Positions 1 through 64,000 of a stretch of DNA of 64,000 nt are shown here, in pieces (the first letter of the stretch is position 1; each line of letters begins with the position of its first letter). The notes beneath the pieces are model-generated. The model ran no database searches, was not told the DNA's origin, and saw only the letters and a program-made list of their open reading frames with translations. This DNA comes from Candidatus Dormibacteria bacterium. Lineage in GTDB: Bacteria; Chloroflexota; Dormibacteria; Aeolococcales; Bog-877. The position numbers were made by a program, and so were the translations under genes. The stretch is taken from NCBI GenBank assembly GCA_050734425.1, contig JBOHUL010000083.1, positions 6,934 through 70,933 of the forward strand, given 5' to 3'.

Positions 1-1038
1 CGCGGAGGCTGGCTGCTGCAGGGGGAAGTGGCAGGCGGCCAGGTGGCCGCGGCCGAACGACCGAAGAGGTGGCTCTTCCTCCGCGCAGAGGTCCTGGGCT
101 CGAGGGCACCTGGTGCGAAAGCGGCACCCTGACGGGGGGTTCATCGCCGAGGGCAACTCACCCTTGACCGGGGAGATCTCCTTGCCACGTTCGCGTTTGG
201 GATCCGGCTCGGGGATGGCATGGATGAGGCCCAGGGTGTAGGGGTGGGCTGGCTTCTCATAGATGGACTGCGCCGGTGCGATCTCGACCAGCTTGCCGAG
301 GTACATCACCCCGATGCGATCCGAGAGGTACTTGACCACGGACAGGTCATGGGAGATGACTATGTAGGTCAGGCCGTGGGTGTTCTGCAGGCTGTTCATC
401 AGGTTCAGGATCTGAGAGCGGATCGACACGTCGAGGGCGGAGACCGGCTCGTCGGCGACGATCAGCTTGGGGTTGAGGGTCAGAGCCCGGGCCAAACCGA
501 TGCGCTGGCGCTGGCCGCCGGAAAACTCATGGGGGTACCGATCCACGGAGTTGGCGCTGAGCCCCACCTCTCGCAGGATCTGGCGCACCCGAGCTCCCTG
601 CTCCTCACGGGATCCGATCTTCTGGATGGCCAGTGGCTCGCGGATGATGGTCCCCACGCGCATCCTCGGGTCGAGCGAAGCATAGGGATCCTGGAACATA
701 AGCTGCAGGTCCCGCCGCTGGCGACGGAACTCCGAGCCCTTCATATGGTTGAGGATCTTGCCGTCGTACCAGATGTCTCCGGATGTGGGCTTCTCCAGTC
801 CCACGATCAACCGTCCGATGGTGGTCTTGCCGCACCCGGACTCCCCCACCAGCCCGAAGGTCTCACCCTTGGCGATGGCGAAGGACACGTCGGAGACCGC
901 CTTGACGCTTCCGATCTTTCGCTGCAGCACGGCGCCGGCCGTGACCGGGAACTCCTTGACCACGTTGCGGAGCTCAAGGAAGGAGGAGCCGTCTGGGCTT
1001 ACCGTGGGCGCGGGGGACTCAGCGGTGGTTGTGGCCAT
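1..1038 (-). CDS. Oligopeptide/dipeptide ABC transporter ATP-binding protein (OppF-like), 5' part complete, runs off window start
   Basis: The minus-strand frame stays open from the ATG at 1038 to position 1. Its translation has a Walker A ([13 protein letters not shown]), an LSGGQ signature (FSGGQRQR) and the Opp-type C-terminal motif GCRFRTRCP..AACHF. The plus-strand ORF 220..1716 is its shadow. Confidence 0.8.
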   Translation of the reverse strand, partial: MATTTAESPAPTVSPDGSSFLELRNVVKEFPVTAGAVLQRKIGSVKAVSDVSFAIAKGETFGLVGESGCGKTTIGRLIVGLEKPTSGDIWYDGKILNHMKGSEFRRQRRDLQLMFQDPYASLDPRMRVGTIIREPLAIQKIGSREEQGARVRQILREVGLSANSVDRYPHEFSGGQRQRIGLARALTLNPKLIVADEPVSALDVSIRSQILNLMNSLQNTHGLTYIVISHDLSVVKYLSDRIGVMYLGKLVEIAPAQSIYEKPAHPYTLGLIHAIPEPDPKRERGKEISPVKGELPSAMNPPSGCRFRTRCPRAQDLCAEEEPPLRSFGRGHLAACHFPLQQPASA

Positions 1039-1059
1039 CTCAGATCGAAAACGGGGACA

Positions 1060-2061
1060 TCAGCTGGCGGCTGCGACGCGGCTGGCCGAAGCTCGGCCTA
1101 CCGGGTTGAAGCACGCGTAGAGATGCTCCTGGGTCTGGCCCTCGAGTGGCGGCTCCTCCTCGGCGCAGCGGGCGGTGGCGTAGCGGCAACGGGGCTGGAA
1201 GCGGCAGAAGCTCGGCGGATGAGACAGGTCAGGAGGCAGACCGGGAATGCTGTAGAGCACTTGGGCCGCGTCCTGGGTCAGCCGCGGGATCGAGGCCAAG
1301 AGCGCTTCAGTGTAGGGGTGGCGCATGCTCTCGAAGAGTTCGGCGGTCGGCGCGGTCTCGACGATCTTGCCGGCGTACATCACGTTGACGCGGTCGGCGC
1401 GGCCGGCGATCACCCCCATGTCGTGGGTGATCAGCAGAACCGCCATCCCCAGCCGCTGCTTGAGGGAGTAGAGGAGCTCCAAGATCTGCAACTGGATGGT
1501 CACGTCCAGGGCAGTCGTCGGCTCGTCGGCGATCAGCAGCTTGGGATCGCAGGCGAGGGCCATGGCGATCATCACCCGCTGCCTCAGGCCCCCAGAGAGG
1601 TGATGGGGATAGTCCTTGAGGCGCTCCTTGGGCTTGGGCATCCCTACCAGCCCGAGCACCTCCCCCGCCCGGTCCATCGCCTCCTGCTTGTTGGCGTGAC
1701 GGTGGATGCGCACTGACTCGGCAATCTGGTTTCCGATGGTCATGGTGGGGTTGAGCGAGGTCATCGGGTCCTGGAAGATGACGGACACGTCGTTGCCGCG
1801 AACGTGGCGCATCGCCTTGTCCGGGAGCCCCACCAGCTCCCGTCCGTCCAGGCGGATGCTGCTCCCCGGGACCACGTATCCTCCCGGCGGCAGCAGATTC
1901 ATGATCGACATCCCGGTCATGGTCTTGCCGCAGCCGGACTCACCGACCAGGCCCAAGGTCTCGCCGGCTTCGATGTAGAGGGACACGCCATCGACGGCGT
2001 GAACTTCCCCCCTCCGCTGGCGGATCGAGGTCCGCAGATTGTCGATCTCGAGAAGTGGCAT
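1060..2061 (-). CDS. Oligopeptide/dipeptide ABC transporter ATP-binding protein (OppD-like)
   Basis: Within ORF 1060..2292 the homologous start is the ATG at 2061 (MPLLEIDNL...). The product has Walker A ([11 protein letters not shown]) and an ABC signature (LSGGLRQR) and ends [14 protein letters not shown], typical of OppD/DppD. Confidence 0.85.
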
Positions 2062-2203
2062 GCTCTCGACTAGCCGTTGCTGGCAGCCCCGGGACCTCCC
2101 CGGAGCCAAGGTGCTCGGAGTATAGCCGCGCCCGGTGGTGGCCGTGGTTCCTCCTGGCAGGGGACCGACAGGCTCGATCACCCCGTATTGTCCAATTGAG
2201 ACC

Positions 2204-3178
2204 ATGAGCACCATCACGGCACCGCGCCGTCGCTCGCTACTGCGCCGACTCCTGCCCGCCCTCATCAGCCTCGCCTTCCTGGGGCTGATCATCGGTTACG
2301 CACGACCGCAGGATCTGGGTCACGCCCTGAGCCGCTTCCACCTCGCGTATCTGCCGCTGGTGCTGGCGCTGTCGATGGCGTATTACCTGCTCAAGGGCTA
2401 CCAGTGGCACCTCTTCCTCAAGCCTCTGAAGCTGGATCACGGCGCCATCGAGACGGTGCTCATATACCTGGCGGGGCAGCCCACCGCGATCCTGCCGCTG
2501 GGGGAGCTGAGCCGGGCGTTTCTCCTGCGCCAGCACGCCAGGGTCAGCCTGGGGGAGGTTTCGGCCACGGTTGTGGTCCAGGAGCTCCTCTATCCCATGG
2601 GGCTGGTGGCGGCGGCACTGCCAGGCGCCGGTCGCTTCCCGGGGGTCCAAGCGGCGGTGGTGCTGGCGCTGATCGCAATCTCCGGCATCTCCACAGTCCT
2701 TCTCTGGCCGCGAGCCTTCCGATTGGTTCTGGGCCTTGCGGTGCGGATTCGGCTGGTGCGCCGCTACTCCTCTGAGCTGGAGGCGCTGCACCGCGATGTG
2801 ATCTTCATCGCCCGGCGTCCGGCGACGTTGATGCCGGCCCTCCTGGGGCCGGTAGCGGCGGCGATCGCCATCGCCATGTTCTACTTCACCGCCCGCAGCG
2901 TCGGCGTCGAGATAGGCACCTATCAGATCGCCTTTGTCTATGCCGTCGCCCACCTGGCCGGCGGGGTCAGCCTGCTCCCGGGAGGAATCGGCGCCTATGA
3001 GGGTTCGATGACCTTCCTCCTGGTGGCCTTCGGGGTTGCGGCGCCGGTGGCGGCGGCGGTTGCGATCCTGAACCGCGCCTTCGACCGCCTGCTGGTGACG
3101 CTGGTGGGAACGGCCGTCTTCTTCGCCGCCAGGCGCCCACTGCACCTTAGGGGGGTCACCCTCCAGCCCGACCAATAG
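2204..3178 (+). CDS. Polytopic membrane protein, flippase-like/UPF0104 (lysylphosphatidylglycerol-synthase TM-region-like)
   Basis: ORF 2135..3178, with the probable start at the ATG at 2204 (MSTITAPRRRS). It has multiple hydrophobic helices and a C-terminal GGIGAYEG motif recalled from this family. Confidence 0.5.
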   Translation: MSTITAPRRRSLLRRLLPALISLAFLGLIIGYARPQDLGHALSRFHLAYLPLVLALSMAYYLLKGYQWHLFLKPLKLDHGAIETVLIYLAGQPTAILPLGELSRAFLLRQHARVSLGEVSATVVVQELLYPMGLVAAALPGAGRFPGVQAAVVLALIAISGISTVLLWPRAFRLVLGLAVRIRLVRRYSSELEALHRDVIFIARRPATLMPALLGPVAAAIAIAMFYFTARSVGVEIGTYQIAFVYAVAHLAGGVSLLPGGIGAYEGSMTFLLVAFGVAAPVAAAVAILNRAFDRLLVTLVGTAVFFAARRPLHLRGVTLQPDQ

Positions 3179-3220
3179 CGATAGGCTTGGCTGGGGTTGA
3201 GCTGAGTCGAGGAGGCTTAG

Positions 3221-4333
3221 ATGCAGGCGATCGTCACCACGCCCGGGAAGCAGGGAAGCGTCCGCCTGGGGCAGATCGAGCAGCCCTCCGGCCAAGGGAT
3301 GGTGGTGGGTGCCGACGGCAAGCCCGGGAAGGAGGTCCTGGTCGAGGTGGTCGAGGTCGGGGTCTGCGGCACCGACCTCGAGATCGCCAACGATGGCTAC
3401 GGAGCCGCGCCCACGGGTCGTGAGACGCTGGTCCTGGGCCACGAGAACCTGGGCCGCGTGGTCTCGGCTCCGGACGGCGTCGACCTCGCCCCGGGACAGC
3501 TGGTGGTGGCCACGGTGCGCCGCCCCTGCCCCGAGCGCTGTCCCCCCTGCGCCGCCGGTCAGAGCGACGACTGCCTGACCGGCAACTACACCGAACGGGG
3601 AATCAAGGGCCGGGACGGCTACATGGCCGAGCGCTACGTCGAGTCGGCCGACTACCTGATCCCGCTACCCAAGACCCTGAACCAGGTCGGCGTCCTGATG
3701 GAGCCCAGCAGCATCGTGGAGAAGGGTCTGATCCAAGCCTTCGCCATCCAGCGCCAGCGGATGCCCTGGGAGCCGCGCCAGGCCCTGGTCTGCGGAGCGG
3801 GCGCGGTGGGGCTCCTGGCCGCCATCTTCCTGCGCCTCCGCGACCTGGACGTCCATCTGGTGGCCAAGGCCGAGCCGGACTCCGCTCCGGCGCGTCTGGC
3901 CCAGGCGGTGGGGGCCAACCTGCTCGACGCCGACCAGCACCCGGTTGCCCAGCTGGGCCACGAGCTCGGGCACCTCGACCTCATCTTCGAGGCCACCGGG
4001 GCCTCGACCGTGGCCATGGACGCCATCGCCGCGACCGGCCACGACGGCGTCTGCTGCCTCAGCTCGGTCACGGCGGGCAGCCGCACCGTCTCCATCGACG
4101 CCGCCTCGCTCAACCTGGACATGGTCCTCGGCAACAAGCTGGTCTTCGGCACCGTCAATGCCAACCGCCGCCACTTCGAGGCAGCGGCTCGGATGCTGGG
4201 GGCGGCTGTGCGGAAGTGGCCCGGGGTCCTGGACCAGGTCATCACCCGCCGGGTCGACGCCGACCACTTCCAGGATGCCTTCAGCCGCCAGGTCCAGGAC
4301 ATCAAGACGGTGATCAGCTTCAGCGGAGGTTGA
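3221..4333 (+). CDS. Zn-dependent dehydrogenase, archaeal-type glucose 1-dehydrogenase family
   Basis: The 370-aa product carries GVCGTDLEI, LVLGHENLGRV and the structural-zinc Cys cluster RRPCPERCPPCAAGQSDDC, a pattern recalled from Sulfolobus/Thermoplasma glucose dehydrogenases. Confidence 0.6.
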   Translation: MQAIVTTPGKQGSVRLGQIEQPSGQGMVVGADGKPGKEVLVEVVEVGVCGTDLEIANDGYGAAPTGRETLVLGHENLGRVVSAPDGVDLAPGQLVVATVRRPCPERCPPCAAGQSDDCLTGNYTERGIKGRDGYMAERYVESADYLIPLPKTLNQVGVLMEPSSIVEKGLIQAFAIQRQRMPWEPRQALVCGAGAVGLLAAIFLRLRDLDVHLVAKAEPDSAPARLAQAVGANLLDADQHPVAQLGHELGHLDLIFEATGASTVAMDAIAATGHDGVCCLSSVTAGSRTVSIDAASLNLDMVLGNKLVFGTVNANRRHFEAAARMLGAAVRKWPGVLDQVITRRVDADHFQDAFSRQVQDIKTVISFSGG

Positions 4334-4338
4334 GCGGG

Positions 4339-5472
4339 ATGTTCCCTCAGTCACGGGGGCAATTCAGCCGCCAGGCGCACTGCGACCTGCCCGAGGGCAC
4401 CTACGAAGAGGAGTTCGGCCGCCAGGGCTTCTTCGGGCCCGCGTCGCACCTGTACCATGCCCACGCCCCAACCGAGTGGCTCCGGATCGAGGGCCCGCTG
4501 CGACCTCACGCCTACGACCTGCGCCAGGTCCGGGCCCAGGACCAGTCGGACGCCGGCGCTGCACCGACCCCGGTCCTGGGCAACCAGGACCTCCGGATCC
4601 ACGTCTCCCGCCGCACCGCGGCCATGCCCCACGCCTACCGCAACGCCGACAGCGATCTCATCTACTTCGTGCACCGGGGCGGGGGAGAGATGCGCACCGA
4701 CTTCGGCAGCCTCACCTACGAGCAGGGCGACTACCTGGTGCTGCCCCGGGGCACCACCCATCGCATCTTCCCCGAGGGCGGGGAGAGCTTCCTTCTGCTC
4801 ATCGCCGCGGCCGAGATGCCCCAGCTGCCCGGGGGGGACCGCATGGGCCAGCACTCGCCCTACGACCGGGCGGTGCTGCGCCTGCCGGAGATCCCCTTGG
4901 CCGACGGGCCGGCCAACGCCGACGGGGAGTGGGAGCTGGTGATCGAGCGCGAGGGTCAGTGGACGCGGGTCTTCTACCCCTTCGACCCCATCGACACCGT
5001 GGGCTGGAAGGGGGACCTCAGCGCCTTCGCCCTCAACGTAAGAGACATCCGCCCCGTCACCTCCGGCCGCTACCACCTGCCGCCCTCGGTCCACACCACC
5101 CTCAAGACCTCGGGCTTCGTGCTCTGCACCTTCTGTCCCAGGCGGGTCGAGGGGATCGACGACGAGGGGGCGGTCCGCCTGCCCTTCTACCACCGCAACA
5201 TCGACTACGACGAGGTGCTCTTCTACCACGCTGGTCAGTTCATGAGCCGGGCCGGGATCGACGCCGGGATGATGACGTGGCACCCGCAGGGGATCCACCA
5301 CGGGCCCCAGCCCAAGGCGGTGGAGCGCGACCAGCAGCGGACCAAGACCCACCACGACGAGGTCGCCGTGATGCTGGACGCGGTCCGCCCCCTGCACCCG
5401 CTGCCAGGCTCGGAGGGGGCCGAGATCCTGGAGTACGCCGAGTCCTGGATGCCCCATCTCGACGACGACTGA
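4339..5472 (+). CDS. hmgA: Homogentisate 1,2-dioxygenase
   Basis: ORF 4216..5472. A good SD (GGAGGT) precedes the ATG at 4339. The 377-aa product shows the cupin pattern of HGO (DSDLIYFVHRGGGEMRTDFG..LPRGTTHRIF) and a C-terminal FYHRN...HPQGIHHGP segment. Confidence 0.65.
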   Translation: MFPQSRGQFSRQAHCDLPEGTYEEEFGRQGFFGPASHLYHAHAPTEWLRIEGPLRPHAYDLRQVRAQDQSDAGAAPTPVLGNQDLRIHVSRRTAAMPHAYRNADSDLIYFVHRGGGEMRTDFGSLTYEQGDYLVLPRGTTHRIFPEGGESFLLLIAAAEMPQLPGGDRMGQHSPYDRAVLRLPEIPLADGPANADGEWELVIEREGQWTRVFYPFDPIDTVGWKGDLSAFALNVRDIRPVTSGRYHLPPSVHTTLKTSGFVLCTFCPRRVEGIDDEGAVRLPFYHRNIDYDEVLFYHAGQFMSRAGIDAGMMTWHPQGIHHGPQPKAVERDQQRTKTHHDEVAVMLDAVRPLHPLPGSEGAEILEYAESWMPHLDDD

Positions 5473-5481
5473 GGGTCCTCG

Positions 5482-6519
5482 GTGCGGCTGGCGACGGTAG
5501 GGGTTAGGGGACCGCTGGGGCTGACCGCCCGGGTGGTGGCCGAGGTCGCCGACTCCCTCTCTGGGACACCCCGCCTGATCGACGTCACCGCCGCCGCCGA
5601 GCTCCACTGGCTGAGACAGGGCTGCGAGGACCCCGGACGCTGGTCCAGAGCCACCTCCCCTCCCGACCTGGCGCTGCTGCTCAAGGGCGGCAGGCGGGCC
5701 CTGGAGCTGGCCCAAGAGGCGGTCCAGCTGGCGGCGCAGGAGCCGGAGGCGGCGCTGAGCCCCTCGGGCGGGCGCCTCCGCTACCGTCCCCAGGAGGTGG
5801 AGCGTCTGCCGCTGCTGCGGCCCCCGCTGCTGCGCGACTTCTATGCCTTCGAGGGGCATGTTGCCGCGGGGGCGGCCCGCCGGGGCGAGCCCATTCCCGA
5901 GCCCTGGTTCCGGCGGCCGGTGTACTACAAGGGCAACCCCGCCACCCTGCTGCCCCCGGGAGCTGAGGTGCCCTGGCCCAGCTACACCGACGCCCTCGAC
6001 TACGAGCTGGAGGTGGCCTGCGTCCTCGGCCAGGGGGGCCAGGACCTGGACCCGCGCCGGGCGAGCGCGGCCATCGCCGGGTACGCAGCCTTCTGCGACT
6101 TCTCTGCCCGGGACATCCAGGGTGAGGAGATGCAGGTCCGGTTGGGCCCCGCCAAGGCCAAGGACTTCGCCTCCGGGCTGGGGCCCTGGCTGGTCACCGC
6201 CGACGAGCTGGGCGACCCCTCTCAGCTCCTGGTCCGGGCCTTCCTCAACGGGGAGCAGGTGGCGGAGGCCAAGGTGGGTGAGGCGCGCTGGTCGTTTCCG
6301 GAGATGGTCGCCTACGCCTCGGGGGCGGAGCCGCTCCAGGCGGGCGAGGTGCTGGCCAGCGGCACCGTCACCGGTGGCAGCGGTCAGGAGCGGGGCCGGT
6401 TGCTGGAGCCGGGCGACCGGATCGAGTGCGAGCTGGAGGGGGCGGGACGGCTGGTGCACCAGATCGGGCCTCGCCATGGGGGTGGCGGAGGTACGGTCGC
6501 CCCTCCCCGGAAGGGCTGA
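5482..6519 (+). CDS. Fumarylacetoacetate hydrolase (FAH) family protein, likely the downstream step of homogentisate catabolism
   Basis: GTG start at 5482. The C-terminal half resembles FAH-fold hydrolases (PWPSYTDALDYELEVACVLG...ARD). It lies immediately after hmgA. Confidence 0.6.
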   Translation: MRLATVGVRGPLGLTARVVAEVADSLSGTPRLIDVTAAAELHWLRQGCEDPGRWSRATSPPDLALLLKGGRRALELAQEAVQLAAQEPEAALSPSGGRLRYRPQEVERLPLLRPPLLRDFYAFEGHVAAGAARRGEPIPEPWFRRPVYYKGNPATLLPPGAEVPWPSYTDALDYELEVACVLGQGGQDLDPRRASAAIAGYAAFCDFSARDIQGEEMQVRLGPAKAKDFASGLGPWLVTADELGDPSQLLVRAFLNGEQVAEAKVGEARWSFPEMVAYASGAEPLQAGEVLASGTVTGGSGQERGRLLEPGDRIECELEGAGRLVHQIGPRHGGGGGTVAPPRKG

Positions 6520-6589
6520 GAGGGGCGGCAGGATACAATCTGTCGCCCGGGCGGGCGCTCCTTACCGCTTCGGCTCTTGGAGGTAGGAA

Positions 6590-6886
6590 TTGGCCAGACG
6601 CTCGATGGGAAGGCGCCCCCGGCGCCGACCCTCGCGCCCCCGCGTCCCCCGGCCCACCCCCGTGGAGGAGCGCAAGGAGGAGACCATCGAGATCGAGGGC
6701 ACGGTCGTCGAGCCCCTGCCCAATGCCCAGTTCCGGGTCGAACTGCAGACGGGCCAGGTCATCCTCGCCTACATCTCCGGCAAGATGCGCAAGCACTACA
6801 TCCGCACCCTGATCGGAGACAAGGTCAAAGTCGAGCTCAGCCCCTACGACCTGACCCGGGGCCGGATCACCTTCCGCTACAAGTAG
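6590..6886 (+). CDS. infA: Translation initiation factor IF-1 with a 24-aa Arg/Pro-rich N-terminal extension
   Basis: The C-terminal 72 aa ([69 protein letters not shown]) is near-identical to canonical IF-1. The TTG at 6590 has GGAGGT 5 nt upstream, whereas the internal GTG at 6662 has no SD. Confidence 0.8.
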
Positions 6887-6948
6887 CGCGCTCGGGGGGC
6901 GTCGCTCGGTAACGCTCTGTTGCCTGGCTCGCCCCTACAGTTGGCCGG

Positions 6949-8733
6949 ATGGGCGAGGGGACACCTCGGGGGTGGGGCCGGCGAGGTCGCCCGCCCCAGG
7001 GACGGCGGTCGGCCGGCGACCGCTGGCGGTTGGTTCCTGGGGAGAACGCGATCGACGCGCCGCAGTGGGCCGGAGGCATCCCCCAACAGGGGGGCGTGGC
7101 CCCGAGGCTCCGCCTGGGCCGCGGCCGCTGGTTCAACCTGCTCTGGCTTCTACCCCTGGGCCTGCTGGCGCTGGTCGTGGCGGTCGCCGCCGCCAAGGGG
7201 CTGCGCACCGAGCCGGCGGTCCAGCAGTTCATCCGGACCTTCCCCGGGACCGCGGCCGTCAGCCGGTCGGTGGCTGGGCTGGGCTTCCCCTGGTGGCTCC
7301 GCTGGCAGCATTTCCTCAACGCCCTGTTCATGGTCTTCATCGTCCGGGCCGGCTGGCAGATCGTCGCCGACCATCCGCGGCTCTACTGGACCCGCCACTC
7401 CACCCCGGGACGGGAGTGGCTGCGGTTCCAAAAGCCGGTTCCAGAGGACCCGCTCTGGACCGCCAAGCAGGACTCGATCGCCCTCCCCCGACACGTGGGC
7501 CTCCCTGGCCTGCGTCACTCCATCGGCCTGGCGCGCTGGTGGCATCTCTCTTTCGACATGCTCTGGTTGCTCAACGGCGCGCTCTTCTACGGCCTCATCT
7601 CTGCCACCGGTCAGTGGCAGCGCATCGTCCCCACGTCCTGGCAGGTGTTCCCCCAGGCGGCCTCGGCGTTGCTGCAATACCTGTCCCTGCAGTGGCCCGC
7701 CAACCACGGCTGGGTCGCCTACAACGGCCTGCAGCTGCTGGCCTATTTCGTCACCGTCTTCGTCGCCGCCCCGCTGGCGCTCCTGACCGGGCTCGGCATG
7801 TCTCCCGCTCTCTCTGCCAGGTTCCGGCTGGTCAGCTCGCCGCTCAGCATCCAGGTCGCCCGCTCGGTCCACTTTCTGGTGATGGTGTGGTTCGTAGTCT
7901 TCGTCGCGGTCCATATCGGCCTCGTCATGTCCACGGGCATCCAGGGCAACCTCAACCACATCTACACCGGCGTCAACTCGGGCGGCTGGGCCGGGGTCGG
8001 CCTCTTCTGCCTGTCGGTGTTGGTCGTCACCGCTGCCTGGCTGGTCGCGAGTCCCTTCACCCTGCGCCATCCGCGGGCGGTGCAGGCGATGGGTCAGCGC
8101 CTAGTCGGACCGCTGCAGCACCTCTTCGAGCATCTGGACCCGCGACCGGGGCAGTATTCGGAGAAGGACATCTCACCGTACTTCTGGCACAACGGCCAAT
8201 ATCCCAACTCGGACGAGTACCGGCGGCTGGAAGCGGGAAGCTTCGCCGCCTACCGGCTGCGGATCGGAGGCGCCGTCTCGCAACCCCAGGAGCTGGACCT
8301 GGATCAGATCCGGGCCCTCCCCTTCCACCAGCAGATCACGCAACACTTCTGCATCCAGGGCTGGTCCGGCGTGGCGCGCTGGGGTGGGGTGGCGATGAGC
8401 ACCATCGTCGAGCTGGTGCAGCCCGATCCCGAGGCCCGCTGGGTCGCCTTCTACTCGCTAGCCGACGGTCCGGACGGCGGCGCCTACTACGACGCCCACC
8501 CCATCGAGCACATGCGCCACCACCTCACCATGCTGGCGTACGAGATGAACGGCAAACCTCTGTCCTTTGGTCATGGCGCCCCGCTGCGCCTGCGCAACGA
8601 GCTGGAGCTGGGCTTCAAGCAGGTCAAGTGGATCCGGTCGATCGAGTTCCTGCGCCACTTTTCCGAGCTGGGCGGTGGCTTCGGCGGCTATAACGAGGAC
8701 CACGAGTTCTTCGGCTACCGCCAGACGATCTAG
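6949..8733 (+). CDS. Fusion of a b-type-cytochrome-like membrane domain with a molybdopterin oxidoreductase (sulfite-oxidase/MsrP-like) domain
   Basis: The N-terminal roughly 330 aa form several TM helices with conserved His (WQHFLNALF, VHFLVMVWFVVFVAVHIG). The C-terminal roughly 230 aa match the Mo-co oxidoreductase fold (FCIQGWSG...GAPLRLR..ELGFKQVKWIRSIEF). The start is uncertain. Confidence 0.6.
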   Translation: MGEGTPRGWGRRGRPPQGRRSAGDRWRLVPGENAIDAPQWAGGIPQQGGVAPRLRLGRGRWFNLLWLLPLGLLALVVAVAAAKGLRTEPAVQQFIRTFPGTAAVSRSVAGLGFPWWLRWQHFLNALFMVFIVRAGWQIVADHPRLYWTRHSTPGREWLRFQKPVPEDPLWTAKQDSIALPRHVGLPGLRHSIGLARWWHLSFDMLWLLNGALFYGLISATGQWQRIVPTSWQVFPQAASALLQYLSLQWPANHGWVAYNGLQLLAYFVTVFVAAPLALLTGLGMSPALSARFRLVSSPLSIQVARSVHFLVMVWFVVFVAVHIGLVMSTGIQGNLNHIYTGVNSGGWAGVGLFCLSVLVVTAAWLVASPFTLRHPRAVQAMGQRLVGPLQHLFEHLDPRPGQYSEKDISPYFWHNGQYPNSDEYRRLEAGSFAAYRLRIGGAVSQPQELDLDQIRALPFHQQITQHFCIQGWSGVARWGGVAMSTIVELVQPDPEARWVAFYSLADGPDGGAYYDAHPIEHMRHHLTMLAYEMNGKPLSFGHGAPLRLRNELELGFKQVKWIRSIEFLRHFSELGGGFGGYNEDHEFFGYRQTI

Positions 8734-9677
8734 CCCTTTCGCTCCCGGCGGCCCATGAACCAGATGGCCGTCTCCTTCAATCCCCGGGCGAGGTCGGTCT
8801 CCGCCTGCCAGCCCAGCTGAGTTCGGGCCAAGGAGGTGTCGAGGCAGCTGCGCTGCTGCTCCCCGGCCCGGGCCGGCCCGTGCCCTGGCGGGGGCAGGTC
8901 CAGGTCGGGGCGGAGGCTCTTAATCGCCCGCACCAGCTCCGCCGCCAGCTCCAGGACGGTGGTCTCCCGGCCGGTGCCTGCGTTGAAGGTGCCACCAGTT
9001 CCATCGAGGAGTCGGAGCAGCGCGTCGACCAGGTCCAGGACGAAGACGAAGTCGCGCGTCTGGCGACCGTCTCCGTTGATGAGGAGGGCCTGGCCCTGGA
9101 GCAGCCGCTTTAGGAAGATGGCCACCACTCCCGCCTCGCCGTCTGGGGCCTGGCGCGGCCCGTAGACGTTGGCTGGCCGCAGCACCGCCCCCTCCAGGCC
9201 GAAGCTCTCCCGGAAGGCGCTGAGGTAGGCCTCGGCCGCCGCCTTGGCTGCGCCGTAGGGTGAGGCGGGCCGCAGGGGGTGGGACTCCTCGGTCGGCACC
9301 AGCTGGGTGTCGCCGTAGATCGCCCCTCCGGTGGAGACGAAGACCACCCGCCGCACCGACGCCGCCACCGCCGCCCGCAGCAGCCGCACCGTCCCCAGCA
9401 CGTTGACCTCACCGTCCAGGAGCGGGTCTCGGACCGAGGCCCTGACGTCGATCTGAGCCGCCAGGTGATAGATCACCTCTGGACGCTCCGCTTCGACCAC
9501 CCGCCCGAGCCAGGGGCTGCGGATGTCGAGGCGGTGGAAGGCGACCTCCGGCCCCAGGCGCTGGCGTCGGCCGCTGCTGAGGTCGTCGACCACCGCGACT
9601 TGGTGTCCCTCTCGCAGCAGCCGGTCGCAGAGGTGGCTGCCGATGAACCCGGCGCCGCCCGTGACCAGGACCCTCAC
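8730..9677 (-). CDS. NAD-dependent epimerase/dehydratase (GalE family)
   Basis: Within ORF 8730..10331 the real start is the GTG at 9677 (VRVLVTGGAGFIGSHL, a Rossmann GxxGxxG motif). The product also has a YGAAK catalytic motif. The 5' part of the long ORF is low-complexity shadow. Confidence 0.8.
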   Translation of the reverse strand: MRVLVTGGAGFIGSHLCDRLLREGHQVAVVDDLSSGRRQRLGPEVAFHRLDIRSPWLGRVVEAERPEVIYHLAAQIDVRASVRDPLLDGEVNVLGTVRLLRAAVAASVRRVVFVSTGGAIYGDTQLVPTEESHPLRPASPYGAAKAAAEAYLSAFRESFGLEGAVLRPANVYGPRQAPDGEAGVVAIFLKRLLQGQALLINGDGRQTRDFVFVLDLVDALLRLLDGTGGTFNAGTGRETTVLELAAELVRAIKSLRPDLDLPPPGHGPARAGEQQRSCLDTSLARTQLGWQAETDLARGLKETAIWFMGRRERKG

Positions 9678-10375
9678 TGGGGCTCCGGGTCCTCCGGTGG
9701 CTGTTGGGGTCGCCGCCGGCCCCGGCCCCTCGGGGCCCCGGGCCCCCCTTCGACCCGTCCCAGAAGTCCCGAGCCCGGCCGCTTCAAACGGCCCAGCATC
9801 CCCTCCCGGTTGCGGCGGGCCTGGATCTCGGCCAGGCGCCGCCGCTGCTGCGCGTTGACCCCGCCCACCGAGGACGTCCGCTCCAGGGGGGGGCGGGTGT
9901 CCCAGTGACGGACGTAGAAGGCGCCCTTGAGGGCGGTGTAAGGGATGGCGCAGACCTTGTGCTCCTGGCTGTTGGCATCGACGATGTCCCAGATCGCGCC
10001 GAAGCGCTGGAGCGAGGCCGGGCTCAGGACGTGGGCCCGGACCACCTGGCCGTCGATGAAGTGAAGCGCGACCCGGGGCGTCTGCTCCAGGTCCAGGTCC
10101 GGGCTCTGGGGATCGACCTTGGCCAGCTCGATCTGGCGCACACCGCTCACCGGCACCAGCGCCTGGCGGGAGTTGCCGTCGAGGGTGTTCAGGTCCAGGT
10201 CGACGAAGGGGTCGTCCATCTGCAGCTGGGGCAGCTCTCCGTAGAGGATCTCCCCATCCAGAAAGGAGACCACCACCTCCGGCACCGGCGCTCCACCTCC
10301 CACTTCGCCAGGGACCTCCGGCGGTCGCCAACGGGTCCCCTGGCCCCCGTCATCGGACCGTCGGGCCGGTGTCAC
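9674..10375 (-). CDS. Hypothetical protein with two internal beta-rich repeats and a basic C-terminus
   Basis: GTG start. The protein repeats two segments (VVVSFLDGEILYGELPQL and VALHFIDGQVVRAHVLSP). Its stop overlaps the epimerase start by 4 nt. Confidence 0.5.
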   Translation of the reverse strand: MTPARRSDDGGQGTRWRPPEVPGEVGGGAPVPEVVVSFLDGEILYGELPQLQMDDPFVDLDLNTLDGNSRQALVPVSGVRQIELAKVDPQSPDLDLEQTPRVALHFIDGQVVRAHVLSPASLQRFGAIWDIVDANSQEHKVCAIPYTALKGAFYVRHWDTRPPLERTSSVGGVNAQQRRRLAEIQARRNREGMLGRLKRPGSGLLGRVEGGPGAPRGRGRRRPQQPPEDPEPQ

Positions 10376-10543
10376 CCCTTCGCTACCCGCCCGGCCCCAG
10401 GTATCCGATCTGGGCGACTACGGTGGGAGACATCATAGGGCCGGTGCCCAAGAGCGGTCCTGGGTTCTCCACTCACCTTCCTACCTGGCCCAGAACGACC
10501 GGGGCGTCGGCACCGCCCGTCCGCTGACAGGTAGGGCACAAGA

Positions 10544-12673
10544 TTGGCCGAGCAACCAGCAGGGCGCCACCTCCCGGGGAGGTCGTTCACCGCCCGCTTC
10601 GCGCTCCTGCTGCTGCTGGTGGGCCTCGCGGCGGCGGTGGTGGTGGGGGTGCTGGCCTGGGTCCAAACCCAGGGGGCGCAGCAGCAGCGGCAGCTCCAGG
10701 CGGGCCAGGGCGGGGCGCGCCTGGCGCAGACCCTGGTGGCGTCCCAGACGACGGCCGTCTCCCAGCGCTTCGCCTGCGAGGTTGCCGCCCTACCTGCCAC
10801 CCGCGCCGCCTACCAGGGAGGCGGGAGCCAGCTCGCCGGCCTGGCCCGGGCGGCGGTTGAGGACGCCCAGCGCGGCCAGGCGCTCCTGCTCCTGGGCCAG
10901 GGCGGGCAGGTGCGGGGCGAATCCGGTGCCCCGGGCTCGGGCGGCCCGGGTCCGCTGCTCCACCTCCCCGTGACCCCGGGCGACTGCGCCGGCACCGCCT
11001 CCTCCGGCGGCTACTTCGCCCTCGCGGGCGGTCACCGGGTGCTGGGGTTGGGCGTGGCCCGGGTGGCGGCGGCCGGGGGCACCCTGGGCTACGTCGAGGT
11101 CCAAACCCCCCTGGCGGAGACCACCCTGGGCTATGTGCGGCGCTTGCTCCGGACCTCCGGGTTGGGGGGCTCGCTGGGGCTTGTGCTAGGGGGGCGCCTG
11201 GCTCTACCGGCGGAGCTCGGGGGAACCGACTTCGCCGCCGGAGCTCGCCTGCCCCCGGCGCTGCTGGCGGCGTCTCGGGACCGGGGCGGTGTGGGCCAGG
11301 CCCAGCTGGGTGGGCGGACGAGGGTCGTGGCCATGAGGAGCCTCCCGGGGCCCAGAGGGGAAGAGGTGGCGGCGCTGCTCTTCCTAGGCCCCGGGCCCGC
11401 CCCCGGAGTGACCGTTGCCGGGCTGGCCTGGCCGCTGGCACTGGCGGTGGCGGGGGTCCTCCTGCTGGGGCTGGTCTTGGTCTTCCTCCTGGTCGAGCGG
11501 AACCTCAACCGGCCGCTGCGGCGGCTGGACTTGGCGGTGCAGCGCCTCGGCGCCGACGCCTACGCCGAGCCGGTGCAGGTGGGGCCGGGGGCGGAGGAGA
11601 TAACCCGGCTCGCCGCCAACGTGGAGCTGGTGCGACGCCAGCTCCGGCGCCAGCTCCTGATGGCCACCGGCCGCACCGTGATCGCCTCGACCCTGACCGG
11701 CAGCGCTCCCGTGGAGCAGGCGCTGTCCCAGGTGCTGCGGAGCCTGGCCGATCTCCTCGACGCCGACCTGGGCCTGATCCTGCTCAGGCCCCAGGCGCAG
11801 AGCCCCAAGGGGCTCGTCCTCAGCGCCCCGGAGCTGGCCTGGGAGCTCTCCTGGGCTGAGGTGGAGTCCGGGTTCGGCCTCCTCGGGGGGCTGGTCCGCG
11901 AGCCCCGCTTTGTGGTGCGCAGCCACCTGGCCCAAGAGGAGCGGCACCAGGTGGAGGAGCGGCTCCGCCTGCGCGACTGTCTGGTGGAGCCGCTGCGCTC
12001 CGGCGACAAGGACCTGGGGTTGCTCCTGGTCGGCAACAAGCGCCAGCCCTACCAGGATGAGGATTACACCCTCTGCCGCAGCGTCGCGGACCAGGTGGTG
12101 GTGGCGGTGGAGAAGAGCGCTCGGCTGGAGCTGACGCTGCGGGAGGCTACCACTGACGAGATGACGGGCCTCTACAACTACCGCTTCCTCGTGGGCTATC
12201 TCGACCAGCAGGTCAACGTCGCCGACCGCGCCCGATCCCCCCTGTCGGTCCTGATGCTGGACCTGGACCACTTCAAAGAGGTCAACGACACCCACGGCCA
12301 CCCCGCCGGCGACCGTCTGTTGCGCCATTTCGCCGCTCTGCTGGTGGAGACCATCCGCAAATCGGACCTGGCCGCCCGCTACGGCGGCGAGGAGTTCGTC
12401 GTGGTCATGGCCAACACCCAGCACGACGACGCGGCGCTGGTGGCGGAGAAGATCCGCCAGGCGGTGGAGCGGATGCGGGTGGGCCTGGAGGACGAGACCA
12501 CGCTCCAGGTCACGGTCAGCGTCGGCGGGGTCACATTCCCCGATGGCTCCAAGGGCGCCCGCAATCTGCTGGACCTGGCGGACAGGGCCCTCTACTCCGC
12601 CAAGCGCAACGGCCGCAACCGGGTGCAGTTCCTGGACTCGGGCCAGCCTCAGAGCGAGGCCCTCGGCGGCTGA
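10544..12673 (+). CDS. Membrane sensor diguanylate cyclase (TM-HAMP-GAF-GGDEF)
   Basis: TTG start. The protein has N-terminal TM segments, a second TM plus HAMP-like linker, a GAF-like middle and a C-terminal GGDEF domain with an intact RYGGEEF active-site motif. Confidence 0.8.
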
Positions 12674-12696
12674 GGCCGCTCTCGACACCGCCTACG

Positions 12697-13743
12697 ATGG
12701 GTGCCAGGGTGGAGCGACTCATCGACCTCCGCAGCGATACCGTCACCCGGCCCTCGGCGGGGATGCGCCAGGCGATGGCCCGGGCCGAGGTCGGTGACGA
12801 CGTGTTCGGCGAGGATCCCACCGTCAACCAGCTGGAGGAGCGGGTGGCGGAGCTCCTGGGCAAGGAGTCCGCCCTGTTCTGTCCCAGCGGGACCATGGCC
12901 AATCTCATCGCGGTCGTGAGCCCGACCTCGCCCGGGGATGAGGTGCTGGTGGATGGCGAGGCCCACATCCTCCACTACGAGCTGGCGGGATCGGCGGTCA
13001 TCGGAGGCGTGCAACTGCGCAACTTCGACGCGCCCCCCAGCGGTTGTCCCTCGCCGGCGCAACTGCAGCGTCTCAACCGCTTGGGCGACCCCGACCACGA
13101 ACCCAGGACCAGGCTCCTCTGCCTGGAGCAGAGCCACAACCGCCGCGGGGGGACCGTGGCTGCGGTGGAGGAGCTGGAGCGGAGCACCGCGGCCGCTCAC
13201 GCGCTGGGGCTCTCGGTCCACCTCGACGGCGCCCGCCTCGCCAACGCGGCCGCCAGCCTGGGCGTGGCCGTCTGCCGCCTGGCGGAGTCGGCCGACTCGG
13301 TGACCTTCTCACTCTCCAAGGGGCTGGGGTGCCCCGCGGGCAGCCTCTGGGTCGGGCCCAGCGCAGGCAGGGTTCAGGCCCACACCTGGCGCAAGCGCCT
13401 CGGCGGCGGCATGCGCCAGGTGGGGATCCTGGCGGCGGCGGGCCTGTGGGCCCTGGACCACAACCTGGACCGCATCGCAGAGGATCAGCTCAAGGCGCAG
13501 CGGCTGGCGCAGTCACTCCACGACTGCCGCGGGCTGCGCCGTCCGCCCGCCAACGCCGCCACCAACATCGTTCTCCTGGAGACTGAGCAGGAGGCGGAGG
13601 TGGTGGTGGCGGAGGCGGCCCGGCTGGGCGTCCTGACCGTGCCCTTCAGTCAGCACACCGTGCGCTGCGTCACCCACCTCGATGTCAGCGATGCCGACGT
13701 CGCCGAGGCCGGGCGCCGTCTGGGACGAGTGCTCGCCGGCTGA
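12697..13743 (+). CDS. ltaE: Low-specificity L-threonine aldolase
   Basis: [11 protein letters not shown]...CPSGTMANL...SLSKGLG match the threonine aldolase / beta-eliminating lyase fold. Confidence 0.8.
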
Positions 13744-13766
13744 GGCGGCGGGGCACAAATAAAGAG

Positions 13767-13790
13767 GAGCGGGCTTTGGGCCCGCTCCTC
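13767..13790 (-). terminator. Intrinsic terminator for the minus-strand basic-protein gene
   Basis: A perfect 9-bp stem GGAGCGGGC/GCCCGCTCC with a 5-nt loop. On the minus strand it is followed by TCTTTATTTGTG (a U-tract), and on the plus strand by TCATCAAG. Confidence 0.6.
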
Positions 13791-13817
13791 ATCAAGATGC
13801 GCTGGGTTGCGGTCGAG

Positions 13818-14417
13818 TCAGCTGCCGCTGCTCAAGAGCACCCGACCTCCGCGCCGCCCCGTCCGCCGAGCGGGGGCCGCCGCAGAGGTTTTGGCCGGAG
13901 TGGTGCGGCGGCTGGTCGCCCGCGGCCGCCGGGTCCGCGGGGTTGCGCTGCGACGTGGTGTCGCCGCGGCGGTGCGACCGGTCCGGCGCCGACGTGTCGT
14001 AGTCGTGGTCGCCGGGCTGCGTCCGCGAGAGGTGCTGCGCGCCGCCGTCCGACGCCCGCCGGTGCTCGCGGTGCGACGCCGCACCGTCCGGCTTCCAGGG
14101 CGACGTGCGCTGGTGGTGCTGCTGGCGCGGCCCACGGCCGCGTCCAACTTCTTCTCGATTTCGACCAGGTGCTTCTCCAACGCCTTGAGCTGCGCGGTCA
14201 GCGCCCGCGTCGACGCCGCGCTCGAGGTCGCGGCCGCGGTGCTGCGCCGGGCGGCGGGGCGCCGGGCGGTGGTGCGCCGCACGCTGGTGCGCCTGCTGGC
14301 GGCACTGCGCACGCCAGTTCGCGCGCTGGCGCGCCTGGTGCTGGACCTTCGTGTGGTCCTAGAGGCAGGACGCGCGGCGGTGCGCCTTGTGCCTGTTCTC
14401 CTCGTCGTTCGGGGCAT
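13818..14417 (-). CDS. Highly basic Arg/Thr/Ala/Ser-rich low-complexity protein (199 aa) with one short amphipathic helix
   Basis: Within ORF 13818..14576 the ATG at 14417 is preceded by AGGAGG 10 nt upstream. The product is MPRTTRRTGTRRTAARPASRTTRR... with a single coiled-coil-like stretch, LTAQLKALEKHLVEIEKKLDAAV, and the gene is followed by an intrinsic terminator. Confidence 0.5.
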   Translation of the reverse strand: MPRTTRRTGTRRTAARPASRTTRRSSTRRASARTGVRSAASRRTSVRRTTARRPAARRSTAAATSSAASTRALTAQLKALEKHLVEIEKKLDAAVGRASSTTSARRPGSRTVRRRTASTGGRRTAARSTSRGRSPATTTTTRRRRTGRTAAATPRRSATPRTRRPRATSRRTTPAKTSAAAPARRTGRRGGRVLLSSGS

Positions 14418-14566
14418 CAGCTCTGATCCTCCTGTTGGCTTCGGGGGGAATGGTGTCGAGTGCACCCCGAAGTTCGGACTGTCTTTGGGAGTATTTCCGC
14501 TCGGTTGAGTTGTGACGTGGGCGGTGACTGCGCCAAGTGCGGTGTCGCGGCCGTCGACCGGACCTG

Positions 14567-14581
14567 ATTGTGTCACACAAT
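14567..14581. promoter_or_regulatory. 15-bp perfect palindrome ATTGTGTCACACAAT in the divergent region between the basic-protein gene and gdh
   Basis: Read directly from the sequence. It lies about 80 nt upstream of the gdh ATG. Confidence 0.35.
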
Positions 14582-14660
14582 CGCGGTTTGATGCCGCCGT
14601 GTCAACTAGTTCGGACGAATTGGTTGGGCGTCGGTCGTAGCTGATGGTGATCGGGTCGAG

Positions 14661-15971
14661 ATGCCAACCAGGTCACGGGGCGAGCCATATACTTCTCCTG
14701 TGACCGTCGCCGCGTCGACCTCGGGCAACGAAGACCTCTACACCACAGCACAGCATCGGGTCGACCAGGCGGCGGAGTTGCTCCATCTCGACGACGAGGC
14801 GCGCTTGGTCCTCCGTGAAGTCAAGCGCGTCTTTCAGGTCCACTTCCCCGTTGTGGCCGACGATGGCTCGGTAGAGGTCTTCGTCGGTAACCGGGTGCAC
14901 CACAGCATCGCCCTGGGCCCGGCCAAGGGAGGTGTTCGCTACGAGGCCGAGGCGACTCTGGATCAGACCAAGGCGCTGGCCATGTCCATGTCCTGGAAGA
15001 GTGCACTGATGTCACTTCCGTTCGGTGGAGCCGCCGGCGCCGTGTGCGTCGATCCGCATCGCATGAGTGCACGCGAGCTGGAGCGGCTGACTCGGCGCTA
15101 CACGACCGAAATCAGCCTGCTGCTCGGCCCGGAGCGGGACATCCCTGCGCCGGACATCGGCACGACCCCTCAGATCATGGCCTGGATCATGGACACGCTC
15201 TCGATGCACGCGGGGTACTCGGTGACCGCGTCGGTCACCGGCAAGCCCATCGAGGCGGGGGGGTCGTTCGGACGGGTGGAGGCCGCGGGCCGGGGCATGG
15301 CGACGATCCTGGTGCATGCTCTGCGCAACACCGGTCTCAGCCTGAACGGTGCGACAGTAGCGGTCGAGGGGTACGGCAAGGTCGGCAGGACCTGTGCCCG
15401 CCTGCTGTCCGAGGCTGGCTGCCGGGTTGTGGCGGTGTCGGACAGCCATGAGGGTTGGCACTGCGACGCCGGTCTGGACCTGCAACGGTTGGAAGAGGCC
15501 AAGGCGCATGGCGGCGGGCTGACCGATGCCCACGTCCCCGGTGAGCGGATCACCCGGGACGAGCTTCTGTCGCTCCCGGTTACTGTTCTGGTCCCGGCGT
15601 CGGTCGAGTCCACGATCAACAGTGCCAACGCCTCCAAGGTGCGGGCCCGCATCGTCGCCGAGGGTGCCAACAGCCCGATCACGCCGGCGGCCGAGGCGGC
15701 GCTGGCGGAGGATGGCATCGTCATCGTGCCCGACATCCTCGCCAATGCCGGCGGGGTGACAGTCTCCTACTTCGAGTGGGTGCAGGACCTGCAGTCGTTC
15801 TTCTGGGACGAGAACGAAATCAACTCACAGCTGCAGCAGGCCATGCTCCGAGCCAGCGAGCAGGTGTGGGCCTACCACGGCCAGAAGAAGGTGTCGCTGC
15901 GCCAGGCCGCCTACCTGATCGCGGTGGGGCGGGTGGCGCGGGCGTCCAAGGTCAGGGGTATCTACCCCTGA
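14661..15971 (+). CDS. gdhA: Glutamate dehydrogenase (Glu/Leu/Phe/Val dehydrogenase family)
   Basis: The 436-aa product has GPAKGGVRY, a catalytic Lys region and the NAD-binding VEGYGKVG motif. Confidence 0.85.
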   Translation: MPTRSRGEPYTSPVTVAASTSGNEDLYTTAQHRVDQAAELLHLDDEARLVLREVKRVFQVHFPVVADDGSVEVFVGNRVHHSIALGPAKGGVRYEAEATLDQTKALAMSMSWKSALMSLPFGGAAGAVCVDPHRMSARELERLTRRYTTEISLLLGPERDIPAPDIGTTPQIMAWIMDTLSMHAGYSVTASVTGKPIEAGGSFGRVEAAGRGMATILVHALRNTGLSLNGATVAVEGYGKVGRTCARLLSEAGCRVVAVSDSHEGWHCDAGLDLQRLEEAKAHGGGLTDAHVPGERITRDELLSLPVTVLVPASVESTINSANASKVRARIVAEGANSPITPAAEAALAEDGIVIVPDILANAGGVTVSYFEWVQDLQSFFWDENEINSQLQQAMLRASEQVWAYHGQKKVSLRQAAYLIAVGRVARASKVRGIYP

Positions 15972-16739
15972 TCAGTGCGCCAGGCGCAGGTAGGGCACCC
16001 GCTGGCGCCGGGACTCAGTGCGAGGTGGCTGATACTCGAAGCGATAGCCGGCGCCGATGACGGCGTGGAGGTAGCGGGCGCCATCGTGGCGTGGCTGGAT
16101 CTTGCGCCGTAGACGGTACAGGTGGGCGTCGAGGGAGTGGACCCGATAGGGGTCGCGGTTGCGCCAGACCTCGGCGATGAGCTGGGGTCGGGGAACCACG
16201 GCCCCGGCCTGCCGCGCCAGCGTCACCAGGATGCGGAACTCGGTTGGAGTCAGCCCCACCGGGCGGCCGTCCCTGCGGACCTCGTGGCGACCGACGTCGA
16301 TGCTGAGCCCGGGGTAGTGCAGCCGCTCGGTGCCGCCTGCCTCGCGGCTCAAGCGGGCCCGGCGCAGACGGGCGTTGATCCGGGCCACCAGCTCCCGCAC
16401 CTGAAAGGGCTTGCGCAGGTAGTCGTCGGCGCCGACCTCGAGGCCCACCACCACATCCTCGGGTTCGTGCAGGCAGCTGATCATGAGGACGGTTACCTTG
16501 ATTCCTGCAGACCGCAGCCGTCGGCAGACCTCGATGCCGCTCATGTCCGGCAGCACCAGGTCCAGCAGCACCAGGTCGGGGTCGCTCTCCATAGTCAGGC
16601 GTAGGCCTGCCGCGCCGGTGGTCGCGGTCACTACTTGATATCCGTTCTCGGCCGCGATCAGCTCGACCAGGCGCAGCAGCGCGGGGTCGTCGTCAATGAC
16701 GAGAATCTTGGACGCGGCCAGGTCCGGTGAGGCTGTCAC
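15972..16739 (-). CDS. OmpR-family response regulator (REC plus winged-helix)
   Basis: Within ORF 15972..17090 the GTG at 16739 (VTASPDLAASKILVIDDD) is preceded by GGAGGG. The product has a receiver domain followed by a winged helix (LTPTEFRIL...GYRF). Confidence 0.8.
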   Translation of the reverse strand: MTASPDLAASKILVIDDDPALLRLVELIAAENGYQVVTATTGAAGLRLTMESDPDLVLLDLVLPDMSGIEVCRRLRSAGIKVTVLMISCLHEPEDVVVGLEVGADDYLRKPFQVRELVARINARLRRARLSREAGGTERLHYPGLSIDVGRHEVRRDGRPVGLTPTEFRILVTLARQAGAVVPRPQLIAEVWRNRDPYRVHSLDAHLYRLRRKIQPRHDGARYLHAVIGAGYRFEYQPPRTESRRQRVPYLRLAH

Positions 16740-16860
16740 CGACCCCCGCCCTCCATCGGTGGCGGCGCTGGCGAATTGACTCACGCACCGATTGTGTCCG
16801 GGGGAGTCGAAATGCCAAGTTTTGGTATGGGCACGGCTGCGTAACAAGCTGCGCGGCGGA

Positions 16861-16879
16861 TGTGACACCCAAAGGTCAC
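16861..16879. promoter_or_regulatory. Inverted repeat TGTGAC-N8-GTCAC in the divergent regulator/sortase promoter region
   Basis: TGTGACACCCAAAGGTCAC. A related ATTGTGTCC half-site sits at 16791..16799. Both share a core with the gdh-upstream palindrome. Confidence 0.3.
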
Positions 16880-16925
16880 GATCCGAGTTCAGGTAGGATG
16901 GGGCGGGGAAAGCACGGAGCGGGCG

Positions 16926-17597
16926 ATGAAGAGTATTTGGCGCAATCTCGCGGGCGGCAGCCGCAGTCGGCGTGTGGCGACACTGCTGACGGCGGCCGGC
17001 GTTCTGCTGATCGTCGCCGGCCTGGCCGTCTTCATCCCGCCGCTGGTACAGCTGGGGCAGCGCGCCAACGCCGACAGCCAGGCGCTGCACCAGTGGAAGG
17101 ATCCGGGCTCCGCCCTGGCCAACCGCCTGCCCGAGAGCAAGACTGACACCCTTCCCAACTCAACCCCCGGAAGCACCTCTCCCAGCTGCGGCAGCGGCGC
17201 GCCCAGTTCCTCCTACGCCCTCATCGACTTCCCCAGCCTGTCGGGGATCGAGGGCGTCGCCGGCAACGGAACCTGGTCGATGCTCCACGTCCGCTCGGTG
17301 GTCCACTACGCCTCCAGCCCGGGCCCGGGCCAACCGGGCAACGGCATCTACGCCCTCCACCGGGAGCCCAACTTCGAGCCCCTCGGCACCCTCAAGGTCG
17401 GCGACACGATCGTTCTGACCGACCGGGACTGCCAGCAGTTCACCTACGTCATCCGCCAGACGTGGACCGAGTACCCCGCCCAGGTCACCCAGTTGCAGCC
17501 GCTGAGCCAGGGCACCTGGATCACGGTCATCACCTGCACCCCCCTGTGGCTCGACTACCAACGGCTGGTCCTCCGGGCCCAGCTTCAGGCCACCTGA
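16926..17597 (+). CDS. Sortase-family transpeptidase (class E-like)
   Basis: N-terminal TM anchor, a His in LHVRSVVHY, and the catalytic Cys in the TLxTC-like motif WITVITCTP. Confidence 0.65.
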   Translation: MKSIWRNLAGGSRSRRVATLLTAAGVLLIVAGLAVFIPPLVQLGQRANADSQALHQWKDPGSALANRLPESKTDTLPNSTPGSTSPSCGSGAPSSSYALIDFPSLSGIEGVAGNGTWSMLHVRSVVHYASSPGPGQPGNGIYALHREPNFEPLGTLKVGDTIVLTDRDCQQFTYVIRQTWTEYPAQVTQLQPLSQGTWITVITCTPLWLDYQRLVLRAQLQAT

Positions 17598-17639
17598 CCC
17601 GACCGGGCCACTAGATAGCGGGGTCTGGCGCGGAGTCGA

Positions 17640-17660
17640 CCACAACATGCGGCGTTGTGG
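17640..17660 (+). terminator. Hairpin CCACAAC-N7-GTTGTGG downstream of the sortase gene (weak; no U-tract)
   Basis: A 7-bp perfect stem read from the sequence, 43 nt after the sortase stop. Confidence 0.2.
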
Positions 17661-17755
17661 GGGCCTTGACGGGCGGTCGTCTGATATGCTGGCCCTCGGG
17701 TTGGCGAAAGATAACGGTGATCCCCGCGCACCTAGGCCGACCCAGGGAGCCCTGC

Positions 17756-18916
17756 TTGGACGTAGAACTGGGAAGAGGTAAGCGGGCTAGGCGGGCCTAC
17801 GGCTTCGACGAGGTGGCGCTGGTGCCGGGGAAGGTGACGATCAACCCCGAGGAGATCGACATCAGCCTCCGCCTGGGCGATGTGGAGCTGGCCCTCCCCA
17901 TCCTGGCGGCGGCGATGGACGGGGCCGTCGACGCCAACTTCGCCATCGAGATGGGCCGGCTCGGGGGGCTGGCGGTGCTCAACCTGGACGGGATCAACTG
18001 TCGCTACGACGACGTCCAGGCGGTATACGAGCAGGTCGCCGAGGCACCAAGGGAGCGGGTCAACGTCCTGCTCCAGGACCTCTACCGCGAGCCGGTCAAG
18101 GACCAGCTCATCGCCCAGCGGATCGAGGAGGTCAAGCGGGGCGGGGTCCTCTGCGCCGTCTCCAGCACCCCAAACGACGCCGAGCGGCGGCTGGGGATCA
18201 TCGGCGACGCCGGAGCCGACGTCTACTTCATCCAGGGCACGGTCCTGACCGCCCGCCACATCTCCCGTTCCTACCGTCAGCTCGACTTCAACCAGCTGGT
18301 GCGCAACTCCAAGCTGCCGGTGGTGGTGGGCAACTGCGTCGAGTACTACACCGCCCTGGAGCTGATGGGCACCGGGGTGGCGGGGATCCTGGTGGGGGTC
18401 GGCCCGGGCGCCGCCTGCACCACCCGCGGCGTCCTCGGGGTGGGGGTGCCCCAGGTCACCGCCACCGCCGACGTCGCCGCCGCCCGCCACGACCACCGGC
18501 GGGCCGGCGGTCAGCCGGTCACCGTGATCACCGACGGGGGCATGAGGGTCGGGGGCGATGTCACCAAGGCGCTGGCCTCGGGGGCAGACGGGGTCATGAT
18601 CGGTTCCGTGTTCGCCTCGGCCGAGGAGGCCCCCGGTCGGGGCAACCACTGGGGCATGGCCACACCCGACCCCAACCTGCCCCGGGGGACCCGGATCAAG
18701 GTGGGGGTGAAGGCGACCCTGAAGGAGCTGCTGCTGGGGCCGGCCCGGGTCGACGACGGCAGCCAGAACCTGGTCGGGGCGGTCAAGACGGCGATGGGCG
18801 TCTGTGGCGCCCGGACCATCGAGGAGTTCCAGCAGACCGAGCTCGTGATCGCGCCCGCGATCCTCACCGAGGGCAAGCTCTTTCAGCAGGCCCAGCAGGT
18901 GGGGATGGCCCGCTGA
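17756..18916 (+). CDS. guaB3: IMP dehydrogenase family protein GuaB3-like (no CBS insert)
   Basis: Within ORF 17657..18916 the TTG at 17756 (MDVELGRGKRARRAYGFDEVALVPGK) matches the GuaB3 N-terminus. The product is a TIM barrel with GVGPGAACTTR and GGMRVGGDVTKA motifs. Confidence 0.75.
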   Translation: MDVELGRGKRARRAYGFDEVALVPGKVTINPEEIDISLRLGDVELALPILAAAMDGAVDANFAIEMGRLGGLAVLNLDGINCRYDDVQAVYEQVAEAPRERVNVLLQDLYREPVKDQLIAQRIEEVKRGGVLCAVSSTPNDAERRLGIIGDAGADVYFIQGTVLTARHISRSYRQLDFNQLVRNSKLPVVVGNCVEYYTALELMGTGVAGILVGVGPGAACTTRGVLGVGVPQVTATADVAAARHDHRRAGGQPVTVITDGGMRVGGDVTKALASGADGVMIGSVFASAEEAPGRGNHWGMATPDPNLPRGTRIKVGVKATLKELLLGPARVDDGSQNLVGAVKTAMGVCGARTIEEFQQTELVIAPAILTEGKLFQQAQQVGMAR

Positions 18917-18997
18917 GCTGAGCCTGGGGAGGTCGTGACCGCCGCTGCCCTCCCCCTCCAGAACAGGGCGGAGACGGATCCCAGCTCCTCCCCCAGG

Positions 18998-20530
18998 ATG
19001 GAGACGGTGCTGGTTTTGGACTTCGGGTCTCAATACAGCCAGCTGATCGCGCGGCGGATCCGAGAGCTCCGCGTCTACTGCGAGCTGGTCCCGGGCACGG
19101 TGAGTGCCGAGGAGGTCCGCCGCCGCCGCCCCAGGGGCCTGGTGCTGAGCGGGGGGCCCTCCAGCGTCTACGACGAGGGGGCGCTGCACCCCGACCAAGG
19201 GATCTACGGTCTGGGGCTGCCCATCCTCGGCATCTGCTACGGAATGCAGCTCCTGGCCAGCGACTTGGGGGGACGGGTCCGCCCCTCGGCGCGGCGGGAG
19301 TACGGGCTGGCCTCGGTGGTGGTGGACCAGCCGGACGGAGTCTTCGAGGGTCTCCCCCGGGAGATGCCGGTCTGGATGAGCCACGGCGACGTCATCGAGG
19401 AGCTGCCAAAGGGATTCCACCCGGTGGCCCACACCCTCAACAGCCCGGTCGCGGCCATGGCCGGGCCCAAGGGCCGGGTCGGGATCCAGTTCCACCCCGA
19501 GGTGGCCCACACCCCCCAGGGCCGGGAGCTCTTGCGCAACTTCCTCTTCCGGACCTGCGGCTGCCGCGGCTCCTGGGAGCCGGCTGGCTTCGTGGAGACG
19601 GCTGTCGCCGAGATCCGCCAGAGCGTGGGCGACGAGCGGGTCATCTGCGCTTTGTCCGGGGGGGTGGACTCGGCGGTGGCGGCGACCCTGGTGCACCGCG
19701 CCGTCGGCGACCAGCTCAGCTGCGTCTTCGTTGACAACGGCCTGCTGCGCAGGGGCGAGGGCGACCGGGTTATCGCCGCCTTGGCCAGGAGCATGCGGAT
19801 GCGGATCCTGCGGGTCGAGGCCCAGGACCGCTTCCTGGGCGCGCTCCGCGGCGTCGTCGACCCCGAGGAGAAGCGCCGGATCGTGGGCCGGGAGTTCATC
19901 GGAGCCTTCGAGGACGAGGCCCGGCGCCTGGGGCCGGTCCCATTCCTGGCCCAGGGGACGCTCTACCCCGACGTGATCGAGAGCACGGCCAAGGACACCT
20001 TCGGGGCGCACAAGATCAAGACCCACCACAACGTCGGTGGCCTGCCGGAGCTGATGCACTTCTCCTTGGTGGAGCCGCTGCGCTACCTGTTCAAGGACGA
20101 GGTGCGGCAGGTGGGTCGGGCCCTGGGAATGCCGGACGAGGTGGTCCAGCGTCAGCCGTTCCCCGGCCCCGGGCTTGCGATCCGGATCATCGGCGAGGTG
20201 ACCCGGGAGCGCTTGGAGACGGTGAGGGCCGCCGACTGGGTGGTCATCGACGAGATCAAGCGCAGCGGCCTCTACCACCAGGTCTGGCAGAGCTTCGCCA
20301 TCCTCACCCCCATCAGCAGCGTGGGGGTGATGGGGGACTACCGCACCTACGCCAACGTGGTCGCGGTCCGCATCGTGGAATCCGACGACGGCATGACCGC
20401 CGACTGGGCCCGGGTGCCCTACGACGTGCTCTCCGACATCGGCCGGCGCATCGTCAACGAGGTCAAAGGGGTCAACCGGGTCGTCTACGACATCAGCAGC
20501 AAGCCGCCCTCGACGATCGAGTGGGAGTGA
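18998..20530 (+). CDS. guaA: GMP synthase (glutamine-hydrolysing)
   Basis: [20 protein letters not shown] is the GATase start, SGGVDS is the ATP-PPase P-loop, and the protein ends KPPSTIEWE. The GTG at 18935 is an alternative start giving a 21-aa extension. Confidence 0.9.
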
Positions 20531-21810
20531 GCTTCAGGCCAACCCCCGAGGCGCTGCACGTCTTGGTGGTGGGCGGGGGAGGCCGGGAGCACGCCCTGGC
20601 CTGGGCTTGCGGCCGCAGCCCCCTGGTGCGCGGGGTCAGCTGCGCCCCGGGCAACGCCGGCACGGCTGAGATCGGCGCCAACCACCAGGTCGCGCCGACC
20701 GACGCCCAGGCGCTGCTGGGGCTGGTCAAACGAGAGGCAGTTGACCTGGTGCTGCTGGGGCCGGACGCCGCTGTCGCCGCCGGCGTCGCCGACGAGCTGC
20801 GGGACGCCGAGGTCCCGGTCTTCGGGGCGGGCCGGGAGGCTGGCCGGCTGGAGACCAGCAAGGCCTTCGCCAAGGGGGTGATGGACCAGGCCGGGGTCAG
20901 GACCGCCCCCTGGGCCGCCTTTCGGGATCACGCAGAGGCGCTGGCCCACCTCCGGCGGCGCGGGGCCCCGGTGGTGGTGAAGGCGGACGGGCTGGCTCTG
21001 GGCAAGGGGGCTTTCGTCTGCGCCACTGAGGAGGAGGCCGAGGGGGTTCTGGAGGCCCTCATGGTCCGGCGCTCTCTGGGTGGGGCCGGGGCCACGGTGG
21101 TGATCGAGGACTGCTTGGAGGGGGAGGAGATCTCGCTCTTCGCTTTGACGGACGGCGACCGGGTGGTGATGCTGCCCCCGGCCAGGGACTACAAGCGGGC
21201 CTGGGTCAAGGACCAGGGGCCCAACACCGGGGGCATGGGCGCCTTCGCTCCGGCTCCGGAGAGTGACTGGGCGGGGGTCAACCGCCGGGCGCGGGAGGAG
21301 GTGGTGGAGCCGGTCCTGCGCGAGATGCGGCGGCGGGGCACCCCCTTCCAGGGCTGCCTCTACGTGGGGGGAATCCTGACCGCCCAGGGGCTGAAGGTTC
21401 TGGAGTTCAACGCCCGCTTCGGCGACCCTGAGGCCGAGGTGCTGCTGCCGCTGCTGCCGGACCCGGTGCCCCTCTTCTGGCAGACCGCCCGGGGAGGGCT
21501 GGAGCCCCAGGACCTGGGGGCGCCCTCGGGCTTCTGCCTGGGGGTGGTGGCGGTGCGCCGGCCCTACCCCGAGCCGATCGAGGGCGGCGGCGAGATCTCG
21601 GGACTGGAGACCGCCGCCGAGCTGGGCTGCCAGGTCTTCCAGATGGGGACCCGGGTGGGGCCGAGCTCCCGGCCCGAGGTTTCGGGGGGCAGGGTGCTGA
21701 TCTGCACCGCCACCGGCGGGGGCCTGGAATCGGCGCGGCAACTGGCCTACTCCGGGATCGAGGCGGTCTCGTTCGCCGGGATGAGCTACCGTCCCGACAT
21801 CGGGGCCTGA
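20521..21810 (+). CDS. purD: Phosphoribosylamine--glycine ligase
   Basis: [15 protein letters not shown] and an ATP-grasp domain. The ORF overlaps the guaA stop by 10 nt. Confidence 0.85.
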
Positions 21811-21842
21811 CGCGGCCCGATCCTCGTGCCGGCTCCAGGGAG

Positions 21843-22229
21843 GTGACGATGGCGGGCAGAACTCCTGAGAAGGGGGTCGGCGCGGAGACGGGGCGGGTGC
21901 GGGAGCTGCTCCGGGAGAAGCTGCGTCAGCTGGAGGCGGAGCGCTCGTCGCTCTCGGCGCCGCCGTCGCGGGGGGAGCAGGTCCAGTACGGCAAACGGGC
22001 CGGGGACCACGTGGCCGAGGTCGCCGACAGCCTGGCGAGGTCCCGCACCGCCGGGGAGTTGGAGGGCGTCGCGGCCCAGGTCCAGCGAGCGTTGGCCAAG
22101 CTGGATGAGGGCAGCTACGGCCGCTGTGACGCCTGCGGCGGGGCGATCCCCGCTGGGCGGCTGGAGGTGCTGCCCTGGGCTGGCCGCTGCGTCTCCTGCG
22201 CCGGCAGGCAGCGCCCGGCCCGCGGCTGA
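21843..22229 (+). CDS. DksA/TraR-family C4 zinc-finger protein
   Basis: 128 aa with a coiled-coil N-terminus and a C-terminal CDACGGAIPAGRLEVLPWAGRCVSCAG (CxxC-N17-CxxC) finger. Confidence 0.7.
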   Translation: MTMAGRTPEKGVGAETGRVRELLREKLRQLEAERSSLSAPPSRGEQVQYGKRAGDHVAEVADSLARSRTAGELEGVAAQVQRALAKLDEGSYGRCDACGGAIPAGRLEVLPWAGRCVSCAGRQRPARG

Positions 22230-22376
22230 CCACGCCCGCCGCACCGCCCTGGGGAGCTGCTCCGCTGGACGCCCGGGCCTCGTCGGCCTGCGGCCGGAAG
22301 AGGTGCAGCCAGGCGGGCTCGCCAGCGCCCGCGGGTTCCGGCACCGCTCCACCTCCTCCGGGTACCCTGGCAGTTC

Positions 22377-24206
22377 ATGGGCCCGGTCGGACTGGTCGAA
22401 TGCTGCCTGCGCCACGGGCAGCAGACACTTCTCCTGAGCCGGCTCCGGACCCGTCACCTGGTCCCCCTCTTGGAGCAGCTGGACGGCATCGGCTTCAAGG
22501 CGCTTGACGTCTTCGGCGGGTCGACCTTCGAGACCGGCCTCAGCCACCTGGGAGAGGATCCCTTCGAGCGCCTGCGAGCGCTGCGCCAGGCGACCAAGTC
22601 CCCTCTTCTGGGCCTGGTTCGCGGACAGGCCCTGGTCGGCTACCGGCCCCTGGCCGACGACGCCGTCAAGGCCTTCGTCGCCGAGGCCGCCACCTGCGGC
22701 CTCGACATCTTCCGCTGCTTCGACCCCCTCAACGACCCCCGAAACCTGACCTCCCTGGTGGAGGCGGTGCTGGCCGAGGGGAAGCATCCCGAGGGGGCGC
22801 TGGTCTACACCGAGAGCCCGGTGCACTCGCTGGAGAGCTTTCTGGACCTGGGGGCGGAGCTGGGGCGCTTGGGCTGCCGCAGTCTCTGCGTCTTCGACCC
22901 GGCGGGCCTCCTCGGCGCAGGCGGCGCCCGCGACCTGGTCCAGGGGCTGCTCCAGCGCACGGGGCTGCCGGTCACGGTCCACTGCGCCACCATCACCGGC
23001 CAGGCGCCCTTCGCCTACCTGGCCGCAGCCGAGGCCGGAGCCGAGGCCCTGGACGTATGCCTCTCGCCTCTCGCGGGAGGGGCCTCTTTGCCCAGCACCG
23101 AAGGGGTCTGCTCGGCCCTGCGGGGCACCGAGCTGGAGCCAAAGCTGGAGCAACGCCGCCTCCTGGGGGCGGCGGATGCGCTGGAAGCGGTACTGCCCTT
23201 GTATCAGGCCATCGCCGACCCCAGCGGCTGGCAGTACGACTCCTCGACCATGCGGACCCAGCTGGCGCCGTCGGTGGTGGAGCACCTCCACCACGAGTGC
23301 GCCTCCCAGGGCGCTCAGGAGAAGCTGGCCCAGGTGATGGAGGAGATCCCCCGGGTCCGCCGGGAGATGGGCCATCCGCCGCTGGTGACCCCCGTGGCCC
23401 AGGTGGTGGTGACCCAGGCGGTGGCCAACGTAGCCTCGGGCCAGCGCTACCTGACCGTGGCCCAGGAGGTCAAGGACTACTTCCTCGGCCTCTTCGGCCG
23501 ACCTCCGGGGCCCCTCGATCCCGAGATCCAGAAGCTCGTCATCGCCGGCGAGGCGCCGATCACAGTCCGCCCCGCCGAGGTCCTGGAGCCGGCCCTGGAG
23601 CCGGCCGGTCGGGCACTGAGGCGCCACGGCTTCGCGGAGCCCAGCCGGGCGCAGCTGCTGGACTTCCTCCTCTTTCCCCAGGCGACGCTGGCGCTGCTCC
23701 GGGGCCAGGCCAAGGTGGAGCGGCTCGAGGACGAGCCCGCGCCGGAGCCGCCGCCCACGGCCGTGGCGGAGCGGGAGTCTGACGCTGGCGATCTCTCCGA
23801 GCCGGTGGCCGCCGCCATCTCCCCGCCCCAGCCGCCCCCGGCGGCGGCGCCGGTCGCGGCGGCCGAGGTGGCGGCGCGGCGGGAGTTCTCGGTGGAGGTG
23901 GACGGCGAGGTTTTCCAGGTGGTGGTCAGTGCCACCGACGGAGGCGGCTTGGCGGCGGCCGCAGCCCCCCCGGCCGCGGCGCCGGCCCAGGCCGGCAGCG
24001 GGGTCAGGGCGCCGATGCAGGGGCTCATCGCCAGGATCGCGGTCAAGGTGGGAGACGCCGTCGAGCTCGGCCAGACGGTGGCGGTGCTGGAGGCGATGAA
24101 GATGCAGAACGACATCCCCAGCGACCGCGCCGGGCGCGTGGCCGCGGTCCTGGTCCAGGAGGGGCAGGTGGTGAGCCGGGGCGACGTGCTGGTCCAGGTC
24201 GCTTAG
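22377..24206 (+). CDS. OadA/PycB-like carboxyltransferase homolog with C-terminal biotinyl domain; catalytic residues apparently substituted
   Basis: Collinear with oxaloacetate decarboxylase alpha / pyruvate carboxylase subunit B (FRCFDPLNDPRN, LVRGQALVGYR, biotinyl EAMKMQN). The expected DTxxRD, KDMxG and HxH positions read ECCLRHGQQT, LCVFDPAGLL and VHCATITG. Confidence 0.7.
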   Translation: MGPVGLVECCLRHGQQTLLLSRLRTRHLVPLLEQLDGIGFKALDVFGGSTFETGLSHLGEDPFERLRALRQATKSPLLGLVRGQALVGYRPLADDAVKAFVAEAATCGLDIFRCFDPLNDPRNLTSLVEAVLAEGKHPEGALVYTESPVHSLESFLDLGAELGRLGCRSLCVFDPAGLLGAGGARDLVQGLLQRTGLPVTVHCATITGQAPFAYLAAAEAGAEALDVCLSPLAGGASLPSTEGVCSALRGTELEPKLEQRRLLGAADALEAVLPLYQAIADPSGWQYDSSTMRTQLAPSVVEHLHHECASQGAQEKLAQVMEEIPRVRREMGHPPLVTPVAQVVVTQAVANVASGQRYLTVAQEVKDYFLGLFGRPPGPLDPEIQKLVIAGEAPITVRPAEVLEPALEPAGRALRRHGFAEPSRAQLLDFLLFPQATLALLRGQAKVERLEDEPAPEPPPTAVAERESDAGDLSEPVAAAISPPQPPPAAAPVAAAEVAARREFSVEVDGEVFQVVVSATDGGGLAAAAAPPAAAPAQAGSGVRAPMQGLIARIAVKVGDAVELGQTVAVLEAMKMQNDIPSDRAGRVAAVLVQEGQVVSRGDVLVQVA

Positions 24207-24212
24207 ACCGAG

Positions 24213-25661
24213 GTGGCTCGCTTCGGGACGGTTCTGGTGGCCAACCGGGGCGAGATCGCGGCCCGGGTGATCCGCGGCTGCCGCGACCTGGGCCTGCGCA
24301 CGGTCGCGGTCTACTCCGAGGCCGACCGGGGTGCGCTCCACACCCGCCTCGCCGACGAGGCGGTGGGGATCGGTTCGGCGGCGCCCAGCGAGTCCTACCT
24401 CAATATCGGGCGGATCGTCGACGCCGCCCGCGGCAGCGGTGCCGAGGCGATCCACCCGGGCTACGGCTTCCTCTCCGAGAATCCGCGCCTGGCCGAGGCC
24501 TGCCGGGAGGCGGGCCTGGTCTTCGTCGGCCCCCCGCCCGAGGCCATGGCGGCCATGGGCGACAAGGTCCGGGCGCGGGAGCGGATGCGCAAGGCCGGGG
24601 TTCCGGTGGTGCCCGGGACCGGTGCCATCTCGGACGAGCAGGAGGCGGTCAGGGCCGCCCGGGAGATCGGCTTCCCCATCCTGGTCAAGGCCTCGGCCGG
24701 CGGCGGCGGCATCGGGATGAAGACGGCCGAGGACGAGGCCCAGCTGCTCCCCGCCATCCGCAGCTGCCAGGACTCGGCCAAGCGCTCCTTCGGCGACTCG
24801 CGGGTCTTCCTGGAGCATCTGGTCGCCGATCCCCGGCACATCGAGATCCAGGTGCTGGCCGACAGCCGCGGCCACACCCTCCATCTGGGGGAGCGTGAGT
24901 GCTCGATCCAGCGCCGGCACCAGAAGCTCTTCGAGGAGTGTCCCTCGACCGCACTCCGCCCGGAGCAGCGGGAACAGATGGGTCTGGCGGCGGTGAAGGC
25001 GGCCGAGGCCGTCGGCTACGTCAACGCGGGCACGGTGGAGTTCATCGAGTCCCACGGCTCCTTCTACTTCCTGGAGATGAACACCAGGCTCCAGGTGGAG
25101 CACCCGGTGACGGAGCTGGTGACCGGGATCGACCTGGTGGCGGCCCAGCTCGAGGTGGCCATGGGCGAGCCCTTGGACCTGACCCAGGAGCAGATCCACT
25201 GGCGCGGTTGGGCGATCGAGTGCCGGATCAACGCCGAGGACCCCTTCGAGGACTTTCGTCCCACCCCGGGGCGCGTCACCCGCTACCACGAGCCCACCGG
25301 CCCCGGGGTCCGGGTCGACAGCTCGCTTTCCGGACCGGGGCTGGTCAGCCCCTACTACGACCCCATGATCGCCAAGCTGGTCGTCTCGGGCCAGACCCGG
25401 CGGCAGGCGCTGGAGCGTGGTCGCCGGGCCCTCTACGAGTACGTGATCGGGGGCATCCCCACCAACATCCCCTTCCACGCCGCCCTGCTCCAGGACGAGG
25501 ACTTCGTCGGGGGGCGGCTGACCACGGCCTACATCCCCTCCCACCCCGAGCTCTTTGAGCGGGCCCGGGCCTGGCGCGACCAGCAGCCACAGCAGCTGGG
25601 TGGAGGCGGCGGTGCCCGACGGGTGGCAGCGGTGGCGGGGGCGCTGGCGGCGCTGCAGTAG
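24213..25661 (+). CDS. Biotin carboxylase (AccC/PycA-type)
   Basis: VLVANRGEIA, an ATP-grasp domain, GGGGIGMK and ECSIQRRHQKLFEE. The gene lies directly downstream of the carboxyltransferase-like gene. Confidence 0.85.
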   Translation: MARFGTVLVANRGEIAARVIRGCRDLGLRTVAVYSEADRGALHTRLADEAVGIGSAAPSESYLNIGRIVDAARGSGAEAIHPGYGFLSENPRLAEACREAGLVFVGPPPEAMAAMGDKVRARERMRKAGVPVVPGTGAISDEQEAVRAAREIGFPILVKASAGGGGIGMKTAEDEAQLLPAIRSCQDSAKRSFGDSRVFLEHLVADPRHIEIQVLADSRGHTLHLGERECSIQRRHQKLFEECPSTALRPEQREQMGLAAVKAAEAVGYVNAGTVEFIESHGSFYFLEMNTRLQVEHPVTELVTGIDLVAAQLEVAMGEPLDLTQEQIHWRGWAIECRINAEDPFEDFRPTPGRVTRYHEPTGPGVRVDSSLSGPGLVSPYYDPMIAKLVVSGQTRRQALERGRRALYEYVIGGIPTNIPFHAALLQDEDFVGGRLTTAYIPSHPELFERARAWRDQQPQQLGGGGGARRVAAVAGALAALQ

Positions 25662-25679
25662 GGGCGGCGACCCGCCGGC

Positions 25680-28046
25680 TCAGGGCGCCGGCGGCCCCGG
25701 CTGGAGCAGCACCTGGAAGGGGCTCTGGATCGGGGTGCCGTCGATGTCGGCGAGGGGCTGGGAGACGGTCAGGGTGAGTGCCCCTGCCGGCAGCTGGCCC
25801 AGGGTGCCGGTGACGGTGCGGGTCAGCCCCGAGTAAGCGAGACGCAGTCGCGAAACCGGCTGGCCCCCGGCGCTGAGCGTGATCGACTGCGGTCCGACCG
25901 TCGCCGGATCGAGGTCTGAGTCGAACTCGATGCTGATCACGGTGGTGCCGTCGGCCAGGGTGTGGCTGCCGACGCTCAAGACCTGCGGTCCCCGGCTCAC
26001 CGCGGTCCAGGTCCCGAGGGCGACGCCGCTGACGACCGGGCTGGCCCCTGCGGTGTCGACCGTGACCGTTTCCGGCAGGAAGCCAACGCCCTGACCGTCG
26101 TCGGCGACGCGCACCAGCCGGACCTGGACGGCGTAGGTCGCGGCCCCGGGGGAGGTGGCGGTGCTGGACACGGTGTAGAAGCGCTGGAACTTGCCCGGGA
26201 ACAGGGTGGTCGGGGCCAGGTCAGAGCCCGGCGCCAGCAGCGCGGTGATCTGGGTCAGCGCCAAGGGCCCCCCCGCCACCTGGATCTGGGCCAGCTCCGT
26301 CGCCAGGTTGCGAGCTGACGCCGCTGGCTGCTGCGGCGGGTTCACTACCTGCGGGGTCCCGGAGAGGAGCAGGGTGGTCACGGTCTGGACCCCGCTGGAG
26401 GGGTCGGTCACCAGCAGCGAGACCTGGCCCCCGGCGGGGGACCAGACGGGGTCCGAGACCTGGCCAAGGTTTCCCAGCTGGCGCTGAGCGCCGGATTGGA
26501 CGTCGACCACACCCAGCTGGCCGCCGCCGGCGGCGGCCGTGGCCACATATGACAGGTAGCTGCCGCTGGGGTCGAAGCTGAGCGAGCCCAGCTGGACTCC
26601 GGGGGGAGCGCCGAGGAGCGTCGTCACGTGGCCGCTTGGGAGCTGGTCCAGCTCCAGCGAGTCCACCCCCGCCTGCTGGTCCACGAACGCCAGGGCGGTG
26701 GACGTCGGTGACCAGGCGGCCCCAGGGGTGGTGCCGCTGGGAGCCGCCATCGAGCCGCCCTGGCCCAGCTGGTAGAGGGTGGGCACCCCCTGGGGCCAGG
26801 CCAGGACCCGGGTGCCATCGGGAGAGAGGCTGAAGGCGCCGCTGGGGCCGACTGGTATCTGGCGATAGAGCCCGCCGAACTGGCCCGCCAGGTTGACCTG
26901 GAGCAGCTCCCCAGCATCCGGGTAGAGGAGGTCGCCGTCGTCGAGCCAGGCCAAAGACGGATCGCGGTAGGCGGTGGTGGCCAGCTGCTCCGCGCTGCCC
27001 CCTCCCACGCCGACCACCTCTAGGTCCAGGGTGCCTGACGCTCCCGGGGCCCAGTAGGCGACCTGCTGCCCGTCCGGGGAGGGGAGCGCCCCGGAGGCGC
27101 CCTGGGCCAGCTGGGTCACCGCCGGGTCGAGGGTGTAGAGGTTGCCGACGGCGGACGGGGCACCTGATCCGCCGCCCGCCGGGGAGGGGGGGGCCGAGGG
27201 GCTGGGAGACTCAGTGGGCGTGGGCGATGGGCTGGGGCTGGCGGCCGCGATCTGGCCCGGCGGGGGGAGGAGCTGGACCCCGGAGCTCTGAACCAAGAGG
27301 GCGCCGTTGGGCAGGTAGGTCAGCGCGGTCTGACCGGTGCTGATCGCCACCGGGCTGGTCGATACCAGCTGCGGGACCTGCCCCTCAGGGGTGGTGGGCG
27401 CGTCCCCGGTGCCGAAGGGGATGACCACGTTGGCCGGAGCCTGAGCTCCGCTCTGGGCCTTGGCCGCCGGTTTGGCGATGGTGACGACGTAGCCCACGTT
27501 GGGAGCCAGTCCGTCGACCGGCGAAATCACGAGAGTCTTGCTGTTGGGCCAGCTGGTGCGGTAGGCGACGGCCGGCTCGATCTTGAGCCCGGCCACGACC
27601 GCCTGCTCGACCATGGGCTGGTTGAAGCTCACGGTTATGGCCTTTGTGGTGGCCACCTGCTGCTGGCCCGACACGCTGGCCTTTGCCTGCACCGCGGCCG
27701 TCGGAGCCTGCGGAGGCCGGGTCATGACCTGAGCCAGCACCAGGCTCAGCGCCGCCAGGGCCGCGACCCCGGCTCCGAACGAAAGCGGCAGGGTCAGGCC
27801 CCAGCGGCGGCGCTTCGGTCGGGGTTCCGCCTGGAGTCGGGCCCCGCGCACCAGCTCCCCTCGGAGCCGGCCCTGGAAGTTGGGGTCGGCCGCCGCCGGC
27901 GGATGCTGGCGGACGAGGTGCCGGATCGAGGCAGCCGACTCGAGGAACCCGGACCCGTCGGACTCACCCCCGGCGTGGGCGATGGCCCGGAGCTCGGCCT
28001 CGTCCCGGGCCGGCTCGGGGGCGCGGGGAGGCCTGAACTTAGGCAC
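25680..28046 (-). CDS. Anti-sigma factor-like membrane protein with a large extracytoplasmic domain (Pro/Ser linker, TolB-like beta-propeller repeats, Ig-like region)
   Basis: 788 aa. It has a cytoplasmic N-terminus, a single TM (LTLPLSFGAGVAALAALSLVLAQV), a PSPSPTPTESPSPS linker and repeated ...SPDG.../WSPxG motifs. It overlaps the ECF sigma stop by 8 nt. Confidence 0.65.
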   Translation of the reverse strand: MPKFRPPRAPEPARDEAELRAIAHAGGESDGSGFLESAASIRHLVRQHPPAAADPNFQGRLRGELVRGARLQAEPRPKRRRWGLTLPLSFGAGVAALAALSLVLAQVMTRPPQAPTAAVQAKASVSGQQQVATTKAITVSFNQPMVEQAVVAGLKIEPAVAYRTSWPNSKTLVISPVDGLAPNVGYVVTIAKPAAKAQSGAQAPANVVIPFGTGDAPTTPEGQVPQLVSTSPVAISTGQTALTYLPNGALLVQSSGVQLLPPPGQIAAASPSPSPTPTESPSPSAPPSPAGGGSGAPSAVGNLYTLDPAVTQLAQGASGALPSPDGQQVAYWAPGASGTLDLEVVGVGGGSAEQLATTAYRDPSLAWLDDGDLLYPDAGELLQVNLAGQFGGLYRQIPVGPSGAFSLSPDGTRVLAWPQGVPTLYQLGQGGSMAAPSGTTPGAAWSPTSTALAFVDQQAGVDSLELDQLPSGHVTTLLGAPPGVQLGSLSFDPSGSYLSYVATAAAGGGQLGVVDVQSGAQRQLGNLGQVSDPVWSPAGGQVSLLVTDPSSGVQTVTTLLLSGTPQVVNPPQQPAASARNLATELAQIQVAGGPLALTQITALLAPGSDLAPTTLFPGKFQRFYTVSSTATSPGAATYAVQVRLVRVADDGQGVGFLPETVTVDTAGASPVVSGVALGTWTAVSRGPQVLSVGSHTLADGTTVISIEFDSDLDPATVGPQSITLSAGGQPVSRLRLAYSGLTRTVTGTLGQLPAGALTLTVSQPLADIDGTPIQSPFQVLLQPGPPAP

Positions 28047-28611
28047 CGGACCGGGACACCTCGGACAGGCGCGGCCGCAGCTGGGAGCGGAGCGTAGCCG
28101 TCCCCCGGAAGATGAGCAGCTTGACCGCCCCTTCGCTCTTGCCCATGATCCGAGCGATCTCCAGCAGAGGAAGGTCCTCCTGGTACTTGAGGATCAAAGC
28201 CGTGCGCTGGTGCTCGGGCAGTGCGGCGATGGCCTGCCCGATCTCGTCCAGTCCCAGGCGGTTGCCGACCGCCTCGTCCACCCCGGGGCCCGGAGTCGGC
28301 CGCTCGGGCTGCTCCTCCAGGCTCTCCCCCTGGCGCCGGCGCGAGCGGTAGTGGTCGGTGATGCTGTTGACCGCGATCTGGTACAGCCAGGAGGAGAAGG
28401 GGTGGCCGCTGGGGCGGTAGCGAGGTATGGCCCGGAGCGCCTTGTAGAAGACGTCGCTGGTGACGGCCTCGGCCTGGTCCTGGCTCCCGACCCGGGAGGC
28501 CACGAAACGGTAGATCTGGGGGAAGTACTGGTCATACAGTTCGCCAAAGCCCTCGGGATCTGCCCGGGCCCGTGCAACTAGCGCCGCCTCCTGTTCCGGT
28601 GTCAGGGTCAA
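28039..28611 (-). CDS. ECF (sigma-70 family) RNA polymerase sigma factor
   Basis: TTG start. Region 2 (FVASRVGSQDQAEAVTSDVFYKALRAIPRY) and region 4 (LPEHQRTALILKYQEDLPLLEIARIMGKSEGAVK). Confidence 0.8.
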   Translation of the reverse strand: MTLTPEQEAALVARARADPEGFGELYDQYFPQIYRFVASRVGSQDQAEAVTSDVFYKALRAIPRYRPSGHPFSSWLYQIAVNSITDHYRSRRRQGESLEEQPERPTPGPGVDEAVGNRLGLDEIGQAIAALPEHQRTALILKYQEDLPLLEIARIMGKSEGAVKLLIFRGTATLRSQLRPRLSEVSRSGA

Positions 28612-28950
28612 GGGCGCCGACCCCGGACCGGAAGCCCAAACGCTGAGAGCACGGTGGCGGTTACGAGCGAGGCGGAGGGCGGCAAGCTGATCCGCTCACG
28701 GTACCGGCCGCACCGGCTCCGGGCGGCCCCCAGGGGAGCCTCAAAGACCGGCTCCGACTCGGCGTCGCCGCCACCGACGAGAGCCACTGCCTCCCCCATG
28801 CCGCAAGATGAAAAACGTCCGGCGGGGCAACCGGGTTCCAGAGTTTCGGCGCGGGTCCCGTCCCAGCCGGGGCCGCCCCCGCCGCCACCTATACTCAGCC
28901 CAGGTGACCACGGCCCTGCCCCAGCAGCGACCACTGCCCGGCGGTCGACC

Positions 28951-30285
28951 ATGATCGACCGCTACGCCCCGCAGGAGTTGCGGGAGCTGTGGTCGGACGG
29001 GACCCGGCTCGGGCTCTGGCTCGAGGTCGAGCTGGCGGTCTGTGAGGCCAGGGCCGAGCTGGGCCAGCTGGACGGCGAGGAGCTGCCGGCCCTGCGCCGG
29101 GCCCGCCCCCCTAGCCCGGCCCGGGTGGCTGAGCTGGAGGCCGAGCAGGGCCACGACCTGGCCGCCTTTGTCAGCGCGGTCCAGGAGCAGCTGGGCCGGG
29201 AGGGGGGCCAGATCCACCTGGGCCTGACCAGCCAGGACGTGGTCGACACCGCTTTGGCGCTGCAGCTGGTCCGTGCCAGCCGCTACATCGCGGACAGGCT
29301 GGAGGTGCTCCTGGGGCGGTTGGCGGAACTGGCCCGGGCCCACCGGGCGACCCCAATGGCCGGACGGACCCACGGGATGCACGCCGAGCCGGTGACCTTC
29401 GGCTTCGTCCTGGCCAACCACTACGACGAGCTGCGCCGTTCCGCCGAGCGCTTCCACCGGGCCGCGGCCGAGGTCGAGGTGGGCAAGCTCTCGGGGACGG
29501 TCGGGACCCACTCCACCGTCAGCCCCGAGGTCGAGAGCCTGGCCCTATCCCGGCTGGGACTGGCCCCGGCCGCGATCTCGACCCAGGTGGTGGCCCGCGA
29601 CCGCCACGCGGCCTATCTTTGCGCCCTGGCCCTGCTCGGCGGGGTGTCCGAGCGCCTGGCGGTGACACTGAGGCAGCTGCAAAGGACTGAGGTCGCCGAG
29701 GTCCAAGAGCCATTCGGGTCGCGGCAGAAGGGGTCGTCGGCCATGCCTCACAAGCGCAACCCGGTCAAGCTGGAGCAGGTCTCGGGCCTGGCCCGGCTGC
29801 TGCGGGGCTGGGCAGTGGCAGGTCTGGAGGACATCGCCCTCTGGCAGGAGCGTGACATCTCCCACTCCTCGGTGGAGCGGGTGGCGCTGCCGGACGCCAC
29901 CATGGTCACCGGCCACATCCTCAAGACCCTAGAGGGGGTGCTCGCGGGCCTGGTCGTGGACGAGGCCCAGATGAGGGCCAACCTGGAGCGCCGGGGCGGC
30001 ATCGCCCGGAGCCAGTCGCTGCTCTTGGCGCTGATCGAGAGAGGGGAGCCGCGGGAGAGCGCCTACCGCCTGGTCCAGGCTCTGGCCCACGAGGCCGACC
30101 GCCCCGGCGGGGACTTCCGGGCCCTGGCGCTGGGAAGTCCCCGGGTGCGGGAGCGGCTGAGCCCGGCCGAGGTCGAGGCCTGCTTCGACCTGGGGCCGTC
30201 CCTGGCCGGTGTGGAGGAGAGCTTCCGGCGCCTGGGCCTGGGGCTGAAGCAGCCGGCTCTGCTGGAGGTGTCGGGCGGTGGCTGA
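28951..30285 (+). CDS. purB: Adenylosuccinate lyase
   Basis: Within ORF 28654..30285 the start is the ATG at 28951 (MIDRYAPQELRELWSD). The product has fumarate-lyase signature regions (GSSAMPHKRNP). Confidence 0.85.
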   Translation: MIDRYAPQELRELWSDGTRLGLWLEVELAVCEARAELGQLDGEELPALRRARPPSPARVAELEAEQGHDLAAFVSAVQEQLGREGGQIHLGLTSQDVVDTALALQLVRASRYIADRLEVLLGRLAELARAHRATPMAGRTHGMHAEPVTFGFVLANHYDELRRSAERFHRAAAEVEVGKLSGTVGTHSTVSPEVESLALSRLGLAPAAISTQVVARDRHAAYLCALALLGGVSERLAVTLRQLQRTEVAEVQEPFGSRQKGSSAMPHKRNPVKLEQVSGLARLLRGWAVAGLEDIALWQERDISHSSVERVALPDATMVTGHILKTLEGVLAGLVVDEAQMRANLERRGGIARSQSLLLALIERGEPRESAYRLVQALAHEADRPGGDFRALALGSPRVRERLSPAEVEACFDLGPSLAGVEESFRRLGLGLKQPALLEVSGGG

Positions 30286-31168
30286 GTCGCCAACCGCCCC
30301 GGAGTCGGTTGGGGATATCGAGCTACTGGAGCTGCCGCTCTTCCGCCGCGGCAAGGTTCGGGACACCTTCGATCTAGGAGACCGGCTCCTGATGGTCGCC
30401 ACCGACCGCATCTCCGCCTTCGACTGCGTCCTCCAAGACCTCATCCCCCACAAGGGGGTGGTGCTGACGCAGATGTCCAAGCACTGGTTCCGCAAGACCC
30501 AGGACCTGGTGCCCAACCACCTGCTCCCCGACGACCCTCCCTCGGTGCCCGGGCTGCCCCCCGCCTACTGGGAGCGGACGATGCTGGTGCGCCGGGCGGA
30601 GCGGGTCGACATTGAGTGCGTGGTTCGAGGACGGCTGGCGGGGAGCGGCTGGGTGGAGTACCAGGAGAGGGGAACCCTGGCGGACGAACCCCTGCCCCCT
30701 GGACTCGTCTTCGGCCAGGAGCTGCCGGATTTGCGCTTCACCCCCGCCACCAAGAACGATGAGGGCCACGACGAGAACATCAGCCGGTCCCGATTGGGGC
30801 AGTTGGTGGGAGTGGAGCTGGGGCGGCGCCTGGAGGAGCTGAGCCTGCGACTGTTCCGTCTGGCCCGGGTCCAGTGCCAGGACGCGGGCTTCATCCTGGT
30901 GGACAGCAAGTTCGAGTTCGGCTTCATCGAGGGCCAGCTCTGTCTCATCGACGAGGTGCTCACCCCCGACTCCTCTAGGCTCTGGGAGGTGGGAGCGGAG
31001 GCCGAGGCCCAGCCCCACGGTTTCGACAAGCAGCCGGTGCGGGACTATCTGATCTCAACAGGATGGGACCGGCGCCCGCCCGCACCCCGGCTGCCGCAGC
31101 AGCTGATCCAGGACACCAGCCGCCGCTACCAGGAGGCCGCCCGGCGGGTCACCAAGAGCGATTCCTAG
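30278..31168 (+). CDS. purC: Phosphoribosylaminoimidazole-succinocarboxamide synthase
   Basis: SAICAR synthetase motifs (GKVRDTFDLGDRLLMVATDRISAFD). GTG start overlapping the purB end. Confidence 0.85.
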   Translation: MAESPTAPESVGDIELLELPLFRRGKVRDTFDLGDRLLMVATDRISAFDCVLQDLIPHKGVVLTQMSKHWFRKTQDLVPNHLLPDDPPSVPGLPPAYWERTMLVRRAERVDIECVVRGRLAGSGWVEYQERGTLADEPLPPGLVFGQELPDLRFTPATKNDEGHDENISRSRLGQLVGVELGRRLEELSLRLFRLARVQCQDAGFILVDSKFEFGFIEGQLCLIDEVLTPDSSRLWEVGAEAEAQPHGFDKQPVRDYLISTGWDRRPPAPRLPQQLIQDTSRRYQEAARRVTKSDS

Positions 31169-31173
31169 CCGAC

Positions 31174-31416
31174 GTGGTGGTCCGCCTCAAGGAGACGGTC
31201 AACGATCCCCAGGGCCTGGTGGTGCAGGAGGGCCTGCACGCCCTGGGCCACCCGGGCGTGCTCTCGGCCCGGGTGGGGAAGTTCATCTCCCTGGAGCTGG
31301 AGGGGGAGGACGAGGAGGTGGTCCGCGAGGAGGTGGAGGAGATGTGCCGCCAGCTCCTCTGCAACGGGGTGGTCGAGGACTACCAGTTCAAGCTCCGCCG
31401 CAGCGAGGTCAGGTGA
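31174..31416 (+). CDS. purS: Phosphoribosylformylglycinamidine synthase subunit PurS
   Basis: 81 aa starting at the GTG at 31174 (MVVRLKETVNDPQGLVVQEGLHALGHPGV...). It lies within the larger ORF 31063..31416, and the stop overlaps the purQ start (GTGA). Confidence 0.8.
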   Translation: MVVRLKETVNDPQGLVVQEGLHALGHPGVLSARVGKFISLELEGEDEEVVREEVEEMCRQLLCNGVVEDYQFKLRRSEVR

Positions 31417-32108
31417 GCTCTCGGGTGGGGGTCGCCGTCTTCCCCGGGACCTGGAGCGACCGCGACTGCCTCTACGCGGCCCGGCTGCTGGGGGCCGATG
31501 CCGTGCCTTTGTGGCACCAGGACCGCGACCTCCAGGGCTCGGAACTGGTGATCCTGCCCGGCGGCTTCGCCTACGGCGACTACCTGAGGGCGGGCGCCGT
31601 CGCCCGCTTCGCCCCCTTGATGGAGGCGGTGGCGGACCACGCCAGGGCGGGCGGAGCGGTGCTTGGGATCTGCAACGGCTTCCAGATCCTCTGTGAGGCT
31701 GGGCTCTTGCCAGGGGCGCTCCTGCGCAACCAGAGCCTCCAGTTCCGCTGCCAGCCGACCACACTTCGGATCACGAGCCCCCGGGGACTCCTGGCGGGGC
31801 TGGCCGACGGGGAGCGGCTCACCCTGCCCATCTCCCACGGGGAGGGGCGCTACCACGCCTCCTTGGAGACCCTGGCCCAGCTTGAGGCCGAGGGTCGCGT
31901 GGCACTGCGGTACTGCGACGAGGGCGGGCGGCTGACCGCCGCGGCCAATCCCAACGGCTCTTTGGCAAACATCGCCGGCGTCCTCAACGAGACGGGCAAC
32001 GTGCTCGGGATGATGCCCCATCCGGAGCGGGCCTGCGAGCCCCTCCTGGGCTCCTCTGACGGCCTGCGCCTGCTCCGATCCGCTCTGCGTCAGCCCAGCC
32101 TCGCTTGA
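31413..32108 (+). CDS. purQ: Phosphoribosylformylglycinamidine synthase I (glutaminase subunit)
   Basis: GTG at 31413 (MSSRVGVAVFPGTWSDRDC). Class-I GATase with GICNGFQIL and MMPHPER. Confidence 0.85.
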   Translation: MSSRVGVAVFPGTWSDRDCLYAARLLGADAVPLWHQDRDLQGSELVILPGGFAYGDYLRAGAVARFAPLMEAVADHARAGGAVLGICNGFQILCEAGLLPGALLRNQSLQFRCQPTTLRITSPRGLLAGLADGERLTLPISHGEGRYHASLETLAQLEAEGRVALRYCDEGGRLTAAANPNGSLANIAGVLNETGNVLGMMPHPERACEPLLGSSDGLRLLRSALRQPSLA

Positions 32109-34369
32109 GTCCGGAGCCCGACTTCCGGGTCCCCGACCCCCTTGAGCTGCGCCGGCTGGGCCTGACCCGAGAGGAGTACCTGGCCGCGGCCCGGGAGCTT
32201 CGACGCCAACCCAATCCCCTGGAGCTGGGGATGCTGGCGGCGCTCTGGTCGGAGCACTGCAGCTACAAGACCTCCAAGCGGCTCTTGCGCCAGCTGCCGA
32301 GCCGCTCGCCGCGGGTGGTCCAGGGACCGGGCGAGAACGCTGGGGTGGTGGACCTGGGCGACGGGCTCTGCTGCTGCTTCAAGATCGAGTCTCACAACCA
32401 TCCCAGCGCGGTGGAACCGGTCCAGGGGGCGGCAACCGGGGTGGGGGGCATCCTCCGCGACGTCTTCGCCATGGGCGCCCGGCCGGTCGCCATCCTCGAC
32501 TCGATCTGGTTCGGCGAGCTGGAGCGACCGGAGCAGCGGCTGCGACTGCGGCGGGTGGTGGAAGGGGTGGGCGGCTACGGTAACTGCGTTGGTGTGGCCA
32601 CCGTAGGGGGGGAGACTCGCTTCCTTCCCGGCTACCGGGACAACTGCCTGGTCAACGCAATGTGCCTGGGGCTGGTGCGGACTGAGGAGGTGGTCCGGGC
32701 TCGCGCTGCCGGGAAGGACAACCCCGTCCTGCTGGTGGGCGCCGACACCGGCCGCGACGGCATCCACGGTGCCGCATTCGCTTCCGAGCGGCTGGAGCCC
32801 GGCGCCGCTCGGCGGCCCCAGGTCCAGATCGGCAACCCCTTCCTGGAGAAGTGCCTGCTCGAGGTGTGCCTGGAGCTGGCCCGCGACCCCGACCTGGTCG
32901 GCCTCCAGGACTGCGGCGCGGCCGGGCTCACCAGCAGCTGCGTCGAGATGGCGGGACGGGGTGGGGTGGGGCTGGAGCTCCAGGTGGACCGTGTCGCCCG
33001 CAGGGAGCGGGGCATGACCCCCTACGAGGTGATGCTGAGCGAGTCCCAGGAGCGCATGGTGCTGGTGGTGCGGCGGGGCAGCGAGGAGCGCTTCCAGGGC
33101 CGCTTCCGGCGTTGGGGCCTGCACAGCGACGTCATCGGGCGGGTGACCCAGGATGGGGTCCTCCGGGTGAGGGATGGGGAAGAGGAGGTCGCCGGGCTGC
33201 CGGTAGCGCTTTTGGTCTCGGGCTGTCCCGAGCGCCGGCCTCCGTCCCGGGCCCCGGAGCTGTCGTCGGTTCTGAGCGCTGATCCGCTCTTGGCCAAGCC
33301 GCCCTGGCCGGCGGCCGAGGCCTGGTTGCGGCTCCTGGCCTCGCCCAACTGTGGCGACAGTCGCTGGGTCTGGCGCCAGTACGACCACCAGGTCGGCGAC
33401 GACACCGTCCTGGGGCCGGGTGGCGACGCCGCCGTCCTGCGCCTCAAGGGGCGCCGCGACGGACTCGCCGTCACCGTCGACGGCGCCCACCGCTCGGCCG
33501 CCCTCGACCCGGCGAGGGGTACGGCCATCGCCGTGGCCGAGGCGGTCCGCAACCTGGCCTGCGTCGGGGCCGAGCCCCTGGCGCTGACCAACTGCCTCAA
33601 CTTCGCGGACCCCGAGAGGCCGGAGGTGATGTGGCAGCTGGAGCAGGCGGTGGCGGGTCTGGCCCAGGCCGCCCGCGCTCTGGGGATACCGGTGGTCAGC
33701 GGCAACGTCAGCCTCTACAACGAGTTCGGAGGGACCGGGATCCCGCCCACCCCCACCATCGGGGTGGTGGGCCAGATCCCCGAGCTGACCAGCGGCCCAC
33801 GGCTCGGCTTCCGGCTGGCGGGCGACCTGGTCGCCCTGGTGGGGAAGGTGGGGGCCGGGCCGGCGGGGGTGGAGCTCGGCGGTTCCGAGTACCAGCTCCT
33901 CAGCTCGGGCCGGCTGGAGGGGCGGCCTCCGGAGCTCGACCTGGAGCGGGAGCGGCAGGCGGCCCAGGCGGTCAGGACCGCAGTCGGCCGAGGCCTGCTC
34001 CAATCGGCGCACGACTGCTCCATGGGAGGGTTGGCGCTGGCGCTGGCCGAGTGCGCCATCCAGGGAGGGGTGGGGGCCAGCATCAAAAGTCCGCTCCCCC
34101 GTCCAGGGACGGCCGGGCCCTCCTGGGAGATGGGCCTGCTCTTCGGCGAGACCCAGGGTCGCTACCTGATCAGCTACGACGAGGGCGACCGGGAGCCTCT
34201 GGTCCGGCTGCTGGCGGAGCTCGGGGTTCCCCTGACCGAGCTGGGACGGGTTGGGGGCGAGGAGGTAGAGCTCCAGGGATTGGCCCGCCTGCCGCTGGGC
34301 GAGGCCCGGAGGGCGTGGGAGGGGGCGATCGCCGGCCAGATGGACCGGCCCGCCCAGCCTGGGGGCTGA
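32105..34369 (+). CDS. purL: Phosphoribosylformylglycinamidine synthase II
   Basis: 754 aa. The TTG start overlaps the purQ stop. SEHCSYKTSK and duplicated AIR-synthase-related domains. Confidence 0.9.
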   Translation: MSPEPDFRVPDPLELRRLGLTREEYLAAARELRRQPNPLELGMLAALWSEHCSYKTSKRLLRQLPSRSPRVVQGPGENAGVVDLGDGLCCCFKIESHNHPSAVEPVQGAATGVGGILRDVFAMGARPVAILDSIWFGELERPEQRLRLRRVVEGVGGYGNCVGVATVGGETRFLPGYRDNCLVNAMCLGLVRTEEVVRARAAGKDNPVLLVGADTGRDGIHGAAFASERLEPGAARRPQVQIGNPFLEKCLLEVCLELARDPDLVGLQDCGAAGLTSSCVEMAGRGGVGLELQVDRVARRERGMTPYEVMLSESQERMVLVVRRGSEERFQGRFRRWGLHSDVIGRVTQDGVLRVRDGEEEVAGLPVALLVSGCPERRPPSRAPELSSVLSADPLLAKPPWPAAEAWLRLLASPNCGDSRWVWRQYDHQVGDDTVLGPGGDAAVLRLKGRRDGLAVTVDGAHRSAALDPARGTAIAVAEAVRNLACVGAEPLALTNCLNFADPERPEVMWQLEQAVAGLAQAARALGIPVVSGNVSLYNEFGGTGIPPTPTIGVVGQIPELTSGPRLGFRLAGDLVALVGKVGAGPAGVELGGSEYQLLSSGRLEGRPPELDLERERQAAQAVRTAVGRGLLQSAHDCSMGGLALALAECAIQGGVGASIKSPLPRPGTAGPSWEMGLLFGETQGRYLISYDEGDREPLVRLLAELGVPLTELGRVGGEEVELQGLARLPLGEARRAWEGAIAGQMDRPAQPGG

Positions 34370-34375
34370 CTGACC

Positions 34376-35914
34376 TTGTCGCTGGCGGCGTGGATGGCGC
34401 CGCTTGCGGGTATTCTTGTGATGGTGAGAGCCCAGGCAGGCCCCCCCGCGGCCCGGTCCCCGGTCGGTCCGGGTGGGACGGCCGAGCCCGACAAGCTGCA
34501 CGAGGCGTGCGGCATCTTCGGGATATTCCTCCCTGAGGAGGAGGTCGCCAACCTCTGCTATCTCGGGCTCTACGCGCTCCAGCACAGGGGCCAGGAGTCC
34601 GCTGGGATCTGCACCTCCGACGGGGAGCGGCTCCACCTCCACCGGGACATGGGGCTGGTGGGGCAGGTCTTCTCAGGTGAGGAGCTGGCCCAGCTGCGGG
34701 GGGGGCTGGGGATAGGCCACACCCGCTATTCCACGACCGGTTCCTCGCGACTCAGCAACGCCCAACCCTTCACGTTCGAGCACGGCCAGCTGGGGCCGGT
34801 GGCCCTGGCCCACAACGGCAACCTGACCAATACCGCCACGCTCAAGGAAGGGCTGGTGGAGGAGGGCCAGGAGTTCCATACCTCCAGCGACACCGAGATC
34901 CTGGCGACCCTCCTGTCCCGGACCCCGGGGGAGAGCCTGGCAGTGGTGCTGGAGCGGGCCCTGCCCCGGGCCCAGGGCGCCTACTCCCTGGGGTTCATCA
35001 CCAAAGACAGCCTGGTCGCCGCCCGCGACCCGCTGGGAATCCGGCCGCTGTGCATCGGCCGCCTGGGGCCAGAGGACGCCCCCGGGGGTAGTGGCTACAT
35101 CGTCGCCAGCGAGACCTGCGCCCTGGATGTTGTCGGGGCCCGGCTGATCCGCGAGGTCCGCCCGGGAGAGATCGTCACCATCGACCGTGAGGGACTCCGC
35201 TCCGCCCAGTTCGGCGAGCGCCGCCACCCGGCCATGTGCTCCTTCGAGTTCATCTACTTTGCCCGCCCGGACTCGGTGCTGCAGCAGCGCAGCCTCTACG
35301 AGGCCCGGCGGGAGATGGGGGCGCAGCTGGCCCGGGAGTCGCCGGTGGAGGCGGATCTGGTGATACCCCTGCCAGACTCCGGCACCCCCGCCGCGATCGG
35401 CTACGCGGAGGAGAGCCGGCTGCACTTCGCCGAGGGCATGATCAAGTCGCGCTACATCAACCGCACCTTCCTGCAGCCGGAGCAGGGCCTGCGCGACGCC
35501 GGGGTCCGACTCAAATTCAACCCCATGCGCCATGTGCTCGAGGGCAAGCGAGTGATCCTGGTGGACGACTCCATAGTGCGCGGCTCCACCTCAAGGCGGA
35601 TCGTCGAGGCCCTGCGCCGGGCGGGAGCCCTCCAGGTGCACGTCCGGGTGGCGTCACCGCCGATCCGCTTCCCCTGCTTCATGGGCATCGACATCGCCAG
35701 CCGCAGCGAGCTCATCGCGGCCGGTCGCAGCCTGCAGGAGGTGCGCCAGCTGATCGGGGCCGATTCCCTCGCCTATCTCAGCCTCAAGGGGTTGCGCCAG
35801 GCTCTGCGGGCCAACCAGAACGGCTCGGGTTTCTGCTTCGCCTGCCTGGACGGCGCCTACCCGATCCAGGTCCCGCAGCAACTGGAGATGGACAAGCTGG
35901 CACTTGAAAGCTGA
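34376..35914 (+). CDS. purF: Amidophosphoribosyltransferase
   Basis: The Ntn Cys in HEACGIFGIF follows a propeptide. The protein has a PRTase motif (VILVDDSIVRGSTS) and Fe-S cluster Cys residues near the C-terminus. The start is uncertain (34376 or 34421). Confidence 0.85.
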   Translation: MSLAAWMAPLAGILVMVRAQAGPPAARSPVGPGGTAEPDKLHEACGIFGIFLPEEEVANLCYLGLYALQHRGQESAGICTSDGERLHLHRDMGLVGQVFSGEELAQLRGGLGIGHTRYSTTGSSRLSNAQPFTFEHGQLGPVALAHNGNLTNTATLKEGLVEEGQEFHTSSDTEILATLLSRTPGESLAVVLERALPRAQGAYSLGFITKDSLVAARDPLGIRPLCIGRLGPEDAPGGSGYIVASETCALDVVGARLIREVRPGEIVTIDREGLRSAQFGERRHPAMCSFEFIYFARPDSVLQQRSLYEARREMGAQLARESPVEADLVIPLPDSGTPAAIGYAEESRLHFAEGMIKSRYINRTFLQPEQGLRDAGVRLKFNPMRHVLEGKRVILVDDSIVRGSTSRRIVEALRRAGALQVHVRVASPPIRFPCFMGIDIASRSELIAAGRSLQEVRQLIGADSLAYLSLKGLRQALRANQNGSGFCFACLDGAYPIQVPQQLEMDKLALES

Positions 35915-35921
35915 GAGGGAA

Positions 35922-36959
35922 GTGGTGGGGGGCGGGGCTCTGAACCGCTATGCCGAGGCGGGGGTGGACCGCGCCCGGGCCCGGCTCGCGGTCAGCCGCA
36001 TCGCCGAGTTGGCCCAGGGCACCCAGGGCGCCCATGTCCTCGGGGGGATCGGGCCCTTCGCCGCCCTCTGGCAGCTGGGGCCGGACCTGCCGAAGGACCC
36101 GATTCTGGTCAGCTCCACCGACTCGGTCGGCACCAAGGTCAAGGTGGCGGTGGCCCTGGGGCGGCACCGGGGTATAGGCGAGGACGTGGTCAACCACTGC
36201 GTCAACGACGTGCTCACCACCGGAGCCAGTCCTCTCTTCTTCCTCGACTACTTCGCGAGCGGGCACCTGGAGGAGTCGGTGCTGCAGCAGCTGGCGGAGG
36301 GCATGGCCCTGGCCTGCCGCCAGAACGGCTGCGCTCTGATCGGGGGGGAGACCGCCGAGATGCCCGGGGTCTACGGCCTCGGCGACTACGACCTGGCCGG
36401 GTTCGTCGTCGGCCTGAGCGCCAAGGAGGACCTGCTGGGGCCGTCGCGCGTGTGCCCCGGTGACCGGCTCCTGGGTCTCGCCTCGACCGGGCTCCACACC
36501 AACGGGTACTCTCTGGTCCGTCACCTGCTGACCGAGCGGGAGATGGACTACGGTGCCACCCTGCCCGGAACCGACGCCCCCTTGGGGGCCCTGCTCCTGG
36601 CCGTGCACGCCTCCTACCTGGAGCCGGTGCGGGAGTTGCGGCGGCTGGGGGAGGTGCACTCGCTGGCCCACATCACCGGCGGGGGCATCCCGGAGAACCT
36701 GCCCCGGGCGCTGCCGGAGTCGCTGGAGGGGGCGGTGGACCTGGGCGCCTGGACGGTGCCGCCCCTCTTCTCCGCCCTGGGGGAGCTGGGGGCCGTGCCC
36801 GAGGACGAGCTCTGGCGCACCTTCAACATGGGGGTGGGCATGATCGCGGCCGTCCCCGAGGCGACCTGCCGGGCGGCCCTCGGCCGACCTGAGCTGGGGT
36901 TCTTCGAGATGGGCCGGGTCGGGGAACGTCAAGGCCCCGACCGGGTCCGCCTCCTCTGA
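35922..36959 (+). CDS. purM: Phosphoribosylformylglycinamidine cyclo-ligase (AIR synthase)
   Basis: ORF 35904..36959. The GTG at 35922 follows GAGAGGG. The AIR synthase N- and C-domains are present (SSTDSVGTKVKVA, LIGGETAEMPG). Confidence 0.85.
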   Translation: MVGGGALNRYAEAGVDRARARLAVSRIAELAQGTQGAHVLGGIGPFAALWQLGPDLPKDPILVSSTDSVGTKVKVAVALGRHRGIGEDVVNHCVNDVLTTGASPLFFLDYFASGHLEESVLQQLAEGMALACRQNGCALIGGETAEMPGVYGLGDYDLAGFVVGLSAKEDLLGPSRVCPGDRLLGLASTGLHTNGYSLVRHLLTEREMDYGATLPGTDAPLGALLLAVHASYLEPVRELRRLGEVHSLAHITGGGIPENLPRALPESLEGAVDLGAWTVPPLFSALGELGAVPEDELWRTFNMGVGMIAAVPEATCRAALGRPELGFFEMGRVGERQGPDRVRLL

Positions 36960-36970
36960 CCGCCACGCCG

Positions 36971-37597
36971 GTGGAGCGCATCGGCCTGGGGGTTCTGATC
37001 TCAGGCAACGGCACCAACCTCAGGGCCCTGATCCAGGCCCAAGACCAGGAGGCGTACCCGGCCCGGCTGGTCGGCGTGGCCAGCAACCGCCCCAAGTGCC
37101 CGGGCCTGGAGGTGGCGCGCCAAGCGGGCCTGCCCGAGCGCTCCTTTCCCCAGACCACTTTCTCCGGCGACGCGGAGGCCAGGGACCAGGCAGTCGCGTC
37201 GTGGCTCCTGTCCCAGGGGACGGAGATCCTGATCTTGGCCGGCTACGACCGGATCCTGACCCGACCTTTGCTGCGCGCCTTTCCCGGCCGGATCCTCAAC
37301 CTCCACAACAGCCTTCTGCCGGCCTTCGCAGGGACCATGGACGCGGTCGAGCAGGCGCTCGAGCATGGGGTCAAGGTCACCGGCTGCACCGTCCACTTGG
37401 TGGACGAGGACTACCTTGACGGGGGGCCGATCGTGGCCCAGGCCCCAGTCGAGGTCAGAGAGGGCGACACCCCGGACTCGCTGCTGCAGCGGATCCACCA
37501 GGAGGAGTGGCGGATCCTGCCCCAGGCGGTGGCCCTGCTGGCCACCGGCCGGCTGCGGGTCGAGGGGCGCAAGGTCCACCTCGAGGCTGCGCCCTGA
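36971..37597 (+). CDS. purN: Phosphoribosylglycinamide formyltransferase
   Basis: LISGNGTNLRAL, a catalytic NLHNSLLP motif and HLVDEDYLDGGPI. Confidence 0.85.
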   Translation: MERIGLGVLISGNGTNLRALIQAQDQEAYPARLVGVASNRPKCPGLEVARQAGLPERSFPQTTFSGDAEARDQAVASWLLSQGTEILILAGYDRILTRPLLRAFPGRILNLHNSLLPAFAGTMDAVEQALEHGVKVTGCTVHLVDEDYLDGGPIVAQAPVEVREGDTPDSLLQRIHQEEWRILPQAVALLATGRLRVEGRKVHLEAAP

Positions 37598-39135
37598 CCC
37601 GCCGCGCCCTACTCGGCCCGGACGACAAGGAGGGCCTGGCTGACTTCGCCCGAGGGCTGGTCGCGCTGGGCTTCGAGCTGGTGGCGACCGGGCGCACCGA
37701 GCGGCTCCTGCGGGAGTCCGGGATCCCGGTCCTGGCCGTGGCCCAGGTGACCGGAACCGAGGAGATGCTGGAGGGGCGGGTCAAGACCCTGCACCCCGCC
37801 ATTCACGCCGGCATCCTGGCCCGACGCGACCACCCTGAGGACATGACCGAGCTGGGGCGGCTGGGCTTCGCCCCCATAGACCTGGTCTGCTGCAACCTCT
37901 ACCCCTTCGCCAATGTGGTGGCTGGAGGAGGTGTGGAGGCGGAGGCGCTGGCGGCGATCGACATCGGGGGTCCCACCCTGCTCAGGGCAGCCGCCAAGAA
38001 TTTCGCCTCGGTCCTGGTCGTCTCCTCCCCGGGGCAATACCCAGAGGTGCTGCAGGGGCTGCGCCAGGGCGGACCTGGCTCGGAGCTGCGCCGGCGCCTG
38101 GCCCACGACGCCTTCCGCCTGGTCTCCGAGTACGACAGACGGATCGCGGACTACCTGGCGCCGGGCGCGCTCGAAGAGGGCGGCTGCCCCACGGAGCTGA
38201 GCCTGAGCGCCCGGCTGGTCGCCCCTCTCCGCTACGGCGAGAACCCCCACCAGTCGGGCGGCCTGTACCAGACCGGGTACCCACCTCGGGCGCTGGCCCA
38301 GTTGCACCAGGTCCAGGGAGATCCCCTCTCCTATATCAACTGGCTCGACCTGGACGCGGCGCGGGCCCTGGCCTACTCGCTGCCGGTCCCCGCGGCGGTG
38401 ATCGTCAAGCACGCCAACCCCTGCGGGGTGGCGCTCGGCTCAGATCCGGCCAAGGCCTTCGCTGCTGCCTACGAGTGTGACCCCCGCTCCGCCTACGGCG
38501 GGATCGTCGCCCTCAACTGCGAGTTAGACGAGGAGGCGGCGAAGTCGATTGCCGGCCACTTCCTCGAGGTCCTGGTGGTGCCCAAGCTGGGGCGCGGGGC
38601 CGGGGACAGGCTCCAGACCAGACCGCGGCTGCGGGTGCTGGAGGACCCTGGGGGCGTCCACTCGCGCCCAGAGCGGTCGGAGGTGGAGGTGCGCAGTGTC
38701 GACGGCGGCCTCCTGGCCCAGACCCCCGACTGGGGGTTGGACGACGAGGCGGCCTTCCAGGTGACCTCCGGGCGCCAGCCGACGGACCGGGAGTGGTCGC
38801 AGCTGCGCCTGGCCTGGGCCGTCTGCCGGGCCGTCCGTTCCAATGCCATCGTCCTCTGCCGCGACGACCGGGCGATGGGCATCGGGGCGGGCCAGATGTC
38901 CCGGGTCGAGGCGGTGGAGCTGGCGGTCAGGCGGGCGGGCGAGCAGGCCCAGGGCTCGGTCTTGGCCTCGGACGCCTTCTTTCCCATGGCCGACGGCCTG
39001 GAGGTGGCGGCTGAGGCAGGTGTCTCCGCCGCGATCCATCCGGGTGGGTCCAAGCGGGACCCCGAGGTGATCGCGGCTGCGGACCGCCACGGCATGGCCC
39101 TGGTCGCTACCGGTCGGCGCCACTTCCGCCACTGA
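37507..39135 (+). CDS. purH: Bifunctional AICAR transformylase / IMP cyclohydrolase
   Basis: The homologous N-terminus (ALLGPDDKEGLADFARGLVALGFELVATG) begins about 37600. The only canonical in-frame start is the ATG at 37507, which would overlap purN by 91 nt, so the true start is uncertain. Confidence 0.8.
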   Translation: MADPAPGGGPAGHRPAAGRGAQGPPRGCALTRRALLGPDDKEGLADFARGLVALGFELVATGRTERLLRESGIPVLAVAQVTGTEEMLEGRVKTLHPAIHAGILARRDHPEDMTELGRLGFAPIDLVCCNLYPFANVVAGGGVEAEALAAIDIGGPTLLRAAAKNFASVLVVSSPGQYPEVLQGLRQGGPGSELRRRLAHDAFRLVSEYDRRIADYLAPGALEEGGCPTELSLSARLVAPLRYGENPHQSGGLYQTGYPPRALAQLHQVQGDPLSYINWLDLDAARALAYSLPVPAAVIVKHANPCGVALGSDPAKAFAAAYECDPRSAYGGIVALNCELDEEAAKSIAGHFLEVLVVPKLGRGAGDRLQTRPRLRVLEDPGGVHSRPERSEVEVRSVDGGLLAQTPDWGLDDEAAFQVTSGRQPTDREWSQLRLAWAVCRAVRSNAIVLCRDDRAMGIGAGQMSRVEAVELAVRRAGEQAQGSVLASDAFFPMADGLEVAAEAGVSAAIHPGGSKRDPEVIAAADRHGMALVATGRRHFRH

Positions 39136-39204
39136 TCCCGGGTGGGTCCCACCGCGCCACCGTTTGTGTATGGTGCGCCCGGGGAGTCCCAGGAGGTGAC
39201 TGCG

Positions 39205-39930
39205 ATGCGTATCCCCCGACGGGCGATGGCGTGGGCGACCGAGGGGACTGCCCTGGTGGTGGCGGGGGTCCTCTATTTCGTGGACCTGTTCCTTCCCTGG
39301 ACCACGCAGCCCTCGCAGGTAATCTTCCCCATCCCGCGCGCGCCCTTCCCGAACGTCCCCAACCTCGGCAGCGCCAGCAGCGTGATCACCGCCCACTCCC
39401 TGTTCCAGACCGGTGGCTGGGGTGGAGTGGGGACGGTGGCCGGGGTGCTGGTGGCGCTGCTAGTGGTCTGGGAGGCCACCCGCGTGGCCCGGGTGGAGTT
39501 CAGTCTGGGGCCGGGCCATCGCAGCCTGCTCAGCGCCATGCTCGCCTTCGGAGTCGCCCTCTTCACCGCCATCAACGTCGCTGGCCGCCTGACCTGGATG
39601 CAGCCCCAGGTGGGACCGCTCGTCTACGGCGGCACCTTCCTCTGGATCTCGGTGGGGCTCGGGGTGGCCATCCTCATCGGGGGCTGGCTGCACTGGGTCA
39701 ACTGGCTCGAGCAGGCGCCCCCGCCTGCGGGCGCCCTGGCGGCGGTCCCGCCCGAACCCCAGGCCTCGCCTCCAGGCACCTGCTTCGCCTGCGGGCACCG
39801 CAACACCGAGGATGCCCGCTTCTGCTCGGCGTGCGGCGCCCAGCTCCGGCCGCCAGGAGGGGGGAGAGTTCCGCACCGGAGAGGTCCGCGCGGAGCGGGC
39901 ACTGGTCCAGGAGCGCCTCCCGCGGGCTGA
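39205..39930 (+). CDS. 4-TM membrane protein with C-terminal zinc ribbon (paralog 1)
   Basis: Within ORF 39142..39930 the ATG at 39205 follows AGGAGGTG. The product has hydrophobic helices and a C-terminal CFACGHRNTEDARFCSACG finger. Confidence 0.65.
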   Translation: MRIPRRAMAWATEGTALVVAGVLYFVDLFLPWTTQPSQVIFPIPRAPFPNVPNLGSASSVITAHSLFQTGGWGGVGTVAGVLVALLVVWEATRVARVEFSLGPGHRSLLSAMLAFGVALFTAINVAGRLTWMQPQVGPLVYGGTFLWISVGLGVAILIGGWLHWVNWLEQAPPPAGALAAVPPEPQASPPGTCFACGHRNTEDARFCSACGAQLRPPGGGRVPHRRGPRGAGTGPGAPPAG

Positions 39931-40043
39931 GCCCCGGTCGTCGCCGGCGCCTGGTTGCGCCACTTCGGCTAGTGATCGCCAGCGCTACACCGGGCCTGGG
40001 CTTGTGTATGGTGCCCCCGGGGGACCCCTGGGAGGTGACTGCG

Positions 40044-40721
40044 ATGCCGATCCGCCGACGCGCGCTGGCCTGGGCTCTGGACGGGACGGCCCTGGTGGTG
40101 GTCGGCGTCCTCTATTTCGTGGACCTCTTCCTCCCCTGGACCGTGCCGCAACCGGCCGGCTGGACGGGGTACCGGCCGCTGGTGATGGCCGGGTTGGGCC
40201 AGACCGGTGGCTGGGGTGGTGCGGGGACGGTGGCGGGGGTGCTCGTCGCCGTCTTGGTGGTCTGGGAGGCCACCCGGGTGGCCCGGGTGGAGTTCGGTCT
40301 GGGGAACGGCCACCGCAGCCTGCTCAGCGCCATGCTCGCGTTCGGGGTGGCCCTCTTCACCGCCGTCAACGTCGCCGGGCGCCTGACCTGGATGCAGCCC
40401 CAGGTGGGACCACTGGTCTACGGCGGTACCTTCCTCTGGATCTCGGTGGCCCTGGGGGTGGTCGTCCTCATCGGGGGCTGGTTGCACTGGGTCAACTGGA
40501 TTGAGAACGCGCCCATGCCGCAGCGGGCACCGCTGGCGGTGCCCCCCGAACCCGTGGCCCTACCCCCAGGAACCTGCCCCAGCTGCGGACGTGGCAATAG
40601 CCCCGAGGCGTCGTTCTGCTCCTGGTGCGGCGCTCGCCTCGGGCAATCGCCAGCCCGGCGCCCCCCGTCGCGCCGAGAGCCGCCTCCGACCCCTCCGTCT
40701 CCCGGCCCGGCCAGCGGCTGA
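40044..40721 (+). CDS. 4-TM membrane protein with C-terminal zinc ribbon (paralog 2, roughly 80% identical to paralog 1)
   Basis: ATG at 40044 inside ORF 39231..40721, with the same SD context. C-terminal CPSCGRGNSPEASFCSWCG finger. Confidence 0.65.
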   Translation: MPIRRRALAWALDGTALVVVGVLYFVDLFLPWTVPQPAGWTGYRPLVMAGLGQTGGWGGAGTVAGVLVAVLVVWEATRVARVEFGLGNGHRSLLSAMLAFGVALFTAVNVAGRLTWMQPQVGPLVYGGTFLWISVALGVVVLIGGWLHWVNWIENAPMPQRAPLAVPPEPVALPPGTCPSCGRGNSPEASFCSWCGARLGQSPARRPPSRREPPPTPPSPGPASG

Positions 40722-40874
40722 TTAGACGCGGGGGACGCTTGTTTCACCCGGTGCAATTTGGCTCTGCCCGCGCGCTGGGCGCCGCCGCAACGCCCTGGTA
40801 GCGACCGGCCGCCCCCAGTTTCGCCACTGGTCCGCAGTGCGGACTCTGCGGGGGAGCCCTGGGAGGTGGCCGCG

Positions 40875-41058
40875 ACGCCGATCCACGGAGGCGCGCTGGC
40901 CCGGGCCTTGGCCGGGCCGGCCCTTGTGGTGGTGAGGGTGCTACGGTTCATGAACCTCTTCCTTCCCTGGACGGCGCAGCAGCCTGCTGGCTGGAGGGGG
41001 TACGGTCTCCGGGGCGGGTCGCGTTGGGCCAGACGGGCGGCGGGGGGTCCGGGTGCAA
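40875..41058 (+). pseudogene. Decayed third copy of the membrane zinc-ribbon gene (N-terminal fragment only)
   Basis: Homologous DNA (GGGAGGTGGCCGCG ACG CCG ATC CAC...) with the start codon ATG changed to ACG. Only about 60 codons remain (ALARALAGPALVVVRVLRFMNLFLPWTAQQPAGW), ending in a fragment resembling the GLGQTGGWGG motif. Confidence 0.5.
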
Positions 41059-41059
41059 G

Positions 41060-42169
41060 ATGCTGCGGAGCCGATCATGGGAGCCGCCAAGACCAGCCCG
41101 ACCCTCGGTTGGCGCCGGCACTCTGGGCAGGGGCCTCAGCCTGCGCGCGCTCACCTGCCACCTACTGACCGCCAGCCTGGTGTTGCTCGCCGGATGCGCC
41201 GCTACCAAAGGCCCCACAGCACCTCGTGCGGTTCCTTGGGCCGCTCTCCCGGTGCATCCCGCCGCCAGCCCCAGTGCCTCGTTGAGCGCCGACCTGCCGT
41301 CCTGTAGTGGCAGTCAGCTGGCGGGGTCGGTGGGCCGCGACGTGGGCCTGACCGGCCAGATGCTCGCACTCCCGATTACCGTCTGGGACCGTAGCCCGCA
41401 GCCTTGCGAGTTGGAGGGAGCGCCGACCGTGACCTTGCTGGACCGGGACGGAGCCCAACTGCCGGAGACTCTGGAGTCCGATTGGGGGCAGATCGCCTCG
41501 CCCACTGAGTTGCCCGTCCGTCTCACCCCAGATCTAACCGGTACAGCACCCAACGGATCGCCAGCGGCGGGCGAAGCAGTGACCGCACTTGTCTGGAGTC
41601 CGGTGCTCGACGACGGGCCCGACTGCCCCTTGGGCGCACCCACGGTGACCACGCTTGCCCTCGGTCTCAGTGGACCAGCTGTCGCCGTCAGCCTCCCTGT
41701 GGGTGGTTCCACTCAACCGAGCTTCGCGCCATGCGGGGGGATGCTCGGAATCGGGACCTTCCAGGCCGTGGCCGCGCCACCCACTGTCCTCGCGCCGGTG
41801 GCGGTCAAAGGCCGTCTGCGCGCCCCCCGGGAGGTTGTGGCCGGTACGACGCTGGCATACGACGTCGTGCTCACCAACCCTGCCCGGCACGCCATCGCCG
41901 AGGCGTGTCCCGCCTACGCCGAGGCCCTGGTGTCGGGCGGACACCGGTACAAGGTGATCGACACCTACCGGCTCAACTGTGGGCCGCGGCTGCGACTTGG
42001 ACCCCGCGCTTCGCGGACGTTTGCGATGCGGCTCGCCACCCACGTGGCGGTTGGCTCCTTCCGCGTCCGGCTGACGTGGTCCTTCTGGGCTCCCAGCGGA
42101 CCTCTGACCCTCGAGCCCCGCTCGGGGCTCGAGGCAGTGATCACAGTGCAGGGACGGCGGGCCGCCTGA
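41060..42169 (+). CDS. Putative secreted lipoprotein (possible DUF4232-like repeats)
   Basis: Within ORF 41024..42169 the start is the ATG at 41060. It has a signal peptide with a lipobox (LLAGC). The product is Ala/Pro-rich with several conserved Cys residues. Confidence 0.55.
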   Translation: MLRSRSWEPPRPARPSVGAGTLGRGLSLRALTCHLLTASLVLLAGCAATKGPTAPRAVPWAALPVHPAASPSASLSADLPSCSGSQLAGSVGRDVGLTGQMLALPITVWDRSPQPCELEGAPTVTLLDRDGAQLPETLESDWGQIASPTELPVRLTPDLTGTAPNGSPAAGEAVTALVWSPVLDDGPDCPLGAPTVTTLALGLSGPAVAVSLPVGGSTQPSFAPCGGMLGIGTFQAVAAPPTVLAPVAVKGRLRAPREVVAGTTLAYDVVLTNPARHAIAEACPAYAEALVSGGHRYKVIDTYRLNCGPRLRLGPRASRTFAMRLATHVAVGSFRVRLTWSFWAPSGPLTLEPRSGLEAVITVQGRRAA

Positions 42170-42408
42170 GCGACTGCGCGGTCTCGCCACCCCCTATCGC
42201 CGGGGGGTCGCCGCGGCTGACGGAACTGTTCGGCAGCCATGCAGCAGGGGGTCGCACCATGCGACCTGAGAGCACCCCCTACCGCCGCCCATCACAGCAG
42301 CCACCGGCTGATCGCGTCCGGTCCCGGCGACCCACTCCGTGGGTCTCGCCAGGCTGTAGGGAAGGTCTCACGTCGGGGTCACGAGCCCTGAATTTTCCAG
42401 ATGCTCAG

Positions 42409-42437
42409 TTGACAGCTTCCACCGCTACCCCTAGGAT
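42409..42437 (+). promoter_or_regulatory. Sigma-70-like promoter (TTGACA-N17-TAGGAT) roughly 160 nt upstream of aceA
   Basis: -35 TTGACA at 42409..42414, a 17-nt spacer, and -10 TAGGAT at 42432..42437. Confidence 0.45.
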
Positions 42438-42596
42438 CTGCCGATGATCCAGGGACCTGGACCCAAATACTGCGCCCTTTGGACTTCGCCCGGGAGCCCC
42501 ATGCGCCCCGGAGCCGGCCTGACGTGCTGCGGCTTGTGAAACCGAACCGCAACTGAGCCGTACTACCACTCGCATCCCAAGAGGAGGAGGTGGCCA

Positions 42597-43909
42597 ATGA
42601 CCATGAGTCCGAATTCTTCCAACGGCAGGCCCGCGACCGCGGCCCAGGAGCTTGAGCGGAGTTGGTCCTTGGAGCGCTGGCAGGGGGTCACCCGGCCCTA
42701 CACCGCCGCTGACGTGGTCCGGCTCCGGGGCTCGATCCAGGTGGAGTACACCCTGGCCCGCCGCGGCGCCGAGCGGCTTAATCAAATGCTGACTACAACC
42801 GGGTATGTCCCCGCCCTGGGGGCGCTCACCGGCCAGCAGGCGGTGCAGATGGTCAAGGCCGGGCTCAAGGCCATCTACCTCTCCGGGTGGCAGGTCGCCG
42901 CCGACGCCAATCTCTCGGGAGAGACCTACCCGGACCAGAGCCTCTACCCCGCCAACAGCGCCCCGGCGTTGGCCCGGCGGCTGAACAACGCCATGCTCCG
43001 GGCGGACCAGATCGCCTGGGCCGAGGGGAACCACGACGGGGACTGGGTGGTGCCTATCGTGGCCGACGCCGAGGCAGGCTTCGGCGGCCCGCTCCACGCC
43101 TTCGAGCTGATGAAGGCGATGATCGAGAACGGGGTCGCTGGGGTCCATTTTGAGGACCAGCTGGCCTCGGAGAAGAAGTGCGGCCATCTGGGCGGCAAGG
43201 TGTTGGTGCCCACCAGCCAGTTTGAGCGCACCCTGGTGGCGGCGCGCCTCGCCAGCGACGTCCTAGACGTGCCCACGGTGCTGGTGGCCCGGACCGACGC
43301 TCTCAGCGCCACCCTGATGACCCAGGACGTCGACCCCCGCGACCAGCCCTTCCTCTCGGGTGAGCGCACCACAGAGGGGTACTTTCGGGTCCGGCCGGGG
43401 ATCGAGCCGGTCGTCGCCAGGGGGCTGGCCTTCGCCCCCTTGGTCGACGCCCTCTGGTTCGAGACCTCGACCCCCAACATCGAGGAGGCCGCCCAGTTCG
43501 CCGAGGCCATCCACGGCCGTTATCCCAACAAGATCCTGGCCTACAACTGCTCCCCCTCCTTCAACTGGAAGAAGCACCTGAGCGACAAGGACGTGGCCGA
43601 CTTCCAGTGGCGGCTCGGGGAACTGGGCTACAAGTTCCAGTTCGTGACCCTGGCCGGGTTCCACGTCGCCAACAGCTCCATGTTCGAGCTGGCCCGGGGC
43701 TACGCCGAGGAGGGCATGAGCGCCTACGTCCGCTTGCAGCAGCGGGAGTTGCAGCTGGAGCAGCACGGCTACACCTCGACCCGGCACCAGACCGAGGTCG
43801 GCGCCGGCTACTTCGACTCGGTACTGGAGACCGTCACCGGTGGCGCCAGCGCGACCTTGGCCCTCCAGGGATCGACAGAGGAGCAGCAGTTCGAGAAGAC
43901 CCCGGCGGC

Positions 43910-43913
<4 letters not shown>
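42597..43913 (+). CDS. aceA: Isocitrate lyase
   Basis: A strong SD (AAGAGGAGGAGGTGGCCA ATG). The ICL signature KKCGHLGGK is present, and the length and N-terminus fit aceA. Confidence 0.9.
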
Positions 43914-45463
<1,550 letters not shown>

Positions 45464-45605
45464 CCCTGACGTTCTGGTGACAAGGCCTTTAGTTCTCGCC
45501 ACCGAGGTTGTCGGCCCGAAACCCCTCTGCTATGTTCGGCCCGAGTTGGGCCTCGGCACGTGACTCGCCACACCTGGCGACACGGATCGTGCCCACGGAG
45601 GCGTT

Positions 45606-46334
45606 GTGAAGATGGTGAGACGGTCCAAGCAGATCCTGGAGCTGCCGCAGGTGGTGCGTTACGGCGAGCCCGAGGGAGGCGGTTGCGACCACCGCGGCTG
45701 CTCGGAAAAGGAGGCCTACCGCTGCCTCTACCGCGACCGCCGGGCGGTGGACTGCTCCTTTGCCGCCTGCAAGGAGCACCTGCGCCAGGTCTCAGGCCGT
45801 GCGTACTGTCCCCGCCACGCCAGCACCGTCGAGGTGATGCAGCTGGCCCAGGAGCGGGGCACCGAGGTGCTCCCCCCCGACCTGGACAACCGCTGCGCTT
45901 CTTTGGTCATGTGGGTCTCCCGCGACCTCAGCGAGCCGGTACTGGAGCGGTTGATCCGCTGGGGCGACTCCGACATGAGCATCATCAACGACCCCGCCGT
46001 CCGCTACACCCGGCCCGACCGGCTGCGCAAGCGGCCGGGCCACTGGGAGCGGATCTGGGCCTTGGCCAACCGCACCGGGATCCTGATCCGGATCGGGGTG
46101 ATGGTGGAAGACGAGCTCCCTGAGACCCTGATCCTCACCGGGGGCACCAACCACCTCGTCACCGCGGTCCCACCCTGGATCCAGAGCCACCTCGCGGGCA
46201 AGGTGGTCGGCAGCTCGCAGTCCGACCTGGTTGAGCGCCTCGCCTTCCAGCAGCAGCTGCTCCTGGCCCTGGACACCTACTACGAGAGATACGGGGTCAC
46301 CTACTCCAAGCTCTTGGTCCCAGTGGGTATCTGA
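45606..46334 (+). CDS. Hypothetical protein with Cys/His-rich N-terminal region
   Basis: 242 aa. The N-terminus carries CDHRGC...C..........C....CKEH......CPRH. No family is recognised. Confidence 0.5.
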   Translation: MKMVRRSKQILELPQVVRYGEPEGGGCDHRGCSEKEAYRCLYRDRRAVDCSFAACKEHLRQVSGRAYCPRHASTVEVMQLAQERGTEVLPPDLDNRCASLVMWVSRDLSEPVLERLIRWGDSDMSIINDPAVRYTRPDRLRKRPGHWERIWALANRTGILIRIGVMVEDELPETLILTGGTNHLVTAVPPWIQSHLAGKVVGSSQSDLVERLAFQQQLLLALDTYYERYGVTYSKLLVPVGI

Positions 46335-46366
46335 GACCCCCGGGCCGCGGGCCGCATAATCGGCCC

Positions 46367-48370
46367 ATGGCCTATGAGGCGATCGTGCCGCCGCCGCCGA
46401 TTGGCGCCACCCGGCACCAGCCTCAGTACCACCAGGGCTACCTCACCTTCAGCCGCAGCTACACCGTAGACATCACCTACCGCTGCCTGCGGCGCTGTGG
46501 CTACTGCGAGTACCGCAAGGACTCGGGCGGCATCACCCCGCTCAGCGACGTGGAGCGGCAATTGGAGACCGCGAGGCGACTGGGCTGCCGCGAGGTCCTG
46601 ATCATGAGCGGGGAGCAACCCTGGCGGCTTCCGGATCTGGGGCTCAAGGACGAGGGCGCATTCGTTGACATCGTCTTGGAGGTCTGCCAGAGGGCGATGC
46701 GGCTGGGGCTTCTGCCCCACAGCAACGTCGGGCTTCTGAGCAAGGAGAGCCTGCGCCGGCTCCAGCCCCTCAACGCCTCCATGGGGCTGATGCTGGAGAC
46801 GGGGACGGACGAGCTCAGAGCCCACGCCTTCGGCGGGGGCAAGCGCCACCTGGAGCGGCTCCGGCACCTGGAGGCGGCGGGCGAGCTGGGCATCCCCTTC
46901 ACCACCGGCATCCTGGTCGGGATCGGGGAGGAGGAGGCGGACCGGCGCCGCGCCCTGGAGCTGATCCGCGACTGTCACCTGCGCCACCACCACATCCAGG
47001 AGGTCATCGTCCAGAACTTCATCCCCAAGCCCAACACCCCCATGGCGGGCCATCCCGCCCCCACAGGCGAGGAGATCCTGGCAGCCGTGCGCCTGGCCCG
47101 GGAGATCCTGCCAGAGGAGGTCGCGGTCCAGGTTCCCCCCAACCTCAACTTCGAGACCTGGCCCGCGCTGGTGGAGGCCGGGGCCTTGGACCTGGGCGGG
47201 ATCTCTTTGGACGGGGACTCGGTCAGCCCCCAGTTCGCCTGGCCCAAAGAGGGGGATCTGGCCGAGAAGGCGAGGTCTTTGGGCTTACGGCTCCAGGAGC
47301 GGCTCCCCGTCTATCAGGAGTCACTGGCGGATCTTCAGCCGGCGGCGGATCGGATGCGCATGGAGCTGGTCGGCGACACCGTCACCTACGTCGTCAACCG
47401 CAACGTCAACATCAGCAACGTCTGCGTTGGCAGCTGCTCCTTCTGCGGCTTCCGCCGCAGCTCGATTCGGGCCAAGGGCGCCTACTTCCATGACCACGAC
47501 ACCGTCTTCCTCAAGATCGCGGACGCCGTCCGCCGCGGCGCCACCGAGATCTGCATGCAGTCGGGCCTGACCCCGGAGCTCAACCTCGACTTCTACGACA
47601 CCCTCTTTCGGGAGATCAAGGAGCGCTGGCCCGCGCTCCACCTGCACGCGCTCTCACCGGAGGAGATCCGCTATATCGCCCTGGAGGCGGGCCGCAGCGT
47701 CGAGGACACGCTCCGGCAGCTCCAGGACGCCGGCCTAGGCACGCTCCCCGGCACCGCTGCCGAGATCTTGGTGCCCGAGGTGAGGCGAATCCTCTGCCCG
47801 GAGAAGCTGAGCGGAGAGGAGTGGCTCCGGATCGTCAAGACCGCCCACAAGGTGGGGATCCGGACCACCTCGACGATCATGTACGGCCACATCGAGACCC
47901 CCTGGCACCGGCTCCAGCACCTGGAGCTGATCCGCAACCTGCAGCGGGAGACGGGGGGCATCACGGAGTTCGTGCTCCTGCCCTTCCAGGTGCAGCACAA
48001 CACCCTCGGCAAGTACTACGGCATCGCCAAGCCGCTGCAGCTGGAGGACTCGCTCCGCTTCACTGCCTACTGTCGGCTCTACTTTGGCAAGGACATCCCC
48101 AACATCCAGACCAGCTGGGTCAAGCTGGGCAAAGGGGGGGTGGCGGAGTCGCTGCGCTGGGGGGCCAACGACTTCGGTGGCACCCTGATGGAAGAGTCGA
48201 TCACCCGCATGAGCGGCGCCGACCATGGCCAGAACCTGGAGCCCAGCGAGATCGAGGCCGCCATCCGCTCGGTGGGACGCATTCCTCGGGAACGCGACAC
48301 CCTCTACCGCGAGGTCAGCGAGAGACCGCGGGACCGCGACCGGGCCCTGGCTGGCGCCGCCGCCTCCTGA
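46367..48370 (+). CDS. fbiC: FO synthase (bifunctional CofG/CofH, F420 biosynthesis)
   Basis: Two radical-SAM modules (CLRRCGYCEY and CVGSCSFCGF) in one 667-aa polypeptide. Confidence 0.8.
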   Translation: MAYEAIVPPPPIGATRHQPQYHQGYLTFSRSYTVDITYRCLRRCGYCEYRKDSGGITPLSDVERQLETARRLGCREVLIMSGEQPWRLPDLGLKDEGAFVDIVLEVCQRAMRLGLLPHSNVGLLSKESLRRLQPLNASMGLMLETGTDELRAHAFGGGKRHLERLRHLEAAGELGIPFTTGILVGIGEEEADRRRALELIRDCHLRHHHIQEVIVQNFIPKPNTPMAGHPAPTGEEILAAVRLAREILPEEVAVQVPPNLNFETWPALVEAGALDLGGISLDGDSVSPQFAWPKEGDLAEKARSLGLRLQERLPVYQESLADLQPAADRMRMELVGDTVTYVVNRNVNISNVCVGSCSFCGFRRSSIRAKGAYFHDHDTVFLKIADAVRRGATEICMQSGLTPELNLDFYDTLFREIKERWPALHLHALSPEEIRYIALEAGRSVEDTLRQLQDAGLGTLPGTAAEILVPEVRRILCPEKLSGEEWLRIVKTAHKVGIRTTSTIMYGHIETPWHRLQHLELIRNLQRETGGITEFVLLPFQVQHNTLGKYYGIAKPLQLEDSLRFTAYCRLYFGKDIPNIQTSWVKLGKGGVAESLRWGANDFGGTLMEESITRMSGADHGQNLEPSEIEAAIRSVGRIPRERDTLYREVSERPRDRDRALAGAAAS

Positions 48371-48803
48371 ATCGCAGGCGGCCCGCCAGAGCCCCGAAAC
48401 GGATGCCGACCAGAAGACACAGCGCCTCCACCAGCCGGCTGAACAGCTCGTTAGAGCCCTGGACCGGGATCAGCACCACCGCCACCAGGACGGGGAAGAC
48501 GTACCAGCGCCAGTGGTAGCGGCTGCGGTAGATGCGAGCCCCGTAGAAGACGCCGAAGGCGACCCCGAGCAGGAGGCAGAGGATCCCAAGCGCCAGGTAT
48601 CCCACCAGGTACTGGCTCACCGCGGGGCTGCCGAGGCCGACGCTGAAGCGCACCGCCAGTGGGGGGAGGTAGTCGGTGGCGTAGAAGGCGAGCAGGATCC
48701 AGGCCATGCCGTGGAGACAGAACGTGGAGACCTGGAGGCTGCGCCGGCGCAGGTCCTCCTTGACCTCCTCCTCCTCCCGGCTGAGCGGCTTCCGGCGCCT
48801 CAC
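48315..48803 (-). CDS. Putative small membrane protein (low confidence)
   Basis: The GTG at 48803 follows AAGAGGAAA. The product has an acidic stretch and then three hydrophobic helices. It overlaps the fbiC 3' end by 56 nt in a convergent arrangement. Confidence 0.3.
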   Translation of the reverse strand: MRRRKPLSREEEEVKEDLRRRSLQVSTFCLHGMAWILLAFYATDYLPPLAVRFSVGLGSPAVSQYLVGYLALGILCLLLGVAFGVFYGARIYRSRYHWRWYVFPVLVAVVLIPVQGSNELFSRLVEALCLLVGIRFGALAGRLRFRRRRRQPGPGRGPAVSR

Positions 48804-48888
48804 CCCACCAGTTTCCTCTTTGAGGGCTCTGGCACGGGCTAGAATCGGGCACCGGTGAACCGCTGCCTGTGCCCGGGATGACACGCGA

Positions 48889-50559
48889 TTGAAGCGGGCG
48901 ATCCGGGAGTGGCGGCTCCCGCCTCCGGGGGGCGCGGACGGGATCGTGGAGCGGATCGCGACCGCCAGGGGGCTGGGATCGCTCCTCCTGCCCGAGGCGG
49001 AGGTGGCCGAGTCCGACCCCATGCTCCTGCAGCAGATGGATCGTGCCCTGGAACTGATCCGGGAGGCGTGCCAGAGCCGGGGGCGGATCGCAATCTACGG
49101 CGACTACGACGCCGACGGGGTCACCGCCACCGCCCTTTTGGTAGGGGGCCTGCGGGGGTTGGGGCCGGAGCCGCTCGCCTACATCCCCGATCGTCAGAGC
49201 GAGGGCTACGGACTCCACCAAGAGGCGCTGCGAGAGCTTCATGCCCGGGGCGTGACCCTGGTGATCACGGTTGACTGTGGCACGAGCGCCGTCGAGGTGG
49301 CCCGAGAACGTCCCTCCGACCTCCGCCTCGTCATCACCGACCACCACCTGCCTCACCTGGGGGAGACTGGCCAGCTGGAGCTGCCAAAGGTGGACGCCCT
49401 GATCAATCCCCGCGTGCCCCAGGACAGCTATCCGTTCAAGGGACTCGCCGGGGTAGGGGTCGCCTACCAGCTGCTTCGTGCGCTCGAACTCCAGGGGATG
49501 CTTCCTGCCGGCGGCGCCTCCCGCCAGCTCCCGCTGGTGGCCCTCGGGACGGTGGCCGACATGATGCCCCTCCAGGACGAGAACCGCCGTCTGGTCCAGG
49601 GCGGGCTCCGTGTCTGGTCGGAGTTCGCCCCCCCGGGGCTGCGGCTGCTGGCTGGCGCGGGCTCGGTGACCAGCCAGGACCTGGCCTTTCGGCTGGCGCC
49701 TAGGATCAACGCCGCCGGCCGGATGGGTGACGCCCGACCGGCACTCGACTGCTGCCTGGCGGACGACGAATCGAAGGCACGGGCTGCGGTCGCCCGGCTG
49801 GAGGAGCTGAACCGGGCCCGCAAGGAGTCGCTCACCCGGGCGTTGGCCCAGGCCCGAGCCCAAGCCGCCCTGCTCCCCGAGGAGCTGCCGCTGCTGTTTT
49901 TGGGCTCGGCCGACTTCCACCCCGGGGTGGTCGGGCTGGTTGCCGGCCGCCTGGTCGAGGAGTTCGGTCGTCCTGCCTTCGTCTTCAGCCGTCAGGGCGA
50001 CGGGGCCTGGCGGGGCTCCGCCCGAGGGGTGGCGGGGCTCAACGTGGTCGCCGCCCTCGCTGCCTGCGCCGACCAGCTCCTGACCTTCGGCGGTCACCTC
50101 AGCGCGGGCGGCTTCAGCCTGGCTCCCAGCGAAGATTCGGTCGCCGCCCTGGCCCGGGAGCTGGAGCTAGCTGTGACCAAGCAGCTGGGGGGGAGGAGCC
50201 CCGTGCGCACCTTCCAGGTAGATGCCGAGGTGCGACTGGGCCAGTGTGACCTGGAGCTGGCGGACCAGCTCCTCCGCCTCCAGCCGTGCGGCAGCGGCAA
50301 CCCCCAGGCGTTGCTCTGCGCCAGCGGGCTCCGAGTCGAGGCGACGAGGAGCCTGGGGGCCGGTGGCAACCACCTCAAGGTGATCCTCCAGGACGGGACC
50401 GGGACCGCCGAAGCCATCACCTTCAACCGCCCCCACCTGCGCCGCCACCTACCAGAGGGACGGCTGGTGGACGCCATCTTCGAGTTGGAGGTCGACTGCT
50501 GGCTGGGACGGCGCCGGCCCCGGCTGCTGCTCCGGGACCTGCGGCCGGCGAGGTCCTGA
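48889..50559 (+). CDS. recJ: Single-stranded-DNA-specific exonuclease RecJ
   Basis: DHH motifs (IAIYGDYDADGVT, ITDHH), DHHA1 (GGHLSAGG) and a C-terminal OB-like region. Confidence 0.85.
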   Translation: MKRAIREWRLPPPGGADGIVERIATARGLGSLLLPEAEVAESDPMLLQQMDRALELIREACQSRGRIAIYGDYDADGVTATALLVGGLRGLGPEPLAYIPDRQSEGYGLHQEALRELHARGVTLVITVDCGTSAVEVARERPSDLRLVITDHHLPHLGETGQLELPKVDALINPRVPQDSYPFKGLAGVGVAYQLLRALELQGMLPAGGASRQLPLVALGTVADMMPLQDENRRLVQGGLRVWSEFAPPGLRLLAGAGSVTSQDLAFRLAPRINAAGRMGDARPALDCCLADDESKARAAVARLEELNRARKESLTRALAQARAQAALLPEELPLLFLGSADFHPGVVGLVAGRLVEEFGRPAFVFSRQGDGAWRGSARGVAGLNVVAALAACADQLLTFGGHLSAGGFSLAPSEDSVAALARELELAVTKQLGGRSPVRTFQVDAEVRLGQCDLELADQLLRLQPCGSGNPQALLCASGLRVEATRSLGAGGNHLKVILQDGTGTAEAITFNRPHLRRHLPEGRLVDAIFELEVDCWLGRRRPRLLLRDLRPARS

Positions 50560-50647
50560 GAGGGTCTGCCTCCGGGTCTTGAGGCCGACTATTGTGGAGG
50601 GGGGCGCTTCGGCGCCCGGGGATCGGAGAAGTGAGGAGGCGCTCTCT

Positions 50648-51340
50648 ATGGCGGGTCGATCTGTCACGTATCCCAGTAACGGAAGCTCGGCCGGCGGCTA
50701 CCTGAGCGTCCCTGAGGCCGGCCCCGGTCCCGGCCTGGTGGTGATCCAGGAGTGGTGGGGGGTCAACGACCAGATCAAGAGGACGGCCGACCGCTTCGCC
50801 GCCCAGGGCTACACCGCTTTGGTCCCGGACCTGTACCACGGCCGGGTGGTGGGTTTTCACGAGCCCGACCAGGCTCAGAAGGAGCTGATGGCGATGGACG
50901 AGGCCCGGGCCGCCCGGGAGCTCCGGGGGGCGGTGGATTACCTGATCAGCTCAGGTGACGCCACCGGCGAATACGTCGGTGTCGTCGGCTACTGCATGGG
51001 CGGAGGGCTGGCTCTCAGCCTTGCCGCCGGCCACGAGAAGGTTCGGGCGGCGATTTCCTTCTACGGAACCCCGGCTCAGGGCACGGATCTGGGCAATATC
51101 ACCGGCGCGGTGCAGGTTCACTTCGGCGAGGCGGACGAGTATGCGCCGCCAGAGGCGGTGCAGCAGCTACGGGACGGGCTTCAGGCAACCAAGGTGCCGC
51201 ATGCGATTTACACCTATCCTGGCGCCCACCACGCCTTCGCCAACGAGGACCGCCCCGATGCCCATGACGCCGACGCGGACCGCCTGGCCTGGCAGCGCTC
51301 CCTGGACTTCCTGCAAGAGCAGCTGCCTCGGTCCATGTGA
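50648..51340 (+). CDS. Dienelactone hydrolase family protein
   Basis: Within ORF 50579..51340 the start is the ATG at 50648, after AGGAGG. The product has an alpha/beta hydrolase fold with a nucleophile elbow GYCMGG. Confidence 0.75.
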   Translation: MAGRSVTYPSNGSSAGGYLSVPEAGPGPGLVVIQEWWGVNDQIKRTADRFAAQGYTALVPDLYHGRVVGFHEPDQAQKELMAMDEARAARELRGAVDYLISSGDATGEYVGVVGYCMGGGLALSLAAGHEKVRAAISFYGTPAQGTDLGNITGAVQVHFGEADEYAPPEAVQQLRDGLQATKVPHAIYTYPGAHHAFANEDRPDAHDADADRLAWQRSLDFLQEQLPRSM

Positions 51341-51435
51341 TATCGGGAATCTGCCCGAAGCTGAGCCACGCTGCGTAGCACCGTCCCTGTGTCGTCAGAG
51401 TGGTCGAAGTGTCGGGCGCTCCTCTCGCCTAGATC

Positions 51436-51447
51436 GTGAACGTTCAC
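51436..51447. promoter_or_regulatory. 12-bp perfect palindrome GTGAACGTTCAC in the 290-nt thrC leader
   Basis: Read directly from the sequence. Confidence 0.3.
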
Positions 51448-51630
51448 TGCTCGTCAGCGACTGGGCCGCGTACGAGGCGGTGAACCGCGTCTCTCTGAGC
51501 GTGATCGGCGAGGCAGGCCTTGCCCGGTCAATTTCCGACGGCAGCAGCGGCCGAGGGTAGTACTGGTGGAAGTCGAGATCGCTCTGCAGGTCGCGCCGAA
51601 GCCGGCGCAGGGGAGCGACGGTGCGATGAA

Positions 51631-52881
51631 GTGACCAAGTACAGCTACCTCACCCATTTGTGCTGCAGTCGATGCGCCAAGGAGTACGACGCCGACGTGG
51701 TCCAGGGCGTTTGCGAGTGCTCGGCCCCGCTGCTTGCCCAGTACGATCTCCATGCCCTTGCCAGAGAGACCAACCCGACGCAGTTTGTCGACCGCCCATA
51801 CAGCCTGTGGCGCTACCACGAGCTGCTTCCCGTACGAGCAGCGACTTGCGTCGTCAGCCTCGGCGAGACGATTACACCACTGCTGTCGCTGTCACGATTG
51901 GGGCGTGAGATCGACCTGGAGCGGCTCAGCCTAAAGGACGAGGGGCTGCTTCCGACAGGAACCTTCAAGGCCCGCGGCGCCGCCGTTGGAGTTTCCAGGG
52001 CACGAGAGCTCGGTGTCTCGCGGATAGCGATGCCCACCAACGGCAACGCCGGGGCTGCGTGGGCGGCCTACGGGGCTCGGGCGGGTATGCAGTCCCTGGT
52101 GGTGATGCCGCACGATGCCCCGACGGTTCCGCGGACCGAGTGCGCGATCACTGGCTCTCGGATCTATCTGGTGGACGGGCTGATCGGCGATGCAGGCGTA
52201 GCGGTGTCACAAGCCGTCATTGGCCAGGGCTATATGGAGACATCGACGTTGAAGGAGCCCTATCGCCTCGAAGGGAAAAAGACGATGGGGCTTGAGCTCT
52301 TTGAGCAGTTGGGATGGCGCGTGCCAGATGTGATCATGTATCCAACGGGGGGAGGCGTCGGGCTCATAGGCATCTTCAAGGCCCTTAGGGAGTGCCAGCA
52401 TCTTGGATGGATCGCGTCGAAGGTGCCTAGAATCGTGGCGGTGCAGGCCAGCGGCTGCGCACCGGTCGTCAAGGCGTGGGAGAGTGGTGCGAAAGTGGTA
52501 GAACCATGGCCCAACGCCTCTACTGTCGCGTTCGGGATCACCGTGCCAAAGCCCCTTGGGGACTTCATAATTCTGGAGGCGCTGCGCGCGACCGATGGCT
52601 GCGCCGTTGCGGTGGATGACCCCGATATTGTGTCCGCACAGAGGCGCCTCGCCACCACCGAGGGACTGTTTGTCTGCCCGGAGGGAGCCGCATGCGTCGC
52701 GGCGGCGTCCACGTTGCGCAAGAGGGGTTGGCTCAGCGGTTCTGAGGAAGTTGTGATCTTCAACACGGGCACTGGTCTGCTCTACGCCGGTGGAGTGGAC
52801 CAAAGCTATGTCACCTTGCACAAGGGCGAACCCATCCCGCCGCAGACTAGCGAATTAGACGCGGGCGACTCGCAAGGATAG
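51631..52881 (+). CDS. thrC: Threonine synthase with N-terminal zinc-ribbon
   Basis: Within ORF 51520..52881 the start is the GTG at 51631. A Cys cluster (CCSRC...CEC) is followed by the PLP Lys in TGTFKARGAAV and a tryptophan-synthase-beta-like fold. Confidence 0.8.
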   Translation: MTKYSYLTHLCCSRCAKEYDADVVQGVCECSAPLLAQYDLHALARETNPTQFVDRPYSLWRYHELLPVRAATCVVSLGETITPLLSLSRLGREIDLERLSLKDEGLLPTGTFKARGAAVGVSRARELGVSRIAMPTNGNAGAAWAAYGARAGMQSLVVMPHDAPTVPRTECAITGSRIYLVDGLIGDAGVAVSQAVIGQGYMETSTLKEPYRLEGKKTMGLELFEQLGWRVPDVIMYPTGGGVGLIGIFKALRECQHLGWIASKVPRIVAVQASGCAPVVKAWESGAKVVEPWPNASTVAFGITVPKPLGDFIILEALRATDGCAVAVDDPDIVSAQRRLATTEGLFVCPEGAACVAAASTLRKRGWLSGSEEVVIFNTGTGLLYAGGVDQSYVTLHKGEPIPPQTSELDAGDSQG

Positions 52882-52953
52882 GCCGACGCCAGCGCGCACT
52901 CTGCAGCTGCGAAGAACAGGGGGGGAACCGAGGCTCATCACATTTCAGGGTGA

Positions 52954-52979
52954 GAGGGATGGCACGGAGGGATGGCACG
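52954..52979. repeat. Perfect tandem duplication of the 13-mer GAGGGATGGCACG
   Basis: Read directly from the sequence. It lies in the 220-bp convergent intergenic gap between thrC and yggS. Confidence 0.6.
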
Positions 52980-53102
52980 TAGGTTTGGCGGTCTCGGACC
53001 CTTGCTAGTGGTGCCAACCAAATAGGACGTCGCCGGCACCGTCGGGGTGTTCACGCGGGCTTCGCCCTGCATCCACGGCGCGGCGAGTCGGCGTACTCGC
53101 TC

Positions 53103-53786
53103 TCACCTCGGTCCAAATAGGCGGGTTCCGATGCGCACCTCAGTGCTGCCTTCCTGGATCGCCACCGGGAAGTCCTGGCTCATGCCCATGCTGAGCGTCG
53201 GGAGAGTGCGGCCGCTGCGGTGGCGGAGCTGCTCCAACAGCTGCCGGCAGGCTTGGAACGCCGGAGCCGGATTGCCGGATAGTGCGACGGTCATGAGGCC
53301 TTCGATGACGATCCCCTCGACTGCCAGCAGGTCGTCGAGTTGGCCAAGAAGCGCCTCCGGAACGAGCCCGGAGCGCCCGGGCAGTCCGGTCAGGGCCACC
53401 TCCAGGAGCGCCGGCAGCGGTGGCAGTCCCACGCGCGCCCGACCCAGGCGCCGGGCCAACTCCAGGCTGTCCACGCTTTCCACGGTCTGAAAGAGCCTGG
53501 CCGCACGCCCTGTCTTGTTGCTCTGGAGATGGCCCAGGAGATGCCAGCCGACCTGGGGCGATCCCTGGAGCTCGAGCTCGGACGCCTTGGCCCGACACTC
53601 CTGGACGTAGCTCTCGCCCAACTCCGTGAGCCCCAGTCCCAGAGCCAGCGTGACCAGTTCCAGAGGCTGGCCCTTGGTCACGGGCAGGAGATGGACGCTG
53701 CCGGCGGGTCGTCCGGCGTCGCGTTCGGCCTGCCGTATCTCGTCGGTCAGCTCCTCGAACCGCTGGCGGAGCTCCTCCTCGCTCAG
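53103..53786 (-). CDS. yggS: PLP homeostasis protein YggS family (UPF0001)
   Basis: The conserved N-terminus (TLSEEELRQRFEELTDEIRQAERDAGRPAGSVHLLPVTKGQP, including the PLP Lys) lies upstream of the only canonical start, the GTG at 53681. The minus-strand frame is open as far as 53786 and contains no ATG, GTG or TTG. A CTG overlaps the nrdR stop (CTGA). Confidence 0.6.
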   Translation of the reverse strand: MSEEELRQRFEELTDEIRQAERDAGRPAGSVHLLPVTKGQPLELVTLALGLGLTELGESYVQECRAKASELELQGSPQVGWHLLGHLQSNKTGRAARLFQTVESVDSLELARRLGRARVGLPPLPALLEVALTGLPGRSGLVPEALLGQLDDLLAVEGIVIEGLMTVALSGNPAPAFQACRQLLEQLRHRSGRTLPTLSMGMSQDFPVAIQEGSTEVRIGTRLFGPR

Positions 53787-54286
53787 CGTGGCTGGGACCG
53801 CCGCGAGCTCTTGGCCTTGGAACCGGCCGCCGCGGCACCGGACAGCAAATGGTCGATCTCATTGCGGACCTCGGAGACGTCACGAAAGGAGCGGTAGACC
53901 GAGGCGAAGCGGACGTAGGCCACATCGTCGAGATGGCGCAAGCGCTCCATCACCAACTCCCCAACCTCGACGCTGGCCAGCTCCGACTGACCTCTTCCTC
54001 TGAGCTCCGCCTCCACCTCCTCCACCACCTGCGAGATGACGGTGGGGGAGATGTCGCGCTTGGCGCAGGCGTGCATCAATCCCTGAAAGAGCTTGGCCCG
54101 GTCGAAATTCTCGCGGCGTCCGTCCTTCTTGACGATGTAGAAGGGGACGGATTCGATCCGCTCGTAGGTGGTGAAGCGCTTGTTGCAGTTGTTGCAGGCC
54201 CGGCGGCGGCGGATAGCCTCACCCGTCTCCGAGTCGCGGGAGTCGACCACCCGCTGGTCGTCGTGGTTGCAGTAGGGGCAGCGCAC
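53783..54286 (-). CDS. nrdR: Transcriptional repressor NrdR
   Basis: The GTG at 54286 (VRCPYCNHDDQRVVDSRDSE) follows GGAGG. The product has a zinc ribbon followed by an ATP-cone. It lies within the larger ORF 53783..54424. Confidence 0.85.
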   Translation of the reverse strand: MRCPYCNHDDQRVVDSRDSETGEAIRRRRACNNCNKRFTTYERIESVPFYIVKKDGRRENFDRAKLFQGLMHACAKRDISPTVISQVVEEVEAELRGRGQSELASVEVGELVMERLRHLDDVAYVRFASVYRSFRDVSEVRNEIDHLLSGAAAAGSKAKSSRRSQPR

Positions 54287-54491
54287 GGCCTGAGCCTCCA
54301 GAGATCCATAGCGCCCGACATGTGGGGCCTGTGGACAAATTGTATACCTCATCTTGTGGTCGAGCCCCTGCTGGGGGATTGCTTGTGGTCTCGGCCGCGG
54401 CCGCTGAGATCGGCCTGGTGTCACTGCAAGCGTGATGCCACCCCATGGGTGGAACAGGTCCGCGCTCGCTCCGTGGGTGTGAGCCTAGTTG

Positions 54492-55475
54492 CTACAGGTT
54501 GACGCCGCTCATGTCGCTATAGCGGTCGCCACTGGCGGCGCCCGGCGGGAGCGCCTCATCGATCTGAAGCAGCGTCTCTTGATCGAGGCGGAGCTCAGTC
54601 GCGGCGACGTTCTCCTCCAGATAACGGCGGCGCTTGGTGCCTGGGATCGGGGCGATGTCCTGGCCCTGGTGCAGCAGCCAGGCCAGCGCCAGCTGGGCCG
54701 GGGTCGCGCCCTTGGCCCGGGCCAGCTCGCGCACCTTGTCGGCAAGCTCCAGGTTGTGCTGGCGATGCTCATCCATGAAGCGGGGGTAGCGTCGGCGGCG
54801 GAAGTCGCCTTCGCCGATCTCGGCCAGCTCAGGGGGCGCCGCCGCCAGCAGACCCCGGCCCAGGGGGCTGTAGGCGACGAAGCCGATCCCGAGCTCGCGC
54901 AGGGTCGGCAGCAGCTCCGCCTCCGGATCCCTGGAGAAGAGGGAGAACTCGGTCTGGAGCGCCGAGATTGGATGGACGGCGTGAGCCCGGCGCACGGTCG
55001 TGGGCGAGGCCTCGGAGAGGCCCAGGTAGCGAACCTTTCCCTGGTCCACGAGCTGGGCCATGGCCCCCACCGTCTCCTCGATCGGGACCTTGGGGTCGAC
55101 CCGATGCTGGTAGTAGAGGTCGATGTGGTCCAGCTGGAGCCGGGTCAGCGATGCCTCACAGGCGCGGCGGACATACTCAGGCCGGCCGTTGACGCCGACG
55201 AAGGAGCCGTCGTCGCGGCGTTCGTTGCCGAACTTGGTGGCCACTACCGCCTGCTCGCGCCGCCCCAGGAGCGCCTCGCCCAGGAGCCGCTCGTTGCTGA
55301 AGGGCCCGTACATGTCGGCGGTGTCGAAGAAGTCGACGCCAAGCTCCAGGGCCCGCTGGATGGTGGCCGCCGACTCCCGATCGTCGGTTGGTCCATAGAA
55401 CTCGGACATGCCCATGCAGCCCAACCCCAGCGCGCTCACCACCAGACCCTGGCGGCCCAGGCTTCGTCTCTCCAA
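54492..55475 (-). CDS. Aldo/keto reductase
   Basis: The TTG at 55475 ([24 protein letters not shown]) follows GGGAG. The AKR catalytic tetrad context is present (DTADMYG, KFG). It lies within the shadow-extended ORF 54492..56336. Confidence 0.8.
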
Positions 55476-55634
55476 CCGGCACTCCCGCTTTGAGTTCGAC
55501 CCAACTCTGATGGTAACCCCCGGGGGGGATTGCCCCGGCTTGGGACCTGACCTGACCCGCCGCCGGCATGGGGAACGTCGAGGGTGTGCTTTGCTCGCCC
55601 AGTGTCTGTGCGATTGCGACGCCCACGAGCGTTG

Positions 55635-56207
55635 ATGGAGCAGGTGGATACCGTGCCCGTCGTGGACAAGACCCTGCCCGCCTGGACCCGGCCCGAGCGG
55701 CGGGAGGCGGCACCGCTTTCCTTCGATGAGGTGTACCAGCGGCACCAGCTTGCCGTCTATCGCTACTGCCTCGCCCGTTTGGCCGACCCCGAGGCCGCCC
55801 GGGACGCCGCCGCCACCACCTTTGTGAAGGCGCTGCGCGCCTATGGCCGCGCTCGGCCCGATGCCACCGGGGTGCGGCTCTGGCTTCTCCGCATCGCCGG
55901 CAACGTGGTCAAAGACGAGGTGCGCCATCGCCGCCGCTCCTGGCGGCTCCTGGGTGCTCTGCTCCGGAGCGTCCCTGCACCTCCGGACCCCGAGGAACGC
56001 GTCTTGCTGGGGTCCGAGGTGGAGCAGGTCATGGACGCCCTGACCCAGCTCTCCGACCGCGACCAACGCCTTGTCGCGCTTCGCTGTGGCGCCGGGCTCG
56101 CCTACCGGGACGTGGCTCAGGCCATGGGCATGACCGAGAACGCCGCCCGGGTGGCCACGGGCCGAGCCCTGGGGCGGCTGCGGCAGACGGTCGAGGGACG
56201 AGGGTGA
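55635..56207 (+). CDS. ECF sigma factor
   Basis: Within ORF 55584..56207 the start is the ATG at 55635. The product has sigma region 2 ([25 protein letters not shown]) and region 4 ([35 protein letters not shown]). Confidence 0.75.
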
Positions 56208-57496
56208 CGGACCCTCGAACTCCCGACGAGCGTTGGCTGGAACGGGTGCTGGACCGGATGGCCCAGGGACGTCCCCTGGGCCCGGCGCCAACTCCGTCGC
56301 GCAACCGCGGCCAGAGCCAGCGCCGCTGGGTTGCACCCCTCGCCGGCGTGCTCGTGGCCGCGCTCGTGACTGGCGCGGTGCTTGTACCCCGGCTGCTGGA
56401 GCCGCTGGGGGGAAGCGCCGCTGGTGCGTCGGCCCGATCCTGCCGGGTGAGCCTGCCCCAGAGCTGGCGCCGTGCCATTCGAGACGGCGGGCACGCGGAC
56501 CCCGAGGGCAACGCCCAGAACGGAGTTTTGGTCTTCCCCGGGGGCATCTATCCCCCGACGGGGACGTACTTCGACGCCGACGGCACGGGGGTCTTCGAAG
56601 TCAACATCACCTCCGGCGCGACCGAGCCCATCTACCAGTTCCCTCAGACGCTCACAGGGTCTGAGGCAGTCAACCTGGATTCGAGCTTCAACGGCAGCTG
56701 GCTGGTTTTCGGTCTGACGCGGGGGCGGGGTGGCTCTGGACCCACGACCCTCTTGGCCTGGAACCGGGCCAGCGGGGCCGTGACCACGGTTGTTCCCGAG
56801 GTGGCCAAGGGCGAGTCGATCCGCTTCGGACTGGACCTGGGCCAGCCCAAGGCGGGCTACCTGTGGTGGACCGACTCCCCGCTAAAGGGGTTGGGAGTGC
56901 TGCACCTCATGCGGTTGTCCACTGGCTCCAGCAGAGCGTTCCGGGTCACGTTCCACTATGTCACCCGCCTCGAGCCGGTCGCGTACCTCCACGGGCGCCT
57001 GCTCTACACCTACACCTATCTCGACCGCCAAGGCATCCACACTGCCGTCGCCGGGATTCGGCTGAGCAACGGGTCTCGAGTGCGTCTATCTGGGCACCTG
57101 GCTGCCCAGCTGCGTGAACTCGGCCCCGGCACGACCTTCGACCAGGTGGATGGGGCCGGAGCCAGCTGGATCGGCCACAAGGGTTACCTCCACCTCTGGC
57201 CCACGGGTTCGCGCAAGCCCAGCCGGACCCTGCTGCTGGGGAGCGGCCAACCGGCAACGCTGGCTGACGGGTTCGCCGTCTTCGGCCAAGCCCTGCCCCC
57301 CACCGGTGTGGAGGTTGCCGAGGTGGCGGACTTTGGTTCCCGGTCCTACGCCATTCTCGGCCAAGGGATTGCTGCGACGTCGGGGAGCTGGATCTCGCTG
57401 CTGATCCAGCCGCCGGCAACCCAACAATTTGGGACAGACACGATTGCCGTCTTCAACACCGCCGGCCTCCCTCCACTTCCGAGCTGCCACGCCTGA
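56204..57496 (+). CDS. Anti-sigma factor-like membrane protein
   Basis: The GTG overlaps the sigma stop (GTGA). The protein has a cytoplasmic N-terminus, a TM ([20 protein letters not shown]) and a roughly 350-aa extracytoplasmic domain. Confidence 0.65.
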
Positions 57497-57726
57497 CCTG
57501 CCGTTGTGAGCGCCGAGCGGACTCAGATGGCGGAGAATGCGCCACGGGCAGCTGCCCGGGTGCCACGGAGGCCGTAGCAGTCCCGAGGTCCCGTCCCAAC
57601 CGCTGGCGTGCTCGCCGGGGGCGGTCTCAGGGGGGCTGTCAGCCTGACGCTCTACCCGGACAGCTTCGAGATCATCAAGGACCTGGTCGATGTTCGGCGA
57701 GGGTGAGCGGCTGCCCCGGGGCGGGA

Positions 57727-58380
57727 TCAGGGAGGGGCGAGAATCCCCGCCGGGCAGCTGACCCCGGTGCCGTGGACTCCGCAGTAGCCCTGGGGATTCT
57801 TCTCCAGGTACTGCTGGTGGTACTCCTCGGCGTAGTAGAAGGGCCCGGCCCCGACGATCTCGGTCGTGATCTCACCCAGGCCCGCCCGGGACAGGGACCC
57901 CTGGTATTCGTCCCGGGAGCGCTCCGCCAGCCGGCGCTGCTCTTCACTGAGGAAGTAGATGGCGGAGCGGTACTGCGTGCCCGCGTCCGCGCCCTGGCGC
58001 ATCCCTTGGGTGGGGTCGTGGTTCTCCCAGAAGGTCTTGAGCAGTGTGGGGTAGTTGAGACGCTTGGGGTCGTAGACGACGAGCACCGACTCGGCATGGC
58101 CGGTGCGGCTGGAGCAGACCTCCTCGTAGGTGGGGTTGGGCGTCAGACCACCGCTGTATCCGACCGCGGTGGCGTGCACCCCCGGCAGGCGCCAGAAGGT
58201 GGGTTCGGAACCCCAGAAGCAGCCCATGGCGAAGATCGCCTGCTGGCTCCCCTCCGGGAAGGGCGGCCGCAGCCCGGTCCCGAGGACAGCGTGGAGACGG
58301 CTCAGCGGCATCTCCAGGGTCCGGCCCGGGAGCGTCCGCTCCGGCGCCGGCATCGCAGTCCTGGCGGTATCCGAGCTCAT
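57727..58380 (-). CDS. msrA: Peptide methionine sulfoxide reductase MsrA
   Basis: The active-site GCFWG is present. An imperfect hairpin overlaps the stop. Confidence 0.85.
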
Positions 58381-58467
58381 TCTGGCCCCATCTCCACTGA
58401 AAACACCCGCAGTCTAAGGTAGCACCGCGTCCGGCCCTCCCCACCGTATTCCCCGGCGGAGCCCGAC

Positions 58468-59244
58468 CTACTCCCAGCGGAAGAAGAGGACGGCGGCGAG
58501 CACCGCCGCCGCGGCCCAGCCCCCTAGCAGCGCCAGGTCCGAGGCCTGAGGCACTGTTCCCCCCATCACCGCCCGCAGCGACGAGCTCATCGCCGCGGCC
58601 GGCAGGACGTGGGCCAGGGGCTGGATCCAGAGCGGGAGGTGGTCCACCGGCAGCACAACGCCTCCCAGGACCAGGAACAGGATGAAGATCCCGTTGGCGC
58701 CGCCCAAGGTGAGCTCGGCCCGGAGCGCCCCGGCCAGTGTCAGGCCCATGGCGGCGAAGAGGATCGCGCCCCCGAAGAGGACCAGGACCGTCAGAGCCGG
58801 CGAGCCCTGCCCCCGCCAGCCCAGTCCCAGCATGGCGATCAGTACCAAGAGCACCACCTGGAGCACCTCCACCACCAGCACCCCAGCGGCCTTGGCCGCG
58901 GCCAAGGCCGACCGGGGCAGTGGGGTTCCTCCGAGCCGCTTCAGGACCTGGTAGTAGCGCTGGTAGGCGGTCGAGATGCCCAGGGTGACGAGGCCGGTGG
59001 ACATCAGGGCCACGGTCAGGATCCCCGGGAGCAGGAACTGGACGGGCTTGACCCCGCCCACGGGGAAGATTCGGGCGCTGGTGAAGAGCACCAGCAAGAG
59101 CACCGGGAGGATGACGATCACCAGGAGGTTCTCCCCCTGACGCAGCAGCAGGGTCAGCTCCACGCGGAACTGGGCCACAAAGACCCGGCTCCAGGGGGCT
59201 GCCTGTGGCGTCCGCTCTCGCCCCAACGAGGTCGCCGGGTTCAC
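58468..59244 (-). CDS. ABC-2 type transporter permease
   Basis: Six hydrophobic helices. The GTG start overlaps the ATPase stop (GTGA). Confidence 0.75.
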   Translation of the reverse strand: MNPATSLGRERTPQAAPWSRVFVAQFRVELTLLLRQGENLLVIVILPVLLLVLFTSARIFPVGGVKPVQFLLPGILTVALMSTGLVTLGISTAYQRYYQVLKRLGGTPLPRSALAAAKAAGVLVVEVLQVVLLVLIAMLGLGWRGQGSPALTVLVLFGGAILFAAMGLTLAGALRAELTLGGANGIFILFLVLGGVVLPVDHLPLWIQPLAHVLPAAAMSSSLRAVMGGTVPQASDLALLGGWAAAAVLAAVLFFRWE

Positions 59245-60167
59245 CTCGGGGTCTCGGTCAGGCGCAGGTAGACCTCCTCAAGCGAGCTCCGCCCCAGCCT
59301 CAGCGCGGCCAGCTGCGGGCCCTCGCCGCGGAGCAGTTCCGTGATCTGGGCGGCCGCGTCCCGGGGCGAGGGGCTGCGGAGCTCGTAGGCGGCCCGACCC
59401 AGATCGGTCACCTCGGCCACCGCCGGCAGCCCGCGCAGGCGCTCCAGCAGGAACGGTGCCAACTCGCCGTCCAGCTCCAAGCGGATGCGGTCGCCGCCAC
59501 CGTCCTGGCGCAGCCGACTCGGGGAGTCGAAGGCCATCAGCCGGCCCCGGTTGAGGATCGCCACCCGGTCGGCCAGACGCTCGGCCTCCTCCATCGAGTG
59601 GGTGGTCAGGATGATGGTCGTACCGCCGCTGCGGGCCTGTTCCACGATCTCCCAGGTCAGCAGCCGGGCCCGGGGGTCCATGCCCGCCGTGGGCTCGTCC
59701 AAGAAGAGCAGCCTGGGCCGCCCCACCAGGGCCAGGGCCAAGGCTAGGCGCTGCTTCTCCCCGCCGGAGAGCTGACGATAGCGGGCGCCGGCCCTCTGGC
59801 TCAGACCCACCCGTTCCAGGAGCTCGAGCTGGTCCAGGGGATCGGCGAAGAAGCTGGCGAAGAGCCGCAGCGTCTCCCTCACCTTGAGAGTGGGGTAGAC
59901 GCCTCCCTCCTGGAGCATCAGGCCCACCAGCGGCCGGAGCTGGCGTCCCTGCTGCCGGGGATCGAGGCCCAGGACCCGGACCCGACCCAAGTCGGGCCGT
60001 CGATACCCCTCCAGGATCTCGACCGTCGTGGTCTTGCCGGCGCCGTTGGGGCCCAGGATGGCGACCGCCTCGCCGGAGGCGATCTCCAGGTCGAGACCCT
60101 CCAGCGCCAGGAGGGCGCCATAGGACTTGCGCAGCCCACTGACCGAGACCGCCGGCCCCGCGTTCAA
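59241..60167 (-). CDS. ABC transporter ATP-binding protein (ABC-2 exporter type)
   Basis: Walker A (GPNGAGKTT), signature LSGGEKQR and Walker B (LLFLDEPT). The TTG start overlaps the regulator stop (TTGA). Confidence 0.85.
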   Translation of the reverse strand: MNAGPAVSVSGLRKSYGALLALEGLDLEIASGEAVAILGPNGAGKTTTVEILEGYRRPDLGRVRVLGLDPRQQGRQLRPLVGLMLQEGGVYPTLKVRETLRLFASFFADPLDQLELLERVGLSQRAGARYRQLSGGEKQRLALALALVGRPRLLFLDEPTAGMDPRARLLTWEIVEQARSGGTTIILTTHSMEEAERLADRVAILNRGRLMAFDSPSRLRQDGGGDRIRLELDGELAPFLLERLRGLPAVAEVTDLGRAAYELRSPSPRDAAAQITELLRGEGPQLAALRLGRSSLEEVYLRLTETPR

Positions 60168-60904
60168 AGGCCGCCCTCGACCCCCTTGGCCAGATCCAGG
60201 CGGTAGCCGACCCCGAAGACGGTCCCGATCCTGAAGGGCAGGGTGGGGAAGCTCTCGAACTTCTCCCGGAGCCAGCGGATGTGCACCGCCACCGTCTGGT
60301 CGTCGCCACCGAAGTCCTGGCCCCAGACCGCTCGGAGCAACGCCTTGCGGCTGTGGGCCCGGCCCGGGTTTTGGAGCAGGTAGTGGAGCAGGCTGAACTC
60401 CTTGGGGCTCATCTTGACCTCCTGGCCGGCGACGGTGAGGCGGCGGGCGGCTGGGTCCAGCACCAGTTCCCCCAGCTCCAGCCGTGCCGCCGCAGCCCGG
60501 GGGCGGGCGGGTCGCTCGGCCCGTCGCAGCAGGGCCTCGACCCGGGCCAGGAACTCCTTGATCCCAAAGGGCTTGGTCATATAGTCGTCTGCGCCCAGCT
60601 CCAGCCCCTCGACCTTCTCAGGCTCAGAGGCCCGCGCGGTGAGCATCAGGATGGGCACGTCCGACTCGCGCCGGAGGATGCGGCAGACCTCCTCGCCGCC
60701 CAGCTCCGGCAGCATCAGGTCCAGAACCACCAGGTCCGGCGGCCGCCGCCGGGCCTGCTCCAGGCCCCGCGTGCCACTGCCGGCCTCGGCCACCACGTAG
60801 CCGTGGGCGGCCAGGTTGTAGCGGAGCGTCATCCGCACCGTCTCGTCGTCTTCGACGATGAGGATCCGGCGCCCCCGGCCGGCGTTGGCGCCTTCCAGGG
60901 CCAC
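60164..60904 (-). CDS. OmpR-family response regulator (RegX3/PhoP-like)
   Basis: The GTG at 60904 overlaps the phoU stop (TAGTG). The product has REC (RILIVEDDETV...DLVVLDLMLP) and a winged helix (LSPKEFSLL...GVGYRL). It lies within ORF 60164..61030. Confidence 0.85.
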   Translation of the reverse strand: MALEGANAGRGRRILIVEDDETVRMTLRYNLAAHGYVVAEAGSGTRGLEQARRRPPDLVVLDLMLPELGGEEVCRILRRESDVPILMLTARASEPEKVEGLELGADDYMTKPFGIKEFLARVEALLRRAERPARPRAAAARLELGELVLDPAARRLTVAGQEVKMSPKEFSLLHYLLQNPGRAHSRKALLRAVWGQDFGGDDQTVAVHIRWLREKFESFPTLPFRIGTVFGVGYRLDLAKGVEGGL

Positions 60905-61566
60905 TAGCCGAGCTCGGTCATCCGGCCCGTGGCCAGGAAGACCAGGTCCTCGGCGATGTTGGTCACCCGGTCGGCGATTCGCTCCAGGTTGTGGGCGATG
61001 AAGATCAAGTTGGTGCCGGCGTAGGCCCACTCCGGCTGCTCCCGCATGGTCTCGACCATGTCGTCGAAGACCCGGTGGTAGATGCGGTCGATCCGGTCGT
61101 CGCGGGCGGCGATGTCCTGGGCCCGCCGGTGGTCCCCGGTGGTGACGGCGCCCAGGATGTCGCGCACCTGCTCCTCGACGTAGCCGCCCATGCGCAAGAT
61201 GGTCTCCAGCTTGGGCCGGGTGCTGAGTTCGATCAGGGGCAGGGCGTAGCGGGCGCAGCTCTTGGCGTGGTCCCCCATCCGCTCCAGCTCCGAGGTCATC
61301 AGCATCAGGCCGAAGACCTCGTTCAGCTCACTGCCGGTGGGGTGCTGCTGGGCCAGCACCGCCAGTCCCCGGATCCGCTCCTGGCGGTGGCGTTCGTTGA
61401 GCACCAGGTCACCCTCGACCACCGCCCGGAGCCGGTCGCCGTCTCGCTCCTCCAGCCCGGACATGGCGCCCGCGACGCCGGCCGCCACCATCCCGCCCAG
61501 GACCCGGACGCCGTCTCGCAGCGCCGCCAGGTCCGCCTCCAGTCCCTTCGAGGTCGAGGTCGCCAT
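60904..61566 (-). CDS. phoU: Phosphate-specific transport system accessory protein PhoU
   Basis: Two PhoU repeats with conserved E..R..D.. motifs (ELERMGDHAK, LERIADRVTNIAEDL). Confidence 0.8.
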   Translation of the reverse strand: MATSTSKGLEADLAALRDGVRVLGGMVAAGVAGAMSGLEERDGDRLRAVVEGDLVLNERHRQERIRGLAVLAQQHPTGSELNEVFGLMLMTSELERMGDHAKSCARYALPLIELSTRPKLETILRMGGYVEEQVRDILGAVTTGDHRRAQDIAARDDRIDRIYHRVFDDMVETMREQPEWAYAGTNLIFIAHNLERIADRVTNIAEDLVFLATGRMTELG

Positions 61567-61610
61567 CTGCCCGATGGTAGACCAGGCAGATGGGCCCGGA
61601 CTCCGGGGCC

Positions 61611-62690
61611 TCAGGGCGCCTGCAGGACGATCCGGACCACGGTCCCCACTCCAGGAGTGCTGCGCACCCGGATCTCGCCCCCCTGGAGCTCGACCGCCTG
61701 CTTGGCGATCGAGAGTCCCAAACCGCTGCTGCGGCCGCTGCGGGAGCGGTCGCCGGTGTAGAAGCGGTCGAAGATCCGGGGGAGCTGGCTCCTGGTGATC
61801 CCCGAGCCCGTGTCGCGGACCGAGATGGTGGGGCGGCCGGTGGACCGGCCCGCGGTCACCGTGACCGAGCCTGGGGCGCTGGTGAACTTGAGAGCGTTGT
61901 CGAGGACGTTGACCAGCGCCCGCTCCAGCCGGCCGGGGTCGGCCAGGGCGGGAGCCGGCTTCCCCCGGATCTGCAGCTGGAGACGGCGCTCCTTGGCCTG
62001 GGGCCGCAACTCCCGGACCGCCTGGCGGGCCACCTGGAGCAGGTCCACCTCCGCGATCTCGGTCCGCTCAGCCCCCGCCTCCAGTCGGCTCAGATCGAGG
62101 ATGGCCGCGACCAGGCCGTGCAGCCGCTGAACCTCCTTGGCGATGCGGCCAGCGAAGAGCCGCACCGCCTGGGGATCGTCCTGAGCCTGGCCGGTCAAGG
62201 TCTCGGCCATCAGCTGCAGGCTGGCGAGGGGAGTGCGGAGATCGTGGGAGAGGTTGGCGATCAGCTCGTGGTGAGCTCGGCCCAGCCGCCGCTCCGAGGT
62301 GATGTCGCTCAAGATCAGGGCCACCCGGCGGCCCTGGGGGCCGGCCTCGAGTGGGGCTGCCACCGCCCGCAGAATCCGGCGCCAGTCGCTCTGCCTCAGC
62401 TCCTGCCGCAGCGTTCGGTCCTTGTCCAGGACCCGGGCGACCAGGTCACCCGCCTTGGGATCGTCCAGGACCTGGGCCAGCGGCGTCCCCTCCGCGATCG
62501 GGGTGGGGTCGGAGCCTGACTCCGAGGTGCCGCTGGCGGCCAGCAAAGCCGGTGCGTTGGGGCTGGACCACAGCACCCGGCGGGAATCGTCGACCAGCAG
62601 CAGGGCGTCGGAGCCCAGGGCGGTCAGAAGCTCCAGCAGTCGTTGGGCTTGGGCGCCGCCCAACGGAGACGGGGCGGACGGTGCCCTCAA
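61611..62690 (-). CDS. Sensor histidine kinase (PAS-HisKA-HATPase; SenX3/PhoR-like, no obvious TM)
   Basis: The TTG at 62690 overlaps the upstream gene's stop (TTGA). H-box LSHDLRTPL, N-box VLDNALKF and G-boxes DTGSGI...GLGLSIAK. The 5' 1 kb of ORF 61611..63704 is shadow or another gene. Confidence 0.75.
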   Translation of the reverse strand: MRAPSAPSPLGGAQAQRLLELLTALGSDALLLVDDSRRVLWSSPNAPALLAASGTSESGSDPTPIAEGTPLAQVLDDPKAGDLVARVLDKDRTLRQELRQSDWRRILRAVAAPLEAGPQGRRVALILSDITSERRLGRAHHELIANLSHDLRTPLASLQLMAETLTGQAQDDPQAVRLFAGRIAKEVQRLHGLVAAILDLSRLEAGAERTEIAEVDLLQVARQAVRELRPQAKERRLQLQIRGKPAPALADPGRLERALVNVLDNALKFTSAPGSVTVTAGRSTGRPTISVRDTGSGITRSQLPRIFDRFYTGDRSRSGRSSGLGLSIAKQAVELQGGEIRVRSTPGVGTVVRIVLQAP

Positions 62691-63214
62691 CTGAGGTCCC
62701 AGCCCCCGTCCCCGCCCGGACGGCCCAAATAGACGGCTCCCTCGACCCGATCCAGGTCCCGACCGAGGTCGAGCCTCCAGACTCCTCCCTTGGGACAGCG
62801 GCGGCTGCCCGAGACCCCGGCGCCCTCTAGGAGTTGGGGGATCCGATCCCCGTGAGTGCAGGTAGTGACCCCATCCAACGTCCCGCCCAAGGCCTCCCGA
62901 ACGAAAAGGCTCGACAGTAATTCCCTGAGCAGCCGGGCCCTGTCCCCCCCGGGACCGCCGATCCCCTCCGCCAGTTGGGGGTCCGCGGTCACGCCCTGCC
63001 CCAGCCGGTGGGCCAGGGGCAACAGGGTGTCGCGACAGCGGCGGGCGGGGCTGCTGTAGTGCGCCCGGACGGCTAGAGAGCCCAGCAGCTCCGCCAGCGC
63101 CAGCGCCTGGCGCCACCCGGCAGGACTGAGTGGCCTGAGATCGTCGGGCCCCTCCCAGCTGTCCCGCTCTAGAGCCATCGCGTGGCGGACGAGGTAGAGG
63201 CTGCGTGCGGCGAT
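62687..63214 (-). CDS. Phosphohistidine phosphatase SixA-like (histidine phosphatase superfamily)
   Basis: The canonical ATG at 63178 lies 2 residues downstream of the catalytic RH(A) motif (SLYLVRHA MALERD...RPLSPAGWRQA...YSSPARRCRDT). The in-frame ATC at 63214 would give MAARSLYLVRHA. The stop overlaps the kinase start. Confidence 0.6.
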   Translation of the reverse strand: MAARSLYLVRHAMALERDSWEGPDDLRPLSPAGWRQALALAELLGSLAVRAHYSSPARRCRDTLLPLAHRLGQGVTADPQLAEGIGGPGGDRARLLRELLSSLFVREALGGTLDGVTTCTHGDRIPQLLEGAGVSGSRRCPKGGVWRLDLGRDLDRVEGAVYLGRPGGDGGWDLS

Positions 63215-63287
63215 CTGGCGAGTATAGGCAGGGGCGTACGGGCGACATCGCGCAAACTACCCCGGTGGCCCTCGCCTCTTCACCGCT

Positions 63288-64000
63288 GTGAGTTCCCTCC
63301 CCGCCCTGACCAGGGATGCGGGCCCTCGCTTCGGGGCCATCGACATTGGCAGCAACACCGTCCACCTGCTGGTGGCCAGTTGTCCCCCCAGACGGCTGCC
63401 GATCCCGCTCTTCCACCACCGGGAATTCGTCCAGCTGGGACTGGATGTGAGCCGGCAGGGTGCCATCGGCGAGGAGCGGCTGGGGCTGGCGATCAGGGCC
63501 CTGCGCCGGCAGGTGGATGACGCCCGCAAGGCGCAGGTGGACGAGATCGCGATCGGGGCTACCGAGGCCCTGCGGGCCGCCAGCAACGGGGCCGAGGTGG
63601 CCAAGCGGTTGGGGGCGGTCACCGGGGGGGGGGCGGTCCACGTCCTCCCCTCCCAGGTCGAGGCCCAGCTGACCTTCGACGGCGCGACCATGACGGTGGC
63701 CCAAGGTCGGTCAGCCTTGGTCCTGGACATCGGTGGCGCCTCCTCCCAGGTGGCCTGGGGCCCGGCCGGCGGGGTCTGCCAGCGGGCGTCTCTGCGCCTG
63801 GGCTCGGGGTCGCTCGCGGCCATGGCCACGTCCGAGCCACCTGATGCGTCCGAGTGGGACGCCATGGTGGAGTCGGTCTCCCGGGGGATCTCGCTGCCCC
63901 ACCTTGGCTCCACCTTTGAGGTGGCGTTGGGCACCGGGGGCACCGTCACCAACCTGCCCCGGCTGCTTGGCCTCGATGGTACCCAGGGCCTGACCCGGAC
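63288..64000 (+). CDS. ppx: Ppx/GppA-family phosphatase (exopolyphosphatase), 3' end beyond window
   Basis: Not listed in the ORF track because it runs off the end. The plus frame from the GTG at 63288 gives RFGAIDIGSNTVHLLVA...LVLDIGGASSQVAWG (Ppx/GppA ASKHA-fold motifs). Confidence 0.7.
   Translation, partial: MSSLPALTRDAGPRFGAIDIGSNTVHLLVASCPPRRLPIPLFHHREFVQLGLDVSRQGAIGEERLGLAIRALRRQVDDARKAQVDEIAIGATEALRAASNGAEVAKRLGAVTGGGAVHVLPSQVEAQLTFDGATMTVAQGRSALVLDIGGASSQVAWGPAGGVCQRASLRLGSGSLAAMATSEPPDASEWDAMVESVSRGISLPHLGSTFEVALGTGGTVTNLPRLLGLDGTQGLTR

What the first reader, a model, noticed from the sequence alone, without database searches (positions are those of the whole stretch)
58468..63288. 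Six-gene minus-strand operon chained by overlapping stop/start codons: SixA-like phosphatase, PAS histidine kinase, PhoU, OmpR regulator, ABC ATPase and ABC-2 permease, divergent from ppx
Reading the minus strand, each gene's stop overlaps the next gene's start: SixA-like/kinase TTGA at 62687-62690, PhoU/regulator TAGTG at 60904, regulator/ATPase TTGA at 60164-60167, and ATPase/permease GTGA at 59241-59244. Only the kinase-PhoU junction has a 44-nt gap. A phosphohistidine phosphatase (SixA) homolog translationally coupled to a histidine kinase is unusual, because SixA is known to act on the HPt domain of ArcB. Placing PhoU between a SenX3/PhoR-like kinase and its regulator, followed by an ABC-2 exporter, is also not the standard pst/phoU or senX3-regX3 layout. 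The divergent neighbour is a Ppx/GppA phosphatase, which suggests a phosphate/polyphosphate-responsive module with a built-in phosphatase brake on the kinase.
Basis: partly seen in the sequence, partly recalled or inferred. Interest (0 to 1): 0.65.

Follow-up and report, generated by a model that had tools for sequence, protein, structure and literature searches.

The report
Phosphate-sensing gene cluster with built-in phosphatase
This is the standard phosphate/polyphosphate signalling locus of the uncultured soil phylum Dormibacterota, in which a small histidine phosphatase gene overlaps the start of a PhoR/SenX3-type sensor kinase gene; the cluster is real and conserved, but it is a variant of known systems, and this genome's phosphatase copy has lost its normal start codon.

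Summary
They are also conserved in at least 34 other Dormibacterota species-level genomes, so this is not a chance juxtaposition.

Corrections:
1. **Phosphatase identity.** The 'SixA-like' protein is a stand-alone homologue of the C-terminal domain of mycobacterial MutT1 (profile E=4e-28, against 3e-4 for E. coli SixA). That domain was shown in 2025 to dephosphorylate SenX3~P and PhoR~P. The neighbouring regulator's best solved relative is RegX3. The 'phosphatase brake' idea therefore has direct experimental precedent, though it is not shown here.
2. **Polyphosphate link.** Outside this phylum the same small phosphatase sits in polyphosphate clusters (ppx, CHAD, ppk1, NUDIX) with no kinase. 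Its tie to polyphosphate is older than its tie to the kinase.
3. **Internal promoter.** The single 44-nt gap holds a phylum-conserved -10-like hexamer (TANNAT) 6-7 nt before the PhoU start codon. This points to an internal leaderless promoter and two transcription units rather than one operon.
4. **Exporter.** The ABC-2 exporter is accessory; it is absent in 5 relatives.
5. **Start codon.** In this genome the ancestral GTG start of the phosphatase is GCA.

Verdict: a new variant of a known kind, of moderate interest.

The parts
63288..64000 (+). ppx (Ppx/GppA exopolyphosphatase), 5' part. The gene runs off the window end; it is 328 aa in the source contig.
   Evidence: Pfam Ppx-GppA E=5e-21 and TIGR03706 E=8e-36. 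Annotated as 328 aa in L001. In every other Dormibacterota locus with enough flank it is followed by a CHAD gene, but not in this genome.
63250..63291 (+). Conserved block in the ppx/phosphatase intergenic region. On the ppx strand it reads GCGCAAACTA (63250-63259, containing the -10-like CAAACT at 63253-63258), then 5 nt, then GTG at 63265. That GTG opens an 8-codon mini-ORF whose TGA (63289-63291) overlaps the ppx GTG (63288).
   Evidence: GCAC-N5-WAGTNTGCGC occurs once per locus, always here, in 17 loci (alignment). The mini-ORF keeps an 8-codon length and a TGA stop in most main-clade loci, while its peptide sequence varies. Function not tested.
63221..63226 (-). TATACT, a -10-like hexamer upstream of the phosphatase gene.
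   Evidence: Read from the intergenic alignment: TATACT or TATAAT occupies the same column in most Dormibacterota loci, 11-12 nt before the GTG start of the relatives. One sub-clade (L036-L044) has TGTACC or TGTAGG instead.
62687..63208 (-). Histidine phosphatase gene (stand-alone MutT1-C-terminal-domain / SixA-type). 63208-63206 is the ancestral start position, GCA here. The catalytic Arg-His is at 63187-63182. The only canonical start is ATG 63178.
   Evidence: His_Phos_1 E=2e-13. Best NCBIfam match is the MutT1 C-terminal part. Profile against PDB: MutT1 5gg5 E=4e-28, SixA 1ujb E=3e-4. AlphaFold pLDDT 93, with MutT1 as the top fold matches. Start-codon loss.
61611..62690 (-). Soluble PhoR/SenX3-type histidine kinase (PAS-like N-terminal region, HisKA with H-D-L-R-T box, HATPase_c), with a TTG start overlapping the phosphatase stop.
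   Evidence: Pfam HisKA and HATPase_c. Near-full-length matches to PnpS (E=4e-69) and PhoR TIGR02966 (E=1e-54), both below their cutoffs. PAS_4 detected in relatives; the nearest outsiders are membrane-bound Chloroflexota PhoR. No hydrophobic segment.
61574..61579 (-). TACCAT, a -10-like hexamer inside the 44-nt kinase-PhoU gap, 7 nt before the PhoU ATG. Candidate internal promoter giving a leaderless PhoU mRNA.
   Evidence: In the 34-sequence alignment T, A and T at hexamer positions 1, 5 and 6 are invariant and A at position 2 is conserved in at least 90%. TANNAT is present in the 33 loci that have a gap, with a 6-7 nt spacer to the start codon. Only 9 such patterns occur in the whole window, and 2-3 of them sit at gene starts.
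60904..61566 (-). phoU (two PhoU domains).
   Evidence: TIGR02135 phoU_full scores 148 bits, above its 130-bit cutoff; Pfam PhoU matches two stretches. It is the most conserved gene of the cluster, 73-87% identical to relatives.
60164..60904 (-). OmpR-family response regulator, RegX3/PhoB-like. Its GTG start shares one base with the PhoU stop.
   Evidence: REC + Trans_reg_C. Best NCBIfam match is PhoB at 221 bits, below its 296-bit cutoff. Best solved relative is M. tuberculosis RegX3 2oqr, E=2e-51.
59241..60167 (-). ABC-2-type exporter ATPase (DrrA-like). Its TTG start overlaps the regulator stop.
   Evidence: ABC_tran; TIGR01188 drrA at 226 bits, below cutoff. NTGA overlap in 27/27 loci that have the gene. 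The gene pair is absent in L013, L015, L022, L025 and L028.
58468..59244 (-). ABC-2 permease (DrrB-like). Its GTG start overlaps the ATPase stop.
   Evidence: ABC2_membrane E=8e-15; strongly hydrophobic; NTGA overlap in 23/24 loci.
57727..58380 (-). msrA, the conserved downstream neighbour, separated by a gap. Probably not part of the module.
   Evidence: PMSR E=2e-62. It follows the cluster after a 48-202 nt gap in nearly all loci, including those without the ABC genes; L030 is the exception, with about 1.8 kb between the permease and msrA.

Best explanation
**What it is.** This is the phylum-typical phosphate/polyphosphate signalling locus of Candidatus Dormibacterota. On one side lies ppx, followed by CHAD in all relatives. 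On the other side, transcribed divergently, are:
1. a stand-alone histidine phosphatase of the MutT1-C-terminal-domain/SixA type;
2. a fully cytoplasmic PhoR/SenX3-type kinase, whose start codon overlaps the phosphatase stop;
3. after a short gap that carries its own -10-like element, PhoU;
4. a RegX3/PhoB-like regulator;
5. in most species, an ABC-2 exporter pair.

**Shown here.** Gene identities, junction structure, and conservation of both across at least 34 species-level genomes.

**Inferred mechanism.**
- PhoU sets the kinase/phosphatase balance of the soluble kinase through its PAS-like region.
- The kinase phosphorylates the regulator. Its H-D-L-R-T box suggests it also dephosphorylates the regulator.
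- The small phosphatase removes the phosphoryl group from the kinase's phospho-histidine, as MutT1's homologous domain does to SenX3~P and PhoR~P. This damps or resets signalling.
- The NTGA overlap keeps phosphatase and kinase production coupled.
- PhoU, the regulator and the exporter are probably also expressed from an internal promoter as a leaderless mRNA.

**In this genome.** The phosphatase has lost its ancestral GTG start, so the brake may be weak, catalytically dead or absent.
For: - **Identities:**
- **Synteny:** present in L004-L008, L013-L047 and L093.
- **Junction conservation:** 34/36, 35/35, 27/27 and 23/24. In many loci the overlapping codon is the only start codon found within 150 nt of the phosphatase stop, upstream of the conserved kinase N-terminus.
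- **Catalytic residues:** all invariant residues (R, H, second R, second H) are retained.
- **Experimental precedent:** MutT1's C-terminal domain dephosphorylates SenX3, PhoR, MtrB, MprB, DosS and PrrB but not five other kinases. The RHG histidine is required. MutT1 lowers phosphotransfer to RegX3 and alters target-promoter activity (PMC12407098).
- **Second lineage:** an unrelated low-GC MAG (L094) has a canonical SixA immediately upstream of a PhoB-like regulator and a soluble PAS kinase.
- **Internal promoter:** a TANNAT hexamer in the 33 loci that have a gap, with a 6-7 nt spacer to the PhoU start, and the same geometry at other gene starts in the window.
Against: - There is no direct evidence that this phosphatase touches this kinase.
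- Outside Dormibacterota the small phosphatase is tied to ppx/CHAD/ppk1/NUDIX without a kinase. The literature lists SixA as a typical polyphosphate-operon neighbour (PMC12995831).
- No phosphatase-kinase fusion appears among the 120 best kinase homologues.
- E. coli SixA's in-vivo targets are NPr and Ndk, not a kinase (abstract).
- In this genome there is no canonical start codon before the catalytic motif. The protein is also somewhat more diverged than its neighbours predict: 56% identity against about 67%.
- The promoter calls are sequence inference only.
- No recognisable PHO-box direct repeat was found.
Confidence: 0.55

Rival explanations
1. The small phosphatase belongs functionally to the polyphosphate module (ppx, CHAD, ppk1). 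It would act on another phospho-histidine protein, such as the PPK1 or Ndk catalytic intermediates, or on a small phosphorylated metabolite. Its position in front of the kinase would then reflect shared phosphate-responsive regulation, not a kinase-phosphatase pair.
For: - ppx(-)|CHAD-phosphatase occurs in Acidobacteriota, an Acidimicrobiia MAG and L052.
- ppx-ppk1-(CYTH-CHAD)-phosphatase occurs in Rubrobacterales, Kiritimatiellae and Margulisiibacteriota.
- ppk1-CYTH/CHAD-NUDIX-phosphatase occurs in an Actinomycetota MAG.
- The Sulfolobus ppx operon contains sixA and CHAD, and SixA is listed among typical PPK neighbours (PMC12995831).
- SixA and MutT1 regulate Ndk (abstracts).
- The only Dormibacterota genome here that lacks CHAD next to ppx is also the only one that lost the phosphatase start codon.
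Against: - In Dormibacterota the phosphatase gene lies on the kinase strand, divergent from ppx-CHAD, and its stop overlaps the kinase start in 34/36 loci.
- The homologous MutT1 domain does act on SenX3 and PhoR.
- The two roles are not mutually exclusive.
Confidence: 0.3
2. In this particular genome the phosphatase gene is decaying or makes only an inactive product, and the locus works as a plain soluble PhoR-PhoU-RegX3/PhoB system. Translation would start at ATG 63178 and give a 163-aa protein lacking strand beta-1 and the catalytic Arg-His, or there would be no translation at all.
For: - GTG has become GCA at the ancestral start, in three assemblies.
- No ATG/GTG/TTG lies upstream of the RHA motif.
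- In the structural model, beta-1 and R8/H9 are the first ten residues.
- NCBI and the other gene callers annotate the 163-aa form.
- CHAD is also missing from the locus.
- Divergence is mildly elevated.
Against: - The eight codons upstream of ATG 63178 (R-S-L-Y-L-V-R-H) are identical in protein to L004, while four of them differ by synonymous changes only. All family-invariant residues are kept. This fits continued translation from a non-canonical start such as ATC 63214, or only a recent loss.
- A catalytically dead MutT1 still binds SenX3 and reduces phosphotransfer, so an inactive product need not be functionless.
Confidence: 0.45
3. The ABC-2 exporter is the signalling input. Its ATPase would play the part that PstB plays for PhoU in E. 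coli, so the system would report exporter activity rather than phosphate status.
For: The regulator and ATPase genes overlap by NTGA in 27/27 loci, and the ATPase and permease genes in 23/24. No pst genes were found in the parts of the 64-kb window that were scanned.
Against: - The exporter pair is absent from five otherwise identical loci.
- The ATPase is a generic DrrA-type protein with no specific similarity to PstB.
- A related soluble kinase sits in a kinase-pstSCA-PhoU-regulator cluster, so Pst coupling is the likely ancestral state.
- pst genes may lie elsewhere in the genome.
Confidence: 0.08
4. The arrangement is a chance juxtaposition of unrelated genes, and the overlaps are by-products of high G+C content.
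For: Four-base NTGA overlaps are common in high-GC genomes. When a gene ends in TGA, three of the four possible preceding bases create a start codon.
Against: The same order, strand and junction types recur in at least 34 species-level genomes whose phosphatases are only 40-58% identical to this one.
Confidence: 0.02

Closest known systems
Mycobacterial MutT1 (Rv2985 / MSMEG_2390) C-terminal histidine-phosphatase domain acting on SenX3 and PhoR (Emam et al., NAR 2025, PMC12407098)
   Same: - It is the closest sequence and fold relative of the window's phosphatase.
- It has the same RH(G/A) nucleophile motif.
- Its demonstrated substrates, SenX3 and PhoR, are the same kinase type as the neighbouring gene, and RegX3 is the best solved match of the neighbouring regulator.
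- It is also linked to polyphosphate genes: ppk1 lies next to mutT1 in mycobacteria (my own knowledge), and a split ppk1-CHAD-NUDIX-phosphatase cluster was seen.
   Different: - Here the domain is a separate ~170-aa protein with no NUDIX domain.
- It keeps the canonical second histidine (C-S/T-H-G-D) where MutT1 has Gln (CTQGK).
- Its gene overlaps the kinase gene, whereas mutT1 is unlinked to senX3.
- No biochemistry exists for it.
E. coli SixA phosphohistidine phosphatase
   Same: It is a small single-domain branch-1 histidine phosphatase of similar size and fold (TM 0.60), and a protein phospho-histidine phosphatase.
   Different: The relationship is distant (E=3e-4, rank 46 by fold). Its established in-vivo targets are NPr of the nitrogen PTS and Ndk, and ArcB regulation was not reproduced (PMC6282199). 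The gene is not in a two-component operon.
Pst/PhoU/PhoR-PhoB (E. coli) and Pst/PhoY/SenX3-RegX3 (mycobacteria) phosphate-sensing pathways
   Same: A PAS-HisKA kinase, a PhoU protein that passes the phoU_full cutoff, and an OmpR-family regulator. PhoU directly upstream of the regulator also occurs in a kinase-pstSCA-PhoU-regulator relative.
   Different: The kinase has no membrane anchor. No pst genes are in the cluster or in the scanned parts of the window. A phosphatase gene is coupled to the kinase gene, and an unrelated ABC-2 exporter follows the regulator.
Conserved polyphosphate operons containing ppx, CHAD, PPK and SixA (e.g. Sulfolobus acidocaldarius saci_2017-2021; PMC12995831)
   Same: A SixA-type phosphatase lies next to ppx and CHAD. 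The same association was found here in Acidobacteriota, Actinomycetota, Kiritimatiellae and Margulisiibacteriota.
   Different: In Dormibacterota the phosphatase has moved to the opposite strand and heads a two-component operon. No ppk gene is in the neighbourhood, and this genome also lacks the CHAD gene.

Membership tests
Histidine phosphatase superfamily branch 1, SixA / MutT1-C-terminal-domain type | N-terminal RH(G/A) motif carrying the nucleophilic histidine | tested here: met
   LYLVRHA is encoded in frame at 63199-63179 and the Arg-His is invariant in the family. In this genome, however, it lies upstream of the only canonical start codon.
Histidine phosphatase superfamily branch 1, SixA / MutT1-C-terminal-domain type | Second catalytic Arg and second His of the phosphate pocket | tested here: met
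   R57 (RCR) and H119 (HGD) are invariant in alignment A2. MutT1 itself has Gln at the second His position.
Histidine phosphatase superfamily branch 1, SixA / MutT1-C-terminal-domain type | Compact ~160-170-aa fold without the phosphoglycerate-mutase insertions, closest to the MutT1 C-terminal domain or SixA | tested here: met
   AlphaFold model with pLDDT 93.2. Foldseek top hits are MutT1 5gg6/5gg5 with TM 0.72; SixA 1ujb has TM 0.60. Profile E=4e-28 to MutT1.
Histidine phosphatase superfamily branch 1, SixA / MutT1-C-terminal-domain type | Protein phospho-histidine phosphatase activity | not testable with these tools
   Known only for the homologous MutT1 domain (PMC12407098) and for E. coli SixA.
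PhoR / SenX3 phosphate-sensor histidine kinase | HisKA dimerisation/phospho-acceptor domain with H-box, plus the HATPase_c catalytic domain | tested here: met
   Pfam HisKA E=6e-16 and HATPase_c E=4e-29; the H-box reads SHDLRTP.
PhoR / SenX3 phosphate-sensor histidine kinase | Cytoplasmic PAS domain preceding the HisKA domain | tested here: inconclusive
   Pfam finds no PAS in the window's protein. The protein does align over residues 15-355 to the PAS-containing PhoR model TIGR02966 and to PnpS, and PAS_4 is detected in many orthologues.
PhoR / SenX3 phosphate-sensor histidine kinase | N-terminal membrane anchor (two transmembrane helices) | tested here: not met
   No 19-residue window exceeds 1.6 on the Kyte-Doolittle scale (maximum 1.22). 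Orthologues are 350-380 aa with no HAMP or TM-associated domains, whereas Chloroflexota PhoR relatives have them.
PhoR / SenX3 phosphate-sensor histidine kinase | Score above the curated equivalog cutoff | tested here: not met
   PnpS 233.6 bits against a 400-bit cutoff; TIGR02966 185.5 bits against 334.2.
PhoU | Two PhoU domains and a score above the phoU_full cutoff | tested here: met
   TIGR02135 scores 148.4 bits against a 130.25-bit cutoff; Pfam PhoU matches two stretches.
PhoB / RegX3 response regulator | Receiver domain plus OmpR-type winged-helix output domain | tested here: met
   Response_reg E=4e-28 and Trans_reg_C E=4e-25. Best solved relative is RegX3 2oqr at E=2e-51. TIGR02154 PhoB scores 220.8 bits, below its 296.2-bit cutoff.
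Classical Pho regulon locus (pst-phoU with phoBR) | pstSCAB phosphate transporter genes adjacent to phoU | tested here: not met
   The ABC genes in the cluster are DrrAB-like. The 20 other large ORFs scanned in the window are purine-biosynthesis and unrelated metabolic genes.
Single polycistronic operon | Same strand, no internal promoter or terminator, one transcript | tested here: inconclusive
   Same strand and overlapping junctions, but a conserved -10-like TANNAT lies 6-7 nt before the PhoU start. No transcript data were available.

The most novel reading that the evidence does not exclude
Dormibacteria sense phosphate with a membrane-free, four-protein cytoplasmic device: a soluble PhoR-like kinase, PhoU, a RegX3/PhoB-like regulator, and a dedicated stand-alone phospho-histidine phosphatase made in step with the kinase. 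The device is physically joined to the polyphosphate turnover genes ppx-CHAD. It would read internal phosphate or polyphosphate status rather than Pst transport flux. It would also be the first natural case of an extrinsic kinase~P phosphatase hard-wired into a two-component operon.
Probability: 0.3. Interest if true: 0.7.

Novelty: new variant of a known kind. Interest (0 to 1): 0.5.

Why it matters
Extrinsic phosphatases that reset sensor kinases at the phospho-histidine step have been nearly absent from the two-component field. The first mycobacterial case, MutT1's C-terminal domain, was reported only in 2025, rests mainly on in-vitro and overexpression data, and that paper does not mention polyphosphate genes or gene neighbourhood. 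A whole phylum in which the stand-alone version of that domain overlaps a SenX3/PhoR-type kinase gene gives independent comparative-genomic support for the pairing. It also offers a simple, separable protein pair for biochemistry. The locus further ties three things that are usually studied apart: PhoU-dependent phosphate sensing, polyphosphate turnover (ppx/CHAD), and phospho-histidine phosphatases. Finally, it shows a PhoR that has lost its membrane anchor. For genome annotation, it shows that 'SixA family' and 'phosphoglycerate mutase family' labels hide a distinct MutT1-domain-like clade.

Tried and rejected
- **PHO box.** The ppx/phosphatase intergenic alignment shows a conserved GCAC-N5-TAGTTTGCGC block, but no direct repeats with 10-11-bp periodicity. 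The 10-mer is not enriched in the window: 4 matches with up to 1 mismatch against 3.7 expected. An attempt to run the repeat finder on the region failed on a strand argument and was not repeated.
- **Sigma-54 reading of TGGCAC-N-TTGC.** Rejected by eye on spacing: about 15 nt between GG and GC instead of 11 (from the alignment).
- **RNA hairpin at the PhoU start.** The window has an inverted repeat (CATCTGCC...GGCAGATG) spanning the PhoU start, and single-sequence folds show stems in several loci. RNAalifold on 34 sequences predicts no consensus pairs, so the conserved feature is the hexamer, not a structure.
- **Rfam.** No family matched anywhere in the window at gathering threshold.
- **Consensus promoter/terminator scan.** The only terminator-like hits lie inside the permease coding region, and the only promoter hit is on the wrong strand.
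- **Phosphatase-kinase fusion proteins.** None among the 120 best kinase homologues.
- **CHAD, ppk1 or a second phosphatase elsewhere in the window.** None found.
- **Frameshift rescue of the phosphatase start.** The upstream ATG at 63248 is in the frame of the long, non-coding-looking ORF 61611-63704 and gives no homology.
- **Relaxed selection on the window's phosphatase.** Only a mild, non-decisive deficit: 56% identity against 67% in one identity bin, and an overall residual of -0.02.

Full report
**Observation.**
- His_Phos_1;
- HisKA + HATPase_c;
- PhoU, two domains;
- Response_reg + Trans_reg_C;
- ABC_tran;
- ABC2_membrane.

A Ppx-GppA gene starts divergently at GTG 63288, and msrA lies downstream. 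The junctions are as stated:
- TTGA at 62690-62687;
- a 44-nt gap between the kinase stop (61613-61611) and the PhoU ATG at 61566;
- TAGTG at 60906-60902;
- TTGA at 60167-60164 and GTGA at 59244-59241.

**The flaw: the phosphatase start.** Between the upstream in-frame stop (63259-63257) and the catalytic motif LYLVRHA there is no ATG, GTG or TTG. The first canonical start is ATG 63178, the codon right after RHA.

**Source and conservation.** The window is part of NCBI MAG GCA_974104925.1. The same locus occurs in two Logan assemblies of separate runs. Homologues of the phosphatase are almost all from Candidatus Dormibacterota. Look-ups of individual homologues and one scan of GTDB species representatives returned about 40 loci with the same layout: [CHAD]-ppx on one strand, then phosphatase-kinase-PhoU-regulator-(ATPase-permease)-msrA on the other. 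A few of these contigs carry other NCBI labels (Micrarchaeaceae, Acidiferrales, Nanopelagicaceae) but share the synteny and 55-70% identities. They are probably mis-binned or mislabelled.

Over 36 non-identical loci:

| Junction | Result |
|---|---|
| phosphatase stop / kinase start | NTGA overlap in 34/36 |
| kinase to PhoU | gap of 9-47 nt in almost all |
| PhoU to regulator | -4 to +3 nt in 35/35 |
| regulator / ATPase | NTGA overlap in 27/27 |
| ATPase / permease | NTGA overlap in 23/24 |
| to msrA | gap of 48-202 nt in all but one locus (L030, about 1.8 kb) |

An NTG before a TGA is a start codon three times out of four by chance. The stronger point is that in many loci this is the only start codon found within 150 nt of the phosphatase stop, upstream of the conserved kinase N-terminus. 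Five loci (L013, L015, L022, L025, L028) lack the two ABC genes and go straight from the regulator to msrA. The conserved core is therefore phosphatase-kinase-PhoU-regulator, and the exporter is accessory.

**What the proteins are.**

*Phosphatase.*
- Its best NCBIfam match is the C-terminal part of mycobacterial MutT1.
- A profile of the family hits M. smegmatis MutT1 (5gg5) at E=4e-28, M. tuberculosis Rv2985 (9cxx) at 1e-24 and a Bifidobacterium MutT1 (3fjy) at 4e-18. E. coli SixA (1ujb) scores only 3e-4.
- An AlphaFold model (pLDDT 93.2) has MutT1 structures as its ten best Foldseek matches (TM 0.69-0.73). SixA ranks 46th with TM 0.60.
- The catalytic Arg-His, the second Arg and the second His are invariant in the family. 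MutT1 itself has Gln at the second His position.

*Kinase.*
- It aligns over nearly its full length to PnpS and to the PAS-containing PhoR model, below their cutoffs.
- Many orthologues have a detectable PAS_4 domain.
- Its nearest relatives outside the phylum are membrane-bound Chloroflexota PhoR proteins with HAMP and PAS domains.
- It has no hydrophobic segment and is therefore cytoplasmic.
- Its H-box reads H-D-L-R-T. In my own knowledge, this motif marks bifunctional kinases that also dephosphorylate their regulator.

*Others.* PhoU passes the phoU_full cutoff. The regulator's best solved relative is M. tuberculosis RegX3 at E=2e-51. The ABC pair is DrrAB-like, below cutoff.

**Experimental precedent.** Emam et al. 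(NAR 2025, PMC12407098) showed the following for the C-terminal domain of MutT1:
- It dephosphorylates autophosphorylated SenX3, PhoR, MtrB, MprB, DosS and PrrB, but not DosT, TcrY, KdpD, NarS or PdtaS.
- The RHG histidine is required.
- It lowers phosphotransfer to RegX3.
- A His-to-Ala mutant still binds SenX3 and impedes transfer.

That paper does not mention polyphosphate genes or gene neighbourhood. The Dormibacterota operon gives independent genomic support. [quoted passage not shown] A 2026 paper adds Ndk (abstract).

**The polyphosphate link is older.** Weaker relatives of the phosphatase in other phyla sit in polyphosphate clusters without a kinase:

| Arrangement | Lineages |
|---|---|
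| ppx(-) \| CHAD-phosphatase | Acidobacteriota, an Acidimicrobiia MAG, L052 |
| ppx-ppk1-(CYTH-CHAD)-phosphatase | Rubrobacterales, Kiritimatiellae, Margulisiibacteriota |
| ppk1-CYTH/CHAD-NUDIX-phosphatase | an Actinomycetota MAG |

The last arrangement is a split version of the mycobacterial ppk1-mutT1 pair (that adjacency is from my own knowledge). The literature already lists SixA, CHAD, PPX and NUDIX proteins as typical PPK neighbours, and Sulfolobus has a ppx-sixA-CHAD operon (PMC12995831). The Dormibacterota-specific step is therefore the capture of this phosphatase by a Pho-type two-component operon placed back-to-back with ppx-CHAD. This keeps alive the rival that the enzyme's main target is a polyphosphate-related phospho-histidine protein. 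The two roles are compatible.

One further hint of recurrent linkage: an unrelated low-GC MAG (L094) has a canonical SixA (GHNP type) immediately upstream of a PhoB-like regulator and a soluble PAS kinase.

**PhoU position and the gap.** A related soluble kinase in a JGI metagenome lies in sigma70-kinase-pstS-pstC-pstA-...-PhoU-regulator. PhoU directly before the regulator is thus an existing layout, here without the pst genes.

The single gap in the chain is not empty:
- In an alignment of 34 loci, the 33 that have a gap carry a TANNAT hexamer (TACTAT, TACCAT, TAAGAT, TAACAT, TAGTAT). T, A and T at positions 1, 5 and 6 are invariant and A at position 2 is conserved in at least 90% of the sequences. 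The hexamer ends 6-7 nt before the PhoU start codon. In the window it is TACCAT at 61579-61574.
- This is the signature and spacing of a -10 element whose transcript would begin at the start codon, that is, a leaderless mRNA.
- In the whole window only nine TANNNT-N6/7-RTG patterns exist on both strands. Two or three of them coincide with first start codons of long ORFs: 6949, 61566, and near 14700.
- I therefore think the cluster is two nested units, phosphatase-kinase and PhoU-regulator-(exporter), rather than one obligatory six-gene transcript. This is inference from sequence.
- An alternative is that the A/T-rich hexamer merely opens the mRNA for internal initiation.
- A hairpin seen in single sequences is not supported by a consensus fold.

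**Upstream region.**
- Before the phosphatase gene, most relatives have TATACT or TATAAT 11-12 nt ahead of the GTG start. The window has TATACT at 63226-63221.
- Further upstream lies a conserved GCAC-N5-TAGTTTGCGC block, found once per locus.
- Read on the ppx strand, this block is a -10-like CA[A/G/C]ACT hexamer followed after 6 nt by a GTG or ATG. That codon opens a mini-ORF of conserved length (8 codons, TGA stop) but variable sequence in most main-clade loci.
- In the window the mini-ORF's stop overlaps the ppx start (63265-63291).
- I did not find PHO-box-like direct repeats.

**Peculiarities of this genome.**
- Relatives with the conserved upstream context read GAG ATC GCG GTG CGC AGT (V/M-R-S-LYLVRHA). 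The window reads CAG ATC GCC GCA CGC AGC, so the ancestral GTG is GCA, in all three assemblies.
- The codons for R-S-L-Y-L-V-R-H upstream of ATG 63178 encode the same residues as in L004; four of them differ by synonymous changes only, and all invariant residues are kept. This fits continued translation from a non-canonical start, or a recent loss.
- A product starting at ATG 63178 would lack strand beta-1 and the catalytic Arg-His.
- This genome is also the only one with adequate flank in which CHAD is missing next to ppx.
- Its phosphatase is somewhat more diverged than the neighbouring genes predict.
- Whether the brake works in this organism is therefore open. I put the chance that no active enzyme is made at about 0.45.

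**Verdict.** The locus is a new variant of known Pho/polyphosphate systems. Its value is as a natural, separable phosphatase-kinase pair, and as evidence linking PhoU signalling, polyphosphate genes and phospho-histidine phosphatases.

Noticed in passing
window 63250-63291 (+); same position in L004, L013-L029 and others: On the ppx strand, a conserved -10-like CA[A/G/C]ACT hexamer is followed after 6 nt by a GTG or ATG that opens a mini-ORF. The mini-ORF has a conserved length (8 codons, TGA stop) but a non-conserved peptide. In the window its stop overlaps the ppx start codon (GTGA at 63288-63291). It is a candidate leaderless upstream ORF of ppx.
   Followed up: partly
window beyond 64000 (L001:3739-5891) compared with L004:4954-5934 and the other Dormibacterota loci: Every other Dormibacterota locus with enough flank has a CHAD gene directly after ppx. 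This genome goes from ppx straight to a DAO-family oxidoreductase. It is the same genome that lost the phosphatase start codon.
   Followed up: partly
L094:3442-6041 (NCBI MAG GCA_041745075.1, low G+C, next to a TonB-dependent receptor gene): A canonical SixA-type phosphatase (RHA...GHNP) lies immediately upstream of a PhoB-like regulator and a soluble PAS kinase that is 37% identical to the window's kinase. This is a possible independent case of SixA/Pho-type two-component linkage.
   Followed up: partly
L095:3892-11077 (JGI metagenome 3300013761): A soluble PhoR-like kinase (43% identical) lies in sigma70-kinase-pstS-pstC-pstA-...-PhoU-regulator. This shows the kinase...PhoU-regulator order with pst genes in between.
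   Followed up: no
L031:2665-4826: One Dormibacterota locus has about 2 kb inserted between the kinase and PhoU genes, exactly at the gap that carries the -10-like element. The content of the insertion was not examined.
   Followed up: no
window 6949 (+) and 14700 (+): Two further gene starts have a TANNNT hexamer 6-7 nt before the start codon: a cytochrome b561/molybdopterin oxidoreductase fusion and a Glu/Leu/Phe/Val-family dehydrogenase. This suggests leaderless mRNAs are used elsewhere in this genome.
   Followed up: partly
L019, L033 (labelled Micrarchaeaceae archaeon), L023 (Acidiferrales), L034 (Nanopelagicaceae): Contigs with the full Dormibacterota synteny and 55-85% protein identities carry unrelated NCBI organism labels. 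This is probably mis-binning or mislabelling in the SMAG set.
   Followed up: no
window 17657-39135 (+): A long run of purine-biosynthesis genes (IMPDH, GMP synthase, purD, adenylosuccinate lyase, purL, purF, purH), interrupted by a two-gene biotin carboxylase pair at 22377-25661. Ordinary chromosomal context, with no pst or ppk genes.
   Followed up: partly
window 55584-57496 (+): A 207-aa ORF that by eye looks like an ECF-type sigma factor ends in a 4-nt overlap (56204-56207) with a 430-aa ORF. This could be a sigma/anti-sigma pair. It was not checked with any tool.
   Followed up: no
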